A stretch of 64,000 bases of DNA, from positions 32,018 through 96,017 of the forward strand of contig JBAZGO010000010.1 of NCBI GenBank assembly GCA_041652995.1. Direction: 5' to 3'. The translations under genes and the position numbers were made by a program. Shown in pieces: positions 1-64,000 of the stretch (position 1 is the first letter of the stretch; the number at the start of each line of letters is the position of its first letter). The notes under the pieces were generated by a model, which searched no databases, was not told the DNA's origin, and worked only from the letters and a program-made list of their open reading frames with translations. The stretch is from Prolixibacteraceae bacterium (GTDB lineage Bacteria > Bacteroidota > Bacteroidia > Bacteroidales > Prolixibacteraceae).

Positions 1-788
1 ATGGTAAGTACTTCTCCATCTTTTACAGCACGTAAGGCTACCCAGGGAGAACGGGTGCTCCAGACTTCGCCGCCCTTTACGCCATTGGCATTGCGGTAAA
101 CGCCGTTTACACCATCGTTGTTCATGATTGGGACTTCGGTTATAATACCATTTGCATCCAGAAATTTTTCAGGTTTTGTCGATGGTTCTTCAAACGTACG
201 ATCGAGTCTCAAACCAATCAAACCTTCTTTATTATCGGTAAAAGTTACGGGTGTTTTGGCTGTTAATTTGGTGATCCGCTCAATCGTCCGCATGTTACCT
301 TCTCCTTCAAAAATATAGGTTGATTCTTCATTCAAAAGCACATTGTCTTTTACGTCCACCCAGTCGGCATTGGTAACCAGTTCACCTTTTCCCGGGTTCT
401 CGCTAACAATTTTCCTGAATTTAATGGTTCCGTATTTGGGTTTGTCTTCAGGTTTAATGGCATAAGAGTTGTTCCAGAAATCGAGTCCATTAACGTCTCC
501 AAAGTTGAACCAGAGCCCGACATGGTGCGGATGGTCGGTGCGCTCAAACGGACGGGGATTCAGCGGATAACCGCGGGTAATAAATTTTCCGGAGGCCGTC
601 ATAATCGGATAAAGCGACTGCTTTTCCATGTTGTCCGGATAAATGTAGGCTGTAAAGAATTTTCCGTCGATATAAACTTCCACTTTCTTTGCTGCAGCAT
701 CATTTTTAAACTCAACCTTCTCTTTCGTCGAAGCCTGAGAAATTGTGGCAAAAAGCAGTGCGACGGCGATGATCCAAATTGTTTTCAT
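1..788 (-). CDS. DUF6807 / 'PmoA family' secreted protein (partial, runs off window start)
   Basis: Not in ORF track. Hand translation from ATG at 788: MKTIWIIAVALLFATISQA (signal peptide)...YPLNPRPFERTDHPHHVGLWFNFGDVNGLDFWNNS..., with no stop before position 1. DHPHH-GLWF is typical of this family. Confidence 0.75.
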   Translation of the reverse strand, partial: MKTIWIIAVALLFATISQASTKEKVEFKNDAAAKKVEVYIDGKFFTAYIYPDNMEKQSLYPIMTASGKFITRGYPLNPRPFERTDHPHHVGLWFNFGDVNGLDFWNNSYAIKPEDKPKYGTIKFRKIVSENPGKGELVTNADWVDVKDNVLLNEESTYIFEGEGNMRTIERITKLTAKTPVTFTDNKEGLIGLRLDRTFEEPSTKPEKFLDANGIITEVPIMNNDGVNGVYRNANGVKGGEVWSTRSPWVALRAVKDGEVLT

Positions 789-922
789 TTGCTAAGTATT
801 AATTGGTTTAACTAATTCGCATCAATTTATGGACGAATATCTAAAATTAGAAAATTTTTACACTTAATTGCGTAATATTGGCGTTAAGAAAAAAATTAAC
901 GGTACTCATTCAGAATGTTTTA

Positions 923-2095
923 ATGGCCGACCACCGGAAAATATCGCAAATTTTGGAGAAGTTGCTGAACAGCAAAACCTTTTCGAAACCCGGCATATAC
1001 AAAGACCTATTAAATTACCTGGTAAATTGTTCACTGAAGGGCGAAACGCCCAAGGAACAACAAATCGCTTTTGACATTTTTGGTAAAAAAGCCGATCAGG
1101 AAAAAGAGCTGAATGTTCGGGTTTATATTCTGAACCTGCGAAATAAGTTAAAGGAATATTACCAGAACGAAGGAAAAGACGATACTGTAATTCTTCAGAT
1201 TCCGAAAGGAAAATACCAAGTTGAATTCAAGTTTTTACGATCCAAATCGTTTTTCCGGACGCTTGAAAGATTCAGCCTTCCCATGTTCGTTTCGGGAACG
1301 GTACTAATCTTTCTTTCAGTCATTCTTATCCTGAATATCAATAAATTCAGATGGCCTGAGCAAAACATCTGGAAAGGATTCCTAAAACCGGATTATCCGA
1401 TCCTGATTGTTTTGGGCGACCATTATTTTTTCACCGATTCAATTGCAACCGGAAAGCTTGGGGCATCGCGCGATACCAAAATTAATTCGGACGAAGATCT
1501 GGATGCTTTCCTGAAGCTTCATCCGGAGCTGATGGGAAAAATCAGGAAAAGTAAAACGACCTACATCAACAAACAGGCGCCAATCGGACTTTTTAGTATT
1601 CTGAAAATGTTTGGAGGAGGCGTGGCAGATGTTGAAATGAAATATTCGTCGCAACTGAAGTGGGAAGACACCCGAAAAAAGCACCTGATTTTTATCGGTT
1701 CCATAAAAACCCTGCAATTTTTGAAACCAACGCTCGAGCGGGTTGGCCTGAAATATAACCTAGAACACTCTTCTTTTACCTACCAAACAGCCGACAGTAC
1801 ACTGTTTTTCGATAACCGGTCGGACAACTACATTGAACACGAATATTCGAATCTGGTTCATTTTTGTACCGCCGATGGCCGTAAAGTATTGTTTTTGCTT
1901 TCGGACGCCGATTTTGGAAACATTGCCGCCATGAAGTATCTGACAGACGAACTTAACAAAGACTTTCCGGGATCTAAAACCAGCCAGAAATATAAAGCAG
2001 TTTTTGAGGTAAAAGGCCGCGATTTGACTGAATTCACGGTCGATCTCATCAGAATGGATCCAATTGATGAAAACATTTCGGAAGTATGGCCGTGA
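923..2095 (+). CDS. Membrane-anchored winged-helix regulator-like protein (N-terminal wHTH, one TM helix, C-terminal extracytoplasmic domain)
   Basis: N-terminal motif NVRVYILNLRNKLKEYYQNEG...IPKGKYQVEF, hydrophobic segment LPMFVSGTVLIFLSVILIL, then a ~250 aa soluble domain. ATG 923 preferred over TTG 878. Confidence 0.65.
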   Translation: MADHRKISQILEKLLNSKTFSKPGIYKDLLNYLVNCSLKGETPKEQQIAFDIFGKKADQEKELNVRVYILNLRNKLKEYYQNEGKDDTVILQIPKGKYQVEFKFLRSKSFFRTLERFSLPMFVSGTVLIFLSVILILNINKFRWPEQNIWKGFLKPDYPILIVLGDHYFFTDSIATGKLGASRDTKINSDEDLDAFLKLHPELMGKIRKSKTTYINKQAPIGLFSILKMFGGGVADVEMKYSSQLKWEDTRKKHLIFIGSIKTLQFLKPTLERVGLKYNLEHSSFTYQTADSTLFFDNRSDNYIEHEYSNLVHFCTADGRKVLFLLSDADFGNIAAMKYLTDELNKDFPGSKTSQKYKAVFEVKGRDLTEFTVDLIRMDPIDENISEVWP

Positions 2096-2103
2096 AAATA
2101 CAA

Positions 2104-2167
2104 GGCAAAAGGTAAAAGTAAAAAGGCAAAAGTAGGTCATAATGCCCACTTTTGCCTTTTACTTTTT
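2104..2167. repeat. Inverted repeat built from heptamer units; likely also a bidirectional terminator
   Basis: Units GGCAAAA GGTAAAA GTAAAAA GGCAAAA (2104-2131). AAAAGGCAAAAGT (2121-2133) pairs perfectly with ACTTTTGCCTTTT (2148-2160). Lies between convergent genes. Confidence 0.7.
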
Positions 2168-2173
2168 TCTTAG

Positions 2174-2884
2174 TTATACCGGTATTTCCATCACCAGTAT
2201 TTTCGAATTTTTATTTACTGTCATGGCAATGCTGCCGTCAATATTTTCGATGCATAAGCCATCGCGCCGATTCAGAACTTCGCTTCCAACAGCCAGTTCT
2301 CCTGAAATTACAAAGAGGTAAACCACATTATCAGCCTTTCTTAAGTCGTAGCTCATTGTTTTATCCTGCTCAAAAATTCCGAGTGAAAACCAGGCCTGTT
2401 GATGAATCCATAAAGAATTTCCCTTTCCATCGGGAGAAACAACATTTAGCCATTTACCCGCCATATCCGACTCCTGAAATTTGGCCTGTCCGTAACGAGG
2501 TACCACATTTTTTTTATCCGGAAAAACCCAAATCTGAAGCAGGGAAACTTCATTTTCGGAGGAGTGATTAAACTCTGAATGTTGAATACCTGTTCCGGCC
2601 GACATGACCTGAACTTCGCCTGCTGAAATAACTGAGCCGTTTCCCATGCTGTCTTTGTGTGCAAGTTCGCCCTCCAAAACGATGGTAATAATTTCCATGT
2701 TGTCGTGCGGATGAGTTCCAAAACCCATTCCGGCCTGAACAATGTCGTCGTTAAGAACGCGGAGAGCTCCAAAGTGCATCCGGTCGGGATTGTAATACCC
2801 GGCAAAACTGAATGTATGCCAGGTTTTAAGCCATCCGTGATCGGCATGTCCGCGACAACCTGACCTGTGAACTGTGAGTTTCAT
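2174..2884 (-). CDS. Pirin family protein (YhhW-like)
   Basis: RGHADHGWLKTWHTFSFA, GFGTHPHDNMEIIT and MSAGTGIQHSE metal-binding cupin motifs. Confidence 0.92.
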   Translation of the reverse strand: MKLTVHRSGCRGHADHGWLKTWHTFSFAGYYNPDRMHFGALRVLNDDIVQAGMGFGTHPHDNMEIITIVLEGELAHKDSMGNGSVISAGEVQVMSAGTGIQHSEFNHSSENEVSLLQIWVFPDKKNVVPRYGQAKFQESDMAGKWLNVVSPDGKGNSLWIHQQAWFSLGIFEQDKTMSYDLRKADNVVYLFVISGELAVGSEVLNRRDGLCIENIDGSIAMTVNKNSKILVMEIPV

Positions 2885-2971
2885 TTTGTTTTCCTTTCCG
2901 TTTATCGGAATTTAAAAAAATCAGTTGAAGTCATTCTTCTTTTCCGTAAACAATGGCCAATGTTGGGCAAC

Positions 2972-3556
2972 TTACTCTGCCGCAACCAAATTAAAATCAA
3001 GAGTAAATTCGTCGTAAATAACTTTGTCGCCCAGGTTGTCGAAGAAAGATTTCGAACCGTAACGAACATTGAATTTACTGCGGTCAACCGTCAATGTTCC
3101 TTTGTAAACCGTATTCGAACCGTCTTTCGCCGAAGTGGCAGTAAACGTAACCGGATTGGTAATTCCTTTGATGGTCAGGTTTCCGGATAGAACATGCGTG
3201 TTTCCGGAGTTTTCGTCCTTTGTAATTACCAGTTCTGAGGTTGGATAAGTAGCTACACCAAAGAAATCGTCAGATTTAAGGTGGCCAACCAACTTAGCGT
3301 TGTAACCGGCATCAGTCAGGTCGGTATTGGTAATCGACTGCATATCCATTACAACTTTTCCACTGGTAATTTTACCACCATTAACCACGAGGTTTGCTTC
3401 TTTCACTGCAATTGCTCCGGTGTGCTCGCCGGTTACTTTTTTACCAAGCCATTTTACTGAACTTTTCGAGGTGTCAACTTTCTGATTACCTGCAAATGAA
3501 GCGGTTGTTAACGCCAGGGCCAAAACAAAAGTGGCCATCAATTTAATTGTTTTCAT
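2972..3556 (-). CDS. YceI family protein
   Basis: Signal peptide; S.V.W.GKKVTGEHTG, L.GHLKSDDFF, GNLTIKGIT, VDRSKFNVRYGS motifs. Confidence 0.92.
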   Translation of the reverse strand: MKTIKLMATFVLALALTTASFAGNQKVDTSKSSVKWLGKKVTGEHTGAIAVKEANLVVNGGKITSGKVVMDMQSITNTDLTDAGYNAKLVGHLKSDDFFGVATYPTSELVITKDENSGNTHVLSGNLTIKGITNPVTFTATSAKDGSNTVYKGTLTVDRSKFNVRYGSKSFFDNLGDKVIYDEFTLDFNLVAAE

Positions 3557-3587
3557 ACCTGTTTAATTTAATGTTTATATACAGTTA

Positions 3588-3595
3588 CAAAAATA
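3588..3595 (-). promoter_or_regulatory. Bacteroidota sigma70 -7 element upstream of yceI
   Basis: Minus strand TATTTTTG matches TAnnTTTG, about 30 nt before the ATG. Confidence 0.5.
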
Positions 3596-3634
3596 CAATG
3601 GGTTAAGACTGCAAAAAATGGACTAAAAAACGAT

Positions 3635-4510
3635 TTAATGGTATTTTTTTCGGCTATGCTCCCGGAATTCCTTCAATGTAAGTCCGGTGTATTTCCTGAA
3701 AAAGCGGCTGAAGTAAGCCGGATCGTCAAATCCGAGTTGAAAGGCAATCTCTTTTCCTGAAAGGCTGCTTGAATACAACAATTTCTTTGTTTCGTCAATC
3801 ACGCGGTTCCGGATCAGTTCACCGGCAGTAATTCCCGTGGTACGTTTGGTCAGTTCATTCAGGCACGATGCATTGATATTCAGCTTTTCGGCATAAGTTG
3901 AAACATTCTTTTCCGAAATGTAATTTTCCTCGATCAGTTGTTTGAACTTAATAATGGTTGTATCGGGTGCCGAATCGGGCTCTTTTTGGGGCTCCAGATA
4001 TTGCTGATCGAAAATCCGCCGCGATTCGAGCAAAAAAAAGTGCAGTAAATTCAAAACAATATCCGGACTGTAATCATCAGAAGTTTGTATTTCATCAAGA
4101 ATAAGTCCGGTAATATTCCGTAGTTTTGCGCGAACTTCTGGAACAACAGTTATCAGGCTTTTAAAATCAGGATTATTAAACAAGCGATATTCCTTTAGCG
4201 GAACATGATTTTTGCGGTTATACCTGATAAAATCCTCGTTAAACAGCATGTAAATTCCGGTGACAGACTTATCAAGATACATTCTGTGCTTCAGTCCCGG
4301 CGGAACAAACAGAATTGTGTCGGCTGTAAGGCTGTATTCAACAAACTCAGTGGCGTGAATGGCTTCACCCGATCCGATCCAGAAAATGGAATAAAAATCG
4401 TGAAGATGCGGCATGAGATTGTCCTCAATTTCCGTATCATCAAAATCAGCGATCTTTCGAATGGTAAAGATCTTTTCATTTCCTTCTTCGAATAGCCGGG
4501 AATTTTTCAA
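3635..4510 (-). CDS. AraC family transcriptional regulator
   Basis: N-terminal cupin PHLHDFYSIFW; C-terminal double HTH ...KEIAFQLGFDDPAYFSRFFRKYTG. TTG at 4510 (after an A-rich leader) preferred over TTG 4573; start uncertain. Confidence 0.88.
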   Translation of the reverse strand: MKNSRLFEEGNEKIFTIRKIADFDDTEIEDNLMPHLHDFYSIFWIGSGEAIHATEFVEYSLTADTILFVPPGLKHRMYLDKSVTGIYMLFNEDFIRYNRKNHVPLKEYRLFNNPDFKSLITVVPEVRAKLRNITGLILDEIQTSDDYSPDIVLNLLHFFLLESRRIFDQQYLEPQKEPDSAPDTTIIKFKQLIEENYISEKNVSTYAEKLNINASCLNELTKRTTGITAGELIRNRVIDETKKLLYSSSLSGKEIAFQLGFDDPAYFSRFFRKYTGLTLKEFREHSRKKYH

Positions 4511-4600
4511 GATTTTGATTTTTTTTGTGGTTGTTTGTAAAAAAAACACCGGTGACCGGAATTGATGTTCCAATCATCGGTGCCTTACAGATTTTCCGGA

Positions 4601-5017
4601 TTAATCCACCACCCGGATTTCAACCGAAAGATCCATAGCCAAACGGTAGGCAGCAGAAACTCCGCAGTATTTTTCTTCCGATAGTTTAACGGCTTTTTCA
4701 AGTTTATCCATAGGCAAATTTTTGCCTTTAAACTGGTAAATTACTTTCATTTTGTGATACCTCATTGGGTGTTCTTCAGTTAAATCACCTTCAACAATAA
4801 CATTAAAAGCTTCAGGTTCAACCTTCATTTTCCGGAGAATCATGATTACATCAATTCCGGTACAGCCGGCAATTGCGGTAAGCATTAGTTTTTTCGGACG
4901 TGGTCCCAAATCGTCGCCCCCACCCTCTTTCGAAGCATCAACAATTACCTTGTGTCCATCCATATCACATTCAAAAGCCACGTTTTGTTTCCAGGCTAAG
5001 TCAAGTACATGTTTCAT
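4601..5017 (-). CDS. OsmC/YhfA family protein
   Basis: GPRPKKLMLTAIAGCTGIDV and LSEEKYCGVSA, with the two conserved Cys. Confidence 0.9.
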   Translation of the reverse strand: MKHVLDLAWKQNVAFECDMDGHKVIVDASKEGGGDDLGPRPKKLMLTAIAGCTGIDVIMILRKMKVEPEAFNVIVEGDLTEEHPMRYHKMKVIYQFKGKNLPMDKLEKAVKLSEEKYCGVSAAYRLAMDLSVEIRVVD

Positions 5018-5171
5018 ATCAACGTTTTATAAATATTGCAAATCGAATAATAGTTCTAATTTTACATTCAAATTCAATGACAGATGTTTACCTGATTTTT
5101 TTGCCAAAAGATTATTAAGTAAACTTTGTCGTGATTGTTGTTTAAATCCATTAACAAAACAAAACAACTCA

Positions 5172-5876
5172 ATGAGAAGTTCAATTAAAAGGCCGACAGA
5201 TGACGAATGCGATCTCAGCGGATTTCAATTGTTTAAAAAGCTTACTGAACAGGAAATTGCACAATTGAATTACGACAAAACTTGTTCGCTGTATAAAAAA
5301 GGAAGTATTATTTACCGGGAAGGAAGTCGGCTAACTGGTTTTTATTGTGTAACGCGCGGTATTTTAAAAATATTTAAAACCGGAATCGATGGCAAAGAAC
5401 AAATTATACGCTTTGCCAAAAAGGGTGATATTATTGCCTACCGCTCGCTTCTTAGCCAGGAATTAGCTTGTACAACTGCCAAAGTAATTGAGGAAACTGT
5501 ACTTAGCCACATTCCTTATCAAACGCTTTTATACCTGATTCAAAACAACTGGCAATTTTCGCACCACATGCTGCAAATTGTTTGCAAGGAATTGCGCGAA
5601 GCGAATGATTACATTACCGACATTGCCCAAAAAACTGTGCGCGAACGGCTTGCTGAAGTTTTGCTGCTACTGAAGGAAAACTTTGATCTGGACAATGCTA
5701 ACACGCTGCAGATTTCGCTTACCCGCGAAGAGTTGGCAAACATGGTTGGAACTGCCACTGAAAGTGTGATTCGCCTGCTTTCTGAATTTAAACAGGATCA
5801 ATTGATTGACCTGCAGGGACGTAAAATTAAATTCATCAATGTTACCGGATTAACCAAAGTGGCCAACCTGTTGTAA
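5172..5876 (+). CDS. Crp/Fnr family transcriptional regulator
   Basis: cNMP-binding-like domain (YKKGSIIYREG...GILKIFK...GKEQIIRF) and HTH LTREELANMVGTATESVIRLLSEF. ATG 5172; the 4842 extension overlaps the OsmC gene. Confidence 0.92.
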   Translation: MRSSIKRPTDDECDLSGFQLFKKLTEQEIAQLNYDKTCSLYKKGSIIYREGSRLTGFYCVTRGILKIFKTGIDGKEQIIRFAKKGDIIAYRSLLSQELACTTAKVIEETVLSHIPYQTLLYLIQNNWQFSHHMLQIVCKELREANDYITDIAQKTVRERLAEVLLLLKENFDLDNANTLQISLTREELANMVGTATESVIRLLSEFKQDQLIDLQGRKIKFINVTGLTKVANLL

Positions 5877-5896
5877 ATTGACGATTTTTATAGTGC

Positions 5897-5933
5897 AAAA
5901 GAGGTCGGTTCTGTATTTGAACCGACCTCTTTT
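5897..5933. terminator. Bidirectional intrinsic terminator
   Basis: 15-bp perfect stem AAAAGAGGTCGGTTC / GAACCGACCTCTTTT between convergent genes. Confidence 0.85.
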
Positions 5934-5957
5934 TACTTTTCAGAAATTACTGCTCTC

Positions 5958-7148
5958 CTACTTCGCAATCCAGCCTTCCGGATCGAGCTTCTCGTTTTCG
6001 CGCCAAATCTGGAATTTCAGAACGGTTTTTGATTCATCGTCATTGTCGGTTCCAATGGTTCCGATGGTTTGTTTTACGGCCACTTTATCGCCCGAATTAA
6101 CCACCACATTCACAAGGTTTGAATAAACCGTCAGATACTTCCCATGACGTATGATAACCGCCTTATTTCCGCCGGTAACCACAAAAACGCGGCTCACTTC
6201 TCCGGCAAATACCGACCGCGCTTTGGCTCCCTGATCGGTTGAAATATCCACCCCATTGTTCCGAACCTGAATATTTTTCAGAACCGGATGTTCGTGAACG
6301 CCAAAATGATCGGTAATCACACCGCGTTCAACAGGCCACGGAAGTCGCTTTTTGTTCTGTTCAAATTGCCCTGAAACTAGCTTTTGTTCCGGGGTCATTT
6401 CATAACCGGCTTTTCCACTGGCTTTGGCTTTATTCACTTCTTCGTCGATAATCCGCTGTATTTCGCGGCTAAGTTGTGCCTCAATTTGTTGTTGTTCCTT
6501 AAGTTTCTTCCTGAATTCTTTCTGCTTCTTTTGCAAAGTAGTCAGGTATTTACCCTGCTGTTGCTTTTCCTGACTTAAACGATTAGCTTCTTTCTTTTTA
6601 GAATCGAGCAAACTTTCCTTTTCAGACCGCTGCTTTTCCAGATTTTTAACTTTTACCTGAATAAGATCGCGAATCCAAAGAATCAGTTCTGCCTGATTTT
6701 TACGGTATTCGGTGTATTGTCGCAAATACATGATGCGTTTGTACGCCTGGTTGAAACTGTTCGATGAAAGAACGAAAAGCAGTTTGCTATAGTTGGTTTG
6801 GTTTCGCTGTGCAAAAACAATCATATTGGCATACTCTTTTTTCAATTCATCCAAATCCGAATTCAGTGAATTCACAAGCCAGGCATTTTGATCGATAAAG
6901 TCGGCCAAAACACCAACTTCAGAGTTAATTCCAGTAATCAGACTGGTACGAAGCTCAATCTGTTTGTTCAGGATATTGTATTTATTCAGTGTTTTCTTTT
7001 CATTCTTTTGGGCTTCTTCGAGCAGTCGTGTGGTGTATTTGATCTGCTCGTTGGTTTTCTGCTTTTTTTTTCGCAAATCGTCAAGCGCCTGCCCGTTCGC
7101 CATCGCAGTAAACAAAAGAAGAATGGAAAGAAGTAAAAGGCTTCGCAT
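5958..7148 (-). CDS. envC: EnvC-like murein hydrolase activator (coiled coil + degenerate M23 domain)
   Basis: Signal peptide, long coiled coil, LPWPVERG; M23 zinc ligands are degenerate (NNGVD, YSNL), as in EnvC. Confidence 0.82.
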   Translation of the reverse strand: MRSLLLLSILLLFTAMANGQALDDLRKKKQKTNEQIKYTTRLLEEAQKNEKKTLNKYNILNKQIELRTSLITGINSEVGVLADFIDQNAWLVNSLNSDLDELKKEYANMIVFAQRNQTNYSKLLFVLSSNSFNQAYKRIMYLRQYTEYRKNQAELILWIRDLIQVKVKNLEKQRSEKESLLDSKKKEANRLSQEKQQQGKYLTTLQKKQKEFRKKLKEQQQIEAQLSREIQRIIDEEVNKAKASGKAGYEMTPEQKLVSGQFEQNKKRLPWPVERGVITDHFGVHEHPVLKNIQVRNNGVDISTDQGAKARSVFAGEVSRVFVVTGGNKAVIIRHGKYLTVYSNLVNVVVNSGDKVAVKQTIGTIGTDNDDESKTVLKFQIWRENEKLDPEGWIAK

Positions 7149-7150
7149 GA

Positions 7151-8038
7151 CTAATGATTTATGCGGGTATATTTTTCAGGAACCTTAAAGCGTATGTCTT
7201 TTTCATTTTCCGTAGAAAATCCGTTGAACTTGATTTTCAGCTCCATAAAACTTTCAGGACTGATAAAATGAAGAAATATTTCGCCCGGATAAAGTTGTTT
7301 ATCAACAGACACATAGTCGGAAAAATCGATGTTCAGACTTCGCGAATTTACTGGATCCTCAAGCTTAATTTTACGAATTTTAAAATTACCCGGCTCAACG
7401 TAAACCGATTGATGAACCGGTGCATTGCTGTTTAATTTTTGTGCTTTCCGGGCCATTCTTCGTTCACTGATCCGTTGATTTTCCTTTCTGGCTTTCAGTT
7501 TCCTGACCGATTCAAGAACATACAATCCGGAATCAATCCGGCTTTCATATTCTTTCAGGTCTTTGTCGCGCTTCTCGTCGCTCAGCGAAAACACATTGTT
7601 CGAAACAATGGCATGAACAGTTTCAAAATCCAGTTCCATGTCGAGCATTGAACTCAGATAACTGTAATCGTCGAGGAAATAATTCTTTTCAAGATAATTG
7701 ATAAACTTTACGCTGTCGGGGGTTAGCCAAATGCGACCAACAGGGATGTTGAGTTTGCTCAGCATTACAATAATCCGTTTATCTTTTTCGGCCTGAATAC
7801 TGGCTTTAAACGATGTTTTTGTTTTGCCGTTATCGAACTGGCAGGTAATTCGCTTGATGGATAAATGCTTGTAATCGAAGGCATTGTTCTCAATATTCCG
7901 GATGAGTTTATTGGTGCTCATCGGTTTAGCCACTGCAGAAGTCATAGCAACACGAGCTGTTTTGCACGAGGAGATACCCAGCAAAAGAATGAAAACAAAT
8001 CCCAAAAAAGTGATATTGATTGAGGTTATTCGTCTCAC
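7151..8038 (-). CDS. DUF4292 family lipoprotein
   Basis: Lipobox GISSC; ASIQAEKDKRII...GRIWLTPDSVKFINYL; sits in the dut-TPR-DUF4292-envC order typical of Bacteroidota. Confidence 0.75.
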   Translation of the reverse strand: MRRITSINITFLGFVFILLLGISSCKTARVAMTSAVAKPMSTNKLIRNIENNAFDYKHLSIKRITCQFDNGKTKTSFKASIQAEKDKRIIVMLSKLNIPVGRIWLTPDSVKFINYLEKNYFLDDYSYLSSMLDMELDFETVHAIVSNNVFSLSDEKRDKDLKEYESRIDSGLYVLESVRKLKARKENQRISERRMARKAQKLNSNAPVHQSVYVEPGNFKIRKIKLEDPVNSRSLNIDFSDYVSVDKQLYPGEIFLHFISPESFMELKIKFNGFSTENEKDIRFKVPEKYTRINH

Positions 8039-8044
8039 GTTTAA

Positions 8045-9799
8045 TTATTTATCCAAGTATCGTTTTTCCTTGATCTTTGCCTGAAGTAATTTTGAACCAT
8101 CTCCGGTCTGAAGCGCTTTTTCCCATTGTTCCACTGCGCTTTGCTTTTCACCGAGCATGAAAAGAATATCGCCGTAATGCTCAACGATTACGCCGTTTTT
8201 ATCACCTCCGTTTTTTATCGCTGTTTCCATGTAAAATTTAGCCAGCTTGTAATCTTTCTGCATAAATAGAATCCACGAATACGTGTCGAGGTACGTTGGA
8301 TTATCCGGGTTTGCCCGAACGGCTTTTCCGCTCATTTGTTCAGCCTTGTCCAGATTTTCATTCCGGAGAGAAAGATAATAGGCATAATTGTTCATGGCCA
8401 ACCAGTTTTCAGGATCAAGCCTGATTACATCATCGAAAGCTTTAAAGGCGTCATCAACTTTATCCAGTTTGTAATTAGCTTCGGCACGATATAAATCGAA
8501 CTGTATTTTCATTGGTTTATTATCGAGCAAATATGGCTCGCCTTCGTTCAGAACCTCAAGAGCTTCGGTATATTTTTCGAGCTGAAGACAAGCCACAGCT
8601 TTTAATCCGTACAAATTGGGCTGATTTGGAAATAAATCGAGTGCTTTGTCTGCATCGGCATACACGCTTTTAAAGTCGAGCAAATCATTGCTAATCAGGA
8701 GCAAACGTTCCCAAATCATGTAATTGTCTTTCTGGGTTTCGAGTACTTTGCGCAACTGATCACGAGCTTCAGCCAATTTACCTTTACTGATCAGATATTC
8801 GGCATAAACCGTAAAAACACGATAATCTTCTGAGTTTGTTTTAACCAGAATATCAACCAGTTCAGCAATCTGATCGTCAGAAAAAAACGCTGTATCCTGA
8901 CCAGAAGTTACCATCAGGTAATACTGAATTTTGGTTTCTACATCAACTGATTTATTCTGAAAACCTTTTTTCGCAAATTCCCAGACTTTTTCCTTATCAT
9001 TTTTTTCGCGGTAATACGAAGCGAGCGAGAACAATACAAAACCATTATTCGGATCAATTTCCAGAATTTTATTGTAGTATTTCAACGCGTTTACATCATC
9101 TTTTTCCGACAGATAATAATCGGCCATTAATCCATAATAACGCGGCTCGCTGGGGTTCGAATCAATAAGTTTCTGTAGTTCTTCCAATGCTTCCTTTTTC
9201 TTTCCGGCCGCCTGGTAAATTTGCTCTTTCTCTACCGCAATCTGATCGTTTATCCCGACCTTTTTTTCAAGCTCGTTATACACCGCAATTGCCCGATCGT
9301 ACTTCTGCGCCGACGAAAGCAAAGCGGCATTCATGTAAAGATATTCCAGATTTTCAGGATCTAACTTGTAAAGTTCGGAATATAATTCCGCAGCTTTTTC
9401 GTATTGTTTGCCTTGTTGGTAAATCTGGGCAAGCAAAACTTTATACCACTTGTTTGACGGATCAAGCGAAATTGCTTTTTCGAGCAAAAGCGAAGAACTG
9501 GTCTGATCGCCATTTCCGCTATGAATTTTAGCCAGCTCGAACATGGCCGAAGCTGAATTTGAATTAATTTCGAGGCATTTCGAAAACAGTGAAATTGCAG
9601 CCTGCTGATTACCAATCATTTTTTGCTTCAGGCCTTCGATAAATGTGTATTCAAATTCATTTTTTTCATCCTCAGAAATAGTGTCTTCCACCGTTTCTGT
9701 TTTAGCCTGAACCGGTAATTTTACTTCCTTTTTTGTAGTTGCGCACGAAAAAGTCAGTACCGAAACAAACACTATGTAAACTAAATATCTTTTTTTCAT
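8045..9799 (-). CDS. Tetratricopeptide repeat lipoprotein
   Basis: ATG 9799 gives MKKRYLVYIVFVSVLTFSC (lipobox); many TPR-like repeats; NNYAYYLS...YLDTYSWILF motif. Confidence 0.85.
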   Translation of the reverse strand: MKKRYLVYIVFVSVLTFSCATTKKEVKLPVQAKTETVEDTISEDEKNEFEYTFIEGLKQKMIGNQQAAISLFSKCLEINSNSASAMFELAKIHSGNGDQTSSSLLLEKAISLDPSNKWYKVLLAQIYQQGKQYEKAAELYSELYKLDPENLEYLYMNAALLSSAQKYDRAIAVYNELEKKVGINDQIAVEKEQIYQAAGKKKEALEELQKLIDSNPSEPRYYGLMADYYLSEKDDVNALKYYNKILEIDPNNGFVLFSLASYYREKNDKEKVWEFAKKGFQNKSVDVETKIQYYLMVTSGQDTAFFSDDQIAELVDILVKTNSEDYRVFTVYAEYLISKGKLAEARDQLRKVLETQKDNYMIWERLLLISNDLLDFKSVYADADKALDLFPNQPNLYGLKAVACLQLEKYTEALEVLNEGEPYLLDNKPMKIQFDLYRAEANYKLDKVDDAFKAFDDVIRLDPENWLAMNNYAYYLSLRNENLDKAEQMSGKAVRANPDNPTYLDTYSWILFMQKDYKLAKFYMETAIKNGGDKNGVIVEHYGDILFMLGEKQSAVEQWEKALQTGDGSKLLQAKIKEKRYLDK

Positions 9800-9803
9800 T
9801 CTA

Positions 9804-10238
9804 TTACTTTTTACCTGTATGGCCAAAACCACCAGCTCCCCGAACAGTTTCTTCCAACACTTCAACCACTTCCCAACCAATATGTTCATGTTTTGCGATG
9901 ACCATCTGGCAAATCCGTTCGCCATGATTGATTACAAATTCTTCGTTTGACAGATTTACAAGGATTATACCGATTTCGCCACGATAATCAGCATCAATTG
10001 TTCCGGGCGAATTCAGTACTGAAATTCCCTTTTTCAACGCCAAACCACTTCTCGGACGAATCTGTGCCTCATAACCAACCGGCAATTCAATGAATAAACC
10101 AGTCGGAACCAATACTCGCTCAAGTGGTTTTAACACAATAGGTTCTTCAAGATTTGCACGAAGATCCATACCAGCCGAATGAATTGTACTGTATTCGGGT
10201 AAGGGATTTGATGAGCGGTTGACAATATTTACGATCAT
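9804..10238 (-). CDS. dut: dUTP diphosphatase
   Basis: [41 protein letters not shown]. Confidence 0.97.
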
Positions 10239-10354
10239 TATTTTAACAATTTCGGGTTCTGTATTTTAAATTTTATGCCTGAATTATTTTCAAGCTGCTA
10301 AGATATGGATTAAAAACCTGAATGAATCACTTTGGCAGCCAACGTTAACAATAT

Positions 10355-11491
10355 TTAGCACGATTCAACTACCATGAAATCAGCCATAATTTTGTCGGAA
10401 ATGAATAATCCATCCAGACTTAAAGTAACGACATCCGGCTTTTGGTTGACATGTCCCGACTGTACATATTTTTTCATTATTCTCTGAAAATGAACAAGAT
10501 ACTTCGATGAAAATTCGGTTTGAATAAATTCTTCTGAAATACCCCAAATTGTCCGGAGACCTGTAATAATGTAATCGTTGTAACGATCCTGTTCGGTCAG
10601 AATTTCGGATTCACTGAACGGTTCATTGTTCTCAAGTCCTGACAAATATTTGCTTATGGACGAAACATTCCACCGTCGGCTGTTCAAATCAAACGAATGG
10701 GCTGACGGGCCGATTCCCATATATTTTTTACTTTTCCAATACGATGAATTATGCTGCGAATAAAACCCTGATTTGCAGAAATTCGAAATCTCGTACTGCT
10801 CAAAACCAGCTTCATTCAATAATTTCACCAATATTTCAAATTGCTGCAGACTAATTTCATCGGGTAATTCTTTCAGATGCCCTTTTTTGAGCTGGTCGTA
10901 AAAAACCGTGCCTTCGTGATAAGTCAGGTGATAAGCCGAAATGTGTTGAACATCAAGATCGATTGCCCGACGTACATTGTATTCCCATTCCTGAAGATTC
11001 TGATTGGGCAAACCGTAAATCAAGTCGATACTAATATTTTTAAATCCTGATTTCTTTGCGGTTTCAACAGCCTGAACTGCTTGTCCGGAATCGTGACGAC
11101 GATTCATTATTTTAAGGTCAGATTCTGCAAAAGATTGAATTCCAATACTAATCCGGTTGTATCCGATTTTCCGTAACGCAATTAGTTTTGGCTCATTAAT
11201 GTCATCAGGATTTGCCTCGATAGTAATTTCAGCATCGCTGCGAAGTGTATAATTTCTGCCAATCGTAGTCAGAAGTTCATCCAGTTCGCCAACCTGCAAA
11301 ACAGAAGGAGTTCCGCCACCCAAATAAACGGTATTAATTTCTTCGGAAACCATTTCCGGAGCGCGTGTTTCCAATTCAGTAATCAAACCTTTAACCAGCC
11401 TGAATTTTTGTCCAAAATCAGTCGTCTTGTAAAAATCACAGTAATGACACCGTTTTCGGCAAAATGGAATGTGAATGTAAATTCCGGCCAT
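10355..11491 (-). CDS. hemW: Radical SAM heme chaperone HemW
   Basis: YIHIPFCRKRCHYCDF, YLGGGTPS, HISAYHLT, YEISNF, HNSSYW. Confidence 0.9.
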   Translation of the reverse strand: MAGIYIHIPFCRKRCHYCDFYKTTDFGQKFRLVKGLITELETRAPEMVSEEINTVYLGGGTPSVLQVGELDELLTTIGRNYTLRSDAEITIEANPDDINEPKLIALRKIGYNRISIGIQSFAESDLKIMNRRHDSGQAVQAVETAKKSGFKNISIDLIYGLPNQNLQEWEYNVRRAIDLDVQHISAYHLTYHEGTVFYDQLKKGHLKELPDEISLQQFEILVKLLNEAGFEQYEISNFCKSGFYSQHNSSYWKSKKYMGIGPSAHSFDLNSRRWNVSSISKYLSGLENNEPFSESEILTEQDRYNDYIITGLRTIWGISEEFIQTEFSSKYLVHFQRIMKKYVQSGHVNQKPDVVTLSLDGLFISDKIMADFMVVESC

Positions 11492-11546
11492 TAAAAATGA
11501 ATGAATAGTGAATTATAAATTAGCCGAGGAAAAAACAACATTCAAA

Positions 11547-11990
11547 CTAAAGTCTGATAATGTCATCGAATCCTGTCATGTCGCCCAATATTCCTTCAAT
11601 AGTGGTTTCCTGGTAAAATTGCAGCAACTGAGCCCTGATGGGACCGAATCTTCCATGCACAGGACAAGGTTTTTCATTTGCTTCGTGCGTGGCACAGGGC
11701 TGAAGCCCGATCAGACAATTTCTGAAAAAATCGTCGCCGTCAACAATTCTAACAATATCGTACAAAGAAATTTCGCTGGTTTTCTTCCCCAGTCCAAACC
11801 CGCCATTTGGCCCTTTTGTTGATACTAAAATCTTCTGTTTCACCAGATTCTGCAATATTTTACCCAAAAAAGGAGTTGGGATTACCAGGTCGGATGAAAT
11901 TTTTTTTATACCGATTTTTGTTCCGTCTTCAGAATATTTTCCCAGATAGATGAGCGCCCTTAGAGCGTATTTACATGTATTGGATAGCAT
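11547..11990 (-). CDS. Rrf2 family transcriptional regulator
   Basis: YALRALIYL...FLGKILQNLVKQKILVSTKGPNGGF; C-terminal CLIG..C....C..H cluster. Confidence 0.92.
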   Translation of the reverse strand: MLSNTCKYALRALIYLGKYSEDGTKIGIKKISSDLVIPTPFLGKILQNLVKQKILVSTKGPNGGFGLGKKTSEISLYDIVRIVDGDDFFRNCLIGLQPCATHEANEKPCPVHGRFGPIRAQLLQFYQETTIEGILGDMTGFDDIIRL

Positions 11991-11995
11991 AGGTT

Positions 11996-13366
11996 CTATT
12001 TTTTAGTGGTCCATTGTTTGCTAAATGATTGATCAGCCAGCCTGGGAATTTGCTTTTTTTCGCCCAAAGCATTAGTACTTAACAAAGTAAGCATATTTTT
12101 TGTTTTTCCTCCAACCAGATCAAGTCGGTTCCTTTTCGAAAATGCAAATTCGTAAGCTTTCATTCCGCTGTTCCAGATAAATCCACCATTACCAGCTCTT
12201 ACAGCATCACGACGATTGATTAAAAGCATGTGGTGCAGTGGTATTTTAACCGGACAAACTTCGGTGCATTTACCACAAACCGAACAGGCCGAACTGAGGT
12301 GATTGTATTCTTTCAGGCCCTTGAAAAAAGGAGTAATAACCGAACCTATTGGCCCGCTGTATGTGGCATCGTAAGTGTATCCGCCAATGTTTTTATAGAT
12401 CGGGCAGGCATTGAGGCACGCCCCGCAACGAATGCATTTCAAGGCCAGATACTGATCGTTGTTACTGTAAAGTTCGCTTCGTTTATTGTCAAGCAAAATG
12501 ACAAACATTTTCTCCGGACCATCAGTTTCCCCTGTTTTTCTTGGCCCGGTAATCAACGAATTGTACACCGAGATTTGCTGACCTGTTCCGTGAGCAGCAA
12601 GAATCGGCCACATCAGGCCCAGATCCTGCATTCGTGGAAGTATTTTTTCGATTCCCGCAATAACAATGTGAATTTTCGGAAACGAAACAGTCATTAGCGC
12701 ATTGCCTTCATTTTCAGTTAAGGCAATTCCTCCAACATCGGCAACCAGGAAATTTGCGCCTGTAATTCCGGCATCGGCCGTTGTAAATTTCTGCCGGAGT
12801 TTTTTCCTCACAAAACCAGTCAGATATTCAGGTTCACTACCTTCGGGTGTATTAAATTTTTCAGTAAAAAGCTCAGCAATATCCTGCCGCGATTTGTGCA
12901 TGCAGGGAGTTACAATGTGATACGGTTTTTCGCCTGCCAACTGCACGATGTATTCACCCAAATCGGTTTCGAGCGATTCAACGCCTATTTCTTCGAGGTG
13001 TTCGTTTAAATCTATTTCTTCGGTTGTCATCGATTTGCTTTTGACCACCGTTTTGGCATTGTTTTCAATCAGTATTTTCTTCACTGCATCAATGGCCTCA
13101 ACAGTATCTTCAGCCCAAATAACCGAAGCGCCATTGGCGGTAATATTTTTCTCGAACTGAAGTAAATAATCGTATAAATTATTGATTGCCTGAGATTTTA
13201 AATATGAAGCGCGTGTTTTTGCCAGTTCAAGGTTTGAATATCTTTTCTTGCCACGATCAACCGCAGCATCATACTTTGAGATGTTGAATTTAATGGTTGC
13301 CCGATGTTTCAAATCGAAGGCAATCTGTTCTGACTTCTTTAAAAATATATCTTTTTGTTCCGACAT
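11996..13366 (-). CDS. lutB: Lactate utilization protein B (LutB/YkgF; LUD domain + 2x[4Fe-4S])
   Basis: VVKSKSMTTEEI, ETDLGEYIVQL, CIRCGACLNACP, SACSVCGKCTEVCPVKIP. Confidence 0.88.
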   Translation of the reverse strand: MSEQKDIFLKKSEQIAFDLKHRATIKFNISKYDAAVDRGKKRYSNLELAKTRASYLKSQAINNLYDYLLQFEKNITANGASVIWAEDTVEAIDAVKKILIENNAKTVVKSKSMTTEEIDLNEHLEEIGVESLETDLGEYIVQLAGEKPYHIVTPCMHKSRQDIAELFTEKFNTPEGSEPEYLTGFVRKKLRQKFTTADAGITGANFLVADVGGIALTENEGNALMTVSFPKIHIVIAGIEKILPRMQDLGLMWPILAAHGTGQQISVYNSLITGPRKTGETDGPEKMFVILLDNKRSELYSNNDQYLALKCIRCGACLNACPIYKNIGGYTYDATYSGPIGSVITPFFKGLKEYNHLSSACSVCGKCTEVCPVKIPLHHMLLINRRDAVRAGNGGFIWNSGMKAYEFAFSKRNRLDLVGGKTKNMLTLLSTNALGEKKQIPRLADQSFSKQWTTKK

Positions 13367-13367
13367 T

Positions 13368-13796
13368 CTAACAAGGTATCTTGTTTATTCTGTTGAGGTG
13401 CCTGCCTCCCTCAAAACCCGTTTCCAGAAATACTTTGACAATTTCAACAGCTTCTTCGTCGGAAACATACCGGGCAGGGAGCGCACAAACGTTGGCATCG
13501 TTATGCAACCGCGCAAGCCTGGCAATTTCGGGCATCCAGCAAATAGCCGAGCGTATTCCCTGATGTTTGTTTGCTGTCATATTTATGCCGTTGCCACTAC
13601 CGCAAAGTGTAATTCCTTCGTCGAACTCGCCTTTACTCACCGCCTCTGCAAGTGGATGCGCGTAATCCGGATAATCGCTGCTTTCGGCCGAATAAGCACC
13701 GAAATCTTTATATTCAATTCCCTGCTCCTGAAGATATTTCAGTACAGCTTGTTTCCTTTCAAATCCGGCATGATCACTCGCAACGGCGATTTTCAT
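13368..13796 (-). CDS. rpiB: Ribose-5-phosphate isomerase B
   Basis: IAVASDHAGF, DYPDYA, LCGSGNG, ANKH.GIR, HNDANV, FEGGRH..RINKI. Confidence 0.95.
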   Translation of the reverse strand: MKIAVASDHAGFERKQAVLKYLQEQGIEYKDFGAYSAESSDYPDYAHPLAEAVSKGEFDEGITLCGSGNGINMTANKHQGIRSAICWMPEIARLARLHNDANVCALPARYVSDEEAVEIVKVFLETGFEGGRHLNRINKIPC

Positions 13797-13853
13797 CTTT
13801 ATAATTTTTAAGAATTAAAATTCAAAAATAATACTTAATAGTATTTTATTAGC

Positions 13854-15326
13854 CTATCGCTTCAATAAACTTTTCAGATCGTTTTTTTCTGCAAAAAAAA
13901 CCACAGCCAAAAAAGTCGAAAACAAAGCAATATTTAATGTATATTGCAGTATTACAGCATCAAAATGAATAAATCCGGAAACAAAATATAAACCAATAGC
14001 AAGGAACAGATACATTAAAATTCGTTTCAAATCGTATTCAACACGATAATATTTCTGTCCAACGAGGTAAGAAATTACCGTCATTATCACAAAACAGATG
14101 AGTACGCCATAAGCCGAACCCATATAACCCATCGTCGGAATCAGTAAAACATTTGCAGCAATGGTCAGCACTGCTCCAATTCCGGCAATCCAGGCGCCCA
14201 TCCAGGTTTTGTCTGATAATTTGTACCAGAGCGATAGGTTAAAATAAATTCCCATAAACAAATTAGCCATCAAAACGGCAGGAACAACTTTTAATCCTGA
14301 ATGATATTCGGAGCCAATAATGATCTTGAAAACATCGATAAACAAAGTGATTCCCAAAAAAATCAACAAGCCAAAAATGACGAAATACTTCATCACTTGG
14401 GCATAAATCAGGCGCGAATCGTTGTTTTTCTGATGACTGAAAAAGAAAGGTTCGAACGAATACCGGAATGCCTGGATAAACATGTTCATCAGGATGGCCA
14501 GTTTGTAATTTGCTCCGTAAATACCGAGTTGCTCCATGGGTTTTTGAGCCGTTGGAATTAACTCCGGAATCAGAATTTTATCAATGTTTTGGTTCACCAT
14601 TCCAAAAATTCCGACCAGCAGGATAGGGAAGGAGTACCAAAACATTTCCCTGAAAAGTTTCCAATCGAAAATCGGTTTGATCTTTTTGATTTCAGGAATA
14701 AGCATGATGAGCGTAATCACTGAGGCAATGAGATTGGCCACAAAAACATATCCAACGCCAAATTCAGGATAATAGATAAACCGCACAAAACTTTCGGGAT
14801 TTGATTTCAGTATGTATGGACAAATCGTCAGGAAAAAAATATTGAAAAAAATATTGAAGAAAATATTGACCATTTTCAGTGTGGCAAACCGGACTGCTTT
14901 TCCTTCGAGTCGTAAGTTGGCAAACGGAATGGCTGTTCCGGCATCGAGCGCCACAATAATAGCCAGCCATTTGATGTATTCCTGACTATTTGGAAAATCG
15001 AGAAAACCGGCCATATTTCCGGAGAAAATAAAAGCGATGAGAACAAAAAGTATTGAACTGCCGAAAAGTGAAAATGCGCTGGTAGAATAAATCCTGTCTT
15101 TTTTATCCGATTTATTGGCATACCTGAAAAATCCGGTCTCCATCCCGAAAGTCAGAATAACCAACAGAAAAGCAACGTATGAATATAGATTGGTTACAAC
15201 CCCATACTCTTCAGGAAGAAAAATACGCGAATAATAGGGTACCAGCCACCAGTTCAGGAAACGGCCGATAATGCTGCTCATGCCATAAATGGCGGTTTCT
15301 CCGGCAAGTTTTTTTAGTGCGCCCAC
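13854..15326 (-). CDS. Polysaccharide biosynthesis / MATE-like flippase
   Basis: LAGETAIYG start, roughly 12-14 hydrophobic segments, FGMETGFFRY, QAFRYSFEPFFF. Confidence 0.82.
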   Translation of the reverse strand: MGALKKLAGETAIYGMSSIIGRFLNWWLVPYYSRIFLPEEYGVVTNLYSYVAFLLVILTFGMETGFFRYANKSDKKDRIYSTSAFSLFGSSILFVLIAFIFSGNMAGFLDFPNSQEYIKWLAIIVALDAGTAIPFANLRLEGKAVRFATLKMVNIFFNIFFNIFFLTICPYILKSNPESFVRFIYYPEFGVGYVFVANLIASVITLIMLIPEIKKIKPIFDWKLFREMFWYSFPILLVGIFGMVNQNIDKILIPELIPTAQKPMEQLGIYGANYKLAILMNMFIQAFRYSFEPFFFSHQKNNDSRLIYAQVMKYFVIFGLLIFLGITLFIDVFKIIIGSEYHSGLKVVPAVLMANLFMGIYFNLSLWYKLSDKTWMGAWIAGIGAVLTIAANVLLIPTMGYMGSAYGVLICFVIMTVISYLVGQKYYRVEYDLKRILMYLFLAIGLYFVSGFIHFDAVILQYTLNIALFSTFLAVVFFAEKNDLKSLLKR

Positions 15327-15342
15327 AACTTAAAATTTTGGC

Positions 15343-15350
15343 CAAATATA
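15343..15350 (-). promoter_or_regulatory. -7 promoter element for the flippase-rpiB-lutB-rrf2-hemW run
   Basis: Minus strand TATATTTG, 17 nt before the ATG. Confidence 0.55.
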
Positions 15351-15415
15351 CAAACCTAATTCTGAATGCCTACCTCAAAAATAACACTGAAAGCGAATTG
15401 ATTTTTAATTTGTTT

Positions 15416-15423
15416 TATATTTG
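15416..15423 (+). promoter_or_regulatory. -7 promoter element for glutaminyl cyclase gene
   Basis: TATATTTG, about 33 nt before the ATG. Confidence 0.5.
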
Positions 15424-15456
15424 AACCCTGATTAAACCCATCACATAAATACAAAA

Positions 15457-16527
15457 ATGAATTTCAGACTATTCATAATATTTCTATTTTTTGCTGTTCT
15501 TATCAGTTCATTTTCCTGCTCAAATAAATCGAACCGTTCCAGAAAACCAGTAGTCAGGATAAATATTGAATCGGTACATAAAAAAATTGTGTACGGCGAC
15601 GATATTAAAGTTGACATCGCTGTAAAAGTGAAAGATGGTGAATTACAAACGACTAAAGTCTTTGTTGACACAGTTTTGATTACTACCAGTGAAAAATATG
15701 AATTCACGCATAGTCTTGCGAAATTTAAACAAATTGGAAAACACACCTTAAAAGTTCAGTCTGTAAAAACAGATGGAATAGAAGGTGTTTATTACAAGAC
15801 TTTCGAGGTTTTGTCGGATGTAATTCCTGAAAAGCTTGGTTACGAATTAATAGCCTCATACCCTCACAATGAAACGTCATTTACCGAAGGTTTAGAAATT
15901 CACGATGGTTTTTTGTATGAAAGCACTGGTGAAAACGGAAAATCTGTTTTATATAAAAGCAATTTAAAAACCGGAAAAATTATACAGTCGGTTAAACTTG
16001 CTGATAAATATTTTGGTGAAGGAATCACTATTTTAAACGATAAGATCTTCCAGCTAACTTATAAAACAAAAGTTGGTTTTATTTATAAACTTGAAAACAT
16101 GGCCCGAATCGACAGTTTTCATTTCGAATCGGCTGAAGGCTGGGGGATGACCAATGACGGACAAAACCTGATTATGAGCGACGGCTCCAATAATTTAACT
16201 TACCTCGATCCGATCACTTTAAAAACGACAAAAAAACTACAGGTTTACGACGATAAAAATGCCTTTGTTTATATCAACGAACTCGAATATTCAGACGGTT
16301 TTATTTACGCCAACGTTTGGGGAACCAACATCATTGTAAAAATTGATCCGAAAACCGGGAAAATACTTGCCAAAATAAATCTCGATGGAATTTTAATTCA
16401 TTCAAATCCCAGTACTCAAGTGGATGTCTTAAACGGAATCGCTATTGATCGGGAAACAAAAAAAATGTATGTCACCGGAAAATTTTATCCTAAAATATTT
16501 GAAATAAAACCAGTCAAAAAAGAGTAG
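15457..16527 (+). CDS. Glutaminyl-peptide cyclotransferase (lipoprotein with N-terminal extension)
   Basis: Lipobox SFSC; YPH...FTEGLE, YESTG, YFGEGIT, EGWGMT, NELEY, ANVW, VLNGIA, VTGK. 3' end overlaps ruvB by 14 nt (convergent). Confidence 0.92.
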
Positions 16528-17536
16528 GGGAGTCACCGTATTGTATTCGTCCCAGATGTTTGTAGGCAAGTTCTGTCACTTCCCTGCCTCTGGGAGTTCG
16601 TTTTAAAAAGCCTTCTTTAATTAAAAAAGGTTCGTAAACTTCTTCAATTGTTCCTGAATCCTCACCCACAGCAGTTGCTATCGTAGAAACTCCAACTGGT
16701 CCCCCTTTGAATTTATCGATAATGGTAACAAGTATTTTATTATCCATTTCGTCGAGACCATACTTGTCTATATTTAAAGCATCCAGCGAATACAAAGTGA
16801 TGTCCAAATCTATCTGGCCATTTCCTTTTACCTGGGCAAAATCGCGCACCCGACGAAGCAAAGCATTTACAATACGCGGTGTTCCACGACTTCTTCCGGC
16901 TATTTCCACCGCAGCCTGATCGGCTATTTTTACATTCAAAATTTGAGCCGACCGTTTTACAATTTTGGTGAGCACATCAACATCATAGTATTCAAGATGC
17001 GATTTTATGCCAAAACGAGCCCGCAGAGGACTTGTTAGCAGACCGGAGCGGGTGGTTGCACCAATTAATGTAAAAGGGTTTAATTCGATCTGAATGGAGC
17101 GAGCACTGGGTCCTTTATCGATCATGATGTCGATTTTGTAGTCCTCCATTGCCGAATACAAATATTCCTCTACAATGGGGCTTAATCTGTGAATTTCGTC
17201 GATAAACAAAACGGCATTCGGTTCCAGGTTGGTTAGTAAACCAGCCAAATCACCAGGTTTATCCAAAACAGGACCTGATGTCAATTTCAGCGTAACACCC
17301 AATTCGTTTGCAATAATATTTGAAAGAGTTGTTTTACCGAGTCCGGGAGGTCCGTGCAGTAACACATGGTCCAATGCCTCACCACGAAGTTTGGCTGCCT
17401 GAACAAATATTTTTAGATTTTCAACAATTTTACTTTGACCGCTGAAGTCGTCAAATTCGAGTGGCCTCAATTGTTTGTCAAAATCTTTTTCATTTTCTGA
17501 AAAAGCTTCTTCTCTGAAATCGAAATGTTCGCTCAT
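16514..17536 (-). CDS. ruvB: Holliday junction branch migration helicase RuvB
   Basis: LRP...[40 protein letters not shown]. Confidence 0.98.
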
Positions 17537-17556
17537 TTTTAGCTTTTATAGCAGCC

Positions 17557-17564
17557 CAAAAGTA
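17557..17564 (-). promoter_or_regulatory. -7 promoter element for ruvB
   Basis: Minus strand TACTTTTG, 20 nt before the ATG. Confidence 0.55.
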
Positions 17565-17606
17565 AAAAATTTAAAGTTGAAGTGAAGAAAAGTTCCAGAC
17601 TTAAAT

Positions 17607-17996
17607 TCAGGAGGGAATTTTTAATTCGTCGAAAATTAATTTGAGTTTTTCCAGATCAAAAGGCTTAGCCATAAATTCGTCCATTCCGTATGAGATGCAT
17701 TTATCGCGGTCGTTATCCATGGTATTTGCGGTAAGCGCAATGATTGGAGTCCGTTTCTGGAAACCGTTGGAATTTTCTAATTCTCTAATCTTAACAGTAG
17801 CTTCAAGACCATCCATTACCGGCATCATGATGTCCATTAAAATCACATCAAACTTACGCTCACGAAATTTTTGAATAGCTTCAATACCATTGTTGGCTAT
17901 GATTACCTCGTGATTATACTTCTTCAAACTGAACGTAACAATACGTTGGTTTAACAGATTATCTTCCACCAATAATATATTTAATCTCTCTCTCAT
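17607..17996 (-). CDS. Single-domain response regulator (receiver only)
   Basis: ILLVEDN, DVILMDIMMPVMDG, IIALTAN, FMAKPF; ATG 17996. Confidence 0.92.
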   Translation of the reverse strand: MRERLNILLVEDNLLNQRIVTFSLKKYNHEVIIANNGIEAIQKFRERKFDVILMDIMMPVMDGLEATVKIRELENSNGFQKRTPIIALTANTMDNDRDKCISYGMDEFMAKPFDLEKLKLIFDELKIPS

Positions 17997-18005
17997 ACCA
18001 TTCAA

Positions 18006-18517
18006 TCAGTTCAACGAATATAGTATATTCTTTTAAACTCCAAAAGGAAACCCTGAAGTTTCATATTTTTTAGCTAAAGCCATGCATTAATATTATTATT
18101 ATTTGTTTTAAAATGAAATTAAAGAAAATGATAATGAATATATCCTGTTAATTGGGCTGATATCTTTTTTAATAATCTCTTGCTTTTTCTAATTTCATTA
18201 ATTTATTTAATTTTTTAAACGAGTTATTAACAGTATAAATGCCTGATTTTAATCTAAATTTGTGTTTGATCAACAAATGTTAGTTCATTTAATTATTAAT
18301 AAATAAGTGTTACAAATCGATTTCATTTTTGTTTGAACTTTGTGCAATTACAAATGATTAAATCTTGTTGCTTCAGTGAAATTAATATCCAATACAAAAT
18401 TCATTCAATATCTTTGTCAAAAAATTTGATTTTTTTCATCGGATTTATAAACAACTACAATTTAGAAATGTTTAAAAGATGAATATTTAATGATCTGGGA
18501 ATGAATTTATTATAAAG
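18006..18517. other. Candidate chromosomal replication origin (oriC)
   Basis: 512-nt very AT-rich gap at the gene-orientation and GC-skew switch. TTWTNAACA boxes at 18224, 18445, 18469 (rc) and 18541 (rc); near-matches at 18267 and 18529. parS and mnmG lie within about 6 kb. Confidence 0.6.
18409..18416 (+). promoter_or_regulatory. -7 promoter element for the DUF4175-ybeY-mnmG operon
   Basis: TATCTTTG, about 100 nt before ATG 18518. Confidence 0.45.
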
Positions 18518-21500
18518 ATGAATAAAAACTATAAACAGTTTGTTGATAAGCTGAATTCGTACATCAGGAAATTTTACCTCTATCAGTTGATGAGGGGCTT
18601 AATCCTGTTTGTCCTCTTGATAATAGTCTATTTCAGCCTGATATCCACCTTGGAATACTTTAATTATTTCGATCCTAAAATTAAATTATCCATCGTTGGA
18701 TTTACTGTTTTACTTACACTTTTCATTTTTATTTATTTCCTTATCAGGCCTGCTTTGAAACTTTTGGGACTGGGAAAAAGGTTAAACTATTACGATGTTT
18801 CGGCACAGTTAAAACAAACTTATCCTGAAATAAAAGACAAGCTCATTAATGTAGTGGAACTTGAAAATGAAACAGATTCAATTTATTCCATTGAGTTGAA
18901 ACGGGCCAGCATTGATCAGAAAATTGAGGACCTTAAACTATTCAGGTTTACCGAAGCCATAAAATTTAAAGACCTGAAAATTGTTTTTGCCGCTTTTATT
19001 GGGGTACTGATATTGTTTGTAGCTGCCTTTTCTTTTTCTCCGGATTTATTTAAGGAAAGTTCAGTTCGTCTGGTACATTTTCAGGAGAGATTTGTGAAGC
19101 CTGCACCGTTTACCTTTCAGTTGGAAAATACCAAGCTTGAAATTGTGACCGGTGAATCGGTAGAATTAAAATTACATTGTTCAGGAAAGGAGATTCCTGA
19201 AATGATGTATTTGAATGTTAGCGGAAACAATTTTTTAATGACTAAATCTGATGACATTTATAAATATACACTTGAAAATGTAAATAGCTCGGTTTCGTTT
19301 TATTTTACCGATAAAAAATTTGTATCGGATGTTTATAAACTCACGGTTTTAAATAAACCGTTTATTTCGTCCTTCAGCGTTCAGGTACAACCTCCGCAGT
19401 ACACCAATCTGCCTGGCGAAACGCTTCAAAATATCGGAGATTTAAAAATCACTTCAGGAACAACTGTAAAATGGATTTTTAAAACTGTTGATACCGACAG
19501 CCTGAGTTTAATTTTAAGCGACAGCACAAAACTAGTAGGAGAGAGGAACGGAAACTTATTTGAAGTCGTTAAAACAATCTATACCGATGCTGAATATAGG
19601 GTTGCCATTCGTAATTCAAGACTTAAAGACGAAAATAACCTGGTTTATAAAATTCAAACCATATCCGATTTGTTTCCTGAAATAAAAGTGGTGCAGGTTG
19701 GCGATTCGGTTGACTTCCGTATTTTTCATTTTAAAGGAAATATTGTGGACGACTATGGTTTTCATCAGCTTGATTTTAATCTCAGTGCCGACGGAAAAGA
19801 TAGTGCCATTTCGGTTCCGTTTACTCCATTTCTCCTGAATCAGGATTTCTATTACACCTTCGATTTCGAATCGGTAAAGAGTTTAGGAAAGTCATTTAAG
19901 TATTATTTTTCGGTGTATGACAATGACTTTGTAAATCATTTTAAGCGGTCGATCAGTGAAACATTTACGTTTGCTTTTCCTGAATATAAAGATGTTTTGG
20001 CGAAAGAAAATTCAGATCAGAATACAATCGATCAGTTGTTTAAAAAGAGTTCTAAACTAACGGAAGAAATTCAGCAGGAGTTTAAGGATTTAAAGTTGAA
20101 GCAAATTAATTCTGAATTATCGGACTGGGAGAAATTTCAAACAGTGAAAGATATCATGAGTAAAAAGTCGGAACTTGAAAATACCTTGAATCAGATTAAA
20201 CAACAAAATAGGGATGTCACTAATTTTCTCAATTCTTTTTCTGATGAAAAAACTGATATTTTAAAAAAGCAGCAGCAAATAGATGAACTTCTGAAAGATG
20301 TTTTCAATGATGAACTGAAAAAACTTTTTGATGAGTTTAATGAATTGGCCAAGCAATTTGATCCGAAAAAATTCGATCAGTTGTCGAAACAAATGGACAC
20401 TGGGTTGGATGATCTTTCGAAACAACTGGATAAAAATTTGCAGTTGCTCAAGAAAATGAAAGTAGAGCAGAAGGTAGAACGTGTGCTGGATCAGTTGCAG
20501 AAGTTAGCCGAATCAGAAAAAGTAAATCTTGAAAAACTGGATAAAAAATCAGATTTGATTGGGATAAATAAAAATGAAAAGGAAAATGCCGACTTGCTAA
20601 ATAACCTCGAAAAAGATTATAATGGTGCATTAGAATTTAATAAGACACTGGAAAAACCTATGAATTTATTTCAGTTTGATAATGAATTTTCGACCATTAA
20701 AGAGAACTACTCAAAGGTTATAAACGATTCGGAAAAAGGAAACAAACGTAAAACTTCGTCAGGAATAGAAAACAATTCAAAAAGTCTTGACCAGCTTACT
20801 TTTGCGATGGATCAAATGCTTAAAAATACTAAGAGTAAGCAAAACAATGAGAATATCGAAGTTATTAAGCAAATACTTGATAATCTGATACTTGTTTCAT
20901 TTGATCAGGAAAAAATATTAAAAAAGTTTAATGTTGTGGATTACAATAATCCAGCAATTAATGAACTGAAAATCAAACAAATGAATTTAAGTAATCAGGT
21001 CGAGTTTGTAAGAGATTCGTTATATGCACTGGCTAAGCGAACTCCAGAAATCAGTTCAGTCATCAACAAGGAAATGCTTGGACTGGAAACCAGTGTTGGT
21101 TCTGCTTTTGATAATCTGGAATCGGGCAATTTGGGTGGTTCACGGATGTATCAGCAATATGGAATTACTGCAGCCAATAACCTTGCTCTATTTTTATCGG
21201 AGGCACTTGAAAGCCTGAAGGAACAGGAAAAAAATGCTATGCCTGGCGATGGTGATTGCGAAAAACCAGGTGGAAAGAATTCAAAGCCTGGGATGAAAAG
21301 TTTAAAGGAAAGTCAAAGTTCAATTAAGGAACAGTTGCAGCAAATGATTGATCAGATGAAAAAGGGTGATATGGGTAAATTAAGTAAAAGCATTGGTCAG
21401 ACTTTGGCACAGCAGGAAATTATGCAGCAACTGATTCGGGATATGCTAAATAGTGGATCCGTTGGTTCAAAAGCAAGCGATCAACTCAAAGCAATCGATC

Positions 21501-21802
21501 AGTTATTGGAACAATCGCGGAAGGATTTGATCAATAAAAATATCTCGAATGAATTAATTAGTCGTCAAAATTTGATTTTATCCAGATTATTGGATGCTGA
21601 AAAGGCGGAAATTGAGCGCGATATTGACGATAAAAGAGAATCAAAAACTGCTATCGATATAAAGAAAGAAAACCCTGAAAATTATTTCGAGTATAAGAAT
21701 AAACTCAAAAATGAGAATGAAATGATTAAGCGAAGCAATTTTAAATTGCGTAGTTTTTATGACCAGAAGTACAATAATTTTTTGAATCAGTTAAAGAACT
21801 AA
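18518..21802 (+). CDS. DUF4175-like large membrane-anchored coiled-coil protein
   Basis: N-terminal TM helices, Ig-like middle, long Q/E/K-rich coiled coil, C-terminal RLLDAEKAEIER; position upstream of ybeY-mnmG is typical of Bacteroidota. Confidence 0.75.
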   Translation: MNKNYKQFVDKLNSYIRKFYLYQLMRGLILFVLLIIVYFSLISTLEYFNYFDPKIKLSIVGFTVLLTLFIFIYFLIRPALKLLGLGKRLNYYDVSAQLKQTYPEIKDKLINVVELENETDSIYSIELKRASIDQKIEDLKLFRFTEAIKFKDLKIVFAAFIGVLILFVAAFSFSPDLFKESSVRLVHFQERFVKPAPFTFQLENTKLEIVTGESVELKLHCSGKEIPEMMYLNVSGNNFLMTKSDDIYKYTLENVNSSVSFYFTDKKFVSDVYKLTVLNKPFISSFSVQVQPPQYTNLPGETLQNIGDLKITSGTTVKWIFKTVDTDSLSLILSDSTKLVGERNGNLFEVVKTIYTDAEYRVAIRNSRLKDENNLVYKIQTISDLFPEIKVVQVGDSVDFRIFHFKGNIVDDYGFHQLDFNLSADGKDSAISVPFTPFLLNQDFYYTFDFESVKSLGKSFKYYFSVYDNDFVNHFKRSISETFTFAFPEYKDVLAKENSDQNTIDQLFKKSSKLTEEIQQEFKDLKLKQINSELSDWEKFQTVKDIMSKKSELENTLNQIKQQNRDVTNFLNSFSDEKTDILKKQQQIDELLKDVFNDELKKLFDEFNELAKQFDPKKFDQLSKQMDTGLDDLSKQLDKNLQLLKKMKVEQKVERVLDQLQKLAESEKVNLEKLDKKSDLIGINKNEKENADLLNNLEKDYNGALEFNKTLEKPMNLFQFDNEFSTIKENYSKVINDSEKGNKRKTSSGIENNSKSLDQLTFAMDQMLKNTKSKQNNENIEVIKQILDNLILVSFDQEKILKKFNVVDYNNPAINELKIKQMNLSNQVEFVRDSLYALAKRTPEISSVINKEMLGLETSVGSAFDNLESGNLGGSRMYQQYGITAANNLALFLSEALESLKEQEKNAMPGDGDCEKPGGKNSKPGMKSLKESQSSIKEQLQQMIDQMKKGDMGKLSKSIGQTLAQQEIMQQLIRDMLNSGSVGSKASDQLKAIDQLLEQSRKDLINKNISNELISRQNLILSRLLDAEKAEIERDIDDKRESKTAIDIKKENPENYFEYKNKLKNENEMIKRSNFKLRSFYDQKYNNFLNQLKN

Positions 21803-21804
21803 TT

Positions 21805-22206
21805 TTGCAGCGTGATTTAGTCATATCTTCAGATCTTGCCAATATAAATAAAGTGAGATTTTTTCTGGATCAGATTTTTGTCGAATCGGGTTTGGATAAG
21901 GGTTATTTTAATCGCGTACTATTGGGTTTGTGTGAAGCTGTGAATAATTCAATCGTGCACGGAAACAAGCTAAATGTTGATAAGCTGGTTCATATTCATA
22001 TCCTTGTTTTGGATAATAATTTATCCATTCAGATAATTGATGAGGGTAATGGTTTTGAGATTGATTGTATCAACGATCCTACCTGTTTTGAAAATATAAA
22101 AAAGGAGCACGGTCGTGGTATTTTTCTTATTCGTCAGATGGCAGATGACATCAGGTATTATGACGGGGGAAGAAAAGTTATGATTATATATAATTTAGAA
22201 AAATGA
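21805..22206 (+). CDS. RsbW-like anti-sigma factor / Ser kinase (HATPase_c_2)
   Basis: EAVNNSIVHGN (N box), IIDEGNGF (G1), HGRGIFLIRQMAD (G2); TTG start. Confidence 0.85.
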   Translation: MQRDLVISSDLANINKVRFFLDQIFVESGLDKGYFNRVLLGLCEAVNNSIVHGNKLNVDKLVHIHILVLDNNLSIQIIDEGNGFEIDCINDPTCFENIKKEHGRGIFLIRQMADDIRYYDGGRKVMIIYNLEK

Positions 22207-22628
22207 GTATAAATTATTTTGCTGAAGATATTTCTATTCCAAAAATAAAACGAAGATTGACTTCAGGATGGATTAAAAATACGATTGTTTCCGAGGGAAA
22301 ATTTCCGGGAGATATTTCATTTATTTTTTGTTCGGATGATTATTTATTGGATGTAAACCGCAAGTTTCTTCAGCACGATTATTTTACTGATATTATCACT
22401 TTTGACTATGTTGAGCATGGTCAGGTCAATGGCGATATTTTTATTAGTGTTGATCGGGTTAAAGAGAACGCTGGTATGTTTTCGAAGACTTTCGAAAATG
22501 AATTAAACCGTATTTTAATACATGGAATTCTTCATTTGTTAGGATATAAGGATAAGGAAAAGAGAGATAAGGAGTTGATGACTGAAAGGGAAGATTTCTA
22601 TCTTAATAGGTTGGACGAAATTAAATGA
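22203..22628 (+). CDS. ybeY: rRNA maturation RNase YbeY
   Basis: TDIITF, GDIFIS, HGILHLLGY.D zinc motif. Confidence 0.96.
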   Translation: MSINYFAEDISIPKIKRRLTSGWIKNTIVSEGKFPGDISFIFCSDDYLLDVNRKFLQHDYFTDIITFDYVEHGQVNGDIFISVDRVKENAGMFSKTFENELNRILIHGILHLLGYKDKEKRDKELMTEREDFYLNRLDEIK

Positions 22629-22641
22629 TTAAAGAGAAAAG

Positions 22642-24519
22642 ATGTTACCGTTTTACGATGTTATAGTAGTTGGAGGTGGTCATGCCGGGTGTGAAGCTGC
22701 CGCGGCGGCGGCAAATTTGGGTTCAAAAACATTGCTCATTACAATGGACATGACCAAATATGCACAAATGTCGTGTAATCCGGCGATGGGTGGAATTGCA
22801 AAAGGTCAGATTGTTCGTGAGATTGATGCTTTGGGTGGATTTTCAGGAATTGTAAGTGACAAGTCAAGTATTCAGTTTCGGATGTTAAATCAGTCAAAGG
22901 GACCCGCCATGTGGAGCCCAAGAGCACAAAATGACCGTGTTCGTTTTACCGAACTTTGGCGACATGTTTTGGAAAAAACAGATAACCTGGATTTGTGGCA
23001 GGATGCAGTTGTTTCTTTGCATTTTAAAGACAATGTGGTGACCGGAGTTCGCACAAAAATAGGAGTCGATTTTTATTCCAAATCTGTTGTCTTAACCAAT
23101 GGTACATTCCTGAATGGATTGATGCACATTGGAAAATCTCAGATGGAAGGTGGACGGATAGGAGAGAGTGCTTCATATCATATTTCTGATCAATTACTGA
23201 ATGTTGGTTTTAAAACCGGTCGTTTAAAGACCGGAACGCCAGTTCGGATTGATGGCAGGTCGATTGATTTTTCGAAATTGCAGGAGCAGAAAGGTGATGA
23301 AAATGTGCAAAAGTTTTCATTTCTTCCTGAAGTAAAATCAACTCTTAAGCAAAAAAGTTGCTGGATTACTTATACCAACGAAACAGTTCATTCGATTTTG
23401 GAGGAGGGTTTTGCTGATTCGCCGATGTATAATGGAACGATTGTTGGCACTGGTCCTCGGTATTGTCCAAGCATCGAATCTAAAATAGTCACCTTTGCCG
23501 AGCGGACTTCGCATCAGTTATTTTTAGAGCCTGAAGGCGAAGATACCATCGAATATTACCTGAATGGATTTTCTTCTTCTTTGCCGTGGGACGTTCAGTT
23601 ACGTGCCTTAAAAGAAGTACCGGGATTGGAAAATGTTCGCATTTTCAGGCCGGGATATGCTATAGAATACGACTATTTTGATCCAACTCAATTGAATCAT
23701 ACACTTGAAACCAAGCTTATCAGCAATCTTTATTTTGCTGGTCAGATTAATGGAACAACTGGTTATGAAGAAGCAGCTGCGCAAGGTATTATGGCAGGAA
23801 TAAATGCGCATCAAAAAGTACACGAAAAAGCACCTTTTGTACTCAGTCGTGATGAAGCTTATATTGGAGTTTTAATAGATGATTTAGTGACCAAAGGAGT
23901 CGACGAGCCATACCGAATGTTTACTTCAAGGGCGGAATACCGTATTTTGTTGCGTCAGGATAATGCTGATTTTCGGTTAACCCAAAAGTCATTCGAACTT
24001 GGATTGGCTGAAAAATTCAGATATGATTTGATGATTGAAAAGAAAAATTCAGTTGAATCTATTGTCGATTTTGTTTCAAATTTTTCAATTAAACCCCAGT
24101 TTATCGATCATATTCTGGAAAGAAAAGGCTCGGCTACTTTGAAACAAGGAGTCAAATTGGTCGACGTTATTTTGCGTCCGCAGATCTCAATTTTCGACTT
24201 GGTTGAAGAAATTACTCCGTTTAAAAATTTTCTGAAGGCGATTCCTCAGGAGAGATTTACTGAAATTTTGGAATCTGCTGAGATTGCTATAAAGTATGCT
24301 GGCTATATTGATCGTGAGAAATTGGTTGCAGATAAGTACCGGAGATTGGAGAATATTGTGATTTCCGGCAGATTTGATTATGGCAAAATTGCAACAATCA
24401 GTACTGAAGCGAGACAAAAACTTACTGAAATTCAGCCTGAAACAATTGGGCAAGCGAGTCGGATTTCCGGGGTAAGTCCGTCGGATATAAATGTGTTATT
24501 GGTTTTAATGGGTAGATAA
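22642..24519 (+). CDS. mnmG: tRNA uridine 5-carboxymethylaminomethyl modification enzyme MnmG (GidA)
   Basis: [62 protein letters not shown]. Confidence 0.98.
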
Positions 24520-24535
24520 TGTTCCACGTGGAACT
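24520..24535. promoter_or_regulatory. parS centromere-like site
   Basis: TGTTCCACGTGGAACT, containing the perfect 14-bp palindrome GTTCCACGTGGAAC (24521-24534), immediately after the mnmG stop; matches the universal parS consensus. Confidence 0.85.
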
Positions 24536-24549
24536 CTTAAAATATATTT

Positions 24550-25068
24550 ATGGAGCTTAAAAATTTTGTAAGGACGATTGAAGATTATCCGATTGAAGGA
24601 ATCAGTTTTAAAGACATTACAACTTTGCTAAAAGACCCGGGAGCATTCAGGAATGTGGTTGATCAGATTTCGGAGTATTGCAATGGGAAGGGGATAACGA
24701 AAATTGTTTCGCTCGAATCACGTGGATTTATTGTTGGTGGGGCAGTGGCTTATTGTGTGAATGCAGGCTTTGTTCCGATCCGGAAAAAAGGAAAATTACC
24801 GGCTTCTGTAGTGACCGAATCGTATGAATTGGAGTACGGGGTTGACCAGATTGAAATGCATGTGGATGCCCTCAATGAAGATGATGTGGTGCTCATTCAC
24901 GATGATTTGCTGGCCACCGGAGGCACCGCTTTGGCTGCGCTAAATCTGGTAAAACAAATGAATGTGAAGAAAATTTATTTATCTTTTATTTGCGATCTGA
25001 CCTTTATTCAGACTGAGAAAAAGAAAGAACTGGCCGAATACGAAACTCAATCGCTCATAAAATATTAG
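24550..25068 (+). CDS. apt: Adenine phosphoribosyltransferase
   Basis: FKDITTLL, LESRGFI, RKKGKLP, YELEYG, DDLLATGGT. Confidence 0.96.
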   Translation: MELKNFVRTIEDYPIEGISFKDITTLLKDPGAFRNVVDQISEYCNGKGITKIVSLESRGFIVGGAVAYCVNAGFVPIRKKGKLPASVVTESYELEYGVDQIEMHVDALNEDDVVLIHDDLLATGGTALAALNLVKQMNVKKIYLSFICDLTFIQTEKKKELAEYETQSLIKY

Positions 25069-25094
25069 TTTAATTTGTCTTTTTCGCTTTCCAG

Positions 25095-26903
25095 ATGCCA
25101 CTAAAAAATGCTGAATATTTGCGTTCCCTGGTTTCCGTTCTTCCTGATCAACCTGGAATTTACCAGTATTTTGATTCAACCGGAAAGATAATTTACGTCG
25201 GAAAAGCAAAAAATCTGAAGAAACGGGTATATTCTTATTTCACAAAAAATCAGCAAAACCGCAAAACCGCATTACTGGTTCGGAGCATTGCCGACATTCG
25301 TCACATGGTTGTTGAGACCGAACAGGATGCCTTGCTGCTTGAAAATAACCTGATCAAAAAATACCAGCCGCGTTACAATATTCGCCTAAAAGATGACAAA
25401 ACTTATCCGTGGATTGTTATCAAAAACGAGCGTTTCCCAAAAGTTTTTCAAACCCGGAATGTAATTCGCGACGGATCGACTTACTTCGGTCCGTACACTT
25501 CGGTATTAACCGTTCGGTTATTGCTCGAACTTTTTAGAAAACTATTTAAACTGCGGAATTGTAAACTGAATTTGTCCGAAGAAAATATCAGGCAAAAGAA
25601 GTTTAAAGTTTGTCTTGAATATCATATCGGAAACTGTTTGGGGCCATGTGTGGGCAAGATGGCTCACGACGATTACATGAAAAATATTGATCAGATAAAG
25701 GAGATATTGAAGGGAAATATTTCAGGAGTCATCAAATATCTCAAGGATTTGATGCGTAAATATGCCGATGAAATGAAGTTCGAAGAGGCTGCTTCCATTA
25801 AGGAAAAGCTTGAATTGCTTGAAAAATTTCAATCGCGATCCACGGTAGTGAGCAATACAATCAGCGATGTTGATGTTTTCACAATTTCGCAGGACGAAGC
25901 TTTTGCCTATGTGAATTACCTGAAAATTATTCGTGGTGCCATTGTGCAAACCTACACCATGGAAATTAAAAAGGTACTTGATGAATCTTCCGATGAATTA
26001 TTGCAGTTTGCTCTGATTGAAATCCGGCAGAAAATCTTCAGCAATGCCAAAGAAATTCTCGTTCCGTTTAAACTCGATATTCATTTGGATGGTATAAAAT
26101 TTCAGGTTCCAAAGCAGGGCGACAAGAAAAAGTTGCTCGAACTTTCGGAGCGAAATGCAACGTATTACCGGCTCGAAAAGCAAAAAAACGAGGTTGTTTC
26201 GAGGACTGAAAAAAATATTTCCCGTATTTTGGAGACCATGCAAAAGGACCTTCAGTTGAAAGTTCAGCCGGTTCATATTGAATGTTTCGATAACAGTAAT
26301 TTGCAGGGAACATTTCCGGTTTCGTCGTGTGTGGTTTTCAGGAATGCAAAACCTGCGAAAAAAGATTACCGGCATTTTAATGTAAAAACGGTTGAAGGTC
26401 CGAACGATTTTGCTTCGATGGAGGAAGTTGTTTATCGGAGATATAGACGATTGCTTGATGAAGAAAAATCGTTGCCGCAGTTAATTATCATTGATGGAGG
26501 GAAAGGACAACTTGGAGCTGCGCTCGATGCTTTGGAAAAATTAAATCTTCGCGGAAAAATTGCAATCATCGGAATTGCTAAAAAGTTGGAGGAAATTTAT
26601 TTTCCGGGAGATTCGGTTCCGCTGTATCTCGATAAAAATTCGGAGACTTTGAAGATTATCCAGCAACTTCGTGACGAAGCTCACCGGTTCGGAATTACTT
26701 TTCACCGCAACAAGCGTTCGGGTGAATTTATTAAATCGGAGCTGGAAAATATTTCGGGGATAGGAGAGAAGTCGATAAAAGCACTTTTGACCCGATTTAA
26801 GAGCGTCGAGAATCTAAAAAATAGCGGGTACAAGGAGGTTGCTGACGAAATAGGCGATTCTAAAGCACGATTAATCTTCGATTTTTATAAGCTAAGTTAT
26901 TGA
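25095..26903 (+). CDS. uvrC: Excinuclease ABC subunit C
   Basis: GIY-YIG (PGIYQYFD...IYVGKAKNLKKRV), IECFDNSN, IIDGGKGQL, LRDEAHRF, HhH GIGEK. Confidence 0.98.
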   Translation: MPLKNAEYLRSLVSVLPDQPGIYQYFDSTGKIIYVGKAKNLKKRVYSYFTKNQQNRKTALLVRSIADIRHMVVETEQDALLLENNLIKKYQPRYNIRLKDDKTYPWIVIKNERFPKVFQTRNVIRDGSTYFGPYTSVLTVRLLLELFRKLFKLRNCKLNLSEENIRQKKFKVCLEYHIGNCLGPCVGKMAHDDYMKNIDQIKEILKGNISGVIKYLKDLMRKYADEMKFEEAASIKEKLELLEKFQSRSTVVSNTISDVDVFTISQDEAFAYVNYLKIIRGAIVQTYTMEIKKVLDESSDELLQFALIEIRQKIFSNAKEILVPFKLDIHLDGIKFQVPKQGDKKKLLELSERNATYYRLEKQKNEVVSRTEKNISRILETMQKDLQLKVQPVHIECFDNSNLQGTFPVSSCVVFRNAKPAKKDYRHFNVKTVEGPNDFASMEEVVYRRYRRLLDEEKSLPQLIIIDGGKGQLGAALDALEKLNLRGKIAIIGIAKKLEEIYFPGDSVPLYLDKNSETLKIIQQLRDEAHRFGITFHRNKRSGEFIKSELENISGIGEKSIKALLTRFKSVENLKNSGYKEVADEIGDSKARLIFDFYKLSY

Positions 26904-26967
26904 AATTAAACTTGTTTAAAGTTCTATTTTAGCTCATATTTTACACCAATTTTTGAATCCATCCAGA

Positions 26968-27912
26968 TTAATTTCTGTATTTTTCTTCACCTTCGAGCAA
27001 TCCGAGGTACGAAAAGTACCTGCTCTCGGCAATCAACCCTTTTTCGACCGATTTTTTTACCGCACAATTGGGTTCATGGGTATGGGTGCAATTGTAGTAT
27101 TGACATTCGTTCAGCAATCGGAACATTTCGGGAAAATAATGCGAAATTTCTTCTTTTTCCATTTCCAATACTCCGAACCCTTTTATGCCGGGAGTGTCGA
27201 TAATGTATCCACCAAAATCGAACTCGTACATTTCGGAATTGGTGGTGGTGTGTTTTCCTGAAAAGTGAGCTTCCGAAATTTCACCGGTTTTTATATTTAT
27301 ACATGGTTGAATGCAATTGATGATCGTTGACTTTCCCACTCCTGAATGGCCGGAAAAAACATTGGTTTTGTTTTGCATCATTTTCTTCAATTCATCCAGA
27401 CCGATATTTTGAGTGGCAGAAATTTTCAGACATTGGTAACCGGCCATTTCATAAATTCCAATCAGATCTTCCATTAATACTTTCTGCTTCTCGGCGTAAA
27501 GATCGGTTTTACTAAAAATCAGGTGGCACGGAATTCGGTAGGCTTCTGCTGAAACCAAAAATCGGTCGATAAAAGTAGTGGTGGTAACCGGAAACTTTAT
27601 GGTTACTACAAGGAAAGCCTGATCGATATTGGCGGCAATGATGTGCGATTCCTTTGATAAATTCGGTGATTTCCGGATAATGTAATTTGTTCGGGGAATT
27701 ATCTTGTGGATGAGACCAATGATTTGACTGCCAATCGCGTTATCTTCCTTTTTTTCCGTCAGTTCAACATGATCTCCAACTGCAATTGGATTGGTACTCC
27801 TGATGCCCGTTATTCTCAGATTTCCTTTAATCCTGCTTTCAATCAGATTTCCCTCTTCGGTTTTTACAGTGTACCAACTGCCTGTCGATTTGATGACAAT
27901 TCCTTTTTTCAA
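26968..27912 (-). CDS. rsgA: Ribosome small subunit-dependent GTPase A
   Basis: AANID, GHSGVGKST, GKHTT, IDTPG, C.YYNC.H.HEP.C zinc finger. Confidence 0.96.
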   Translation of the reverse strand: MKKGIVIKSTGSWYTVKTEEGNLIESRIKGNLRITGIRSTNPIAVGDHVELTEKKEDNAIGSQIIGLIHKIIPRTNYIIRKSPNLSKESHIIAANIDQAFLVVTIKFPVTTTTFIDRFLVSAEAYRIPCHLIFSKTDLYAEKQKVLMEDLIGIYEMAGYQCLKISATQNIGLDELKKMMQNKTNVFSGHSGVGKSTIINCIQPCINIKTGEISEAHFSGKHTTTNSEMYEFDFGGYIIDTPGIKGFGVLEMEKEEISHYFPEMFRLLNECQYYNCTHTHEPNCAVKKSVEKGLIAESRYFSYLGLLEGEEKYRN

Positions 27913-27986
27913 TGGATTCTTTTGCTTTAAATTTATTCCTTCTACCTTCGCAATTCGTTAATTGTGAACCAAAAGTAACAAAAATT

Positions 27987-28754
27987 GTGAAAAGGATTTT
28001 AAGTTATAACGTAAACGGGATCAGGTCGGCATTAAGTAAAGGCTTGCTCGATTTTCTGGCTCTGGAAAATCCCGATATCATTTGTTTTCAGGAAACAAAA
28101 GCTCAGCCCGGGCAAATGCAGGAGTCTGATTTTGAGGCATTGGGCTATCATTGCAATATCTTTTCGGCTGTTAAACCCGGATATAGCGGAGTTGCAATTT
28201 TCAGTAAGCAAAAGCCCGATGCGATTGTGAAGGGAATTAATGTTGGAAAATATGATGCCGAAGGTCGTGTTATGCGGGCTGATTTTGGCGATATTTCGGT
28301 GATTAACGCCTATTTTCCATCCGGAACTACGGGTGAAATAAGGCAAGCCGTTAAAATGGAATTTCTTACCGATTTTCATCAATACCTGAATGAATTAAGG
28401 AAAACCAGGAGAAAACTCATTATTTCTGGTGACTATAATATTTGCCGCCTGTGGATTGATATTCATAATCCTGAAAAACAGCAAAATACATCTGGATTTT
28501 TACCTGAAGAACGTGAATGGTTTGCCAATTTTGTGGCCGATGGGTATGTGGATAGCTTCAGGGAAATTAATCAGGAGCCACATCAGTATTCGTGGTGGAG
28601 TTATCGCGCGGGTGCCCGTAAGAATAATAAAGGGTGGCGGATTGATTACCATATCGTAACCAACGAATTGAAAGATAAAATTTTAGACGCGAGGATAATA
28701 CCTCATGCTGTTCATTCTGATCATTGCCCGGTTGTTGTAGATATTGATTTCTGA
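27987..28754 (+). CDS. xth: Exodeoxyribonuclease III
   Basis: SYNVNGIRS, CFQETKA, GYSGVA, EGRV, GDYNI, YSWWSYR, GWRIDY, SDHCP; GTG start 27987. Confidence 0.95.
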   Translation: MKRILSYNVNGIRSALSKGLLDFLALENPDIICFQETKAQPGQMQESDFEALGYHCNIFSAVKPGYSGVAIFSKQKPDAIVKGINVGKYDAEGRVMRADFGDISVINAYFPSGTTGEIRQAVKMEFLTDFHQYLNELRKTRRKLIISGDYNICRLWIDIHNPEKQQNTSGFLPEEREWFANFVADGYVDSFREINQEPHQYSWWSYRAGARKNNKGWRIDYHIVTNELKDKILDARIIPHAVHSDHCPVVVDIDF

Positions 28755-28755
28755 T

Positions 28756-29775
28756 ATGCGGTATTTTTTGATGATTTTTGGTTTTCTGATTTTCCATCTT
28801 TCGGTTGAGGCGAGGTCGCTGGGTTCATATTTTTCATCGAAAAAGGATACCAGTTACATCGAAACTTATTACAAAGATCTCATTGTGAGGTTGTATTCGG
28901 GCGAAAAATCACATTTACTTGAATTAAGCGATTTGAATAGTCCATACCACCTGAAATATTTACCAAACGGTTATTTTAACATGGGGGCTGGTGTTAATTT
29001 CAGATCGTTTGGAATTAGTCTGGCCACAAAAATCCCAATATTTCAGAATAGTGAGGTTAAGCATGGCGAAACCAAACGCTTTGGTATTCAAAGTTATATC
29101 TATACAAGCAAGTTTGCGGTTGACGTTTTGGCTTCGTTTCTGAAAGGCTATTACCTGAATAATTCGTACGAGCATTTTTCTTCATTCACAAAAGAGAAGG
29201 AATACCAACGACCTGATATTTCGTCAGCGAATATGGGACTTAGTGTGAATTACATATTCAATAATTCGCATTTTTCATACCGGGCAGCTTTCAGCGATAC
29301 TGAAAAGCAAATTAAAAGTGCGGGTTCTTTTCTTGCCGGAGGAAGTATTTTCTCATACCAAACCCGGGCCGATTCGTCACTTGTTCCACATGGAATCAAT
29401 GAAAATTATTTCCTGAAGACTCGGGATATTTCGAAGTCGGGTGTGTTGGCATTCAATGCAAATATTGGATATGCTTATTCGCTTGTTTTCCTGAAGAATG
29501 GAATTTTCACTTTGTCGTATATTTTGGGCTCCGGAATTCAGGATAATTCAGTTGATCGAGAATTCGACAGCGGGATTAACAAATGGCGATTTAGCGTGAA
29601 CCATTCCGGGCGACTTGGAATTGGCTACAGGTTCCATCGGTTTTATGCCCGCGTGAGCGTGATCCGTTCAACGCAGTATACAAGCTTGAAATACAATGAT
29701 CTGAGCATCGAAAACGGAACTAATTTTTTACAGGTTTCGCTGGGGAAAAGAATTTTGCTCCGGAATAAAAAGTAA
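28756..29775 (+). CDS. DUF4421 family outer-membrane protein
   Basis: Signal peptide; YIFN...FSYRAAFS.TEKQ.KSAGSFLAG motif; beta-strand pattern. Confidence 0.7.
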   Translation: MRYFLMIFGFLIFHLSVEARSLGSYFSSKKDTSYIETYYKDLIVRLYSGEKSHLLELSDLNSPYHLKYLPNGYFNMGAGVNFRSFGISLATKIPIFQNSEVKHGETKRFGIQSYIYTSKFAVDVLASFLKGYYLNNSYEHFSSFTKEKEYQRPDISSANMGLSVNYIFNNSHFSYRAAFSDTEKQIKSAGSFLAGGSIFSYQTRADSSLVPHGINENYFLKTRDISKSGVLAFNANIGYAYSLVFLKNGIFTLSYILGSGIQDNSVDREFDSGINKWRFSVNHSGRLGIGYRFHRFYARVSVIRSTQYTSLKYNDLSIENGTNFLQVSLGKRILLRNKK

Positions 29776-29801
29776 AAGGCTCCCAACAAGAGAGCCTTTT
29801 T
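29774..29801 (+). terminator. Intrinsic terminator
   Basis: AAAAGGCTC...GAGCCTTTTT stem-loop right after the stop. Confidence 0.7.
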
Positions 29802-29848
29802 ATATTTTTTAATGATTGTCAGTTTATTTACTTATTTGCTTTTTCATA

Positions 29849-29924
29849 ATCGTCAATTGTTGTCATTCATTGTCAGTTATCGTTTCGCGGCAACTTAATG
29901 ACAACCAAATGACAATTAAATGAC
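29849..29924. repeat. Dispersed ~77-bp imperfect palindrome, copy A
   Basis: 67/77 identical (hand alignment) to the reverse complement of 37776-37852. GTCA at 29852/29862/29872; TGAC at 29899/29910/29921. Confidence 0.85.
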
Positions 29925-29963
29925 TTTTAATGAACTGTAGACACATTTGCAGATATCCAATGT

Positions 29964-30992
29964 TTATTCCCAATCCAGAATAATTTTTCCGCAATTCCCT
30001 TCTTCCATTATCCTGAAGGCTTCCTGGTAATCATCTGCGGGAAGACGATGAGTAATTACCGGTGAAATATCAAGGCCGTGCGAAAGCATCATTTCCATCT
30101 GGTACCAGGTTTCGTACATTTCGCGACCATAAATTCCTTTCAGTGTAAGTCCTTTGAAAATAAGTTTACTCCAATTTATTTGGGTTGACGACGGCAGCAA
30201 ACCCAGCAACGAAACTTTACCGCCATTGTACATATTCTCGACCATGTCGCCGAAAGCTATTGGCGAACCGCTGCATTCCAGACCGATATCGAAACCACCG
30301 ACCATTCCAAGCGATTTCATGGCATCTTTTATACTTTCTTTGGTCGGATCGATTACTTTGGTTGCCCCCATTTTAAGCGCCAGATTTCGCCTGTATTCAC
30401 TTAAATCGGTGCCAACAATGTAGCGGGCACCTGCATATTTGCAAACTGCTGTTGCCATTGCGCCAATTGGACCGCCAATTCCGGTAATTAAAACATCTTC
30501 GCCAAGCAATGGAAATGACAACGCCGTGTGGGTTGCATTTCCAAGCGGATCCATAATTGACATTAATTCATCAGAAATCCGCTCATCAACTTTTAGTACA
30601 TTAGAAGCTGGAACCGAAACATATTCAGCAAATCCACCGTCGCGATTAACTCCAATTCCAACGGTATGATCGCAGATGTGCTGACGTCCACGTCGGCAGT
30701 TCCTGCAAAACCCACACGAAATATGGCCCTCAACAGTAACGCGCTCGCCAATATGTACCCGTGAAACTTCCGAACCTTTTTCCACAACAACACCCATGTA
30801 TTCGTGTCCAATTACCAACGGCGTTTTAATGGTATTTTGTGCCCATTCGTCCCATTTGTAAATATGAAGATCGGTGCCGCAAATAGCCGATTTCTTTATC
30901 TTGATCAAAACATCATTGGGTCCGACAACCGGCATTGGAACGTCTGTCATCCAAATCCCTTTTTCAGGTTTAAGTTTTGCAATTGCTTTCAT
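29964..30992 (-). CDS. tdh: L-threonine 3-dehydrogenase
   Basis: AICGTDLHIYKWD.W, GHEY.G, EGHI.CG.CRNCR.G..H.C, DPLGNATHTAL, GIYGREMYETWY. Confidence 0.95.
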   Translation of the reverse strand: MKAIAKLKPEKGIWMTDVPMPVVGPNDVLIKIKKSAICGTDLHIYKWDEWAQNTIKTPLVIGHEYMGVVVEKGSEVSRVHIGERVTVEGHISCGFCRNCRRGRQHICDHTVGIGVNRDGGFAEYVSVPASNVLKVDERISDELMSIMDPLGNATHTALSFPLLGEDVLITGIGGPIGAMATAVCKYAGARYIVGTDLSEYRRNLALKMGATKVIDPTKESIKDAMKSLGMVGGFDIGLECSGSPIAFGDMVENMYNGGKVSLLGLLPSSTQINWSKLIFKGLTLKGIYGREMYETWYQMEMMLSHGLDISPVITHRLPADDYQEAFRIMEEGNCGKIILDWE

Positions 30993-31092
30993 GTTGGATT
31001 TTGATTGAAATTTACTGCAATATTAAGCTGTTCAGGATTGAAAACATAGAATGAAAATCATGTTTGAAGCAAACGCAAATTTCAGGAAAATA

Positions 31093-31128
31093 AAAGAGCC
31101 ACGGAATTTAAATTTTCCGCGGCTCTTT
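31093..31128. terminator. Intrinsic terminator downstream of the GH32 gene
   Basis: AAAGAGCCACGGAA...TTCCGCGGCTCTTT stem. Confidence 0.75.
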
Positions 31129-31146
31129 CTATTCTTTATTTTCGAA

Positions 31147-32601
31147 TTACTTTTCCTTTTCCCAGATTGATTTCATCGGATAAACTTCAAGTCTCTCAAC
31201 AAACAATTCACCTCCGGTATTGAATAAATAAATACCTTCGGCATTTTCGGTTGGCACAAAACACGAACTCATAACCGTTTTTCCATCATTGGCAAAAATT
31301 TCAATTGAACTTCTGTCCAGCAATATTTCAAGTTTAATTGTCCCGTCAACAGGCTCTATTTCAACCGATTTTCCTAAACACGACAATGTATTTGTTTTGA
31401 CATTATACATAATTTCGGTACCGTTTTGCTTTTTATCCAAACGCACCACCATTCCAAAACTATCGGCTGTTTTTAGTTTAAAACTTCCAATAATGTGCAA
31501 ACAGTCGCCCTTAATTCCGTGAGCCAGATTTTTATTAATTCCCGGAATCAGGTTTTTATTTTCCCAAACTTCACCTTTTTTTTCGTGGAGCAATTCAATT
31601 TCTTTTACCGGTTTTCTAACCAACTGAATTCCGTTCATGAATTTTTTAAGCGAAATCTCACAAGGGAAAGTCATTTGCCCGTTAAATGGCATGTCGGGAT
31701 ATTCGCCACCTCTCATCCAGGCAATCTGAATGGTTCGGCCATCACTTTCAGGAATGTTGCTCCAGATTTGGGTTGCATAATAATTTGCGCCATAATCGCC
31801 TGGCATTTTTTGAGTTTCAGAAATGAATTTTTCACCGTCGAAACTTCCGATAATATAGCTTCCATCACCGTCAAACAAAACCCACTTTTTATCGTCTTCT
31901 CTTCTGTTTACCGGCAATTCCACTAAATCGGGGCATTCAAAAAAGCCCGGAATGTGATTTTTGTATTGCCAGTCGATCAGGTTTTTCGAGGTATAAAATG
32001 ATATTCCTTTCTGCTTGTCGTTGTTGTTTGGTCTTCGGTACAAAACCATTACAAACTGTTTGCTTGCTTCGTGCCAGATTACTTTGGGGTCGCGGGCGTC
32101 ATCGGTCGGATCGTAAGGAATAAGCGGGTTCTTGTCGTATTTTTTCCATGTTCTTCCCTTATCGTTGCTGTAAGCCAGTCGCTGTCCGTTTTTTTTGCTG
32201 GTATAAAACAACAAAATTGTTTTCTCTTCACCCGATTGCAAACCGGTTACGTTGTTTATGTCGACAATTCCACTTCCTGAATAAGCTGTGCACGAATCTT
32301 TATCTTTCGAATCATTGTCGGGATATAAAGCAATAGGTAAATGTTCCCAATGAACCAAATCTTTACTTACAGCATGTCCCCAGTGCATATAGCCCCATTG
32401 CTTGTCAAATGGATTATACTGGTAAAACAAATGATATTCTCCTTTGTAAAAGACGAGGCCATTGGGGTCATTCATCCAGTTTTTTTCAGGAGTAAAATGA
32501 AATTGAGGCCGGTAAGTTTCGTTAAATAACTTTTCGGGTTTAGCCGCTTTTATTGAAATTGTAGTGATTAAAAAAATGAGGACTAATAAAGGAAATTTCA
32601 T
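31147..32601 (-). CDS. Glycoside hydrolase family 32 (levanase/fructosidase)
   Basis: Signal peptide; WMNDPNG, WGHAVS.DL, YSGS, RDPKV, FECP catalytic motifs. Confidence 0.95.
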   Translation of the reverse strand: MKFPLLVLIFLITTISIKAAKPEKLFNETYRPQFHFTPEKNWMNDPNGLVFYKGEYHLFYQYNPFDKQWGYMHWGHAVSKDLVHWEHLPIALYPDNDSKDKDSCTAYSGSGIVDINNVTGLQSGEEKTILLFYTSKKNGQRLAYSNDKGRTWKKYDKNPLIPYDPTDDARDPKVIWHEASKQFVMVLYRRPNNNDKQKGISFYTSKNLIDWQYKNHIPGFFECPDLVELPVNRREDDKKWVLFDGDGSYIIGSFDGEKFISETQKMPGDYGANYYATQIWSNIPESDGRTIQIAWMRGGEYPDMPFNGQMTFPCEISLKKFMNGIQLVRKPVKEIELLHEKKGEVWENKNLIPGINKNLAHGIKGDCLHIIGSFKLKTADSFGMVVRLDKKQNGTEIMYNVKTNTLSCLGKSVEIEPVDGTIKLEILLDRSSIEIFANDGKTVMSSCFVPTENAEGIYLFNTGGELFVERLEVYPMKSIWEKEK

Positions 32602-32795
32602 AGCTAAATTGTTATTTATATCGTACTTCAGGCAAATATAGATTAAAAAATGTGAATATTTCTGCTACATTTGAATTCTGGCTTGCCTGAAAATACTACG
32701 ATTGAAAGATTTACGTTTATGTGAAATTCTGCTTTATTGTGAAACAGACTGTTAAAGAGAAATTGAACGGGTCAGTGCTAAAATTAGTATAGAAA

Positions 32796-35261
32796 ATGAA
32801 GGAATATTTAGGTTTGGTTATTTTTCTGTTGTCGCTGGTGAGAGGCTACGGACAGGAAAACTGGAAGAAAACTGGAATTAAATTGCCACCAACAATTTGT
32901 TATGCGTCATCCGAATCTCATCGGTCATTCATTGAGCCGCCAGCGGAATACACAGCGCACCTGAAATCAGCTTCACTTGAAAAAGCAACAATTCTGGTAA
33001 CTTACAAAGGGTTTTCCAAATCTGCTCAACAGGCTTTTCAAAAGGCTGTCGATATTTGGTCGGAACTCATTTATTCGCCCGTTCCTATTCATGTTCAGGC
33101 CAATTGGGTCAGTCTCGATGAAAATGTTCTTGGAAGTTGTGGTCCGGCAGATTTTTATAAAAATTTCAATTCCACGCAGATTTGGGATTGTTATTATCCG
33201 GTTGCCTTAGTCGAGAAAATGTTGGGTGAAGAAGTAAATTCTTCCGAAAGTTTTGAAATCATTGGTTCTTTCAACAAGGATTTCACGAACTGGTATTTTG
33301 GAACCGATGGAAATACCCCTGATGACAAATACGATTTTGTATCTACTGTTTTGCACGAGTTAACTCACGGACTGGGTTTCTCGGGTTTTTTTTATACAAA
33401 CTCCGGAAAGGGCGGCTATGGCGCAGACGGTCTTTCGGCTAGTTTTGACCAATATGTCATCAATAAAACCGGCCAGCAACTTATTGATACGAAGCTTTTC
33501 ACCAACCCTTCCATAAGTTTATATCAGAATTTGACCTCCGGATGGCTGGAATTTAATACCAGTCTTGTTGATGGGCGATTGCCAAGGCTTTATGCACCGG
33601 TTACATACGACGACGGTTCAAGTATTTATCACCTTGATGAATCAACTTATTCGGAGGGAAGTGCAAACTCACTGATGACGCCGTTTACCGGGATGGGCGA
33701 AGCGATTTATGATCCCGGACCCAATACTCTGGCAATTATGTATGATATGGGCTGGAAAACTATTTCTATTTTTCACACTCCCCTGAAAGACATTGAATTT
33801 GTTACTGGATCAGAAAATTTTGAGGCTAAAATTGAAAGTGATTTCGATTTAGATTCAACAAGTTTGTACCTGGTATATTCTACCGATAATTTCGTTCATG
33901 CCGACTCGGTTTTGCTCACTCCATCAGCGACCTCCACTTTTTTTAATGCGCAAGCGAACCTGACACAAATCGGAACTTATCAGTATTATTTTTCGGCAAC
34001 CGATGTTAAAAACCGCAAATTTGTTCTTCCTTCAAATGCGCCTTCCCGATATTTCAGTTTTAAGATTGGTGTCGATAATGAACCTCCGGTTCTGACTCAC
34101 GACCCGGTGAAATTCCTTTTGACAACAAATCTTTCAGCGCCAATAAGCGTTGAGGCTACCGATAATATTGGTATTCAGTCGGTTGTACTCGATTATTTTG
34201 TAAACGGAGAACCGATGAAACAGATCACTTTGCAAAACGACACCAACGATATTTATACCGGAATTTTATCATTTCCTGAAGGCTCAGTTGCCGACGGTGA
34301 TGTGGTTAGTTACCGGATTCTGGCCACCGATAATTCATCGAACAAAAATGAGGGTCGACTACCTGATTCAGGTTTTTTTACATTTAACGTACAAGGTTTT
34401 CAAGAACCGGTTGAGCGTTACGTGACTAATTTCGATACGCCAAATACCGATTTTATCGGTTCAGATTTTACTATCGAAACGGTTTCAGGATTTGATAGTC
34501 CTGCATTAAATTCGGCTCATCCATACCTGAGTCCCAATACAGATATCCTGGAATTTAATTTCACCTCGGTGTTAAAATACCCGATTGTTCTGAAAACAGG
34601 GGGAAAGATTACATACGACGAAATTGTGCTGGTTGAACCGGGCGATGTGGGTAACAATTTTGGTGATCCGAATTTTTGGGATTATGTGATTATTGAAGGC
34701 TCGAAAGATGGAGGAACAACCTGGTTGCCTTTTGAGGACGGCTATGACAGTAATGCGCAAACGGCTTGGGTCGATTTGTTTAACAGCTCTTTTTCCGGAA
34801 ATAACAGCACCGCCGTTCCCACGAAGAATTTGTTTGTGCGGCATGTAACCGACCTGCTGGCCAATGGTAACTTTAGTGCAGGCGACACTGTTCAGGTTCG
34901 CTTTCGCTTGTTTTCCGATCCGTATGCCAACGGCTGGGGGTGGATCATTGATAACCTGGCTATTCAGGATTATAAAACAGCTTCGAGTCCCGAACTTTTG
35001 TCTTCCGGAGAAATTGAATTTTTCCCGAATCCGGCAACTAACCAGTTGAATGTAACCATTCAAGCAAAAAACGACATTAAAAATATGATCCTGAAAGCAT
35101 ATAATTCCTCCGGAAAACTGGTTTACACACAACAATATTCGGTCGGATCAAACCGGTTTCAAGCCAATATCGATGTCAGCAATTTTATTCCGGGCTTATA
35201 TTTATTTGGGCTCGAACCTGAAAAAGGAAAGCCAGTCACGCGGAAAATTCTTATCCGGTAA
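32796..35261 (+). CDS. T9SS-secreted putative zinc metallopeptidase
   Basis: Signal peptide; VLHELTHGLGF (HExxH); C-terminal sorting domain FFPNPATNQLNV...PGLYLF...VTRKILIR. Confidence 0.8.
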   Translation: MKEYLGLVIFLLSLVRGYGQENWKKTGIKLPPTICYASSESHRSFIEPPAEYTAHLKSASLEKATILVTYKGFSKSAQQAFQKAVDIWSELIYSPVPIHVQANWVSLDENVLGSCGPADFYKNFNSTQIWDCYYPVALVEKMLGEEVNSSESFEIIGSFNKDFTNWYFGTDGNTPDDKYDFVSTVLHELTHGLGFSGFFYTNSGKGGYGADGLSASFDQYVINKTGQQLIDTKLFTNPSISLYQNLTSGWLEFNTSLVDGRLPRLYAPVTYDDGSSIYHLDESTYSEGSANSLMTPFTGMGEAIYDPGPNTLAIMYDMGWKTISIFHTPLKDIEFVTGSENFEAKIESDFDLDSTSLYLVYSTDNFVHADSVLLTPSATSTFFNAQANLTQIGTYQYYFSATDVKNRKFVLPSNAPSRYFSFKIGVDNEPPVLTHDPVKFLLTTNLSAPISVEATDNIGIQSVVLDYFVNGEPMKQITLQNDTNDIYTGILSFPEGSVADGDVVSYRILATDNSSNKNEGRLPDSGFFTFNVQGFQEPVERYVTNFDTPNTDFIGSDFTIETVSGFDSPALNSAHPYLSPNTDILEFNFTSVLKYPIVLKTGGKITYDEIVLVEPGDVGNNFGDPNFWDYVIIEGSKDGGTTWLPFEDGYDSNAQTAWVDLFNSSFSGNNSTAVPTKNLFVRHVTDLLANGNFSAGDTVQVRFRLFSDPYANGWGWIIDNLAIQDYKTASSPELLSSGEIEFFPNPATNQLNVTIQAKNDIKNMILKAYNSSGKLVYTQQYSVGSNRFQANIDVSNFIPGLYLFGLEPEKGKPVTRKILIR

Positions 35262-35415
35262 ACAGAAATAAATCCGGCAAATAGTTCGTGTTTACGATTT
35301 CCTGAGTATGGTTAAAATCGGAACATCAAGTACCGGAACATTAAGATATTAAAGTATTTATTTGCAGAATCAGTTTCTTTTGTTCATTCAAAATTTTGAA
35401 TTGAAATAAAAACTA

Positions 35416-35423
35416 TATATTTG
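35416..35423 (+). promoter_or_regulatory. -7 promoter element for the aromatic leader/operon
   Basis: TATATTTG, 19 nt before the leader ATG. Confidence 0.6.
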
Positions 35424-35442
35424 CCGACCAATTGATAGTAGA

Positions 35443-35517
35443 ATGAAACGTACAAGCAACAACAGTTTTTTTTATTGGTTTTATTACTTCTGTTCTCATA
35501 TCGGGATCGGCAGGTAA
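35443..35517 (+). CDS. Aromatic amino acid attenuation leader peptide (24 aa)
   Basis: Hand translation MKRTSNNSFFYWFYYFCSHIGIGR*: eight consecutive Phe/Tyr/Trp codons upstream of tyrA. Confidence 0.88.
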   Translation: MKRTSNNSFFYWFYYFCSHIGIGR

Positions 35518-35548
35518 TGTCTTGTGTTGCTAAAAAAGATATTCAACG

Positions 35549-35580
35549 AAAGGGTCCCGTGTTAAACGAGACCCTTTTTT
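35549..35580 (+). terminator. Attenuator terminator hairpin
   Basis: AAAGGGTC(CCGT-GTTAA-ACGA)GACCCTTT followed by a T run. Its 5' arm GGTCCCG (35553-35559) can alternatively pair with CGGGATC (35502-35508). Confidence 0.85.
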
Positions 35581-35641
35581 ATTTTAGGTTCGGCTAATCC
35601 CGGCGCAATTGAGTTAATCAAAAAACGGAAAAATAAAATAT

Positions 35642-36538
35642 ATGAAACTTACAGTTATTGGATTGGGACTTATTGGTGGATCGATGGCCAAAGATTTGCG
35701 AAAAGCCCGTTTTGCAACCGAAATAACCGGTGTCGATTCGAATCCTGAAAATGCCCGGGAGGCGCTAAGTCTGGGAATTATCGACCGGGTAGGGACACTC
35801 GAAAATGCTGTGGAAAATGCTGATATGGTCATTATTGCGATTCCGGTTGACAAGGTTTTGGGTGTGCTGGTACAAGTATTGGATTTGGTTTCCGACCGAA
35901 CAACAGTTATCGATGTGGGCTCAACCAAGAAAGCAATTTCCGAAGCGGTTCAGAATCATCCGAAACGACGGAATTACATTGCTGCCCACCCAATGTCTGG
36001 AACTGAAAACTCGGGCCCGACAGCCGCACTCGAAGGACTTTTTGAGGGAAAAATCAACATCATTTGCGATCAGGAAAAATGCGGGCCGCTTCACCTGGCA
36101 TTTGCAGAAAAAGTGTTTCAGGTTTTGGGAATGGATATTGCCTACATGACAGCAGATGAACAGGATCACAGCACGGCATTTATTTCGCACCTGCCTCATG
36201 CCGCTGCTTTTGCCCTGGCCAATGCAGTGCTCGATAAGGAGGACCGCGAAATTATCTTTGATCTGGCCAGCGGAGGATTCAATTCAACCGTTCGGTTAGC
36301 CAAAAGTTCTCCTGAAATGTGGGGACCTATTTTTCAACAAAACAAAGACTACGTTGTTGAATCGCTCGATGTTTACATCAAACACCTGAAGGCTTTCAGG
36401 AAAAGCATTGAATCTGATGATCAGGGAGAAATGATGGCGCTGATGAAAAACGCCAACCGGATCCGAGGAATATTGGAAGGACAAGGTGATTCGCTGGTAA
36501 AAAATGAAAAGACAATCGTTAAACTTTATACAAAATAA
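35642..36538 (+). CDS. tyrA: Prephenate dehydrogenase
   Basis: IGLGLIGGS, DVGSTK, HPMSGTE, HD...A.ISHLPH, LASGGF.ST.RLA.S...MW. Confidence 0.95.
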   Translation: MKLTVIGLGLIGGSMAKDLRKARFATEITGVDSNPENAREALSLGIIDRVGTLENAVENADMVIIAIPVDKVLGVLVQVLDLVSDRTTVIDVGSTKKAISEAVQNHPKRRNYIAAHPMSGTENSGPTAALEGLFEGKINIICDQEKCGPLHLAFAEKVFQVLGMDIAYMTADEQDHSTAFISHLPHAAAFALANAVLDKEDREIIFDLASGGFNSTVRLAKSSPEMWGPIFQQNKDYVVESLDVYIKHLKAFRKSIESDDQGEMMALMKNANRIRGILEGQGDSLVKNEKTIVKLYTK

Positions 36539-36540
36539 TC

Positions 36541-37632
36541 ATGGGATTAGAATTAGAAATTAACCCAATCAAGCATTGGTTACCGCAAATAAACAATCCA
36601 CTTATTATTGCCGGACCGTGCAGCCTCGAAACTGAGGAACAAGCCATGGAAACTGCCCGGATGCTGGCCAAAGATCCGCGGGTATTTGCATATCGTGGCG
36701 GAGTTTGGAAACCACGGACGCGTCCAGGAAGTTTTGAAGGCATTGGTAGCATTGGATTGAAATGGCTGCAAATGGTCCGCGAAGAAACCGGTTTGCCCGT
36801 TGGAACAGAAATAGCTAATGCGCAACATGCCGAAGAAGCGCTGAATGCCAATCTCGATATACTTTGGATTGGCGCCCGCTCGACTGCCAGCCCATTTGTA
36901 GTGCAGGAAATTGCCGATGTGGTTAAAGGAACCGACGCTGTGGTCATGGTTAAAAACCCTGTAAATCCTGATGTTCAGCTTTGGCTGGGAGCTTTTGAAC
37001 GGTTAAGCCGTGCCGGGATCAAAAATATGGTGGCCATTCATCGTGGGTTCACTCCTTTCCGCGAAACCGAATACCGCAATTACCCAAACTGGAAAACAGT
37101 GATCGAATTGCGTCGTTTGATGCCAAATTTGCCCATTATTTGCGATCCAAGCCACATTGGCGGAAAGCGTGAATATTTGTTCGATATTTCGCAAAAAGCG
37201 TTTGATATGGGCATGGAAGGGCTGATGATTGAATCGCACCGCGATCCGTCATGTGCATTAAGTGACAAGGAACAGCAGCTTACTCCGGATGATTTGGCCA
37301 AACTGCTTGATCGTTTGGTTATTCGCACAGCAAATACCGACAATTCACAGTTTGAAAATCAGCTCGAAATGCTTCGAAGCCGCATTGATGCAATCGATAC
37401 TGAATTACTTGAGACCTTGTCGTCGCGTGTTGAAATAGTTAAACAAATTGGTCAGTACAAAAAGGACAACAACGTAACGGCATTTCAGGTCGGCCGTTTT
37501 TCCGAATTGATGGAAAAGCGCATGAAGGTTGGTGAGAACCTTAATCTGGACCGGAGTTTTGTACTTCATCTTTTCCAGCACATCCACGAAGATTCCGTAC
37601 GTATTCAAACCGATATCATGGATAAAGAATAA
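36541..37632 (+). CDS. Bifunctional DAHP synthase / chorismate mutase (Bacteroidota type)
   Basis: IAGPCSLE, WKPRTRPGSFEG, WIGARS, KNP, HRGF, CDPSH, GLMIESH; C-terminal AroQ LEMLRSRIDAID. Confidence 0.93.
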   Translation: MGLELEINPIKHWLPQINNPLIIAGPCSLETEEQAMETARMLAKDPRVFAYRGGVWKPRTRPGSFEGIGSIGLKWLQMVREETGLPVGTEIANAQHAEEALNANLDILWIGARSTASPFVVQEIADVVKGTDAVVMVKNPVNPDVQLWLGAFERLSRAGIKNMVAIHRGFTPFRETEYRNYPNWKTVIELRRLMPNLPIICDPSHIGGKREYLFDISQKAFDMGMEGLMIESHRDPSCALSDKEQQLTPDDLAKLLDRLVIRTANTDNSQFENQLEMLRSRIDAIDTELLETLSSRVEIVKQIGQYKKDNNVTAFQVGRFSELMEKRMKVGENLNLDRSFVLHLFQHIHEDSVRIQTDIMDKE

Positions 37633-37686
37633 ATAAACGGAGCAGGAAAGCCAAAGAACGAATATTGAAGATAGCAATTAAAATAC

Positions 37687-37720
37687 AAGCCGGTTAGGAT
37701 TTTTTCCTGGCCGGCTTTTT
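37687..37720 (+). terminator. Intrinsic terminator
   Basis: AAGCCGGTTAGG...CCTGGCCGGCTTTTT. Confidence 0.75.
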
Positions 37721-37775
37721 ATGTATTAAATGCAGGCGAAAGATGCTTTTAGGGATATCCGCAAACTTATCTGCG

Positions 37776-37852
37776 GTCATTTAATGGTCGTTTGGTTGTC
37801 ATTAAGTTGCCCTGAAACGATAAGTGACAACAGAATGACAACAACGGACAAT
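37776..37852. repeat. Dispersed ~77-bp imperfect palindrome, copy B (inverted relative to copy A)
   Basis: Reverse complement aligns to 29849-29924 at 67/77. Confidence 0.85.
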
Positions 37853-37859
37853 CATTTTT

Positions 37860-38239
37860 TTAAATTTTCCCCAATACCTTTTTAAAGGCCGAAATCATGC
37901 CTTTTTCGATAGCCGGATATTCTGAAATGTCTTTGCCAACATAAACGAACATCAGTACAATACGGAGATCTTTTGCGGCTAACTCTTCGTAAAATTTGGC
38001 TTTGTTCAGACGGTATGCTTCGCGCATGCGTCGTTTCAGCAAATTTCGTTTCACTGCACGTTTAAAATTTCGCTTCGAAACCGTAAAAGCTGCCTGGGCA
38101 GGGTAGGGCTGAGGTCCTTGGGTCTTCAGGAATACAACTTTAAACGGATAGGCCAAAAACGATTCTCCGGAGGTAAACAATTCCCCGATAAGTTTTGGTT
38201 GCAAAGCCTTTCCGATTTGTAAAGTGTAAATCCTGGCAT
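37860..38239 (-). CDS. rnpA: Ribonuclease P protein component, with an apparent 1-nt frameshift near codon 15
   Basis: ATG 38239 gives MPGFTLYKSERLCN. The body (KLIGELF...VSKRNFKRAVKRNLLKRRMREAYRLNK) is in another frame; 38239-38204 = 35 nt. Confidence 0.88.
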
Positions 38240-38255
38240 GAGTTGAAAGTACAAC

Positions 38256-38287
38256 AAAAAAGGGGAAATCTAATTTTCCCCTTTTTT
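38256..38287. terminator. Intrinsic terminator after hemD
   Basis: AAAAAAGGGGAAA-TCTAAT-TTTCCCCTTTTTT perfect 13-bp stem. Confidence 0.8.
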
Positions 38288-38306
38288 GTGTATTGCTTTG
38301 TTTTGG

Positions 38307-39056
38307 TTAAAGTCCCTTGTTGTGCTTTTTAATAAACAGCTCCAAAGCCATGGTCATCGAAGGAGCCTCGGCAGTTGGTGCTTCTATATCGAGCCTGAGA
38401 CCGGCATCGCGAACTGCTTTGGCAGTAGTTGATCCGAAGCAGGCAATCTTGGTTTCTTCTTGTTCAAACAGCGGAAAATTCTGCATAAGCGACTGAATTC
38501 CCGAAGGACTGAAGAATACCAGAATATCGTAATTTACCTCTTTGATGTCGGATAAATCGCTGCTCACCGTTTTATAAATGATGGCTTTGGTGTAATTGTA
38601 ACCCGATTTATCGAGCAACAAAAGAATGTCGGCCTGATTGACCTGCGAAACCGGCAGAAGGAATTTTTCGTCTTTGTGCTTTTTCATCACATCAATCAAA
38701 TCCGAGAATTTACCTGGACCGTAGAAAATTTTCCGTTTACGGTAAACGATGTATTTCTGCAAATAAAAAGCCGTGGCTTCCGAAATACAGAAGTATTTCA
38801 TGGTATCGGGTATAGTCAGACGCAATTCAGCACTGATTCTGAAAAAATGATCGATGGCAGTCCTGCTCGTAAAAATTACAGCACCATGATCTAAAATCTG
38901 AACTCTTGTCTGTCTGAACTCTTTAGCTGAAACACCTTCAACCTGAATGAAGGGGCGGAAATCAACCTGTACATTGTTTTTTTCTGCCAGATCAAAATAT
39001 GGTGATTTGGCCGTTTCAGGTTTGGGCTGCGAAACTAAAATTTTCTTGATCTTCAA
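38307..39056 (-). CDS. hemD: Uroporphyrinogen-III synthase (HemD-like, Bacteroidota type)
   Basis: TTG 39056 gives MKIKKILVSQPKP; FRPFIQVEG, IFTSRTAIDHFF, FFSPSGI. Confidence 0.85.
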   Translation of the reverse strand: MKIKKILVSQPKPETAKSPYFDLAEKNNVQVDFRPFIQVEGVSAKEFRQTRVQILDHGAVIFTSRTAIDHFFRISAELRLTIPDTMKYFCISEATAFYLQKYIVYRKRKIFYGPGKFSDLIDVMKKHKDEKFLLPVSQVNQADILLLLDKSGYNYTKAIIYKTVSSDLSDIKEVNYDILVFFSPSGIQSLMQNFPLFEQEETKIACFGSTTAKAVRDAGLRLDIEAPTAEAPSMTMALELFIKKHNKGL

Positions 39057-39088
39057 GGTAATTGCTTTTAAATTATTTCTTCCCCACT

Positions 39089-40069
39089 TCAAATCAACAA
39101 TAGGTTATAGATCAGAAGTATTGGTAAAAATTCAAGGGTACAAAGGTATAAAATCAAATATGAAATAGAAAATTGTTTTTTCAAGAAAATTTTAGCTCCC
39201 CGAACCAGCGATAAAATATAAAAAATAACGATTGTCAGTAAACCCAAAAACAAAACCGGTTCGGGCTGAGAGAAGGGCATAAATGCAACTACAGCCGACA
39301 AAGGAAGCAAAAATAATCCGAGAACACGGTTGTAAGAAGTTATGCTGAAAAGGTATTCCTGAACCTCCTGTTTGTTCTCAGTCAGCATGCCGATGAGGTA
39401 ATAAAGTATTCGTTTTGTCGTGAAATATCCGACCACGACTCCCAGGCAAATCAGATAAACGTAAAAGGATCGGGTGATTCCAAAATTTATTTTGTAGATG
39501 CCTAAAAACTGGTACCAGTAGAGAGCCATCACTGAATTAAAAATCAGATCGAGCCTGAACGACGCATGCAAAAGATTGAAATACCGCTCGCGAAACAACC
39601 GCGTAAACGTGGAATAATTTACGGTTGCCTGGAGAAGTTGGCTCAGGTATTTGTTGAAAATCAATCTGACGGTGGCAAAAAGTATAAACGCAATGACCAG
39701 AATTCCAACCAGCCAGTCGGGGTTTGTCCTTGCCAGTTTTTTCCCCGGAAATACAACTTCAACTCCTTTCAAAACGGTGTAAAGCGAATCGTAAGGAAGT
39801 GGTGTAAGCAAATCGCGTTTGTAATCGAATTTGGGCTCAAAAGCTTTTCTGAATTGCGACCATTCAGGATTTGCGCCAAACACGATTACGCTATCCGGAG
39901 CAATATAAACGGAACTTAAAGAGTCGGAAAAAGCCGGATCGTAAGGATCTAAGATCCGAAGCGAAAGTTGATTTTCACTAGTGTCGGAATCCAAAGTAAC
40001 TGCATTCAAATTCAGGTTGGAATTTACAGAGTCTGATTTGAATGGTTTCGATTGCATACTGCCGGCCAA
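39089..40069 (-). CDS. DUF4271 family membrane protein
   Basis: C-terminal TM block ending YLILYLCTLEFLP; usual DUF4271-hemD-rnpA context. Confidence 0.75.
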   Translation of the reverse strand: MAGSMQSKPFKSDSVNSNLNLNAVTLDSDTSENQLSLRILDPYDPAFSDSLSSVYIAPDSVIVFGANPEWSQFRKAFEPKFDYKRDLLTPLPYDSLYTVLKGVEVVFPGKKLARTNPDWLVGILVIAFILFATVRLIFNKYLSQLLQATVNYSTFTRLFRERYFNLLHASFRLDLIFNSVMALYWYQFLGIYKINFGITRSFYVYLICLGVVVGYFTTKRILYYLIGMLTENKQEVQEYLFSITSYNRVLGLFLLPLSAVVAFMPFSQPEPVLFLGLLTIVIFYILSLVRGAKIFLKKQFSISYLILYLCTLEFLPILLIYNLLLI

Positions 40070-40148
40070 TTGTATAAGTTTGTGGGCGCAAAAGTAGTGA
40101 TTAATAGCCTTTATTTTATCACCATCTCAAACGAAATCATTAAAATTA

Positions 40149-41108
40149 ATGCACATGCAATCCAATCCACTAAAGATATATCAGGCACCTCTTCAGGGCT
40201 TCACCGATTTTATTTTTCGCAAAGTTTTTGCTGAAAATTTCGGAGGAATCGACAAGTATTTTATCCCTTATTTGTCATACAGTAAAGGTCGCGAAATCAA
40301 AAGGTCGCAACTGAAAGAAGTATTTCCTGAAAATAATACGGCGATGCATGTGGTGCCGCAGGTTTTGTTTTCAGACCTGACCGAATTGTACGATTTAATT
40401 TCGATCCTGATCGAATACGGCTATTCCGAAATCAATCTGAACCTGGGTTGCCCGTACCCGATGGCAACCAACAAGGGTAGGGGAGCGGCCTGGCTCGAAA
40501 AACCGGATGCCTTGAACGAAGTGTTCCGGCAACTTTTTGCCCGCGAATTTCCGGCGAAATTTTCAGTAAAAATGAGGGCCGGTTTAACCAGCGACAAGGA
40601 AGCGGGTGCAATTTGGAATGTCCTGAATCAATTTCCTCTGGAAGAAGTCATTTTTCATCCCAGAACAGCCAGCCAGATGTACTCCGGGAAAGCCAATCCA
40701 CACCTTTTTGCCGAAGCTGTTCCCTTGGTGAATCACCCGATGATTTACAACGGCGACATTCTTTCAGAAACTGAATTTCAGGAAATAAAGGTCGTTTTGC
40801 CTGAACAACACCGCTGGATGATTGGGCGCGGTTTACTCATAAACCCGGCATTGGCATTGCAATTAAAGGGCGAAGTTCTGGAACCGAAACAACTTCGGAT
40901 GAGGATGAGGGAATTTCACGATCAGTTGCTCGAAGCGTATTCTTCCAGATTGGAAGGAAGCGGGCACATTCTGATGAAAATGAACCAGTTCTGGACCTAT
41001 TTCAGCGAGTCGTTCGAAAACCCGCACAAAGCCATGAAACTGGTGAAAAAATCGAGTAATCTGTTGAAATACAATGCTGCAGTCACCGAAATATTCAGGA
41101 ATTACTGA
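40149..41108 (+). CDS. tRNA-dihydrouridine synthase family protein
   Basis: APLQGFTD, NLNLGCP, SVKMR.G, HPRT, NGDI, MIGRG. Confidence 0.9.
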   Translation: MHMQSNPLKIYQAPLQGFTDFIFRKVFAENFGGIDKYFIPYLSYSKGREIKRSQLKEVFPENNTAMHVVPQVLFSDLTELYDLISILIEYGYSEINLNLGCPYPMATNKGRGAAWLEKPDALNEVFRQLFAREFPAKFSVKMRAGLTSDKEAGAIWNVLNQFPLEEVIFHPRTASQMYSGKANPHLFAEAVPLVNHPMIYNGDILSETEFQEIKVVLPEQHRWMIGRGLLINPALALQLKGEVLEPKQLRMRMREFHDQLLEAYSSRLEGSGHILMKMNQFWTYFSESFENPHKAMKLVKKSSNLLKYNAAVTEIFRNY

Positions 41109-41136
41109 AGGATTGAATTATGGAAGGACTGATTAT

Positions 41137-41166
41137 ACTGAAAACTGTGACTGAAAACTGAACACT
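41137..41166. repeat. Heptamer tandem array (ACTGAAA-type)
   Basis: ACTGAAA ACTGTG ACTGAAA ACTGAAC ACT. Confidence 0.7.
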
Positions 41167-41170
41167 AATT

Positions 41171-41323
41171 TTACGGGCAGTGTTCCTGTTCGTAAATTTC
41201 CATGATGGTTATTAGCTGTTCCAGTTCGTCGGCTTCGGGTGTGCCATCTTCTGCATCACAAATGTCTAAAAACCGTTTCAGTGCATCCCTGTATTCGTCC
41301 TCTGTAAAAAGTATCTGCTTCAT
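41171..41323 (-). CDS. 50-aa protein resembling the N-terminal helical hairpin of HigA-type antitoxins, without the HTH
   Basis: MKQILFTEDEYRDALKRFLDICDAEDGTPEADELEQLITIMEIYEQEHCP matches the I.TE.EY..AL.R...L.DA..GTPE.DEL..L..L...YE..H.P pattern. Confidence 0.65.
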   Translation of the reverse strand: MKQILFTEDEYRDALKRFLDICDAEDGTPEADELEQLITIMEIYEQEHCP

Positions 41324-41421
41324 CCCAAACATCATTTTTCCTTTCATAATGCAGATAATCAATTGGACGAAGGCTAATTCATAAATTTTAAACTCTGAAA
41401 TACCCGACCCAAATTTACAAA

Positions 41422-41452
41422 ACCTGAAATTTGGAATTCGGAACGTGAAACT
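41422..41452. repeat. Heptamer array after the polA stop
   Basis: ACCTGAAATTTGGAATTCGGAACGTGAAACT; 24/31 identical to 44252-44282. Confidence 0.65.
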
Positions 41453-41454
41453 CT

Positions 41455-44250
41455 TTAATGCGCATCCAGCCAATTTTCACCTGCGTTCATTTCAACAGTC
41501 AGCGGCACGCCAATGTTTACAGCATGTTCCATTTCATGTTTTACAATACTTTTCACTTTTTCGAGTTCCGGTTTCCAAACATCAAAATTCAACTCATCGT
41601 GTACCTGAAGGATCATTTTCGACCTTAGTTTCTGCTCATTCATGGCTTTCCAGATGTTCACCATCGCAATTTTAATCACATCGGCTGCCGATCCCTGAAT
41701 GGGCGCATTGATGGCATTTCGTTCGGCAACTCCGCGCACTACCGCATTCGACGAATTAATGTCAGTCAGGTAACGTTTTCGGCCCATAATTGTCTCCACA
41801 TATCCTTTATTCCGTGCATTTTCGATGCTCCGGTCCATGTATTTTTTGATGTCCGGAAAATTTTCAAAATAGCCGTCAATCAGTTCTTTTGCTTCGGTGC
41901 GCGGAATATTCAGTCGCTGCGACAACCCAAATGCCGAAATGCCATAAATTATCCCGAAGTTGGCGGTCTTGGCTTTCCGGCGCATGTCTGAAGTCACTTC
42001 TCCGGGCTGAATTTTGTAAATTTTGGAAGCGGTAATCGAGTGAATATCCTGGTTGTTCCTGAAAGCCTCCATCATTTGCCCGTCTTTGCTCAGGGCAGCC
42101 ATAATCCGCAACTCAATCTGCGAATAGTCAGCCGACAAAAACGTATGCTCGTCGTCAGAAGGAATAAAAGCTTTCCGGAGTTCGCGGCCATTTTCGTCAC
42201 GAATCGGAATATTTTGCAAATTCGGATTGGTCGAACTCAGGCGACCGGTTGCGGCGATTGCCTGGTTGTATGAAGTATGCAGTTTTTTAGTCTTCGGGTT
42301 AATCAATAATGGTAAAGCTTCCACATAAGTTGAAAGCAGTTTTTTCAAACCGCGGAATTCAAGGATTTTGGCAATAATCGGGTGTTTATCCTGAAGTTTT
42401 TCGAGCGTCTCCTCGGCAGTCGAATATTGTTTGGTTTTGGTCATTTTGGCATTTGGGTCGATCTTAAGTTTCTCGAACAGAATAACCCCAAGTTGTTTGG
42501 GCGACGAAACATTGAAGTTTTCGCCTGCCATTTCAATGATTTCCGCTTCAATATCGATAATTTGTTTACTTAAAACTCCGGCATAAACCTTTAATTCCGA
42601 AGTGTTTAAATTCACTCCGGAGATTTCCATATCGGCCAGAACGTAAATCAGCGGCATTTCAACTTCATTAAAAAGTTTGCGGGTTCCGGTTTTATCCAAA
42701 TCTTTTTCAATGACCAGTTTTAATTGCAAAGTCAGGTCGGCATCTTCACAGGCATAATCGCGCAGTTGTTCCAAATCGGCATCGCGCATGGTTTTCTGAA
42801 ATAAGCCTTTCCCACCAATGAGTGTGTCGGTCGTAATTTTTTTGAAATTCAGGTATTGTTCACACAGATCGTCCAGGTTGTGGCGCATTTCGGGCTGAAT
42901 CAGGTAATGCGCAATCATGGTATCGAACAGCGGGCCGCGGATTTCAAGCCCGTAATTTTTCAGGATAGAAAGATCGTATTTGATGTTCTGACCGATTTTC
43001 AGAATTTTTTCGTCGCCAAAAACGAACCGGAATTCGTGCACAATTTCGGTTGCTTTCTTTCGGTCGGCTGGCAAAGTCACACAATAAGCTTCATGGCTCC
43101 GGAACGAAAACGACATGCATACCAATTCGGCCGTCATTGTGTCGAGTCCGGTGGTTTCAGTATCAAAGCAAAATTCTTTTTGTACCGAAAGTTCGGCCCG
43201 TAAACTGGCGCGCTGTTCGGGTGTTTCAATCAAATAATACTGGTGCGGAACGGTATCGAAAGAGTCAAGATTTGTTGGTTCTGCGGGTTTTGCTTCAGGA
43301 GTTGGACCGGAGAAGCCAAACAGCGTACCCTGTTCAAATGGGGCCTCAGTTGCGGGTTTCGCTTTTTCTTCCTGTTTCCTGATCAGTTGCTTGAATTCGA
43401 GTTCAGTAAAAATTTCATTTAATTTCTGAAAGTTGGGCTGATTCATCACAATTTTGTCCTCGTCAAATTCAATCGGAACATCAAGAATGATTTCGGCCAG
43501 TTTTCGCGACAGGCGTACCTGCTGTTCAAATTCTACGAGGTTCTCCTTCAACTTTCCTTTCTGCCTTTCAATATTTTGGTAAAGTCCGTCAACTGATTTA
43601 AATTCAGAAATCAGTTTCATGGCTGTTTTGGGGCCAACACCGGGGCAGCCCGGAATATTGTCGGCCGTATCGCCCATCAGGCCAAGCACATCGATGACCT
43701 GCCAGGGGTTTTCCACCAAAAAGTTTTCCTGAACTTCAGGAATTCCCCATACTTCCGGTGCTTCGCCACCCCGCGACGGTTTGTACATGAAAATGTTTTC
43801 GGAAACCAGTTGCGCATAATCCTTGTCGGGCGTCATCATGTAAGTGGTGTAGCCCAATGTTTCTGCTTTTTTGGCCAAAGTGCCGATTACATCGTCGGCT
43901 TCAAAACCTGGTTTCTCCAGTATCGGGATGTGGTAAGCTTCAATAATTTTCCGGATGTATGGTATTGATTTTTGCAGATCTTCGGGCATTACCTCCCGGT
44001 TGGCCTTGTAGGCTTCAAACATTTCGTGCCTGAAAGTTGGTATGTTCAGATCGAAAACAACGGCAATATGTGTGGGATTTTGTTCCTTCAGCAATTGCTC
44101 CAGAATATTTACAAATCCAAGCATAGCCGACGTGTTCAGGCCTTTCGAATTGAACCGCGGATTTTTAATAAATGCAAAGTACGATCTGTAAATCAACGCA
44201 TACGCATCGAGCAAAAAAAGTCGTTTATCGGAATTGTTGTGTGCTGTCAT
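41455..44250 (-). CDS. polA: DNA polymerase I
   Basis: 5'-3' exonuclease (LLDAYALIYRSYFAF, FEADDVIGTLA), FDTETT, motif A ADYSQIELR, motif B RRKAKTANFGIIYG, motif C QVHDEL. Confidence 0.98.
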   Translation of the reverse strand: MTAHNNSDKRLFLLDAYALIYRSYFAFIKNPRFNSKGLNTSAMLGFVNILEQLLKEQNPTHIAVVFDLNIPTFRHEMFEAYKANREVMPEDLQKSIPYIRKIIEAYHIPILEKPGFEADDVIGTLAKKAETLGYTTYMMTPDKDYAQLVSENIFMYKPSRGGEAPEVWGIPEVQENFLVENPWQVIDVLGLMGDTADNIPGCPGVGPKTAMKLISEFKSVDGLYQNIERQKGKLKENLVEFEQQVRLSRKLAEIILDVPIEFDEDKIVMNQPNFQKLNEIFTELEFKQLIRKQEEKAKPATEAPFEQGTLFGFSGPTPEAKPAEPTNLDSFDTVPHQYYLIETPEQRASLRAELSVQKEFCFDTETTGLDTMTAELVCMSFSFRSHEAYCVTLPADRKKATEIVHEFRFVFGDEKILKIGQNIKYDLSILKNYGLEIRGPLFDTMIAHYLIQPEMRHNLDDLCEQYLNFKKITTDTLIGGKGLFQKTMRDADLEQLRDYACEDADLTLQLKLVIEKDLDKTGTRKLFNEVEMPLIYVLADMEISGVNLNTSELKVYAGVLSKQIIDIEAEIIEMAGENFNVSSPKQLGVILFEKLKIDPNAKMTKTKQYSTAEETLEKLQDKHPIIAKILEFRGLKKLLSTYVEALPLLINPKTKKLHTSYNQAIAATGRLSSTNPNLQNIPIRDENGRELRKAFIPSDDEHTFLSADYSQIELRIMAALSKDGQMMEAFRNNQDIHSITASKIYKIQPGEVTSDMRRKAKTANFGIIYGISAFGLSQRLNIPRTEAKELIDGYFENFPDIKKYMDRSIENARNKGYVETIMGRKRYLTDINSSNAVVRGVAERNAINAPIQGSAADVIKIAMVNIWKAMNEQKLRSKMILQVHDELNFDVWKPELEKVKSIVKHEMEHAVNIGVPLTVEMNAGENWLDAH

Positions 44251-44251
44251 A

Positions 44252-44282
44252 ACTTGAAACTTGGAATTTGAAACTTAGAACT
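44252..44282. repeat. Heptamer array filling the queD-polA spacer
   Basis: ACTTGAA ACTTGGA ATTTGAA ACTTAGA ACT. Confidence 0.7.
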
Positions 44283-44730
44283 ATTGATTGTCTTCAGCAA
44301 ACCATTCGGCAAACGAGTTGCTTGTTTCGTATAACCGAACGCTGAAAAGCACGATATGTTCAGGCAAAAGTGGTTTCACTTTTTCGGCGATATAGAGAAC
44401 CATATTTTCAGAAGTTGGCTGAAATGGAACAACATGGTGTCGCTCGTACATCTGGCCCAACTCGCTGAGTTTGTCGGTTGGCGCTTTTTCGTTGATCATG
44501 AGCGAATGATCCAACTGAGTGACAATATGCTGTTGGATGATTTTTTTCAGGATACTGAAATCGATCACCATTCCGTCTTTCGGACTTCCTGAATCCTGCA
44601 AAGGTTCGCCTATAACTGTTATCTGCCATTTGTACGAATGTACGTGAATGTTGCGGCAAAGCCCGTCGTAATTGAGCAGCGCATGCGACATCTCGAAACT
44701 GAATTGTTTGGTTACCCTAATTTTTGCCAT
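44281..44730 (-). CDS. queD: 6-carboxytetrahydropterin synthase
   Basis: FEMSHAL, C.NIHVHSY, GMVIDF, LDH, PTSEN, LYET. Confidence 0.9.
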   Translation of the reverse strand: MAKIRVTKQFSFEMSHALLNYDGLCRNIHVHSYKWQITVIGEPLQDSGSPKDGMVIDFSILKKIIQQHIVTQLDHSLMINEKAPTDKLSELGQMYERHHVVPFQPTSENMVLYIAEKVKPLLPEHIVLFSVRLYETSNSFAEWFAEDNQ

Positions 44731-44796
44731 AGTCTGTTTTTCCGGAGGTCGAAATTAGAAAAGTTGTTGCAAACCAGCTAACGAATTTTTAAGAAT

Positions 44797-44831
44797 AAAA
44801 AATCCGGTTCTTTTGAGGAAACCGGATTTTT
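44797..44831. terminator. Intrinsic terminator after the ArsR gene
   Basis: AAAAATCCGGTT...AACCGGATTTTT stem. Confidence 0.75.
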
Positions 44832-44848
44832 CAGCTAAAAAGGTTTTT

Positions 44849-45151
44849 TTACTCGCAGGTACAGCGTTGTAAACAGTCGACAATCTGGCTCAGAATATCG
44901 TGTTTCAAATAATAATACGTATTCTTTCCTTCACGGCGGGCACATAGCACACCTTTGTCTTTTAAAATACCCAAATGATGTGAAGTGGTAGATTGTTCGA
45001 TCCCCAAAAGTTCGTGAATTTCGGTAACTGTGAGTTTTTTACCACCTTCCAGGTGCTTTAAAATTGCAATTCGCATTGGGTGGGCAATGGCTTTTAACAT
45101 GCTGGCTGCCATTTCTAAACGATCGGCGTCTATTTCCTGAATATTTATCAT
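44849..45151 (-). CDS. ArsR/SmtB family transcriptional regulator
   Basis: LKAIAHPMRIAIL...LTVTEI...IEQSTTSHHL.ILK...RREGK. Confidence 0.92.
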   Translation of the reverse strand: MINIQEIDADRLEMAASMLKAIAHPMRIAILKHLEGGKKLTVTEIHELLGIEQSTTSHHLGILKDKGVLCARREGKNTYYYLKHDILSQIVDCLQRCTCE

Positions 45152-45353
45152 GGTTGAAATTTTAACAGATGCAAATATATGAATATTTAGTTTTCATTAT
45201 ACTGCTGCTTGTTTTAATTGTTAGTTTAGATTGTTTTTAAATAAATGGATATTAGTATTTTAGCTAATAATTGGTTAAAAAAGATCAATTGGTAATGATT
45301 TCCTGAAAAAGTGAATTAATTTTTTAATTTTGAAACACTCAAAAAAAGCCTTG

Positions 45354-46328
45354 ATGACCTCTTTGGATATTATAAAATCGCCTATTCAGGAAGAACTAAA
45401 AAGTTTCGAAAGTTACTTCAAAGAAGCCATTAAAAGCGACATTCCATTTTTGCAGATAATCATTCGTTACATTCTCCGGAAGAAGGGAAAGCAGATGCGC
45501 CCGATGTTTGTTTTCCTTTCGGCAAAAATGTGTGGCGAATTCAACGAAACGACCCATCTGGCAGCATCTTCAATCGAATTGCTGCACACGGCCACTTTGT
45601 TGCACGACGATGTGGTGGACGAATCCTACGAACGCCGTGGAAGTTTCTCGATAAACGCCCTCTGGAAAAATAAAATTGCGGTGTTGGTTGGTGATTTCAT
45701 CCTTGCCCGGGGATTTTTGAATACGCTTGATCGTAAGGAATACCGGTTTTTGCACCTTATTTCGCGGGCTGTAAAAGACATGAGCGAAGGCGAAATTTTA
45801 CAGATGCGCAAAAGCCGGAAACTGGATATCGACAACGAAACGTATTTTGAAATTATCCGGAAAAAGACAGCTTCGCTGATCGCAACCAGCATGGCCATTG
45901 GCGCGGCTTCGGTAACAAAAGACGATGAAGTCGTTGAAAAAATGTTCCGCATTGGACTCGATGTCGGAATTGCTTTCCAGATAAAAGACGATATTTTCGA
46001 TTACCAAAGCAAAGGCTTGCTCGGAAAACCAACCGGGAACGACATCAAGGAGAAAAAAATTACCCTGCCTCTTTTGTATATCCTGAACAACTGCGAGTCG
46101 GGCGAACGCGGCCGGATTTTAAGTTTAATCAAGCGTAAAAATAAAAATCAGGCAAAGGTTAAAGAATTGGTTGACCTGGTAGTAAGTCGCGGCGGACTGG
46201 AATATGCCGCAAAACAAATGAATGAATTCCGCGAAAAAGCCATTGCCGGAATCATGGAATTCCCGGAAAGCGAATCGCGGACTGCTTTGATTGAACTGGT
46301 AAATTATACTACAACACGGCAGAAATAA
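45354..46328 (+). CDS. ispB: Polyprenyl (octaprenyl-type) diphosphate synthase
   Basis: GKQMRP, LLHDDVVD...RRG, VLVGDF, KKTASL, FQIKDDIFD, GKPTGNDIKE.K.TLP. Confidence 0.9.
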   Translation: MTSLDIIKSPIQEELKSFESYFKEAIKSDIPFLQIIIRYILRKKGKQMRPMFVFLSAKMCGEFNETTHLAASSIELLHTATLLHDDVVDESYERRGSFSINALWKNKIAVLVGDFILARGFLNTLDRKEYRFLHLISRAVKDMSEGEILQMRKSRKLDIDNETYFEIIRKKTASLIATSMAIGAASVTKDDEVVEKMFRIGLDVGIAFQIKDDIFDYQSKGLLGKPTGNDIKEKKITLPLLYILNNCESGERGRILSLIKRKNKNQAKVKELVDLVVSRGGLEYAAKQMNEFREKAIAGIMEFPESESRTALIELVNYTTTRQK

Positions 46329-46349
46329 GTTGAATAAGAAAAGTTTATC

Positions 46350-46680
46350 AGTCATTCGAAAAATCGAGAGCCACTTTTCGAATGACTTATTCTTTCCTTT
46401 TTAAGACTACTCCGAAAAGTAGGTTCGTCATTTCCAGTTTTCATCCAATTTTTAATTGGGCACAATGGGAAGATGACAGGGGGAAGAAAGAAAAAACGCG
46501 ATTGAAAATCGCGTCACCCTTTTGGGTGCGGCGGTTTTTAACCGCCGAAAGGAATTTCTTTATAGAATCTGTCATAAGTAGTAGCGAAGGGGATGAAACA
46601 ATCTCCTGTAAATTAACAGATTGCTTCTTCCGGGAACTCGGGATCGTAATGATGCTCTTTGTTATTGATTTTTCGGAGTA
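46350..46680. repeat. Cluster of palindromic hairpins between convergent ispB and LCIB-family genes
   Basis: 13-bp stem 46350-46387; three abutting perfect hairpins 46496-46547; REP/RPE-like hairpin 46570-46654; 11-bp inverted repeat TACTCCGAAAA (46408) / TTTTCGGAGTA (~46670). Confidence 0.7.
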
Positions 46681-46689
46681 CGCTCAATT

Positions 46690-47385
46690 TTAGTCAACTT
46701 TCCTGAAAACCTTCTGCGAAAAATAGTTGGGCAAAGTTTCGTCGGTATTAATCACAATTCCGCCCAGAATATACACTGGAAATTTGTTCAGGAAAGTCGG
46801 ATGATTTCTGATGAGTTCAAGCATTTCCTTCTCGATTTCGTTGTAAACCAAATGAGTGGTTTTCAGGATCGGAACTTCAGCTTTTTGAATTTCGTCAACC
46901 ATCGGTAAAAGCCGTAATGCCAGAAATTCGGGCTGAAACTCGGAATAATCGGCTGGATCGATTTGATGAATCTTTGTGGAAAGGGCATGTTGCTGAACCA
47001 TCATCAAAGCCCCGCAGGTATTGGTGTGCCGGCTTTGGCCAACACGTTTAATTTTACCCACTTCGCCTGTTCTGGAAATCCCAATATGCGATCCAAAAAT
47101 GAACAGAGCCGCTCCGCCATCGGGAATATGGTCGGAAAAGGCTGTGAGGCCAATCTCGCCAACAAACGGATAGCCGGCCAAACCGCCCATGATGAAGGTT
47201 CCCTGAGAAGACGGAAGATTCATTTTGGCATGTTGATGATTGAGTTCGTCGAAACAAAATGAAGTGGCTATGATAATCCGGTTCATTTCTATTCCTTCGC
47301 GTTCAGCAATTTCCATTACTGCTGTGTGCGAAGCTTCCGACATGGTTGAAAATTCGTCGAAATATTGACTTATAATTTTTTGCAC
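46690..47385 (-). CDS. LCIB/LCIC family (theta-type, beta-like) carbonic anhydrase
   Basis: Motifs SFCFDE, FIMGGLAGYPF.G..G..AF..HIP..G, FGSHIGIS..GEVG...R.G, TCGAL, ILGGIVIN match the LCIB pattern (CRDE / F..GGL.G / HIAI...GE.G...R.G / CGAL). Zinc ligands Cys, His, Cys are present. Confidence 0.85.
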   Translation of the reverse strand: MQKIISQYFDEFSTMSEASHTAVMEIAEREGIEMNRIIIATSFCFDELNHQHAKMNLPSSQGTFIMGGLAGYPFVGEIGLTAFSDHIPDGGAALFIFGSHIGISRTGEVGKIKRVGQSRHTNTCGALMMVQQHALSTKIHQIDPADYSEFQPEFLALRLLPMVDEIQKAEVPILKTTHLVYNEIEKEMLELIRNHPTFLNKFPVYILGGIVINTDETLPNYFSQKVFRKVD

Positions 47386-47435
47386 AACTATTTGGTTTTA
47401 TGATAATTATTTAAATTTAGTTTTGATCGGATGTT

Positions 47436-50204
47436 TCAACCGGTCGATCCCAAAGCATTGGCAACCGCATTGATTGATTTCAGCAAAAGAATATTTTGCT
47501 GATCGGTTATTTCAAGGTTGGTCTGTTCTTTTTCGTTTCGCCAGCTTCGGAGCGCATTAACCTGCATCTGGTGCATAAGTTCGAGTGCCGCTGCCCTCAG
47601 TCGGGTGGAATAAAAGTGATTTTTTCGACGCTGCTCAAAAGGTTTTACAAGTAACTCTGCAAGCAGGTTTTTGGTCAGTTCATATTCCGATAAAATGAGG
47701 GGCAGAATATCGTTTTTGGATTGTTCATCATCAACCAGCGATGCGTAAAGCTTAATGATTTCAGGATCGGTTGCGGCAAGTCCTGAATCAACAGTCGTCA
47801 AAATATACCGCACAAGTGGGTGCGAGATTAACAGTTGTTTCAGGAGCGAATATTTTCGTGGTTGCTGTTCTTTAATCAGTTTCAGTGTGCTGCCAACTCC
47901 GTACCAGCTCGTAATGTTCACGCGGCTTTGTGTCCAGCTAAAAACCCACGGAATGGCGCGCAAATCTTCTAGCGTCCGTTGATTGGTCCGGCGCGACGGG
48001 CGCGACCCGATTTTACTCGTTTCGATGATATCAATCGGTGTGGCCTGTTCAAAAAAGCGAATAAAATTCGGATGGCGGGTCAGCGCGTTATACGTGTTAA
48101 AACTTTCGTGTGCCATAAACCCAACCAATTCAAACAATTCTGGATTGTGTTTATGTGTATTTAGCAAGGTATTCCGGAGTGTTCCTGAAGTTAACAACTC
48201 AATGTTGTAAGCCGCATTGACTTTGTTGGCATATTTTCGTTCGATGGTTTCACCCTGTTCGGTTAGGCGCAGCTTTCCGTGAAGCGATTCAGGAGGAAGA
48301 CTTTTTAAGAACCAGTGAGTTGGCCCGGCGCCGCGACTGATGCTTCCTCCTTTCCCATGGAAGAAACGAATATCAACGCCGTATTTTCGCCCAACTTTGG
48401 CTAATTCGTATTGCGCTTCGTACAAATGCCAGAGGCTCGACAAAATTCCGCCATCTTTGTTGCTGTCGCTGTATCCAATCATCACTTCGGCAACCGGATT
48501 TTTGTTGCCTTTTAACTTCATCTGGAATTTAAGTGTATTCTGCGTTACCGGATGAGCCAAAAATTCACTAAGAATTTCAGGCGCACGGTGCAAATCTTCA
48601 ATGGTTTCAAACAAGGGTACAACCGGAATCTGACAGGCTGGTCCGTTTGGAGTTTTTTCATATAAACCGGCTTCCCTGGCCAAAAGATAAACGGTAAACA
48701 GGTCGTCGACTTTGCGTGTCATACTTACGATCAATGATCCCAACGCATTTGGTCCGTGCTTCCTGACATGTGCCGAAAGAACTCCAAGGTAGCCCATTGC
48801 ATTGTTTGTTTCAGAAACATCGCCGGAATAGGTGTATGTGAATGGCCTGTAAATGCTGAGTTCGTTTAATAAAAAATCTTTATTTGGTGAGCCGTCACCG
48901 TTTATGGGATTTCCGGAACGATCGACATCTTCGAGTAAACCGATAAATGCTTTTTGATAGAAGGCGCTGTTTTGCCGCACGTCCAGATGAGCCAGGTGAA
49001 AGCCAAAATTCTGAACAAAGCGCGAAAATTTGTCAACTTCGTTTACAGCCAAAGTTGGTGCGCCCCAATCAGAAAGTGCCTGCATCAGCAAATCAATGTC
49101 GTTTAGCAATTGGTGCGAATTGGTGTAGGTCCAGTCTTCCTGCGTCAACAAGCTAATTCCGGTCAGTGGCTCCTGCCTGATGGGAAGTTTTTCGGCGAGT
49201 AAAAACACATATTGCTTAAACGGTTCGCGCGATGCAGCGGCAAACCTGGTATTTTCTGTAATTCCGGGAATTTGTTGCTGAAGTGTGCTTTTCCTTTCCA
49301 TAAACATAGCATTTTCAATGTTTCCTGAAGTGTAAATGCTCAGGCTGTCGGCAAGCAAAAGCAAATGTTGCCGAACAAGTGAAAGAGCTTCAGTGCGCAG
49401 CCGTACTAATGTGTATCGTGTGATTTCAGGAGTTACCAGCGGATGGCCGTCACGGTCGCCGCCGACCCAGGTGCCCAACGTTATTTTTGGCATGTTCCGG
49501 TAATTGTTTAAAACTTCAGGCTGAAAACCTGCTTCGCTCCATGCCTGGTGCAAAGTGCGGTCGTGAAGTTCAAAAACATCAGGAAAAACATTGGTCAGGT
49601 AATGCAAAACATTATCGAGTTCAGTTTCAACCTTTGGTTTTTCGAGGTAAATATCGTCGATAAACCACAACCTGGTTAGAATTTCTTTAATAACCGAGCG
49701 AATCTGGTCACGTTCGAGTACCGTGTACACCGGATTTTCGAGCTTAACCAGTTGCAAATACAATTCGCGGTAATACTTCAAAACAACTGTTCGCTTGGCT
49801 TCGGTCGGGTGTGCAGTCAATACGGGTTCGACCCCAATTTGCGAAAGCGCTTCCACGATTTCTTCCTGCGAAAATCCTGAATCTTTCAGTTCGGAAAATG
49901 TATGGGCCCAGCTTCCGTTTACGCTGTCGGCGCCTTGCTCCTGTTGTTTGTTGCGCCTGCTTTGAACGGCCCAGTTAACCTCGCAAAGGTTTAATAACTG
50001 AAAACTGATGGAATACAGATGAATGGTCTTTTGCTCGTATTTTTCTGTTGGAAAGGAAACCTTGGGACTCAACCACGGAATATACGTAATCAGTTCTTTT
50101 TCATTGTTTTCTTCCAATACTTCGGCCAGACATTCAAGCAAAAAGTGCAAATCGGAATAAGGCTTCCCGATTTCTTTGATGTTTTCAAGTAGTACAGGGT
50201 GCAT
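47436..50204 (-). CDS. ppc: Phosphoenolpyruvate carboxylase (bacterial type)
   Basis: VLTAHPTE, WVGGDRDGHP, LDVRQNS, PLFETIEDL, MIGYSDSNKDGG, FHGKGGSISRG, TEQGE, LRAIPWVFSWTQSR. Confidence 0.96.
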   Translation of the reverse strand: MHPVLLENIKEIGKPYSDLHFLLECLAEVLEENNEKELITYIPWLSPKVSFPTEKYEQKTIHLYSISFQLLNLCEVNWAVQSRRNKQQEQGADSVNGSWAHTFSELKDSGFSQEEIVEALSQIGVEPVLTAHPTEAKRTVVLKYYRELYLQLVKLENPVYTVLERDQIRSVIKEILTRLWFIDDIYLEKPKVETELDNVLHYLTNVFPDVFELHDRTLHQAWSEAGFQPEVLNNYRNMPKITLGTWVGGDRDGHPLVTPEITRYTLVRLRTEALSLVRQHLLLLADSLSIYTSGNIENAMFMERKSTLQQQIPGITENTRFAAASREPFKQYVFLLAEKLPIRQEPLTGISLLTQEDWTYTNSHQLLNDIDLLMQALSDWGAPTLAVNEVDKFSRFVQNFGFHLAHLDVRQNSAFYQKAFIGLLEDVDRSGNPINGDGSPNKDFLLNELSIYRPFTYTYSGDVSETNNAMGYLGVLSAHVRKHGPNALGSLIVSMTRKVDDLFTVYLLAREAGLYEKTPNGPACQIPVVPLFETIEDLHRAPEILSEFLAHPVTQNTLKFQMKLKGNKNPVAEVMIGYSDSNKDGGILSSLWHLYEAQYELAKVGRKYGVDIRFFHGKGGSISRGAGPTHWFLKSLPPESLHGKLRLTEQGETIERKYANKVNAAYNIELLTSGTLRNTLLNTHKHNPELFELVGFMAHESFNTYNALTRHPNFIRFFEQATPIDIIETSKIGSRPSRRTNQRTLEDLRAIPWVFSWTQSRVNITSWYGVGSTLKLIKEQQPRKYSLLKQLLISHPLVRYILTTVDSGLAATDPEIIKLYASLVDDEQSKNDILPLILSEYELTKNLLAELLVKPFEQRRKNHFYSTRLRAAALELMHQMQVNALRSWRNEKEQTNLEITDQQNILLLKSINAVANALGSTG

Positions 50205-50351
50205 TTTGTTTTGTTTTGCTTTTAAACACCTTTAGCAGAATTATTGTTGTGCGAAACAATCTAAACCGACACTTCAAGAAAACAAAAAAGCCGTCAACCT
50301 TCAGGCTAACAGCTTTTAAAATGGGATAGTTTTTATTGAAAAATTGACTTT

Positions 50352-50852
50352 CTATTTCAGTGAAGCCAAAGCTGCATCGTAATTTGGTTCGTCAACAATT
50401 TCAGGAACTTGCTGTGTGTAAATAACCGTGTGATTTTCGTCGAGTACTACAACCGATCGTGAACAAAGGTTTGCCAATGGGCCGGTGGTAATCATTAACT
50501 GATAATCTTTTGCAAATTGTCCGCTTACAAAATCCGAAAGTGTAATGGCGTTGGCAATACCTTCGGTTCCGCAGAAACGAGCCTGTGCAAAAGGTAAATC
50601 ACGCGAAATACACAGCACTTTTGTGTTTTCAAGATTAGCAGCTTCTTTATTGAAATGACGAACAGAAGCAGCGCAGGTTCCGGTATCCAGACTTGGGAAA
50701 ATATTGAGAACCAGTCGCTGTCCGGCGAAATCTTTCAGCGAAACTTTCGACAAATCGTTTTTTACCAATTCAAAATCGGGAGCGCTTGTTCCTTTTGCAG
50801 GCAGTTCGCCCAAGGTTTGAATTGCGTTTCCCTTCAATGTAATTTGTGCCAT
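50352..50852 (-). CDS. tpx: Thiol peroxidase Tpx
   Basis: NIFPSLDTGTCA.SVR.FN, ISRDLPFAQARFCG, RSVVV. Confidence 0.96.
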   Translation of the reverse strand: MAQITLKGNAIQTLGELPAKGTSAPDFELVKNDLSKVSLKDFAGQRLVLNIFPSLDTGTCAASVRHFNKEAANLENTKVLCISRDLPFAQARFCGTEGIANAITLSDFVSGQFAKDYQLMITTGPLANLCSRSVVVLDENHTVIYTQQVPEIVDEPNYDAALASLK

Positions 50853-50907
50853 GTTAAAATGTTTTTTAATGAAGATTTGATTTTTTCTTCTTAAAACAGC
50901 TTCAGGC

Positions 50908-51762
50908 TTAAAAATGTTTTACCGTGCTGCCAGTAATTCTTTCGAGCAGGTTGTTGGCCAGCCTGCTTGCTCCAATCCTGAAAAGTTCCGGTGTCAGCCA
51001 CTCAGAACCCAGTATTTCCTGGACAATAGTGAGATAAAGGATGGCATCTTCCGGAGTTACAATTCCCCCGGCAGGTTTGAACCCAACTCTTTCACCGGTT
51101 TCCTCAAAATGTTGCTTGATGGCCAGGCACATCACAAAGGCAGCTTCGGGCGAGGCGGCCTGCAGAAGTTTTCCGGTTGAAGTCTTGATGAAATCGGCGC
51201 CAGCGCTGATCGCCAAAATAGAGGCCTGCCAGATTTGATCGACATTCAGTACTCCGGTTTCCAGAATTACTTTCAAATGTGCATCACCAATGGCTTTTTT
51301 TATATCTGAAATTTCTTTTGCGCAGGTTTCGAAATGACCTTCAAGAAATGCCCATAGCGGCAAAACGATGTCAATTTCATTTGCTCCGGCTACAACAGCC
51401 AGGTGTGCTTCTTCAATTTTAATTTTTGTAAATGTCATCGACGATGGAAAACCTCCGGCAACCGCTGCAATTTTAACATCCGGAACTTTCAGCGTATTTT
51501 TCACGGTGTGCGCCATATTCGGGTAAACACAGATGGCGGCCACGTTGGGTATTCCTGAAAAAATCTCCGGAAATTGGTTCACTTTTTCGGTAAAGGCAGT
51601 CACCGAACTGATGGTGTCTGTTGAATTCAGGGTGGTCAGATCGATGCACGAAAGCGCTTTTTTGAGCATTTCTTTCGAGCTGTTTTTGGCAGCTATTTCG
51701 CGGATTCCTTCCAGTTCAGATTGAATATCTTCGATGGATAAAGGGCAGGTTTCGAGGATCAT
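50908..51762 (-). CDS. deoC: Deoxyribose-phosphate aldolase
   Basis: IDLTTL, GANEIDIV, LKVILETG, DFIKTSTG, GFKPAGG, FRIGAS. Confidence 0.95.
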   Translation of the reverse strand: MILETCPLSIEDIQSELEGIREIAAKNSSKEMLKKALSCIDLTTLNSTDTISSVTAFTEKVNQFPEIFSGIPNVAAICVYPNMAHTVKNTLKVPDVKIAAVAGGFPSSMTFTKIKIEEAHLAVVAGANEIDIVLPLWAFLEGHFETCAKEISDIKKAIGDAHLKVILETGVLNVDQIWQASILAISAGADFIKTSTGKLLQAASPEAAFVMCLAIKQHFEETGERVGFKPAGGIVTPEDAILYLTIVQEILGSEWLTPELFRIGASRLANNLLERITGSTVKHF

Positions 51763-51845
51763 GGTATAAGTTTTTAATTGTTATCCGATTTGTTTGTTGC
51801 GGGATGCGCGTTTCGGGAAAACCCGCAACACGCATCGCGTAAGGT

Positions 51846-52187
51846 TTATTTCAATTTTTCATTGTTCAGATGGCGTTCCCCGTCCCGGCTGGTTTTCTTC
51901 TCCATGTTTTTCAGGAAAGCATCGTTCAAATCGACCCCGGTTTGATTGGCCAGGCAGATCAGTACCCAAAGCACGTCGGCCATTTCATCTCCAAGGTCTT
52001 TGCCTTCGTCCGATTTCTTGAATGACTGGTCACCGTAAGTTCTCGCCAGTATTCTCGCCAGTTCGCCGACCTCTTCAGTCAGAATTGCCATGTTGGTTAG
52101 CTCGCTAAAATAGCGAACGCCGATGGTTTTGATCCATTTGTCAACCATTTGCTGGGCTTCAGGAAGTGTGATTTCGGTTGAGTTCAT
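51846..52187 (-). CDS. MazG-like nucleotide pyrophosphohydrolase
   Basis: LTEEVGELAR...DEMADVLWVL..LANQTG; ATG 52187. Confidence 0.9.
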   Translation of the reverse strand: MNSTEITLPEAQQMVDKWIKTIGVRYFSELTNMAILTEEVGELARILARTYGDQSFKKSDEGKDLGDEMADVLWVLICLANQTGVDLNDAFLKNMEKKTSRDGERHLNNEKLK

Positions 52188-52219
52188 GCTTTGCGAATTA
52201 AATTTCAAAAGTTTAATTG

Positions 52220-52316
52220 GTCAATAATAGTCATTCAATTGTCATATATAGTCATTTGTTGCAAAAATGCTTCGACACAAAAAATGACCAAATGACGATC
52301 AATGACCACAAATGAC
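52220..52316. repeat. Imperfect palindrome with helically phased GTCA/TGAC units
   Basis: GTCA at 52220, 52230, 52241, 52251; TGAC at 52285, 52293, 52303, 52313; begins at the dtd stop. Confidence 0.7.
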
Positions 52317-52771
52317 TAAAAGTCTCGGTTTTTTGAATCCAAAATAATTGTCACTGGGCCGTCGTTGATCAGCGAAACGTCCATGTGGGCGCCAAAAATG
52401 CCGGTTCCGACTGGTCTTCCAAGTGTTTTGCTGAATTCGGAAACCAACTGTTCGTAAAGAGGGATCGCAGTTTCAGGCCTGGCAGCACGGATATACGATG
52501 GCCGGTTTCCTTTTTTTGTACTGGCATGCAGGGTAAACTGGCTCACCACAATCATTTCGCCGTCAACATCCTGAACAGAAAGATTCATCACACCTTCAGA
52601 ATTGTTAAAAATCCGCAGTTGGCAAACTTTTTTTACCAGCCAGTCAATGTCCTCAGTCGTATCAGCATCCTCAATTCCGGCCAAAATTAAAAGTCCGGTT
52701 CCTATTTCAGAAACAATTGAATCACCTACTTTTACAGATGCCGACCTTGCCCGTTGAATGACCAGTCTCAT
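52316..52771 (-). CDS. dtd: D-aminoacyl-tRNA deacylase
   Basis: MRLVIQR, LRIF, VSQFTL, GNRPSY, FGAHM.V...NDGPVT. Confidence 0.96.
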   Translation of the reverse strand: MRLVIQRARSASVKVGDSIVSEIGTGLLILAGIEDADTTEDIDWLVKKVCQLRIFNNSEGVMNLSVQDVDGEMIVVSQFTLHASTKKGNRPSYIRAARPETAIPLYEQLVSEFSKTLGRPVGTGIFGAHMDVSLINDGPVTIILDSKNRDF

Positions 52772-52787
52772 TCCGATTATTTTTAGG

Positions 52788-52795
52788 CAAACTTA
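52788..52795 (-). promoter_or_regulatory. -7 promoter element for dtd-mazG-deoC
   Basis: Minus strand TAAGTTTG, 16 nt before the ATG. Confidence 0.55.
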
Positions 52796-52836
52796 TAAAA
52801 AAACAAATGGGATACATTCGATTATCAGGAAATTTA

Positions 52837-52944
52837 GAACCACATTAGACACATAGGTCATATAGAAATATGAAAACACCTGGTTAATTGAGAAAATTTT
52901 TAGATGAACAAAATACCGATGTGTTCTATGTGCCTATGTGGTTC
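52837..52944. repeat. Inverted repeat with CACATAG sub-units
   Basis: Left arm GAACCACATTAGACACATAGGTCATATAGAA (52837-52867); the right arm reverse-complements to GAACCACATAGGCACATAGAACAC (52921-52944). Confidence 0.7.
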
Positions 52945-52964
52945 AGATTTGGTTCAACATTTCT

Positions 52965-52972
52965 TACTTTTG
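52965..52972 (+). promoter_or_regulatory. -7 promoter element for lplA
   Basis: TACTTTTG, 5 nt before ATG 52978. Confidence 0.55.
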
Positions 52973-52977
52973 CCTGC

Positions 52978-53961
52978 ATGATCACATTTTGCATCAATCA
53001 ACCGAATATCGATCCATATCTTAACCTGGCTGCTGAAGAGTATTTCCTGAAGAATTTTAAGGAAGATTTTTTCATGCTTTGGCGAAGTAAGCCTTCAGTT
53101 GTTGTGGGTAAACACCAGAATGCGCTGTCGGAAATTAACCATGAGTTCGTGCAGAAAAATAATATTCCGGTTGCACGGCGACTTTCGGGTGGTGGAACTG
53201 TTTTTCACGATCCGGGGAATGTGAATTTTACCTTTATCCGGAATGTAGTGAATATTTCGGAAGTTAATTTTAAGGTTTTTACTGTTCCGGTGGTTAGAGC
53301 TCTGAAAAAGCTTGGTGTTGAGGTTTACACAACAGGCCGGAATGATTTACTGATCGATGGCAAAAAAATATCCGGAAATGCGGAACATGTGCATCGGAAT
53401 CGGGTGTTACATCATGGAACATTGCTTTTCGACAGTCATCTCGAAGCCCTGAAGGGAGCGCTAAAAGTTGATCTTTCAAAGTTCGAAGACAAAGCAGTGC
53501 AGAGCAACCGCAGCGAAGTGACCAATATTGCCAACTATCTGCCACAATCTATTTCAGTTGAAGAATTTACCAGTTTTCTTTTCGACGAGATCAGCCAAAG
53601 TTTACCGGAATTTCAGGTTTATGAGTTAAATAAGAAAGACTTAGAAGCCATTGGAAAACTCTCGGAGGAAAAATACAAAACATGGGATTGGATTTTTGGT
53701 TATTCGCCCAAATACCGGTTTACCAATAAACAGGTAACACAATCTGGCGAAGTTCAAGTCAGTCTTTTGATTGAAAAAGGAAAATTGACTGAAGTTTCAG
53801 TTCTGGGAGCTATTCCGGAGAAATTAAGCCAACAGATTGAAAAAGATTTAGTTGGTTGCCGACACGATTTCGAGTCGGTAACGACAAGGCTCTTGGTTTT
53901 GGAAAAACAACTTCAGGAAACCGGGTTGTCTGCCAATAATTTTTCTGGTCTGTTTTTTTGA
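52978..53961 (+). CDS. lplA: Lipoate-protein ligase A
   Basis: DPYLNLAAEEY, VGKHQN, RRLSGGGTVFHD.GN, RNDL..DGKKISGNA, HHGTLLF. Confidence 0.94.
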   Translation: MITFCINQPNIDPYLNLAAEEYFLKNFKEDFFMLWRSKPSVVVGKHQNALSEINHEFVQKNNIPVARRLSGGGTVFHDPGNVNFTFIRNVVNISEVNFKVFTVPVVRALKKLGVEVYTTGRNDLLIDGKKISGNAEHVHRNRVLHHGTLLFDSHLEALKGALKVDLSKFEDKAVQSNRSEVTNIANYLPQSISVEEFTSFLFDEISQSLPEFQVYELNKKDLEAIGKLSEEKYKTWDWIFGYSPKYRFTNKQVTQSGEVQVSLLIEKGKLTEVSVLGAIPEKLSQQIEKDLVGCRHDFESVTTRLLVLEKQLQETGLSANNFSGLFF

Positions 53962-54298
53962 TTGCTTTCATAGTTGAATTCGGTAGCTAAATTTATAAGT
54001 ACTTCCGGAAGGTCCATTTTTCATGATTTTTACTGAATATCATGAAAAATTTTATGTTTTGTTTAAAAGAATTGAATTACATTTATGGACGCAAAACATT
54101 ACGTTTGGTCGTTTATTCTCCCCCATTCTTTCTAAGTTTTGCTGTAATTCTTGTTGGACTACCGACTCTCAGTCGGGCCCTTCAAATTGGTATTTCATAC
54201 AATTATTCGCTTGTCGGAAAATCTGCTGATGAGCACTCAATCAGCCTGAATTATTCCGTTTATGTGTTTGCCAGGTACAATTTTTAAAATCCAGAATC

Positions 54299-54574
54299 AT
54301 GCGATATACTGTTTATTTCCTGATCATGCTGCTGTTCGTTGTTGGATCGTGCAAAAACGAAGACGAATCAAAGGGATTTCCCAGTATCACAACCTTAAGC
54401 GCTTTGGAAATCACAACAGACTGGGTGGTGGTAAAAGTAGAAATTCTGATGGACAATCAGGTTGAAATTGAAGACCACGGATTTGTATATTCTCCGATTG
54501 ATGATGGCAATGAAGAAAGTTACGACCGTGTTTCACTGGAGCCACTTACCTCTCGGTTATCGTTTTCGATTTGA
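54299..54574 (+). pseudogene. Truncated lipoprotein fragment (start of an FN3-like domain)
   Basis: Lipobox VVGSC, then P.ITTL...IT...V..EIL....EI.DHGFVYS; stops after 91 aa with no continuation in other frames. Confidence 0.45.
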
Positions 54575-54659
54575 GCCGTAATTTTGAGTTGACTTGAATT
54601 GAAAATTTGATTATATTTAATACATCTTTCTAAAAAAAAAACTAAAACCAGAGATCACT

Positions 54660-55952
54660 ATGAAAAAGTGTATTGTTCTTATCGCGTTATTTTTGGGAAT
54701 TGTTATACTCCCAAATTTCCTGAATGCACAAATCAATCTGAAAGACAAAATTAAAAGTCAGTCAAACAATCGGGCTAATAGCAAGGTTGATCAAGGCATT
54801 GACCAAGGGCTTGATGCTGTTGAAAGTGGAGTAAAAGATCTGTTCAAAGAGAAAAAGAAAACAGAAGAAGAGGAACAACCAGAAGAACAAGCCGCCGAAG
54901 AACAAAAACCTGATACGCAGGATGTTAAACCTGCAAAAGATACCAAACCATCTCTTCAGTCTTACTCCAAATACGACTTTGTGCCTGGTGAAAAGGTTAT
55001 TTTCTACGATGATTTTGCCGAATCAGCGGTCGGAGATTTTCCTTCTGCATGGAATACCAACGCTTCGGGTGAAGTGGTTACCACCAATCTTTATCCCGGA
55101 AATTGGTTTAAGATGTTGGGCGAAGGTTGTATTGCGCTTGATGAAGGAATTAAGTTGCCAGAAAATTACACGATTGAATATGATGTAATTACTTTTCCGA
55201 AGGAAGAAGATAATACTGCTTTCGAATTTGGATTTTATCTCTATAGTGCCGAAAATCCGAAAGACCTGAACGAAGGAGGTGCTGTTCCCGGCTTAAATGG
55301 AGGCGTCAAAATGAGTTTTGGTTATCGGGGAACTTACAGTGCGTATGACGAAACCGGGTACACCTTGGATGGGACTAAAGATGAAGCAACAATGGAAGCT
55401 GGTAAAAAATACCGTCTTTCATTTTGGGTACAAAAAACTAGGCTTAGGGTTTATCTCGATCAGGTAAAGATTTTTGATTTGCCTAAAGTCTTTAAGGCCG
55501 GGTTTAAATGCAATCAGATGCGATTTGAACTCTGGGAGTCCGGTAATCCGATGATCACTAATTTCCGGATTGCTGCCGGACAACCAGATACACGCAACAA
55601 ACTCCTTACAGAAGGCAAACTGGTTACTTATGGCATCTATTTCGATGTAAATAAAGACGTGGTAAAACCTGAATCGTATGGCACGCTCAAAGAAATTGCG
55701 GGTATTTTAAACGAAGTTCCCGATGTAAAGGTCAAAATATTCGGGCATACCGATGCCGATGGAGAGGATGCTAAAAACATGGACTTGTCGAAACGCAGAG
55801 CAGCGTCAGTTAAAGCCGAATTGGCCAAATCGTTTGGTGTAAATCCTGATAGGCTTGAAACCGATGGCCTGGGCGAAACAAAGCCTGTTGCTCCAAACGA
55901 TACTCCTGTGAATAAAGCTCTGAACCGAAGGGTTGAATTCATCAAATTGTAG
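54660..55952 (+). CDS. OmpA-family peptidoglycan-binding protein (paralogue 1)
   Basis: Signal peptide; KYDFVPGEKVIFYDDF..GDFP..W; C-terminal OmpA domain GHTD...N..LS..RA..V...NRRVEF. Confidence 0.9.
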   Translation: MKKCIVLIALFLGIVILPNFLNAQINLKDKIKSQSNNRANSKVDQGIDQGLDAVESGVKDLFKEKKKTEEEEQPEEQAAEEQKPDTQDVKPAKDTKPSLQSYSKYDFVPGEKVIFYDDFAESAVGDFPSAWNTNASGEVVTTNLYPGNWFKMLGEGCIALDEGIKLPENYTIEYDVITFPKEEDNTAFEFGFYLYSAENPKDLNEGGAVPGLNGGVKMSFGYRGTYSAYDETGYTLDGTKDEATMEAGKKYRLSFWVQKTRLRVYLDQVKIFDLPKVFKAGFKCNQMRFELWESGNPMITNFRIAAGQPDTRNKLLTEGKLVTYGIYFDVNKDVVKPESYGTLKEIAGILNEVPDVKVKIFGHTDADGEDAKNMDLSKRRAASVKAELAKSFGVNPDRLETDGLGETKPVAPNDTPVNKALNRRVEFIKL

Positions 55953-56177
55953 TTTGGCTGATTTCCAGCATATTAAACCTGTTTGCCTGAAACCTCATTT
56001 TATCAAAAAAGCGATACAAATTGTTGGGATTTTCAGGAAAAATTTAGAAGAAATAAGCCGGGAATATTGCTTTTTGAACTTCTCGAGATGATTATTCTTT
56101 CAACCAAGGATTATTCAATTTAGTAGAATTATTTCTTTGGATATCAGTATATTATTGTGAACAAAAAAACCAATACG

Positions 56178-57458
56178 ATGAAAACGATCAAATTATTTTT
56201 CGTGATTATTTTTTGTTTGGGGTTCATGAATCTGAATGCTCAAATTAACGTTGAAAAAAAAGTTAAGAATCAGACCGACAACAGGGCCAACAAAAAAGTT
56301 GATCAGGGTATTGATAAAGGACTTGATGCCATAGAAGGCGGAGTAAAAGATCTGTTTAAAAAGAAAAAAACAGGAGAGCAGGCAAAGGATACCGTTCAAC
56401 AGGTGGCTAAAGGTGAGGCTACTCAGAATCAGAAACCTTCTTCTGATTCAAATCCAGGGTTGACTGCATTTTCAAAATATGATTTTGTGCCCGGCGACAA
56501 AGTTCTGTTGTACGAAGATTTCAGTCAGGATGCTGTTGGCGATTTTCCCGCACTTTGGACTACCGATGTGGCCGGAGAAGTAAATACCTTAAATATTGCT
56601 CCGGGTAATTGGTTCAATTTAAATAGTACCGAAGGAACATACTGGTTAATGCAAGACATCGATTTTCCGAAGAATTTTATCCTCGAAATGGATATCGTAC
56701 CTAAAAAAGAGGGAGGCAGGTATGCTGCAGATGTCGTGTTATTTGGCGAACCCAGCCACAGTGAAATGGATAAAAACGGAGATCCGGGTAACTGCGGGTT
56801 GCATGTAAAAATTGAAAAAAATATTTGGGAAACAGCAGGTTATAAAAAAGGCGCAACAGAAAAGCTTACCGGTTCATCAACCAATAATTTGGTCATTCCG
56901 GAGAAAGTAAATCATGTCATTTTGTGGGTTCAAAACCGACGGGTGCGTATCTATCATGCCGGAGGTAAGGTAATTGATGTGCCTACGAATATCTACGAAG
57001 GAAGCAAATTCTCGCGCTTGTGCTTCAAATTATATCGGGGAGCATCAGCCGGCTCATACATCTCCAACATTAAAATTACAACTGCTGCACCCGATACGCG
57101 AAATAAGCTACTTACTGAAGGGAAACTGGTTACGTATGGAATTTATTTCGATGTAAATAAAGACGTAGTAAAACCAGAATCTTATGGAACACTAAAAGAT
57201 ATTGCCGCAGTGCTGAACGCCGTGCCTGATGTAAAAGTCAAAATCGTAGGTCACACCGATACCGATGGTCAGGATGCTGCCAACCTCGATCTTTCGAAAC
57301 GCCGCGCAGCTTCAGTAAAGGCCGAACTGGCCAAATCATTTGGCGTAAATGCAGACCGGCTGGTGACTGATGGAATGGGCGAAAGCCAACCTGTTTCACC
57401 AAACGACACACCTGTAAACAAAGCATTGAATCGCAGGGTTGAGTTTATCAAACTTTAA
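56178..57458 (+). CDS. OmpA-family peptidoglycan-binding protein (paralogue 2)
   Basis: Same architecture as paralogue 1; 36 identical residues PDTRNKLL...ESYGTLK; ATG 56178. Confidence 0.9.
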   Translation: MKTIKLFFVIIFCLGFMNLNAQINVEKKVKNQTDNRANKKVDQGIDKGLDAIEGGVKDLFKKKKTGEQAKDTVQQVAKGEATQNQKPSSDSNPGLTAFSKYDFVPGDKVLLYEDFSQDAVGDFPALWTTDVAGEVNTLNIAPGNWFNLNSTEGTYWLMQDIDFPKNFILEMDIVPKKEGGRYAADVVLFGEPSHSEMDKNGDPGNCGLHVKIEKNIWETAGYKKGATEKLTGSSTNNLVIPEKVNHVILWVQNRRVRIYHAGGKVIDVPTNIYEGSKFSRLCFKLYRGASAGSYISNIKITTAAPDTRNKLLTEGKLVTYGIYFDVNKDVVKPESYGTLKDIAAVLNAVPDVKVKIVGHTDTDGQDAANLDLSKRRAASVKAELAKSFGVNADRLVTDGMGESQPVSPNDTPVNKALNRRVEFIKL

Positions 57459-57480
57459 TAACAAATAAAAACAATGCAAA

Positions 57481-58164
57481 ATGAAAAAATTAATTCTTTT
57501 CACAGTGATTATTTTTATAGGAATGGCGCTTAAGGCACAGGAAATTTTCTTCCCAACCAAAGAAGGAACCGTTCTGGTTTACAAATCATTCGACAAAAAG
57601 GATAAGGAAACCAACATGTTGAAATACACCATTAAACATTTAAATGTCGATGGCAACGATATGGACATTACCTATTTGTGCGAATCACTTGATCCGAAAG
57701 ATAAATTGGTTTTTAAAGAGGAGATTACAATTCATAAGAAAGGCGATAAGCTCTATTTCGACATGAGCAATTTTATAAACAAAGCCGCCTTCCAACAGAA
57801 TGGTGAGATTCCGGCCGAAATTCAAATCACCGGAAATAATATGGAGGTTCCCTCAAATCCGGCACCTGGGGACGTGTTGCCCGATGCGAATGTTGAAATG
57901 GCAATGAAGGTAGGGTTCATCAACATGAAAATGTCAGCCGAAGTTACAAATCGCAAAGTGGAAGCCATTGAAGATATTACCGTTAAGGGAGGTACTTTTA
58001 AAGGGTATAAATTTTCGAGCGAGGTAAATTCCTCTGCGATGGGAATGAAAATAAAATCTAAAAACATCGACTGGTATGCAAAAGGCGTAGGAATTGTTAA
58101 AACAGAGAACTACGACAAGAACGGCAAGTTGCAATCGTACATGGAACTCATAGAGATTAATTAG
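57481..58164 (+). CDS. Secreted beta-rich protein, DUF3108-like
   Basis: Signal peptide ending ALKA|Q; C-terminal E.ITV.GGTF..YK......WYAKGVGIVK.E motif. Confidence 0.6.
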   Translation: MKKLILFTVIIFIGMALKAQEIFFPTKEGTVLVYKSFDKKDKETNMLKYTIKHLNVDGNDMDITYLCESLDPKDKLVFKEEITIHKKGDKLYFDMSNFINKAAFQQNGEIPAEIQITGNNMEVPSNPAPGDVLPDANVEMAMKVGFINMKMSAEVTNRKVEAIEDITVKGGTFKGYKFSSEVNSSAMGMKIKSKNIDWYAKGVGIVKTENYDKNGKLQSYMELIEIN

Positions 58165-58210
58165 TTGATCGATTCACAGAATAATCAATGCCAATTAAAA
58201 ATATCAAGAT

Positions 58211-59293
58211 ATGAGAAAATCAATCATTTTCGTGCTTATAGTTTCTGTTTTTATTGCTGTTAACTATAGTGCCCACGCGCAATTGGGCAGATTGATGAAC
58301 AAGGCCCAAAACAAATTAGTAGATAAAGCACTGGGAAATTCCAATACTGATAAGGAGCCAAAATCAACCGCGGTTGAGGAGGATCCTTTGTGTGCCTGCG
58401 CTGATGCAACAGTTGCTTTCAAATTTACCGATGGACTCAAGATCAACTACAAGGAAGCCACTTTTTCAGTTTCCGAAGATGGTACATTGCTTGTTTTCGA
58501 CATGGTTAGCAAAAAATATTACACTGCTAAAAATGGTGTTCTTCAAGGTCCTTATGAAGCAGAGAGCCCAATTGTACGTCAATTCGATTTGCCTGAAGAG
58601 GAGAAAGGAGCGCAATTAAGTACAGATGTTTTATTGGAACGTTATAAGGGATTTATTGTTCCTTCCGGAGAAAAATTTACAATAAATTTTGACGGAAAAT
58701 CGTATGGCCCCTTTGCTGTGATACAGAGTTTTGTACTAAATCATTCGAAAACAAAATTTGCTGCGTTGGTCGCCCGGGATGTTCTAATGACCGAAGATCA
58801 AGGCGCAAAAATGGAATTGGAGGCGAAAAATGCCAAGACGGATCAGGAGCGAATGGCATTGGCCATGAAAATGAGCCAGCAGATGCAGGAAAGAATGATG
58901 GCAGCAGGTGGCGAAATTGATGTGTTGCCTAAATTAATTTCCAATGTCCCTGAATCAAAATTAGATATGATGCTGGGAAACAACTTTTCGGGAAAGGTTA
59001 AATTCGATGATATTGTGAATGTAGGTTTTGATAAAATTACTGATTTAAAAGGCAAGACCCTCATCACCTTTGACCCGCAAAAGTTAAATAATTCAGCCAA
59101 TGGATTTTGGTTAAGTTCCGACAATTTGCGAATTGCTTCATATAATTACGGACTTCTCACGCTGAGCGATGGCAAGGAATTCGTTGAGGTTTTTTGTCCG
59201 TATCTCATGAAAGATGCAGGCAAGGTATATTTAACCTACATGTATTTTTCGCCTGCCAACAATGCGGTAATGCAATGCAGATTGCCTTTCTGA
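58211..59293 (+). CDS. Secreted hypothetical protein
   Basis: 360-aa ORF, signal peptide ending AHA|Q, co-oriented with short spacers. Confidence 0.7.
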   Translation: MRKSIIFVLIVSVFIAVNYSAHAQLGRLMNKAQNKLVDKALGNSNTDKEPKSTAVEEDPLCACADATVAFKFTDGLKINYKEATFSVSEDGTLLVFDMVSKKYYTAKNGVLQGPYEAESPIVRQFDLPEEEKGAQLSTDVLLERYKGFIVPSGEKFTINFDGKSYGPFAVIQSFVLNHSKTKFAALVARDVLMTEDQGAKMELEAKNAKTDQERMALAMKMSQQMQERMMAAGGEIDVLPKLISNVPESKLDMMLGNNFSGKVKFDDIVNVGFDKITDLKGKTLITFDPQKLNNSANGFWLSSDNLRIASYNYGLLTLSDGKEFVEVFCPYLMKDAGKVYLTYMYFSPANNAVMQCRLPF

Positions 59294-59306
59294 CGGTTCA
59301 TACAAA

Positions 59307-60026
59307 ATGACAAAAAATTGTAAGATAATATTGTCAACTGTAGTTTTTCTGGCGCTGGATTTCGGATTCTATCAAAACCTCAAAGCCGGGGAATATAATT
59401 ACCCTGAAGTCTTTGGCAACAACTGGAAAAGGGCAGAGTTGTTCGTCAGTGAAAACAACGTTTGGATGAGCGATTTATTGAGCGAAAACAAGGTTGATTA
59501 TCAACTTGTATTGTCTATGATTTTTCCTGAATTGGTTCGCTATTCGGCCATTCGCGACCGAATGGAAATAACGCTTTTGAAAGCTCTGTATGTTCACAAT
59601 GGAACGGATTATGCCAATTTTTCAGTTGGTGTTTTCCAGATAAAACCATCTTGTGCCGAAGAAATACTCAGCGAAATACCTAGTTTGCATGATAAAAAGT
59701 GGACAGCCCTGTTTAAAGCCATCAACTCGTCGATCTCAGAAAATGAAAAACGGTCAATTATTGTGGCTGAACTTGAGGAGCCAAAATCTCAATTGCTTTA
59801 TGTGATATCATTGGTAAAAATTCTTGACAAAAGATTCAGGAACCATAAATGGGACAGTGTTTTGGACAAGGTAAAGTTCTATGCGGCTGCTTACAATGGT
59901 GGTTTTTCGAATAGTGAAACGTATATCAGGCAAAAGATGAACGCAACATCATTTCATACCGGTTTGATTAAGTCGGATAACCATTACTGTTATGCCGATA
60001 TTGCTGCATATTATTATCAGAATTAG
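59307..60026 (+). CDS. Secreted lysozyme-fold / lytic transglycosylase-like protein
   Basis: Ordered SLT-like motifs: IFPE (candidate catalytic Glu), VGVFQIKP (GxxQ), AAAYNGG (AYNxG). Confidence 0.55.
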   Translation: MTKNCKIILSTVVFLALDFGFYQNLKAGEYNYPEVFGNNWKRAELFVSENNVWMSDLLSENKVDYQLVLSMIFPELVRYSAIRDRMEITLLKALYVHNGTDYANFSVGVFQIKPSCAEEILSEIPSLHDKKWTALFKAINSSISENEKRSIIVAELEEPKSQLLYVISLVKILDKRFRNHKWDSVLDKVKFYAAAYNGGFSNSETYIRQKMNATSFHTGLIKSDNHYCYADIAAYYYQN

Positions 60027-60061
60027 AGAAAGTAACCTCAAAATAATACAATCATAAACTC

Positions 60062-60296
60062 ATGAATCGAGCTTCTATTTTAATCGTTTTCTTATGTTTT
60101 TGTATTTCGGTTACTGAAGCAAAACATCACAAAAGCATTGAAAAACAATAGTATAAATTATGCACTTTATCGCTTTAAGGAATCTTTGGATCTGGATACA
60201 ATAAAGTTACTTGCTTCTCTTATCAGGAAATATAATTGGATTGCTCTTGTAATTCGGTTAAAAAAGAGAAATAATATGGAAAACTATCAATTTTAA
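60062..60296 (+). pseudogene. Possible frameshifted remnant of a secreted protein
   Basis: MNRASILIVFLCFCISVTEAK... (signal-like) stops at 60151; a shifted frame stays open from 60132 to 60296. Confidence 0.25.
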
Positions 60297-60435
60297 TGGG
60301 TATAATTGAGCTTAATGGCATTGTATCAACGATCTTCTTAAACATTTTGCTGTAAAAGGAGTTCTAAAAGCGCAGTGGCACTGGTGTCATTGATGTGAAT
60401 GAAATTTGAAAAATAGTACCTTTAGCACTAAGTCA

Positions 60436-61191
60436 ATGATTGATTATCAGGCAATTGATTTTTCATGGAGAAAAAATGACTTGAGTATTTTTTTACCTGT
60501 GATTTTAACGCTTATTTCTTTTGTTATTTATTGGTTTACTACTCAATCGGCTCGTTTAAAGCTTCGCTTTTACAATCGTTTCGATGCTGATCACGCATCA
60601 GCTTATCATATCACTTTTAACAGGGTTGTCGGATTTGTCGTTCTGGGCGTTATTCCGGTAGTCATCAGCTTGATTTTTTTACCTGAATTTTCACTTGCGA
60701 ATTATGGTTTGACGATAAGGACGGAAACGAGCCTATTTTCAGCGGTCTGGATAATCGGACTGGCTTTTGTTATCGTTCCCTTAGCGTATTTCAGTGCTAA
60801 AAAACCGAAGAACCTCCTCAACTATCCACAAATACGATCGAAAATCTGGACAAAAAATCTGGTTTTAATAAATGCTTTTGGATGGGCTTTGTATTTACTG
60901 GGTTACGAGCTGCTTTTTAGGGGCGTATTATTGATTCCACTTGCCGGTCAGCTTGGAGTCTGGCCGGCAGTTGCTGTCAATATTTCACTGTATTCGGCAA
61001 CTCATATTCCTAAGGGCCTTGGAGAAACAATCGGAGCAATACCTTTTGGACTTGTACTTTGCATTCTTACCCTTGCATCGGGCACAATCTGGATCGCTTT
61101 TTTTGCGCATCTCATTATGGCTCTAACTTCAAGTTTCGCCTCGTTAAAATTTAATCCTGAAATGAAATATTTAAAATCAAAGACAGATTAA
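60436..61191 (+). CDS. CPBP (Abi) family intramembrane glutamic endopeptidase
   Basis: Multiple TM helices; YELLFRG, YSATH, IAFFAH motifs. Confidence 0.85.
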   Translation: MIDYQAIDFSWRKNDLSIFLPVILTLISFVIYWFTTQSARLKLRFYNRFDADHASAYHITFNRVVGFVVLGVIPVVISLIFLPEFSLANYGLTIRTETSLFSAVWIIGLAFVIVPLAYFSAKKPKNLLNYPQIRSKIWTKNLVLINAFGWALYLLGYELLFRGVLLIPLAGQLGVWPAVAVNISLYSATHIPKGLGETIGAIPFGLVLCILTLASGTIWIAFFAHLIMALTSSFASLKFNPEMKYLKSKTD

Positions 61192-61230
61192 ATTTTCAGG
61201 ATTTACGTTTTGTCACTTTACCATGAAAAG

Positions 61231-61257
61231 CAAAAGTCCCCTTTTAGAGGACTTTTG
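61231..61257. terminator. Bidirectional terminator
   Basis: CAAAAGTCC...GGACTTTTG stem between convergent genes. Confidence 0.7.
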
Positions 61258-61289
61258 TGAAATCAATAAAAATGAGATTCTACAAAATC

Positions 61290-63860
61290 TTATTTTACAA
61301 CGGAAAAAACAGATTTAGCTGTACTCATCCGTCCATCGTCTGTAATTCCCTGAACGCTAATTTCGAAATTTGAAATCAATTTGCCTACAGTTACCATGAA
61401 TTCATAAACTCCGGTTTGATCGGTTTTCCCGAAAGGAATCCATAGAATTGTGGCAGGGTCATCGTTTTTGGTTACCGTCGTAAATTCATTGGGTATGCGG
61501 TAAATGCCGTCGTATTGGTTGGTATTTAGCAGTTGCTTTCCGGACATCTCCACACTTTTTGCATTTTTCAAAAAGACTTCAATTACACCAACATTATTCA
61601 GCCCGGTATATCGCTGAATGTCGACCGGATTTGTTGATATGTTGACGTGATCAACTTCCGAAGGCGAAATGCTTTGAATCGCCGAAGCATCAGTACCCAT
61701 TTGCTGTCCGTCCAAAACGATTAAAGCGCCACTCTGGTAATAAAGTGAATTCTCTGACCCGATAAATACAATTTGATTGTTTACCAGATTGTATGGCTTC
61801 ATGGTTTTTATTACATCCAAAAGGTTAGTAGACGACATCAGCAACCTCTGCTGCGCTTCGGCTGCCGAAGTACTTACCTTTACCTGCTTTGGTGCCTTTG
61901 TAAATAATTTCGGGTTATTTGAGTAGTAGGTAGCATCAACAAATTGGTCTTTATGCAGTAGATTGTTTTTTAATGCAACGTGCGAAATCAGATTCGAAAT
62001 CTTGGCATCAAAATTCTTATCGTATTCGAGTTTTAATTCTTTTTTCCCATTGAGGTCGGTTGCCTTAGCTGTAAAATCGTCGATGTTTGCAGCGTTGAGG
62101 TTCTGGAACGTGAATCTGCCATCGTCGTTCGTGGTTGTGGTGAAAATTTGCATGCTTTTGTTGTTTACCAGGCTCACTTTTGCCCTGTAAATTTTTTCAC
62201 CGTTTTTATCAGTTACAAATCCTGAAATACTGTTGTTCCTATCATTTAAATCGGCCGAACTTCCAGCTTTATAAGTCAATATTTTATTCCAATCGAAAGC
62301 TTTTAACCGGTTCGAAATCAGAAACAAATCCATGAGAGATGAGTTACTTACAGAATTTTCTGTTGCATCAGCTATCAGCGAGAATGGATTTTCGAGTTCG
62401 GAACTAACCTGTAAACATTCCTCAATTTTTGGTTTTTCGGGTTTGTTGCTGAACTTATCTGAAATTGAAATCATAATATTTCCTGCAATCGGCTTATTTT
62501 TTTCATCTGCGAAGCTGACTTTTACGTTCATTTTTTGATCAGGATGGATCACGGTTTTTTCGGGTTGAATATCAATTTTCAGGTATTCAGTTTTGTCCTG
62601 AAAAATGAGTCGGTTGGCTAAAACAGTTCCGTTCTTTTCAAAGGCAGTCAGCATATTGATGCCGTTGGGCAGGTTATCTGCCGGAATTTTAATTCGCCCA
62701 ATTCCGTTAATTTCCATGTCGGCCGACCAGTAAATAGTTGTTCCGTTTGTAACTGTCAGCGCAACAGCATGCTTTTGTTTGTCCGCAAAAATTAAATTGG
62801 CCGAGATAAATTCATGATCCGATTTAATAACCGACAATGCCAGTCCGTCTTTCCTTTGTTCAGGTAAATTGAAGGTTTGATTGGTGCCGGTTTTTCCTGA
62901 AATTTTCAGTTGATATTTCTGATTTTCTTCGCTGTCGAATGAGAAAATTCCAAGTCCGCTGGTTATTGATTTTACCATGGCGACAGGTTTTCCCTGCTGG
63001 TCGATTACTGAACCTTCAATATCAACCGGCACACCCCATTTATTGAATGCGGTGAATCCGATTTTGGCAGGAATTCCACTAATGAGGTGACCGCATTCAG
63101 GATAAAAGCTTATTACAACAGGATCTAAATTTGTTGGCAAAAATATTTGGTGCATCCAATTTTCACGCGAGTCAGTTAGCAGGCAAACAAATGGCTCACC
63201 GTTGGTTTTATCCGGAATGGTTATTGGTATGGTCACGTTTCCATTGGCGTCGGTTTTCAATTTATCTTTCTCAATAATTTCAGAACCATTTAAAAGTTGG
63301 TAGCGAAGCTGCGTATTTTTCAGAACTTCACCCGAAACAGTTTTAAGCGCGACAGAAACCTCATTTTTTTGTCCGGCAACGAAAATGCTGTCTTTCGCTT
63401 TTGTTTCAGCCAGCCATTGATTGCTATACAGCGGATCGATAATCAGCGTGCACATCGAAATTTCGTCGACCGATGTTTGCTGCGCGGTGTGTGCCACCAG
63501 GTAATAATTGTCGTCGCCAAGTTCGTCCGGAATTTGTAAATCGCCATGAGTTGCTGAACCTCCGACCTTAAAAATATCTTTAACAACCGGATTGCCCTTC
63601 GTGTCGTACAGCCTGACATGAAGTTCACGGTTGCCGCTCAGGTCGGGGCGGTTGGCGGCATCGGTGACAATGGCGCTAAACCAGATGGTTTCGCCCGGTT
63701 TATAGTGCGACTTGTTGGTAGTAACAAATACTTTTTCGCGCGGATAAGTGCTGAAGTAATTCGTGATCTGTTCGCTGATGTTTGGTATCGGACTCGTTTC
63801 CTGGGCTTGCAGAACCATTGCTGATAAAACAAAGCTGATTGAAATGATTAAAGTTTTCAT
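61290..63860 (-). CDS. MG2 (macroglobulin-like) + carboxypeptidase-regulatory-like + TonB-plug-like secreted protein
   Basis: PREKVFVTTNKSHYKPGETIWF; FYPECGHL..G....IGF; ISGFV...A.VSL...TT.DDGRF.F; LIVLDG...I....VD.V; C-terminal ILW.P..KTD..G. Confidence 0.75.
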   Translation of the reverse strand: MKTLIISISFVLSAMVLQAQETSPIPNISEQITNYFSTYPREKVFVTTNKSHYKPGETIWFSAIVTDAANRPDLSGNRELHVRLYDTKGNPVVKDIFKVGGSATHGDLQIPDELGDDNYYLVAHTAQQTSVDEISMCTLIIDPLYSNQWLAETKAKDSIFVAGQKNEVSVALKTVSGEVLKNTQLRYQLLNGSEIIEKDKLKTDANGNVTIPITIPDKTNGEPFVCLLTDSRENWMHQIFLPTNLDPVVISFYPECGHLISGIPAKIGFTAFNKWGVPVDIEGSVIDQQGKPVAMVKSITSGLGIFSFDSEENQKYQLKISGKTGTNQTFNLPEQRKDGLALSVIKSDHEFISANLIFADKQKHAVALTVTNGTTIYWSADMEINGIGRIKIPADNLPNGINMLTAFEKNGTVLANRLIFQDKTEYLKIDIQPEKTVIHPDQKMNVKVSFADEKNKPIAGNIMISISDKFSNKPEKPKIEECLQVSSELENPFSLIADATENSVSNSSLMDLFLISNRLKAFDWNKILTYKAGSSADLNDRNNSISGFVTDKNGEKIYRAKVSLVNNKSMQIFTTTTNDDGRFTFQNLNAANIDDFTAKATDLNGKKELKLEYDKNFDAKISNLISHVALKNNLLHKDQFVDATYYSNNPKLFTKAPKQVKVSTSAAEAQQRLLMSSTNLLDVIKTMKPYNLVNNQIVFIGSENSLYYQSGALIVLDGQQMGTDASAIQSISPSEVDHVNISTNPVDIQRYTGLNNVGVIEVFLKNAKSVEMSGKQLLNTNQYDGIYRIPNEFTTVTKNDDPATILWIPFGKTDQTGVYEFMVTVGKLISNFEISVQGITDDGRMSTAKSVFSVVK

Positions 63861-63883
63861 AGTGTTAGGTTAGTTTGTGCTGA

Positions 63884-64000
63884 TTACTTTATTTCAGTTT
63901 CGTTGATATTGAACAGAGTATCATTTTTCATGGAATATTTTTCCAGGGCTTTCCGGAGTTCTTCCGATGGTTTTATAGTGTTGTAATTGCCCCAGAAAGC
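63884..64000 (-). CDS. C-terminus of a carboxypeptidase-regulatory-domain-type protein (partial, runs off window end)
   Basis: Hand translation AFWGNYNTIKPSEELRKALEKY...IK*. FWG.YN.I.P...L..A is a common C-terminal motif of this Bacteroidota family. Confidence 0.55.
   Translation of the reverse strand, partial: AFWGNYNTIKPSEELRKALEKYSMKNDTLFNINETEIK

Follow-up and report, generated by a model that had tools for sequence, protein, structure and literature searches.

Phosphoenolpyruvate carboxylase (PEPC) uses HCO3−, not CO2, as substrate, and the uncatalyzed hydration of CO2 is slow. In C4 and CAM metabolism, carbonic anhydrase (CA) provides PEPC with HCO3− for the carboxylation of PEP; the genes involved are unlinked nuclear genes of photoautotrophs and the system works as a CO2 pump for Rubisco. 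PtLCIB4 of Phaeodactylum tricornutum (PDB 5b5y), a catalytically active enzyme with C46, H102 and C126 as zinc ligands, belongs like theta-CA to a plastid CO2-concentrating mechanism. Whether LCIB proteins are true CAs in vivo is still debated, and a non-catalytic role was once proposed for LCIB/LCIC of Chlamydomonas. The algal LCIB/LCIC proteins, ~48 kDa in size, are induced when CO2 is low and assemble into a hetero-complex located around the pyrenoid (PMC5876011). The same review names the importance of His162/161 and Arg194/193 in LCIB homologues and proposes a non-catalytic barrier role for LCIB (PMC5876011). In reviews, CAs of the theta/LCIB type are recorded from diatoms and green algae alone (PMC7215798, Table 1), and a survey of CA genes in microbes from 2026 still describes the theta class as mainly restricted to diatoms and protozoa (PMC13098186). 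Our search of the literature yielded no description of an LCIB-type CA from bacteria or of an operon joining ppc and a CA gene.

In this study, we analyzed a 64,000-nucleotide stretch of DNA (the window) from the genome of a sediment-type Bacteroidota bacterium of the family Prolixibacteraceae, in which a gene for an LCIB/theta-type CA homologue is located directly behind the PEPC gene (ppc) on the minus strand. The 231-aa product is predicted to be a cytosolic zinc CA of the LCIB/theta type which probably supplies PEPC with bicarbonate and whose gene is probably transcribed together with ppc as a unit of two genes. As in the entry step of C4/CAM, HCO3− made by a CA would be fixed onto PEP by PEPC. 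Here, in contrast, the genes are adjacent and the organism is a heterotroph, and the label 'C4-type' applied to this gene pair is an analogy only.

Organization of the ppc-CA locus

The features of the locus are given in Table 1. The ppc product matched PF00311 (Pfam) with an E-value of 2.5e-199, covering positions 64-919 of the 919-position profile, and scored 637 bits against NF000584, below the cut-off of 815. According to the initial annotation, the 231-aa ORF starts 50 bp after the ppc stop codon on the same strand, with no terminator-like hairpin in between; the gap is exactly 50 bp, and a consensus scan of it detected no such hairpin. With the same strand, a short spacer and no terminator between the genes, the pair has the layout of an operon. 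In relatives, the spacer measures 1-106 bp nearly everywhere, with one case of ~312 bp, and its sequence is unconserved. The AT-rich spacer could also hold an internal promoter. The GTG start codon of the CA gene is credible because many relatives have ATG at the aligned position and share the next codon, CAA (Gln).

Table 1. Coordinates of genes and sequence elements at the ppc-CA locus (positions within the window)
Feature	Position	Strand	Evidence
Polyprenyl synthetase, next gene after CA, convergent	45330-46328	+	Pfam
Terminator-like hairpin with T-run, ~175 bp past CA stop	46495..46515	−	Consensus scan
LCIB/theta-type (beta-CA-fold) CA homologue, 231 aa, GTG start	46690..47385	−	PF18599 match
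Spacer from ppc stop to CA start, 50 bp, AT-rich	47386..47435	−	No terminator-like hairpin
ppc, phosphoenolpyruvate carboxylase, 922 aa	47436..50204	−	PF00311 match
Terminator-like hairpin ending tpx, the gene upstream of ppc	50286..50317	−	Consensus scan

The hairpin downstream of the CA gene likely marks the 3′ end of the ppc-CA unit. On the other side, the unit is bounded at its 5′ end by the hairpin ending tpx (thiol peroxidase, PF08534), with the ppc promoter expected within 50205-50285. No ppc promoter was identified with confidence, and an Rfam search of the region 45000-52000 gave no match.

Family, active-site residues and predicted fold of the CA homologue

The sole Pfam match of the 231-aa protein was LCIB_C_CA (PF18599; E 3e-46, profile positions 7-220 of 223), and its score of 158 bits at a cut-off of 25 is far above chance. 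This HMM result bears out the LCIB/theta-type identity proposed in the initial annotation, and the four LCIB motifs quoted there are all present in the translation (C44-F-D-E, F64-IM-GGLAGYPF, SH100IGISRTGEVGKIKR114VG and NTC124GAL). The protein is not a canonical beta-CA, since it has no Pro_CA (PF00484) match and carries C-F-D-E-L instead of CxDxR. An obvious signal peptide was absent on inspection by eye. The matching PDB sequences were 9w05 and 6kfs (both ~1e-25) and PtLCIB4 (6e-20).

Residues C44, D46, H86, H100, R114 and C124 correspond to PtLCIB4 C46, D48, H88, H102, R116 and C126 (entry 5b60, an S47R mutant, served to fix the numbering) and are invariant in an alignment of 36 diverse homologues. 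Thereby, C44, H100 and C124 align to the zinc ligands of PtLCIB4, and D46, R114 and H86 to its catalytic or active-site residues D48, R116 and H88.

An AlphaFold2 (AF2) model of the protein reached a pLDDT of 90.5 and a pTM of 0.89. Foldseek matched it to PtLCIB4 (5b5y) with a TM score of 0.88 (E 1e-20, rmsd 2.9 Å) and to 6kfs with 0.90, followed by CrLCIB/LCIC with 0.69 and canonical beta-CAs with ~0.45. The predicted beta-CA-like fold thus superposes on solved LCIB-family structures, the outcome anticipated by the annotated family identity. With PtLCIB4 the protein has in common the Pfam family, the Cys-His-Cys site, Asp, Arg and His88, and the fold, although the two sequences are just 26% identical when aligned by structure. 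Furthermore, unlike PtLCIB4 and theta-CA, it is a bacterial single-domain protein without a targeting peptide, and its gene is paired with ppc, in the manner of an operon, in a heterotrophic host instead of serving a plastid CO2-concentrating mechanism. Chlamydomonas LCIB/LCIC (5k5w, 5b5x) share the family and the zinc-site residues but are more distant, with 17-18% identity. In both sequence and fold, the protein is closer to PtLCIB4 than to CrLCIB.

Conservation of the ppc-LCIB gene pair

The initial annotation had made its proposal depend on the pairing occurring beyond this one genome, and our survey of gene neighborhoods found it to be widespread. In all 49 close loci containing upstream DNA, ppc is located directly upstream of the LCIB gene on the same strand, and in the 121 genomes of the family 16 of 17 LCIB genes stand behind ppc. 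The order ppc-LCIB was also present in the genera g187, g196 and g180 of the same family, in genome G067 (LCIB 31% and ppc 46% identical to the window proteins) and on contig P0144 (36% and 50%). Counted by lineage, the pair occurs in three lineages besides that of the close relatives, with LCIB proteins that are only 31-36% identical or fall into a separate tree clade; four LCIB lineages in all are linked to ppc. Since the 49 close relatives and three further lineages share it, the pairing is no accident of one genome. Flanking genes are not common to these lineages and the gene pair alone is shared. The pair has been conserved over the long term in changing neighborhoods.

The pairing is not universal, as 30 of the 55 ppc loci of the family have no CA gene downstream. 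LCIB homologues in Balneolaceae and several other lineages do not adjoin ppc and have unrelated neighbors, and two genomes (G092 and G198) contain LCIB while ppc is absent. In genomes lacking ppc, LCIB is probably a general housekeeping CA, and the link to PEPC would then be a preferred, not an exclusive, arrangement. A linkage of LCIB with icd or with SbtA/SbtB as a rule in Balneolaceae was rejected, since it occurs in one species only.

An unconstrained LCIB tree suggests at least 3-5 changes of linkage. The AU test did not reject a tree in which the ppc-linked LCIBs all share one origin (p 0.64), and this constrained tree even scored better than the free one. Repeated independent recruitment of LCIB to ppc is therefore not demonstrated.

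A parallel unit of ppc and a beta-CA gene

In 9 of the 55 ppc loci of the family, and also in loci of the families f2 and f68, a Can-like beta-CA gene is located downstream of ppc on the same strand, in most cases at a distance of 15-39 bp. Its product matched PF00484 with an E-value of 5e-53; the best NCBIfam match, NF007756, reached 194 bits and thus stayed below the cut-off of 251. CA activity is well established for the Can-like beta-CA family. Compared with this beta-CA (E. coli Can/YadF type) of sister Bacteroidales, the CA homologue of the window occupies the same slot on the same strand and has presumably the same role, hydration of CO2 for a bicarbonate-using enzyme, but the beta-CA belongs to PF00484, has the CxDxR motif and stands behind a ppc of a different clade.

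In the ppc tree, the 12 beta-CA-linked genes are all in one clade (support 100) and the 19 LCIB-linked genes all in another (support 97). The ppc of the window belongs to a lineage which is never linked to beta-CA and often to LCIB. The two-gene ppc-CA unit exists in two versions, LCIB and Can-like beta-CA, because a second ppc lineage has the Can-like beta-CA in the slot in all 12 sampled cases. An in-situ exchange of beta-CA for LCIB behind one ppc was rejected, as the ppc tree splits into two lineages that differ in their CA class. In addition, G067 and G199, labeled as the same genus, have no flanks in common and ppc proteins that are only ~50% identical.

Proposed function and alternative explanations

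A role of the CA in bicarbonate supply is proposed because uncatalyzed hydration is slow and PEPC depends on HCO3−. CO2 from metabolism or from diffusion into the cell would be hydrated to bicarbonate by the LCIB-type CA, which would keep bicarbonate from limiting oxaloacetate synthesis by PEPC, and the position behind ppc would tie the CA dose to PEPC expression. CA activity, co-transcription with ppc and selection for feeding bicarbonate to PEPC are all points that we infer.

The protein might instead be a general housekeeping CA whose place behind ppc reflects gene order passed down by descent and has nothing in particular to do with PEPC. The LCIB genes of G092 and G198, the unrelated LCIB neighbors in many lineages and the AU test, which did not reject that the linkage arose only once and long ago, would fit this explanation, which we nevertheless regard as unlikely: the pair persists while all flanks change and ppc identity falls to 46-50%, a second ppc lineage independently keeps another CA class in the slot (12/12), and the ppc-CA spacers are very short. 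Improbable, too, is a more far-reaching version of the PEPC link, a physical bicarbonate-channeling metabolon of PEPC and the downstream CA in which each ppc lineage co-evolved with its own CA class, LCIB being a PEPC partner first in bacteria and recruited later by algae for CO2-concentrating mechanisms. The partition of CA classes by ppc clade (12/12 and 19/19) is compatible with a metabolon and equally explained by common descent.

Conserved residues do not guarantee CA activity, because according to a review LCIB homologues produced as recombinant proteins showed no CA activity in vitro even though their zinc sites resemble those of beta-CAs (PMC5876011). A catalytically inactive protein or a CO2/bicarbonate sensor, acting as structural or regulatory partner of PEPC in resemblance to the role once suggested for Chlamydomonas LCIB/LCIC, could draw on this report, and the separate CA class of each ppc lineage could reflect partner-specific contacts. 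The greater closeness to active PtLCIB4 than to CrLCIB, the invariance of all catalytic residues and the occupation of the sister-lineage slot by a CA family of established activity make such a protein quite improbable. Even further from expectation, and very improbable in our view, is the use of the beta-CA fold for a related reaction, for example the hydrolysis of COS or CS2, in place of CO2 hydration. Foldseek weakly listed a CS2 hydrolase (3ten, TM 0.33), and COSases are known from clade D of the beta-CAs (PMC13098186), but the gene context has no pointer to sulfur-compound metabolism, and the link to a bicarbonate-using carboxylase together with the Can-like beta-CA parallel favors CO2 hydration.

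With supply of bicarbonate to PEPC as the preferred function, the ppc-CA pair suggests that bicarbonate can become limiting for PEPC in fermentative Bacteroidota, a point of relevance to dark CO2 fixation in sediments and to the engineering of succinate or oxaloacetate production. The bacterial pair also offers a simple setting for testing LCIB function, with a small single-domain protein next to a bicarbonate-consuming enzyme and the Can-like beta-CA in the ppc slot of the sister lineage as a natural control.

Further CA and carbon metabolism genes and selection on the CA gene

A whole-genome search detected neither Pro_CA (PF00484) nor alpha-CA in the host genome, and all six genomes of the host genus are without Pro_CA. 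LCIB is the only CA of the alpha, beta or theta type in the host genome; it is not quite the sole CA, as one gamma-CA-like gene exists. Genomes scored as lacking alpha- and beta-CA may carry the LCIB class, which matters for genome surveys. Mutual exclusion of LCIB and beta-CA across genomes is unsupported, since Pro_CA was present in 6 of the 17 LCIB-positive and in 47 of the 104 LCIB-negative genomes of the family. A regular-expression search of the genome gave no RuBisCO motif; a motif match for ATP-dependent PEPCK was present.

The LCIB gene is under strong purifying selection, with dN/dS of ~0.01-0.06 and a dN below that of ppc in every pair. The LCIB protein is 99% identical to that of L001, mostly because of this selection; recent recombination is unlikely to be the cause, as nucleotide identity is only ~86%.

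Organization of the ppc-CA locus

The ORF list and the sequence bear out the arrangement described in the initial annotation, in which a 231-aa ORF, read as an LCIB/theta-type carbonic anhydrase (CA) gene, follows the PEP carboxylase (PEPC) gene ppc on the same strand after 50 bp. All motifs quoted there for this ORF are present in the sequence, and the reported lack of a terminator between the two genes was reproduced by a consensus scan, which found no terminator-like hairpin in the spacer. An Rfam search of positions 45000-52000 yielded no RNA element. At the position of the CA gene's start codon, many relatives have ATG in the alignment, followed by an identical second codon. A 103-aa ORF on the plus strand (46382-46693), which may be spurious, occupies the gap downstream of the CA gene, whose stop codon it overlaps; the downstream hairpin falls inside this ORF.

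Features of the ppc-CA locus and the only gamma-CA-like gene of the same genome
Feature	Position	Strand	Basis
Terminator-like hairpin before ppc, ends upstream thiol peroxidase gene	50317-50286	minus	consensus scan
ppc, PEPC, 922 aa	47436-50204	minus	ORF list and sequence
Spacer between ppc and CA gene, 50 bp, AT-rich	47386-47435	minus	ORF list and sequence
LCIB-type CA gene, 231 aa, GTG start	46690-47385	minus	ORF list and sequence
Terminator-like hairpin, ~175 bp past the CA ORF	46515-46495	minus	consensus scan
Gamma-CA-like gene (putative CA)	G000:C64, about 24380-25030 (= L125:882-1532)	plus	hexapeptide repeat

Identity and predicted fold of the 231-aa protein

The sole Pfam match of the protein was LCIB_C_CA (PF18599; E 3e-46, 158 bits, far over the cut-off of 25), covering nearly its full length, while no NCBIfam model matched; its homologues are annotated as hypothetical protein in every source. 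In the PDB, the top sequence matches were the LCIB_C_CA-domain proteins 9w05, 6kfs and 9vzj (about 1e-25), followed by PtLCIB4 of the diatom Phaeodactylum tricornutum (6e-20) and by Chlamydomonas LCIB/LCIC (about 1e-6). With the numbering anchored by the S47R mutant entry of PtLCIB4, residues C44, D46, H86, H100, R114 and C124 correspond to C46, D48, H88, H102, R116 and C126 of PtLCIB4, and they are invariant across 36 aligned homologues sharing only 25-37% identity with the query. An AlphaFold2 model built from this alignment (mean pLDDT 90.5) superposed on LCIB-family structures: the leading Foldseek matches in the PDB, at TM 0.88-0.90 and E about 1e-20, were PtLCIB4 and 6kfs, followed by Chlamydomonas LCIB/LCIC (TM 0.69) and, after these, many canonical beta-CAs (TM about 0.45). 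No signal peptide was recognized by eye at the N-terminus. Pairwise dN/dS of LCIB against 10 relatives was 0.01-0.06, with dS near saturation, and dN was lower for LCIB than for ppc in all 14 pairs. The Pfam match, the invariant residues, the model and the low dN/dS thus place the protein in the LCIB/theta-CA family, as a member that is well conserved and under selection and whose active site is predicted to be intact.

At locus L001 (6001-6690), the LCIB protein matches that of the window at 99% identity, against only 78% for the adjoining ppc. Nucleotide identity of the two LCIB genes is about 86%, with nearly all differences synonymous (dN/dS 0.009), which reflects either extreme constraint or a segment with a partly separate history.

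Conservation of the gene pair

Close relatives comprised 51 loci with LCIB proteins 69-99% identical to the query; 49 of these include upstream DNA, and every one of the 49 has ppc immediately before LCIB on the same strand. The same order occurs in G067, a genome of another family (LCIB 31%, ppc 46% identical), and on the contig of the homologue P0144 (36% and 50%; spacer about 20-35 bp). Within Prolixibacteraceae (hereafter the family), genera g187, g196 and g180 also carry the pair, their LCIBs forming a separate clade. LCIB was present in 17 of 121 sampled family genomes and stood behind ppc in 16 of these. Flanking genes differ between lineages and only the gene pair is common to them; the pairing is widespread in relatives and distant lineages and not confined to the window's genome. 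It is not universal: LCIB is very common in Balneolaceae yet does not adjoin ppc there, nor do the homologues of Armatimonadota and several other contigs, and two Bacteroidales genomes have LCIB without ppc.

The LCIB tree contained four ppc-linked groups, with weak deep branches. A tree constrained to hold every ppc-linked LCIB in one clade had the better score, and this single clade was not rejected by the AU test (p 0.64). We therefore do not claim repeated independent recruitment of LCIB to ppc; our claim is that the pair has been conserved long-term, with losses.

A parallel ppc and beta-CA unit

In 9 of 55 family ppc loci, and also in families f2 (two genomes) and f68 (one genome), a 208-aa canonical beta-CA (PF00484, E 5e-53) is encoded directly downstream of ppc, mostly after 15-39 bp. 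Its best NCBIfam match was PRK10437, the E. coli Can type (194 bits, under the cut-off of 251). In a tree of 50 ppc sequences, all 12 beta-CA-linked genes fell into one clade (support 100) and all 19 LCIB-linked genes into the other large clade (support 97), intermixed with 15 ppc genes without a downstream CA. This clean split rules out an in-situ exchange of the CA behind one ppc; there are thus two ppc lineages, each with its own CA class.

Other carbonic anhydrases in the source genome

Contigs related to the window are labelled as Prolixibacteraceae or Bacteroidales MAGs. The window's genome (5.73 Mb, estimated 100% complete) has one LCIB gene, and a whole-genome search found neither a Pro_CA beta-CA nor an alpha-CA. 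It also encodes a single hexapeptide protein that is gamma-CA-like (YrdA/PaaY/CaiE kind), with "gamma carbonic anhydrase" as best NCBIfam match (141 bits, under the cut-off of 250). A simple motif search, at regex level only, gave a single PEPC and a single ATP-PEPCK-like ORF and turned up no RuBisCO signature. Pro_CA was absent from all six genomes of the window's genus. In the family sample it occurred in 6 of 17 LCIB-positive versus 47 of 104 LCIB-negative genomes, so that at the whole-genome level the two CA types do not clearly exclude each other.

Possible role in bicarbonate supply

PEPC uses bicarbonate as substrate, uncatalyzed hydration of CO2 is slow, and E. coli without Can requires high CO2. 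A cytosolic LCIB-type CA co-expressed with PEPC would keep bicarbonate from limiting oxaloacetate formation. We consider this the best reading of the locus because the position after ppc is filled by two sequence-unrelated CA families, one in each of two ppc lineages, because spacers are tight, and because the pair persists amid shuffled neighbourhoods. The observation in the initial annotation is confirmed, and computational evidence, as far as it reaches, supports its interpretation as a candidate bicarbonate-fixation module. Against this reading, one review reports that LCIB homologues produced recombinantly showed no activity in vitro, although their zinc sites resemble those of beta-CAs (PMC5876011).

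In our search of the published literature, no paper turned up that describes an LCIB-type CA from bacteria or a ppc-CA operon. One review assigns theta-CA solely to "diatoms, green algae" (PMC7215798). A survey of CA genes in microbes, published in 2026, covered the alpha, beta and gamma classes and described theta as thought to be confined mainly to diatoms and protozoa (PMC13098186). PF18599 has many bacterial members (965 clusters in a representative library at E up to 0.001), so that bacterial occurrence was already on record in databases and is no discovery; novelty seems to lie in the conserved ppc pairing, the mirror unit with beta-CA and the functional argument from both.

Variant gene arrangements

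In one Balneolaceae species (L062-L064, 1137-5693), LCIB follows an isocitrate dehydrogenase gene and neighbours genes for a LysR regulator, an SbtA-type bicarbonate transporter and a P-II (SbtB-like) protein, an inorganic-carbon theme; the link to isocitrate dehydrogenase was not kept in 29 other sampled loci, although LCIB as such occurs in nearly all members of Balneolaceae. The distant LCIB loci L061 (1077-5699) and L098 (1713-4702) share PAPS-reductase and NhaA antiporter neighbours, and ppc is inserted before LCIB in one of them but not in the other; this may capture the pairing in the course of being gained or lost. Intact LCIB genes stand behind a ppc broken by two in-frame TAG stops in G296:C2 (L011/L134) and behind a ppc open frame of only 557 aa in L003, reflecting either pseudogenisation or assembly errors of long-read MAGs. 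In addition to their LCIB-linked ppc, the family genomes G281 (C2:139981-142662) and G315 (C181:16426-19107) each have a second, divergent ppc, 40% identical to the window's and without a downstream CA.
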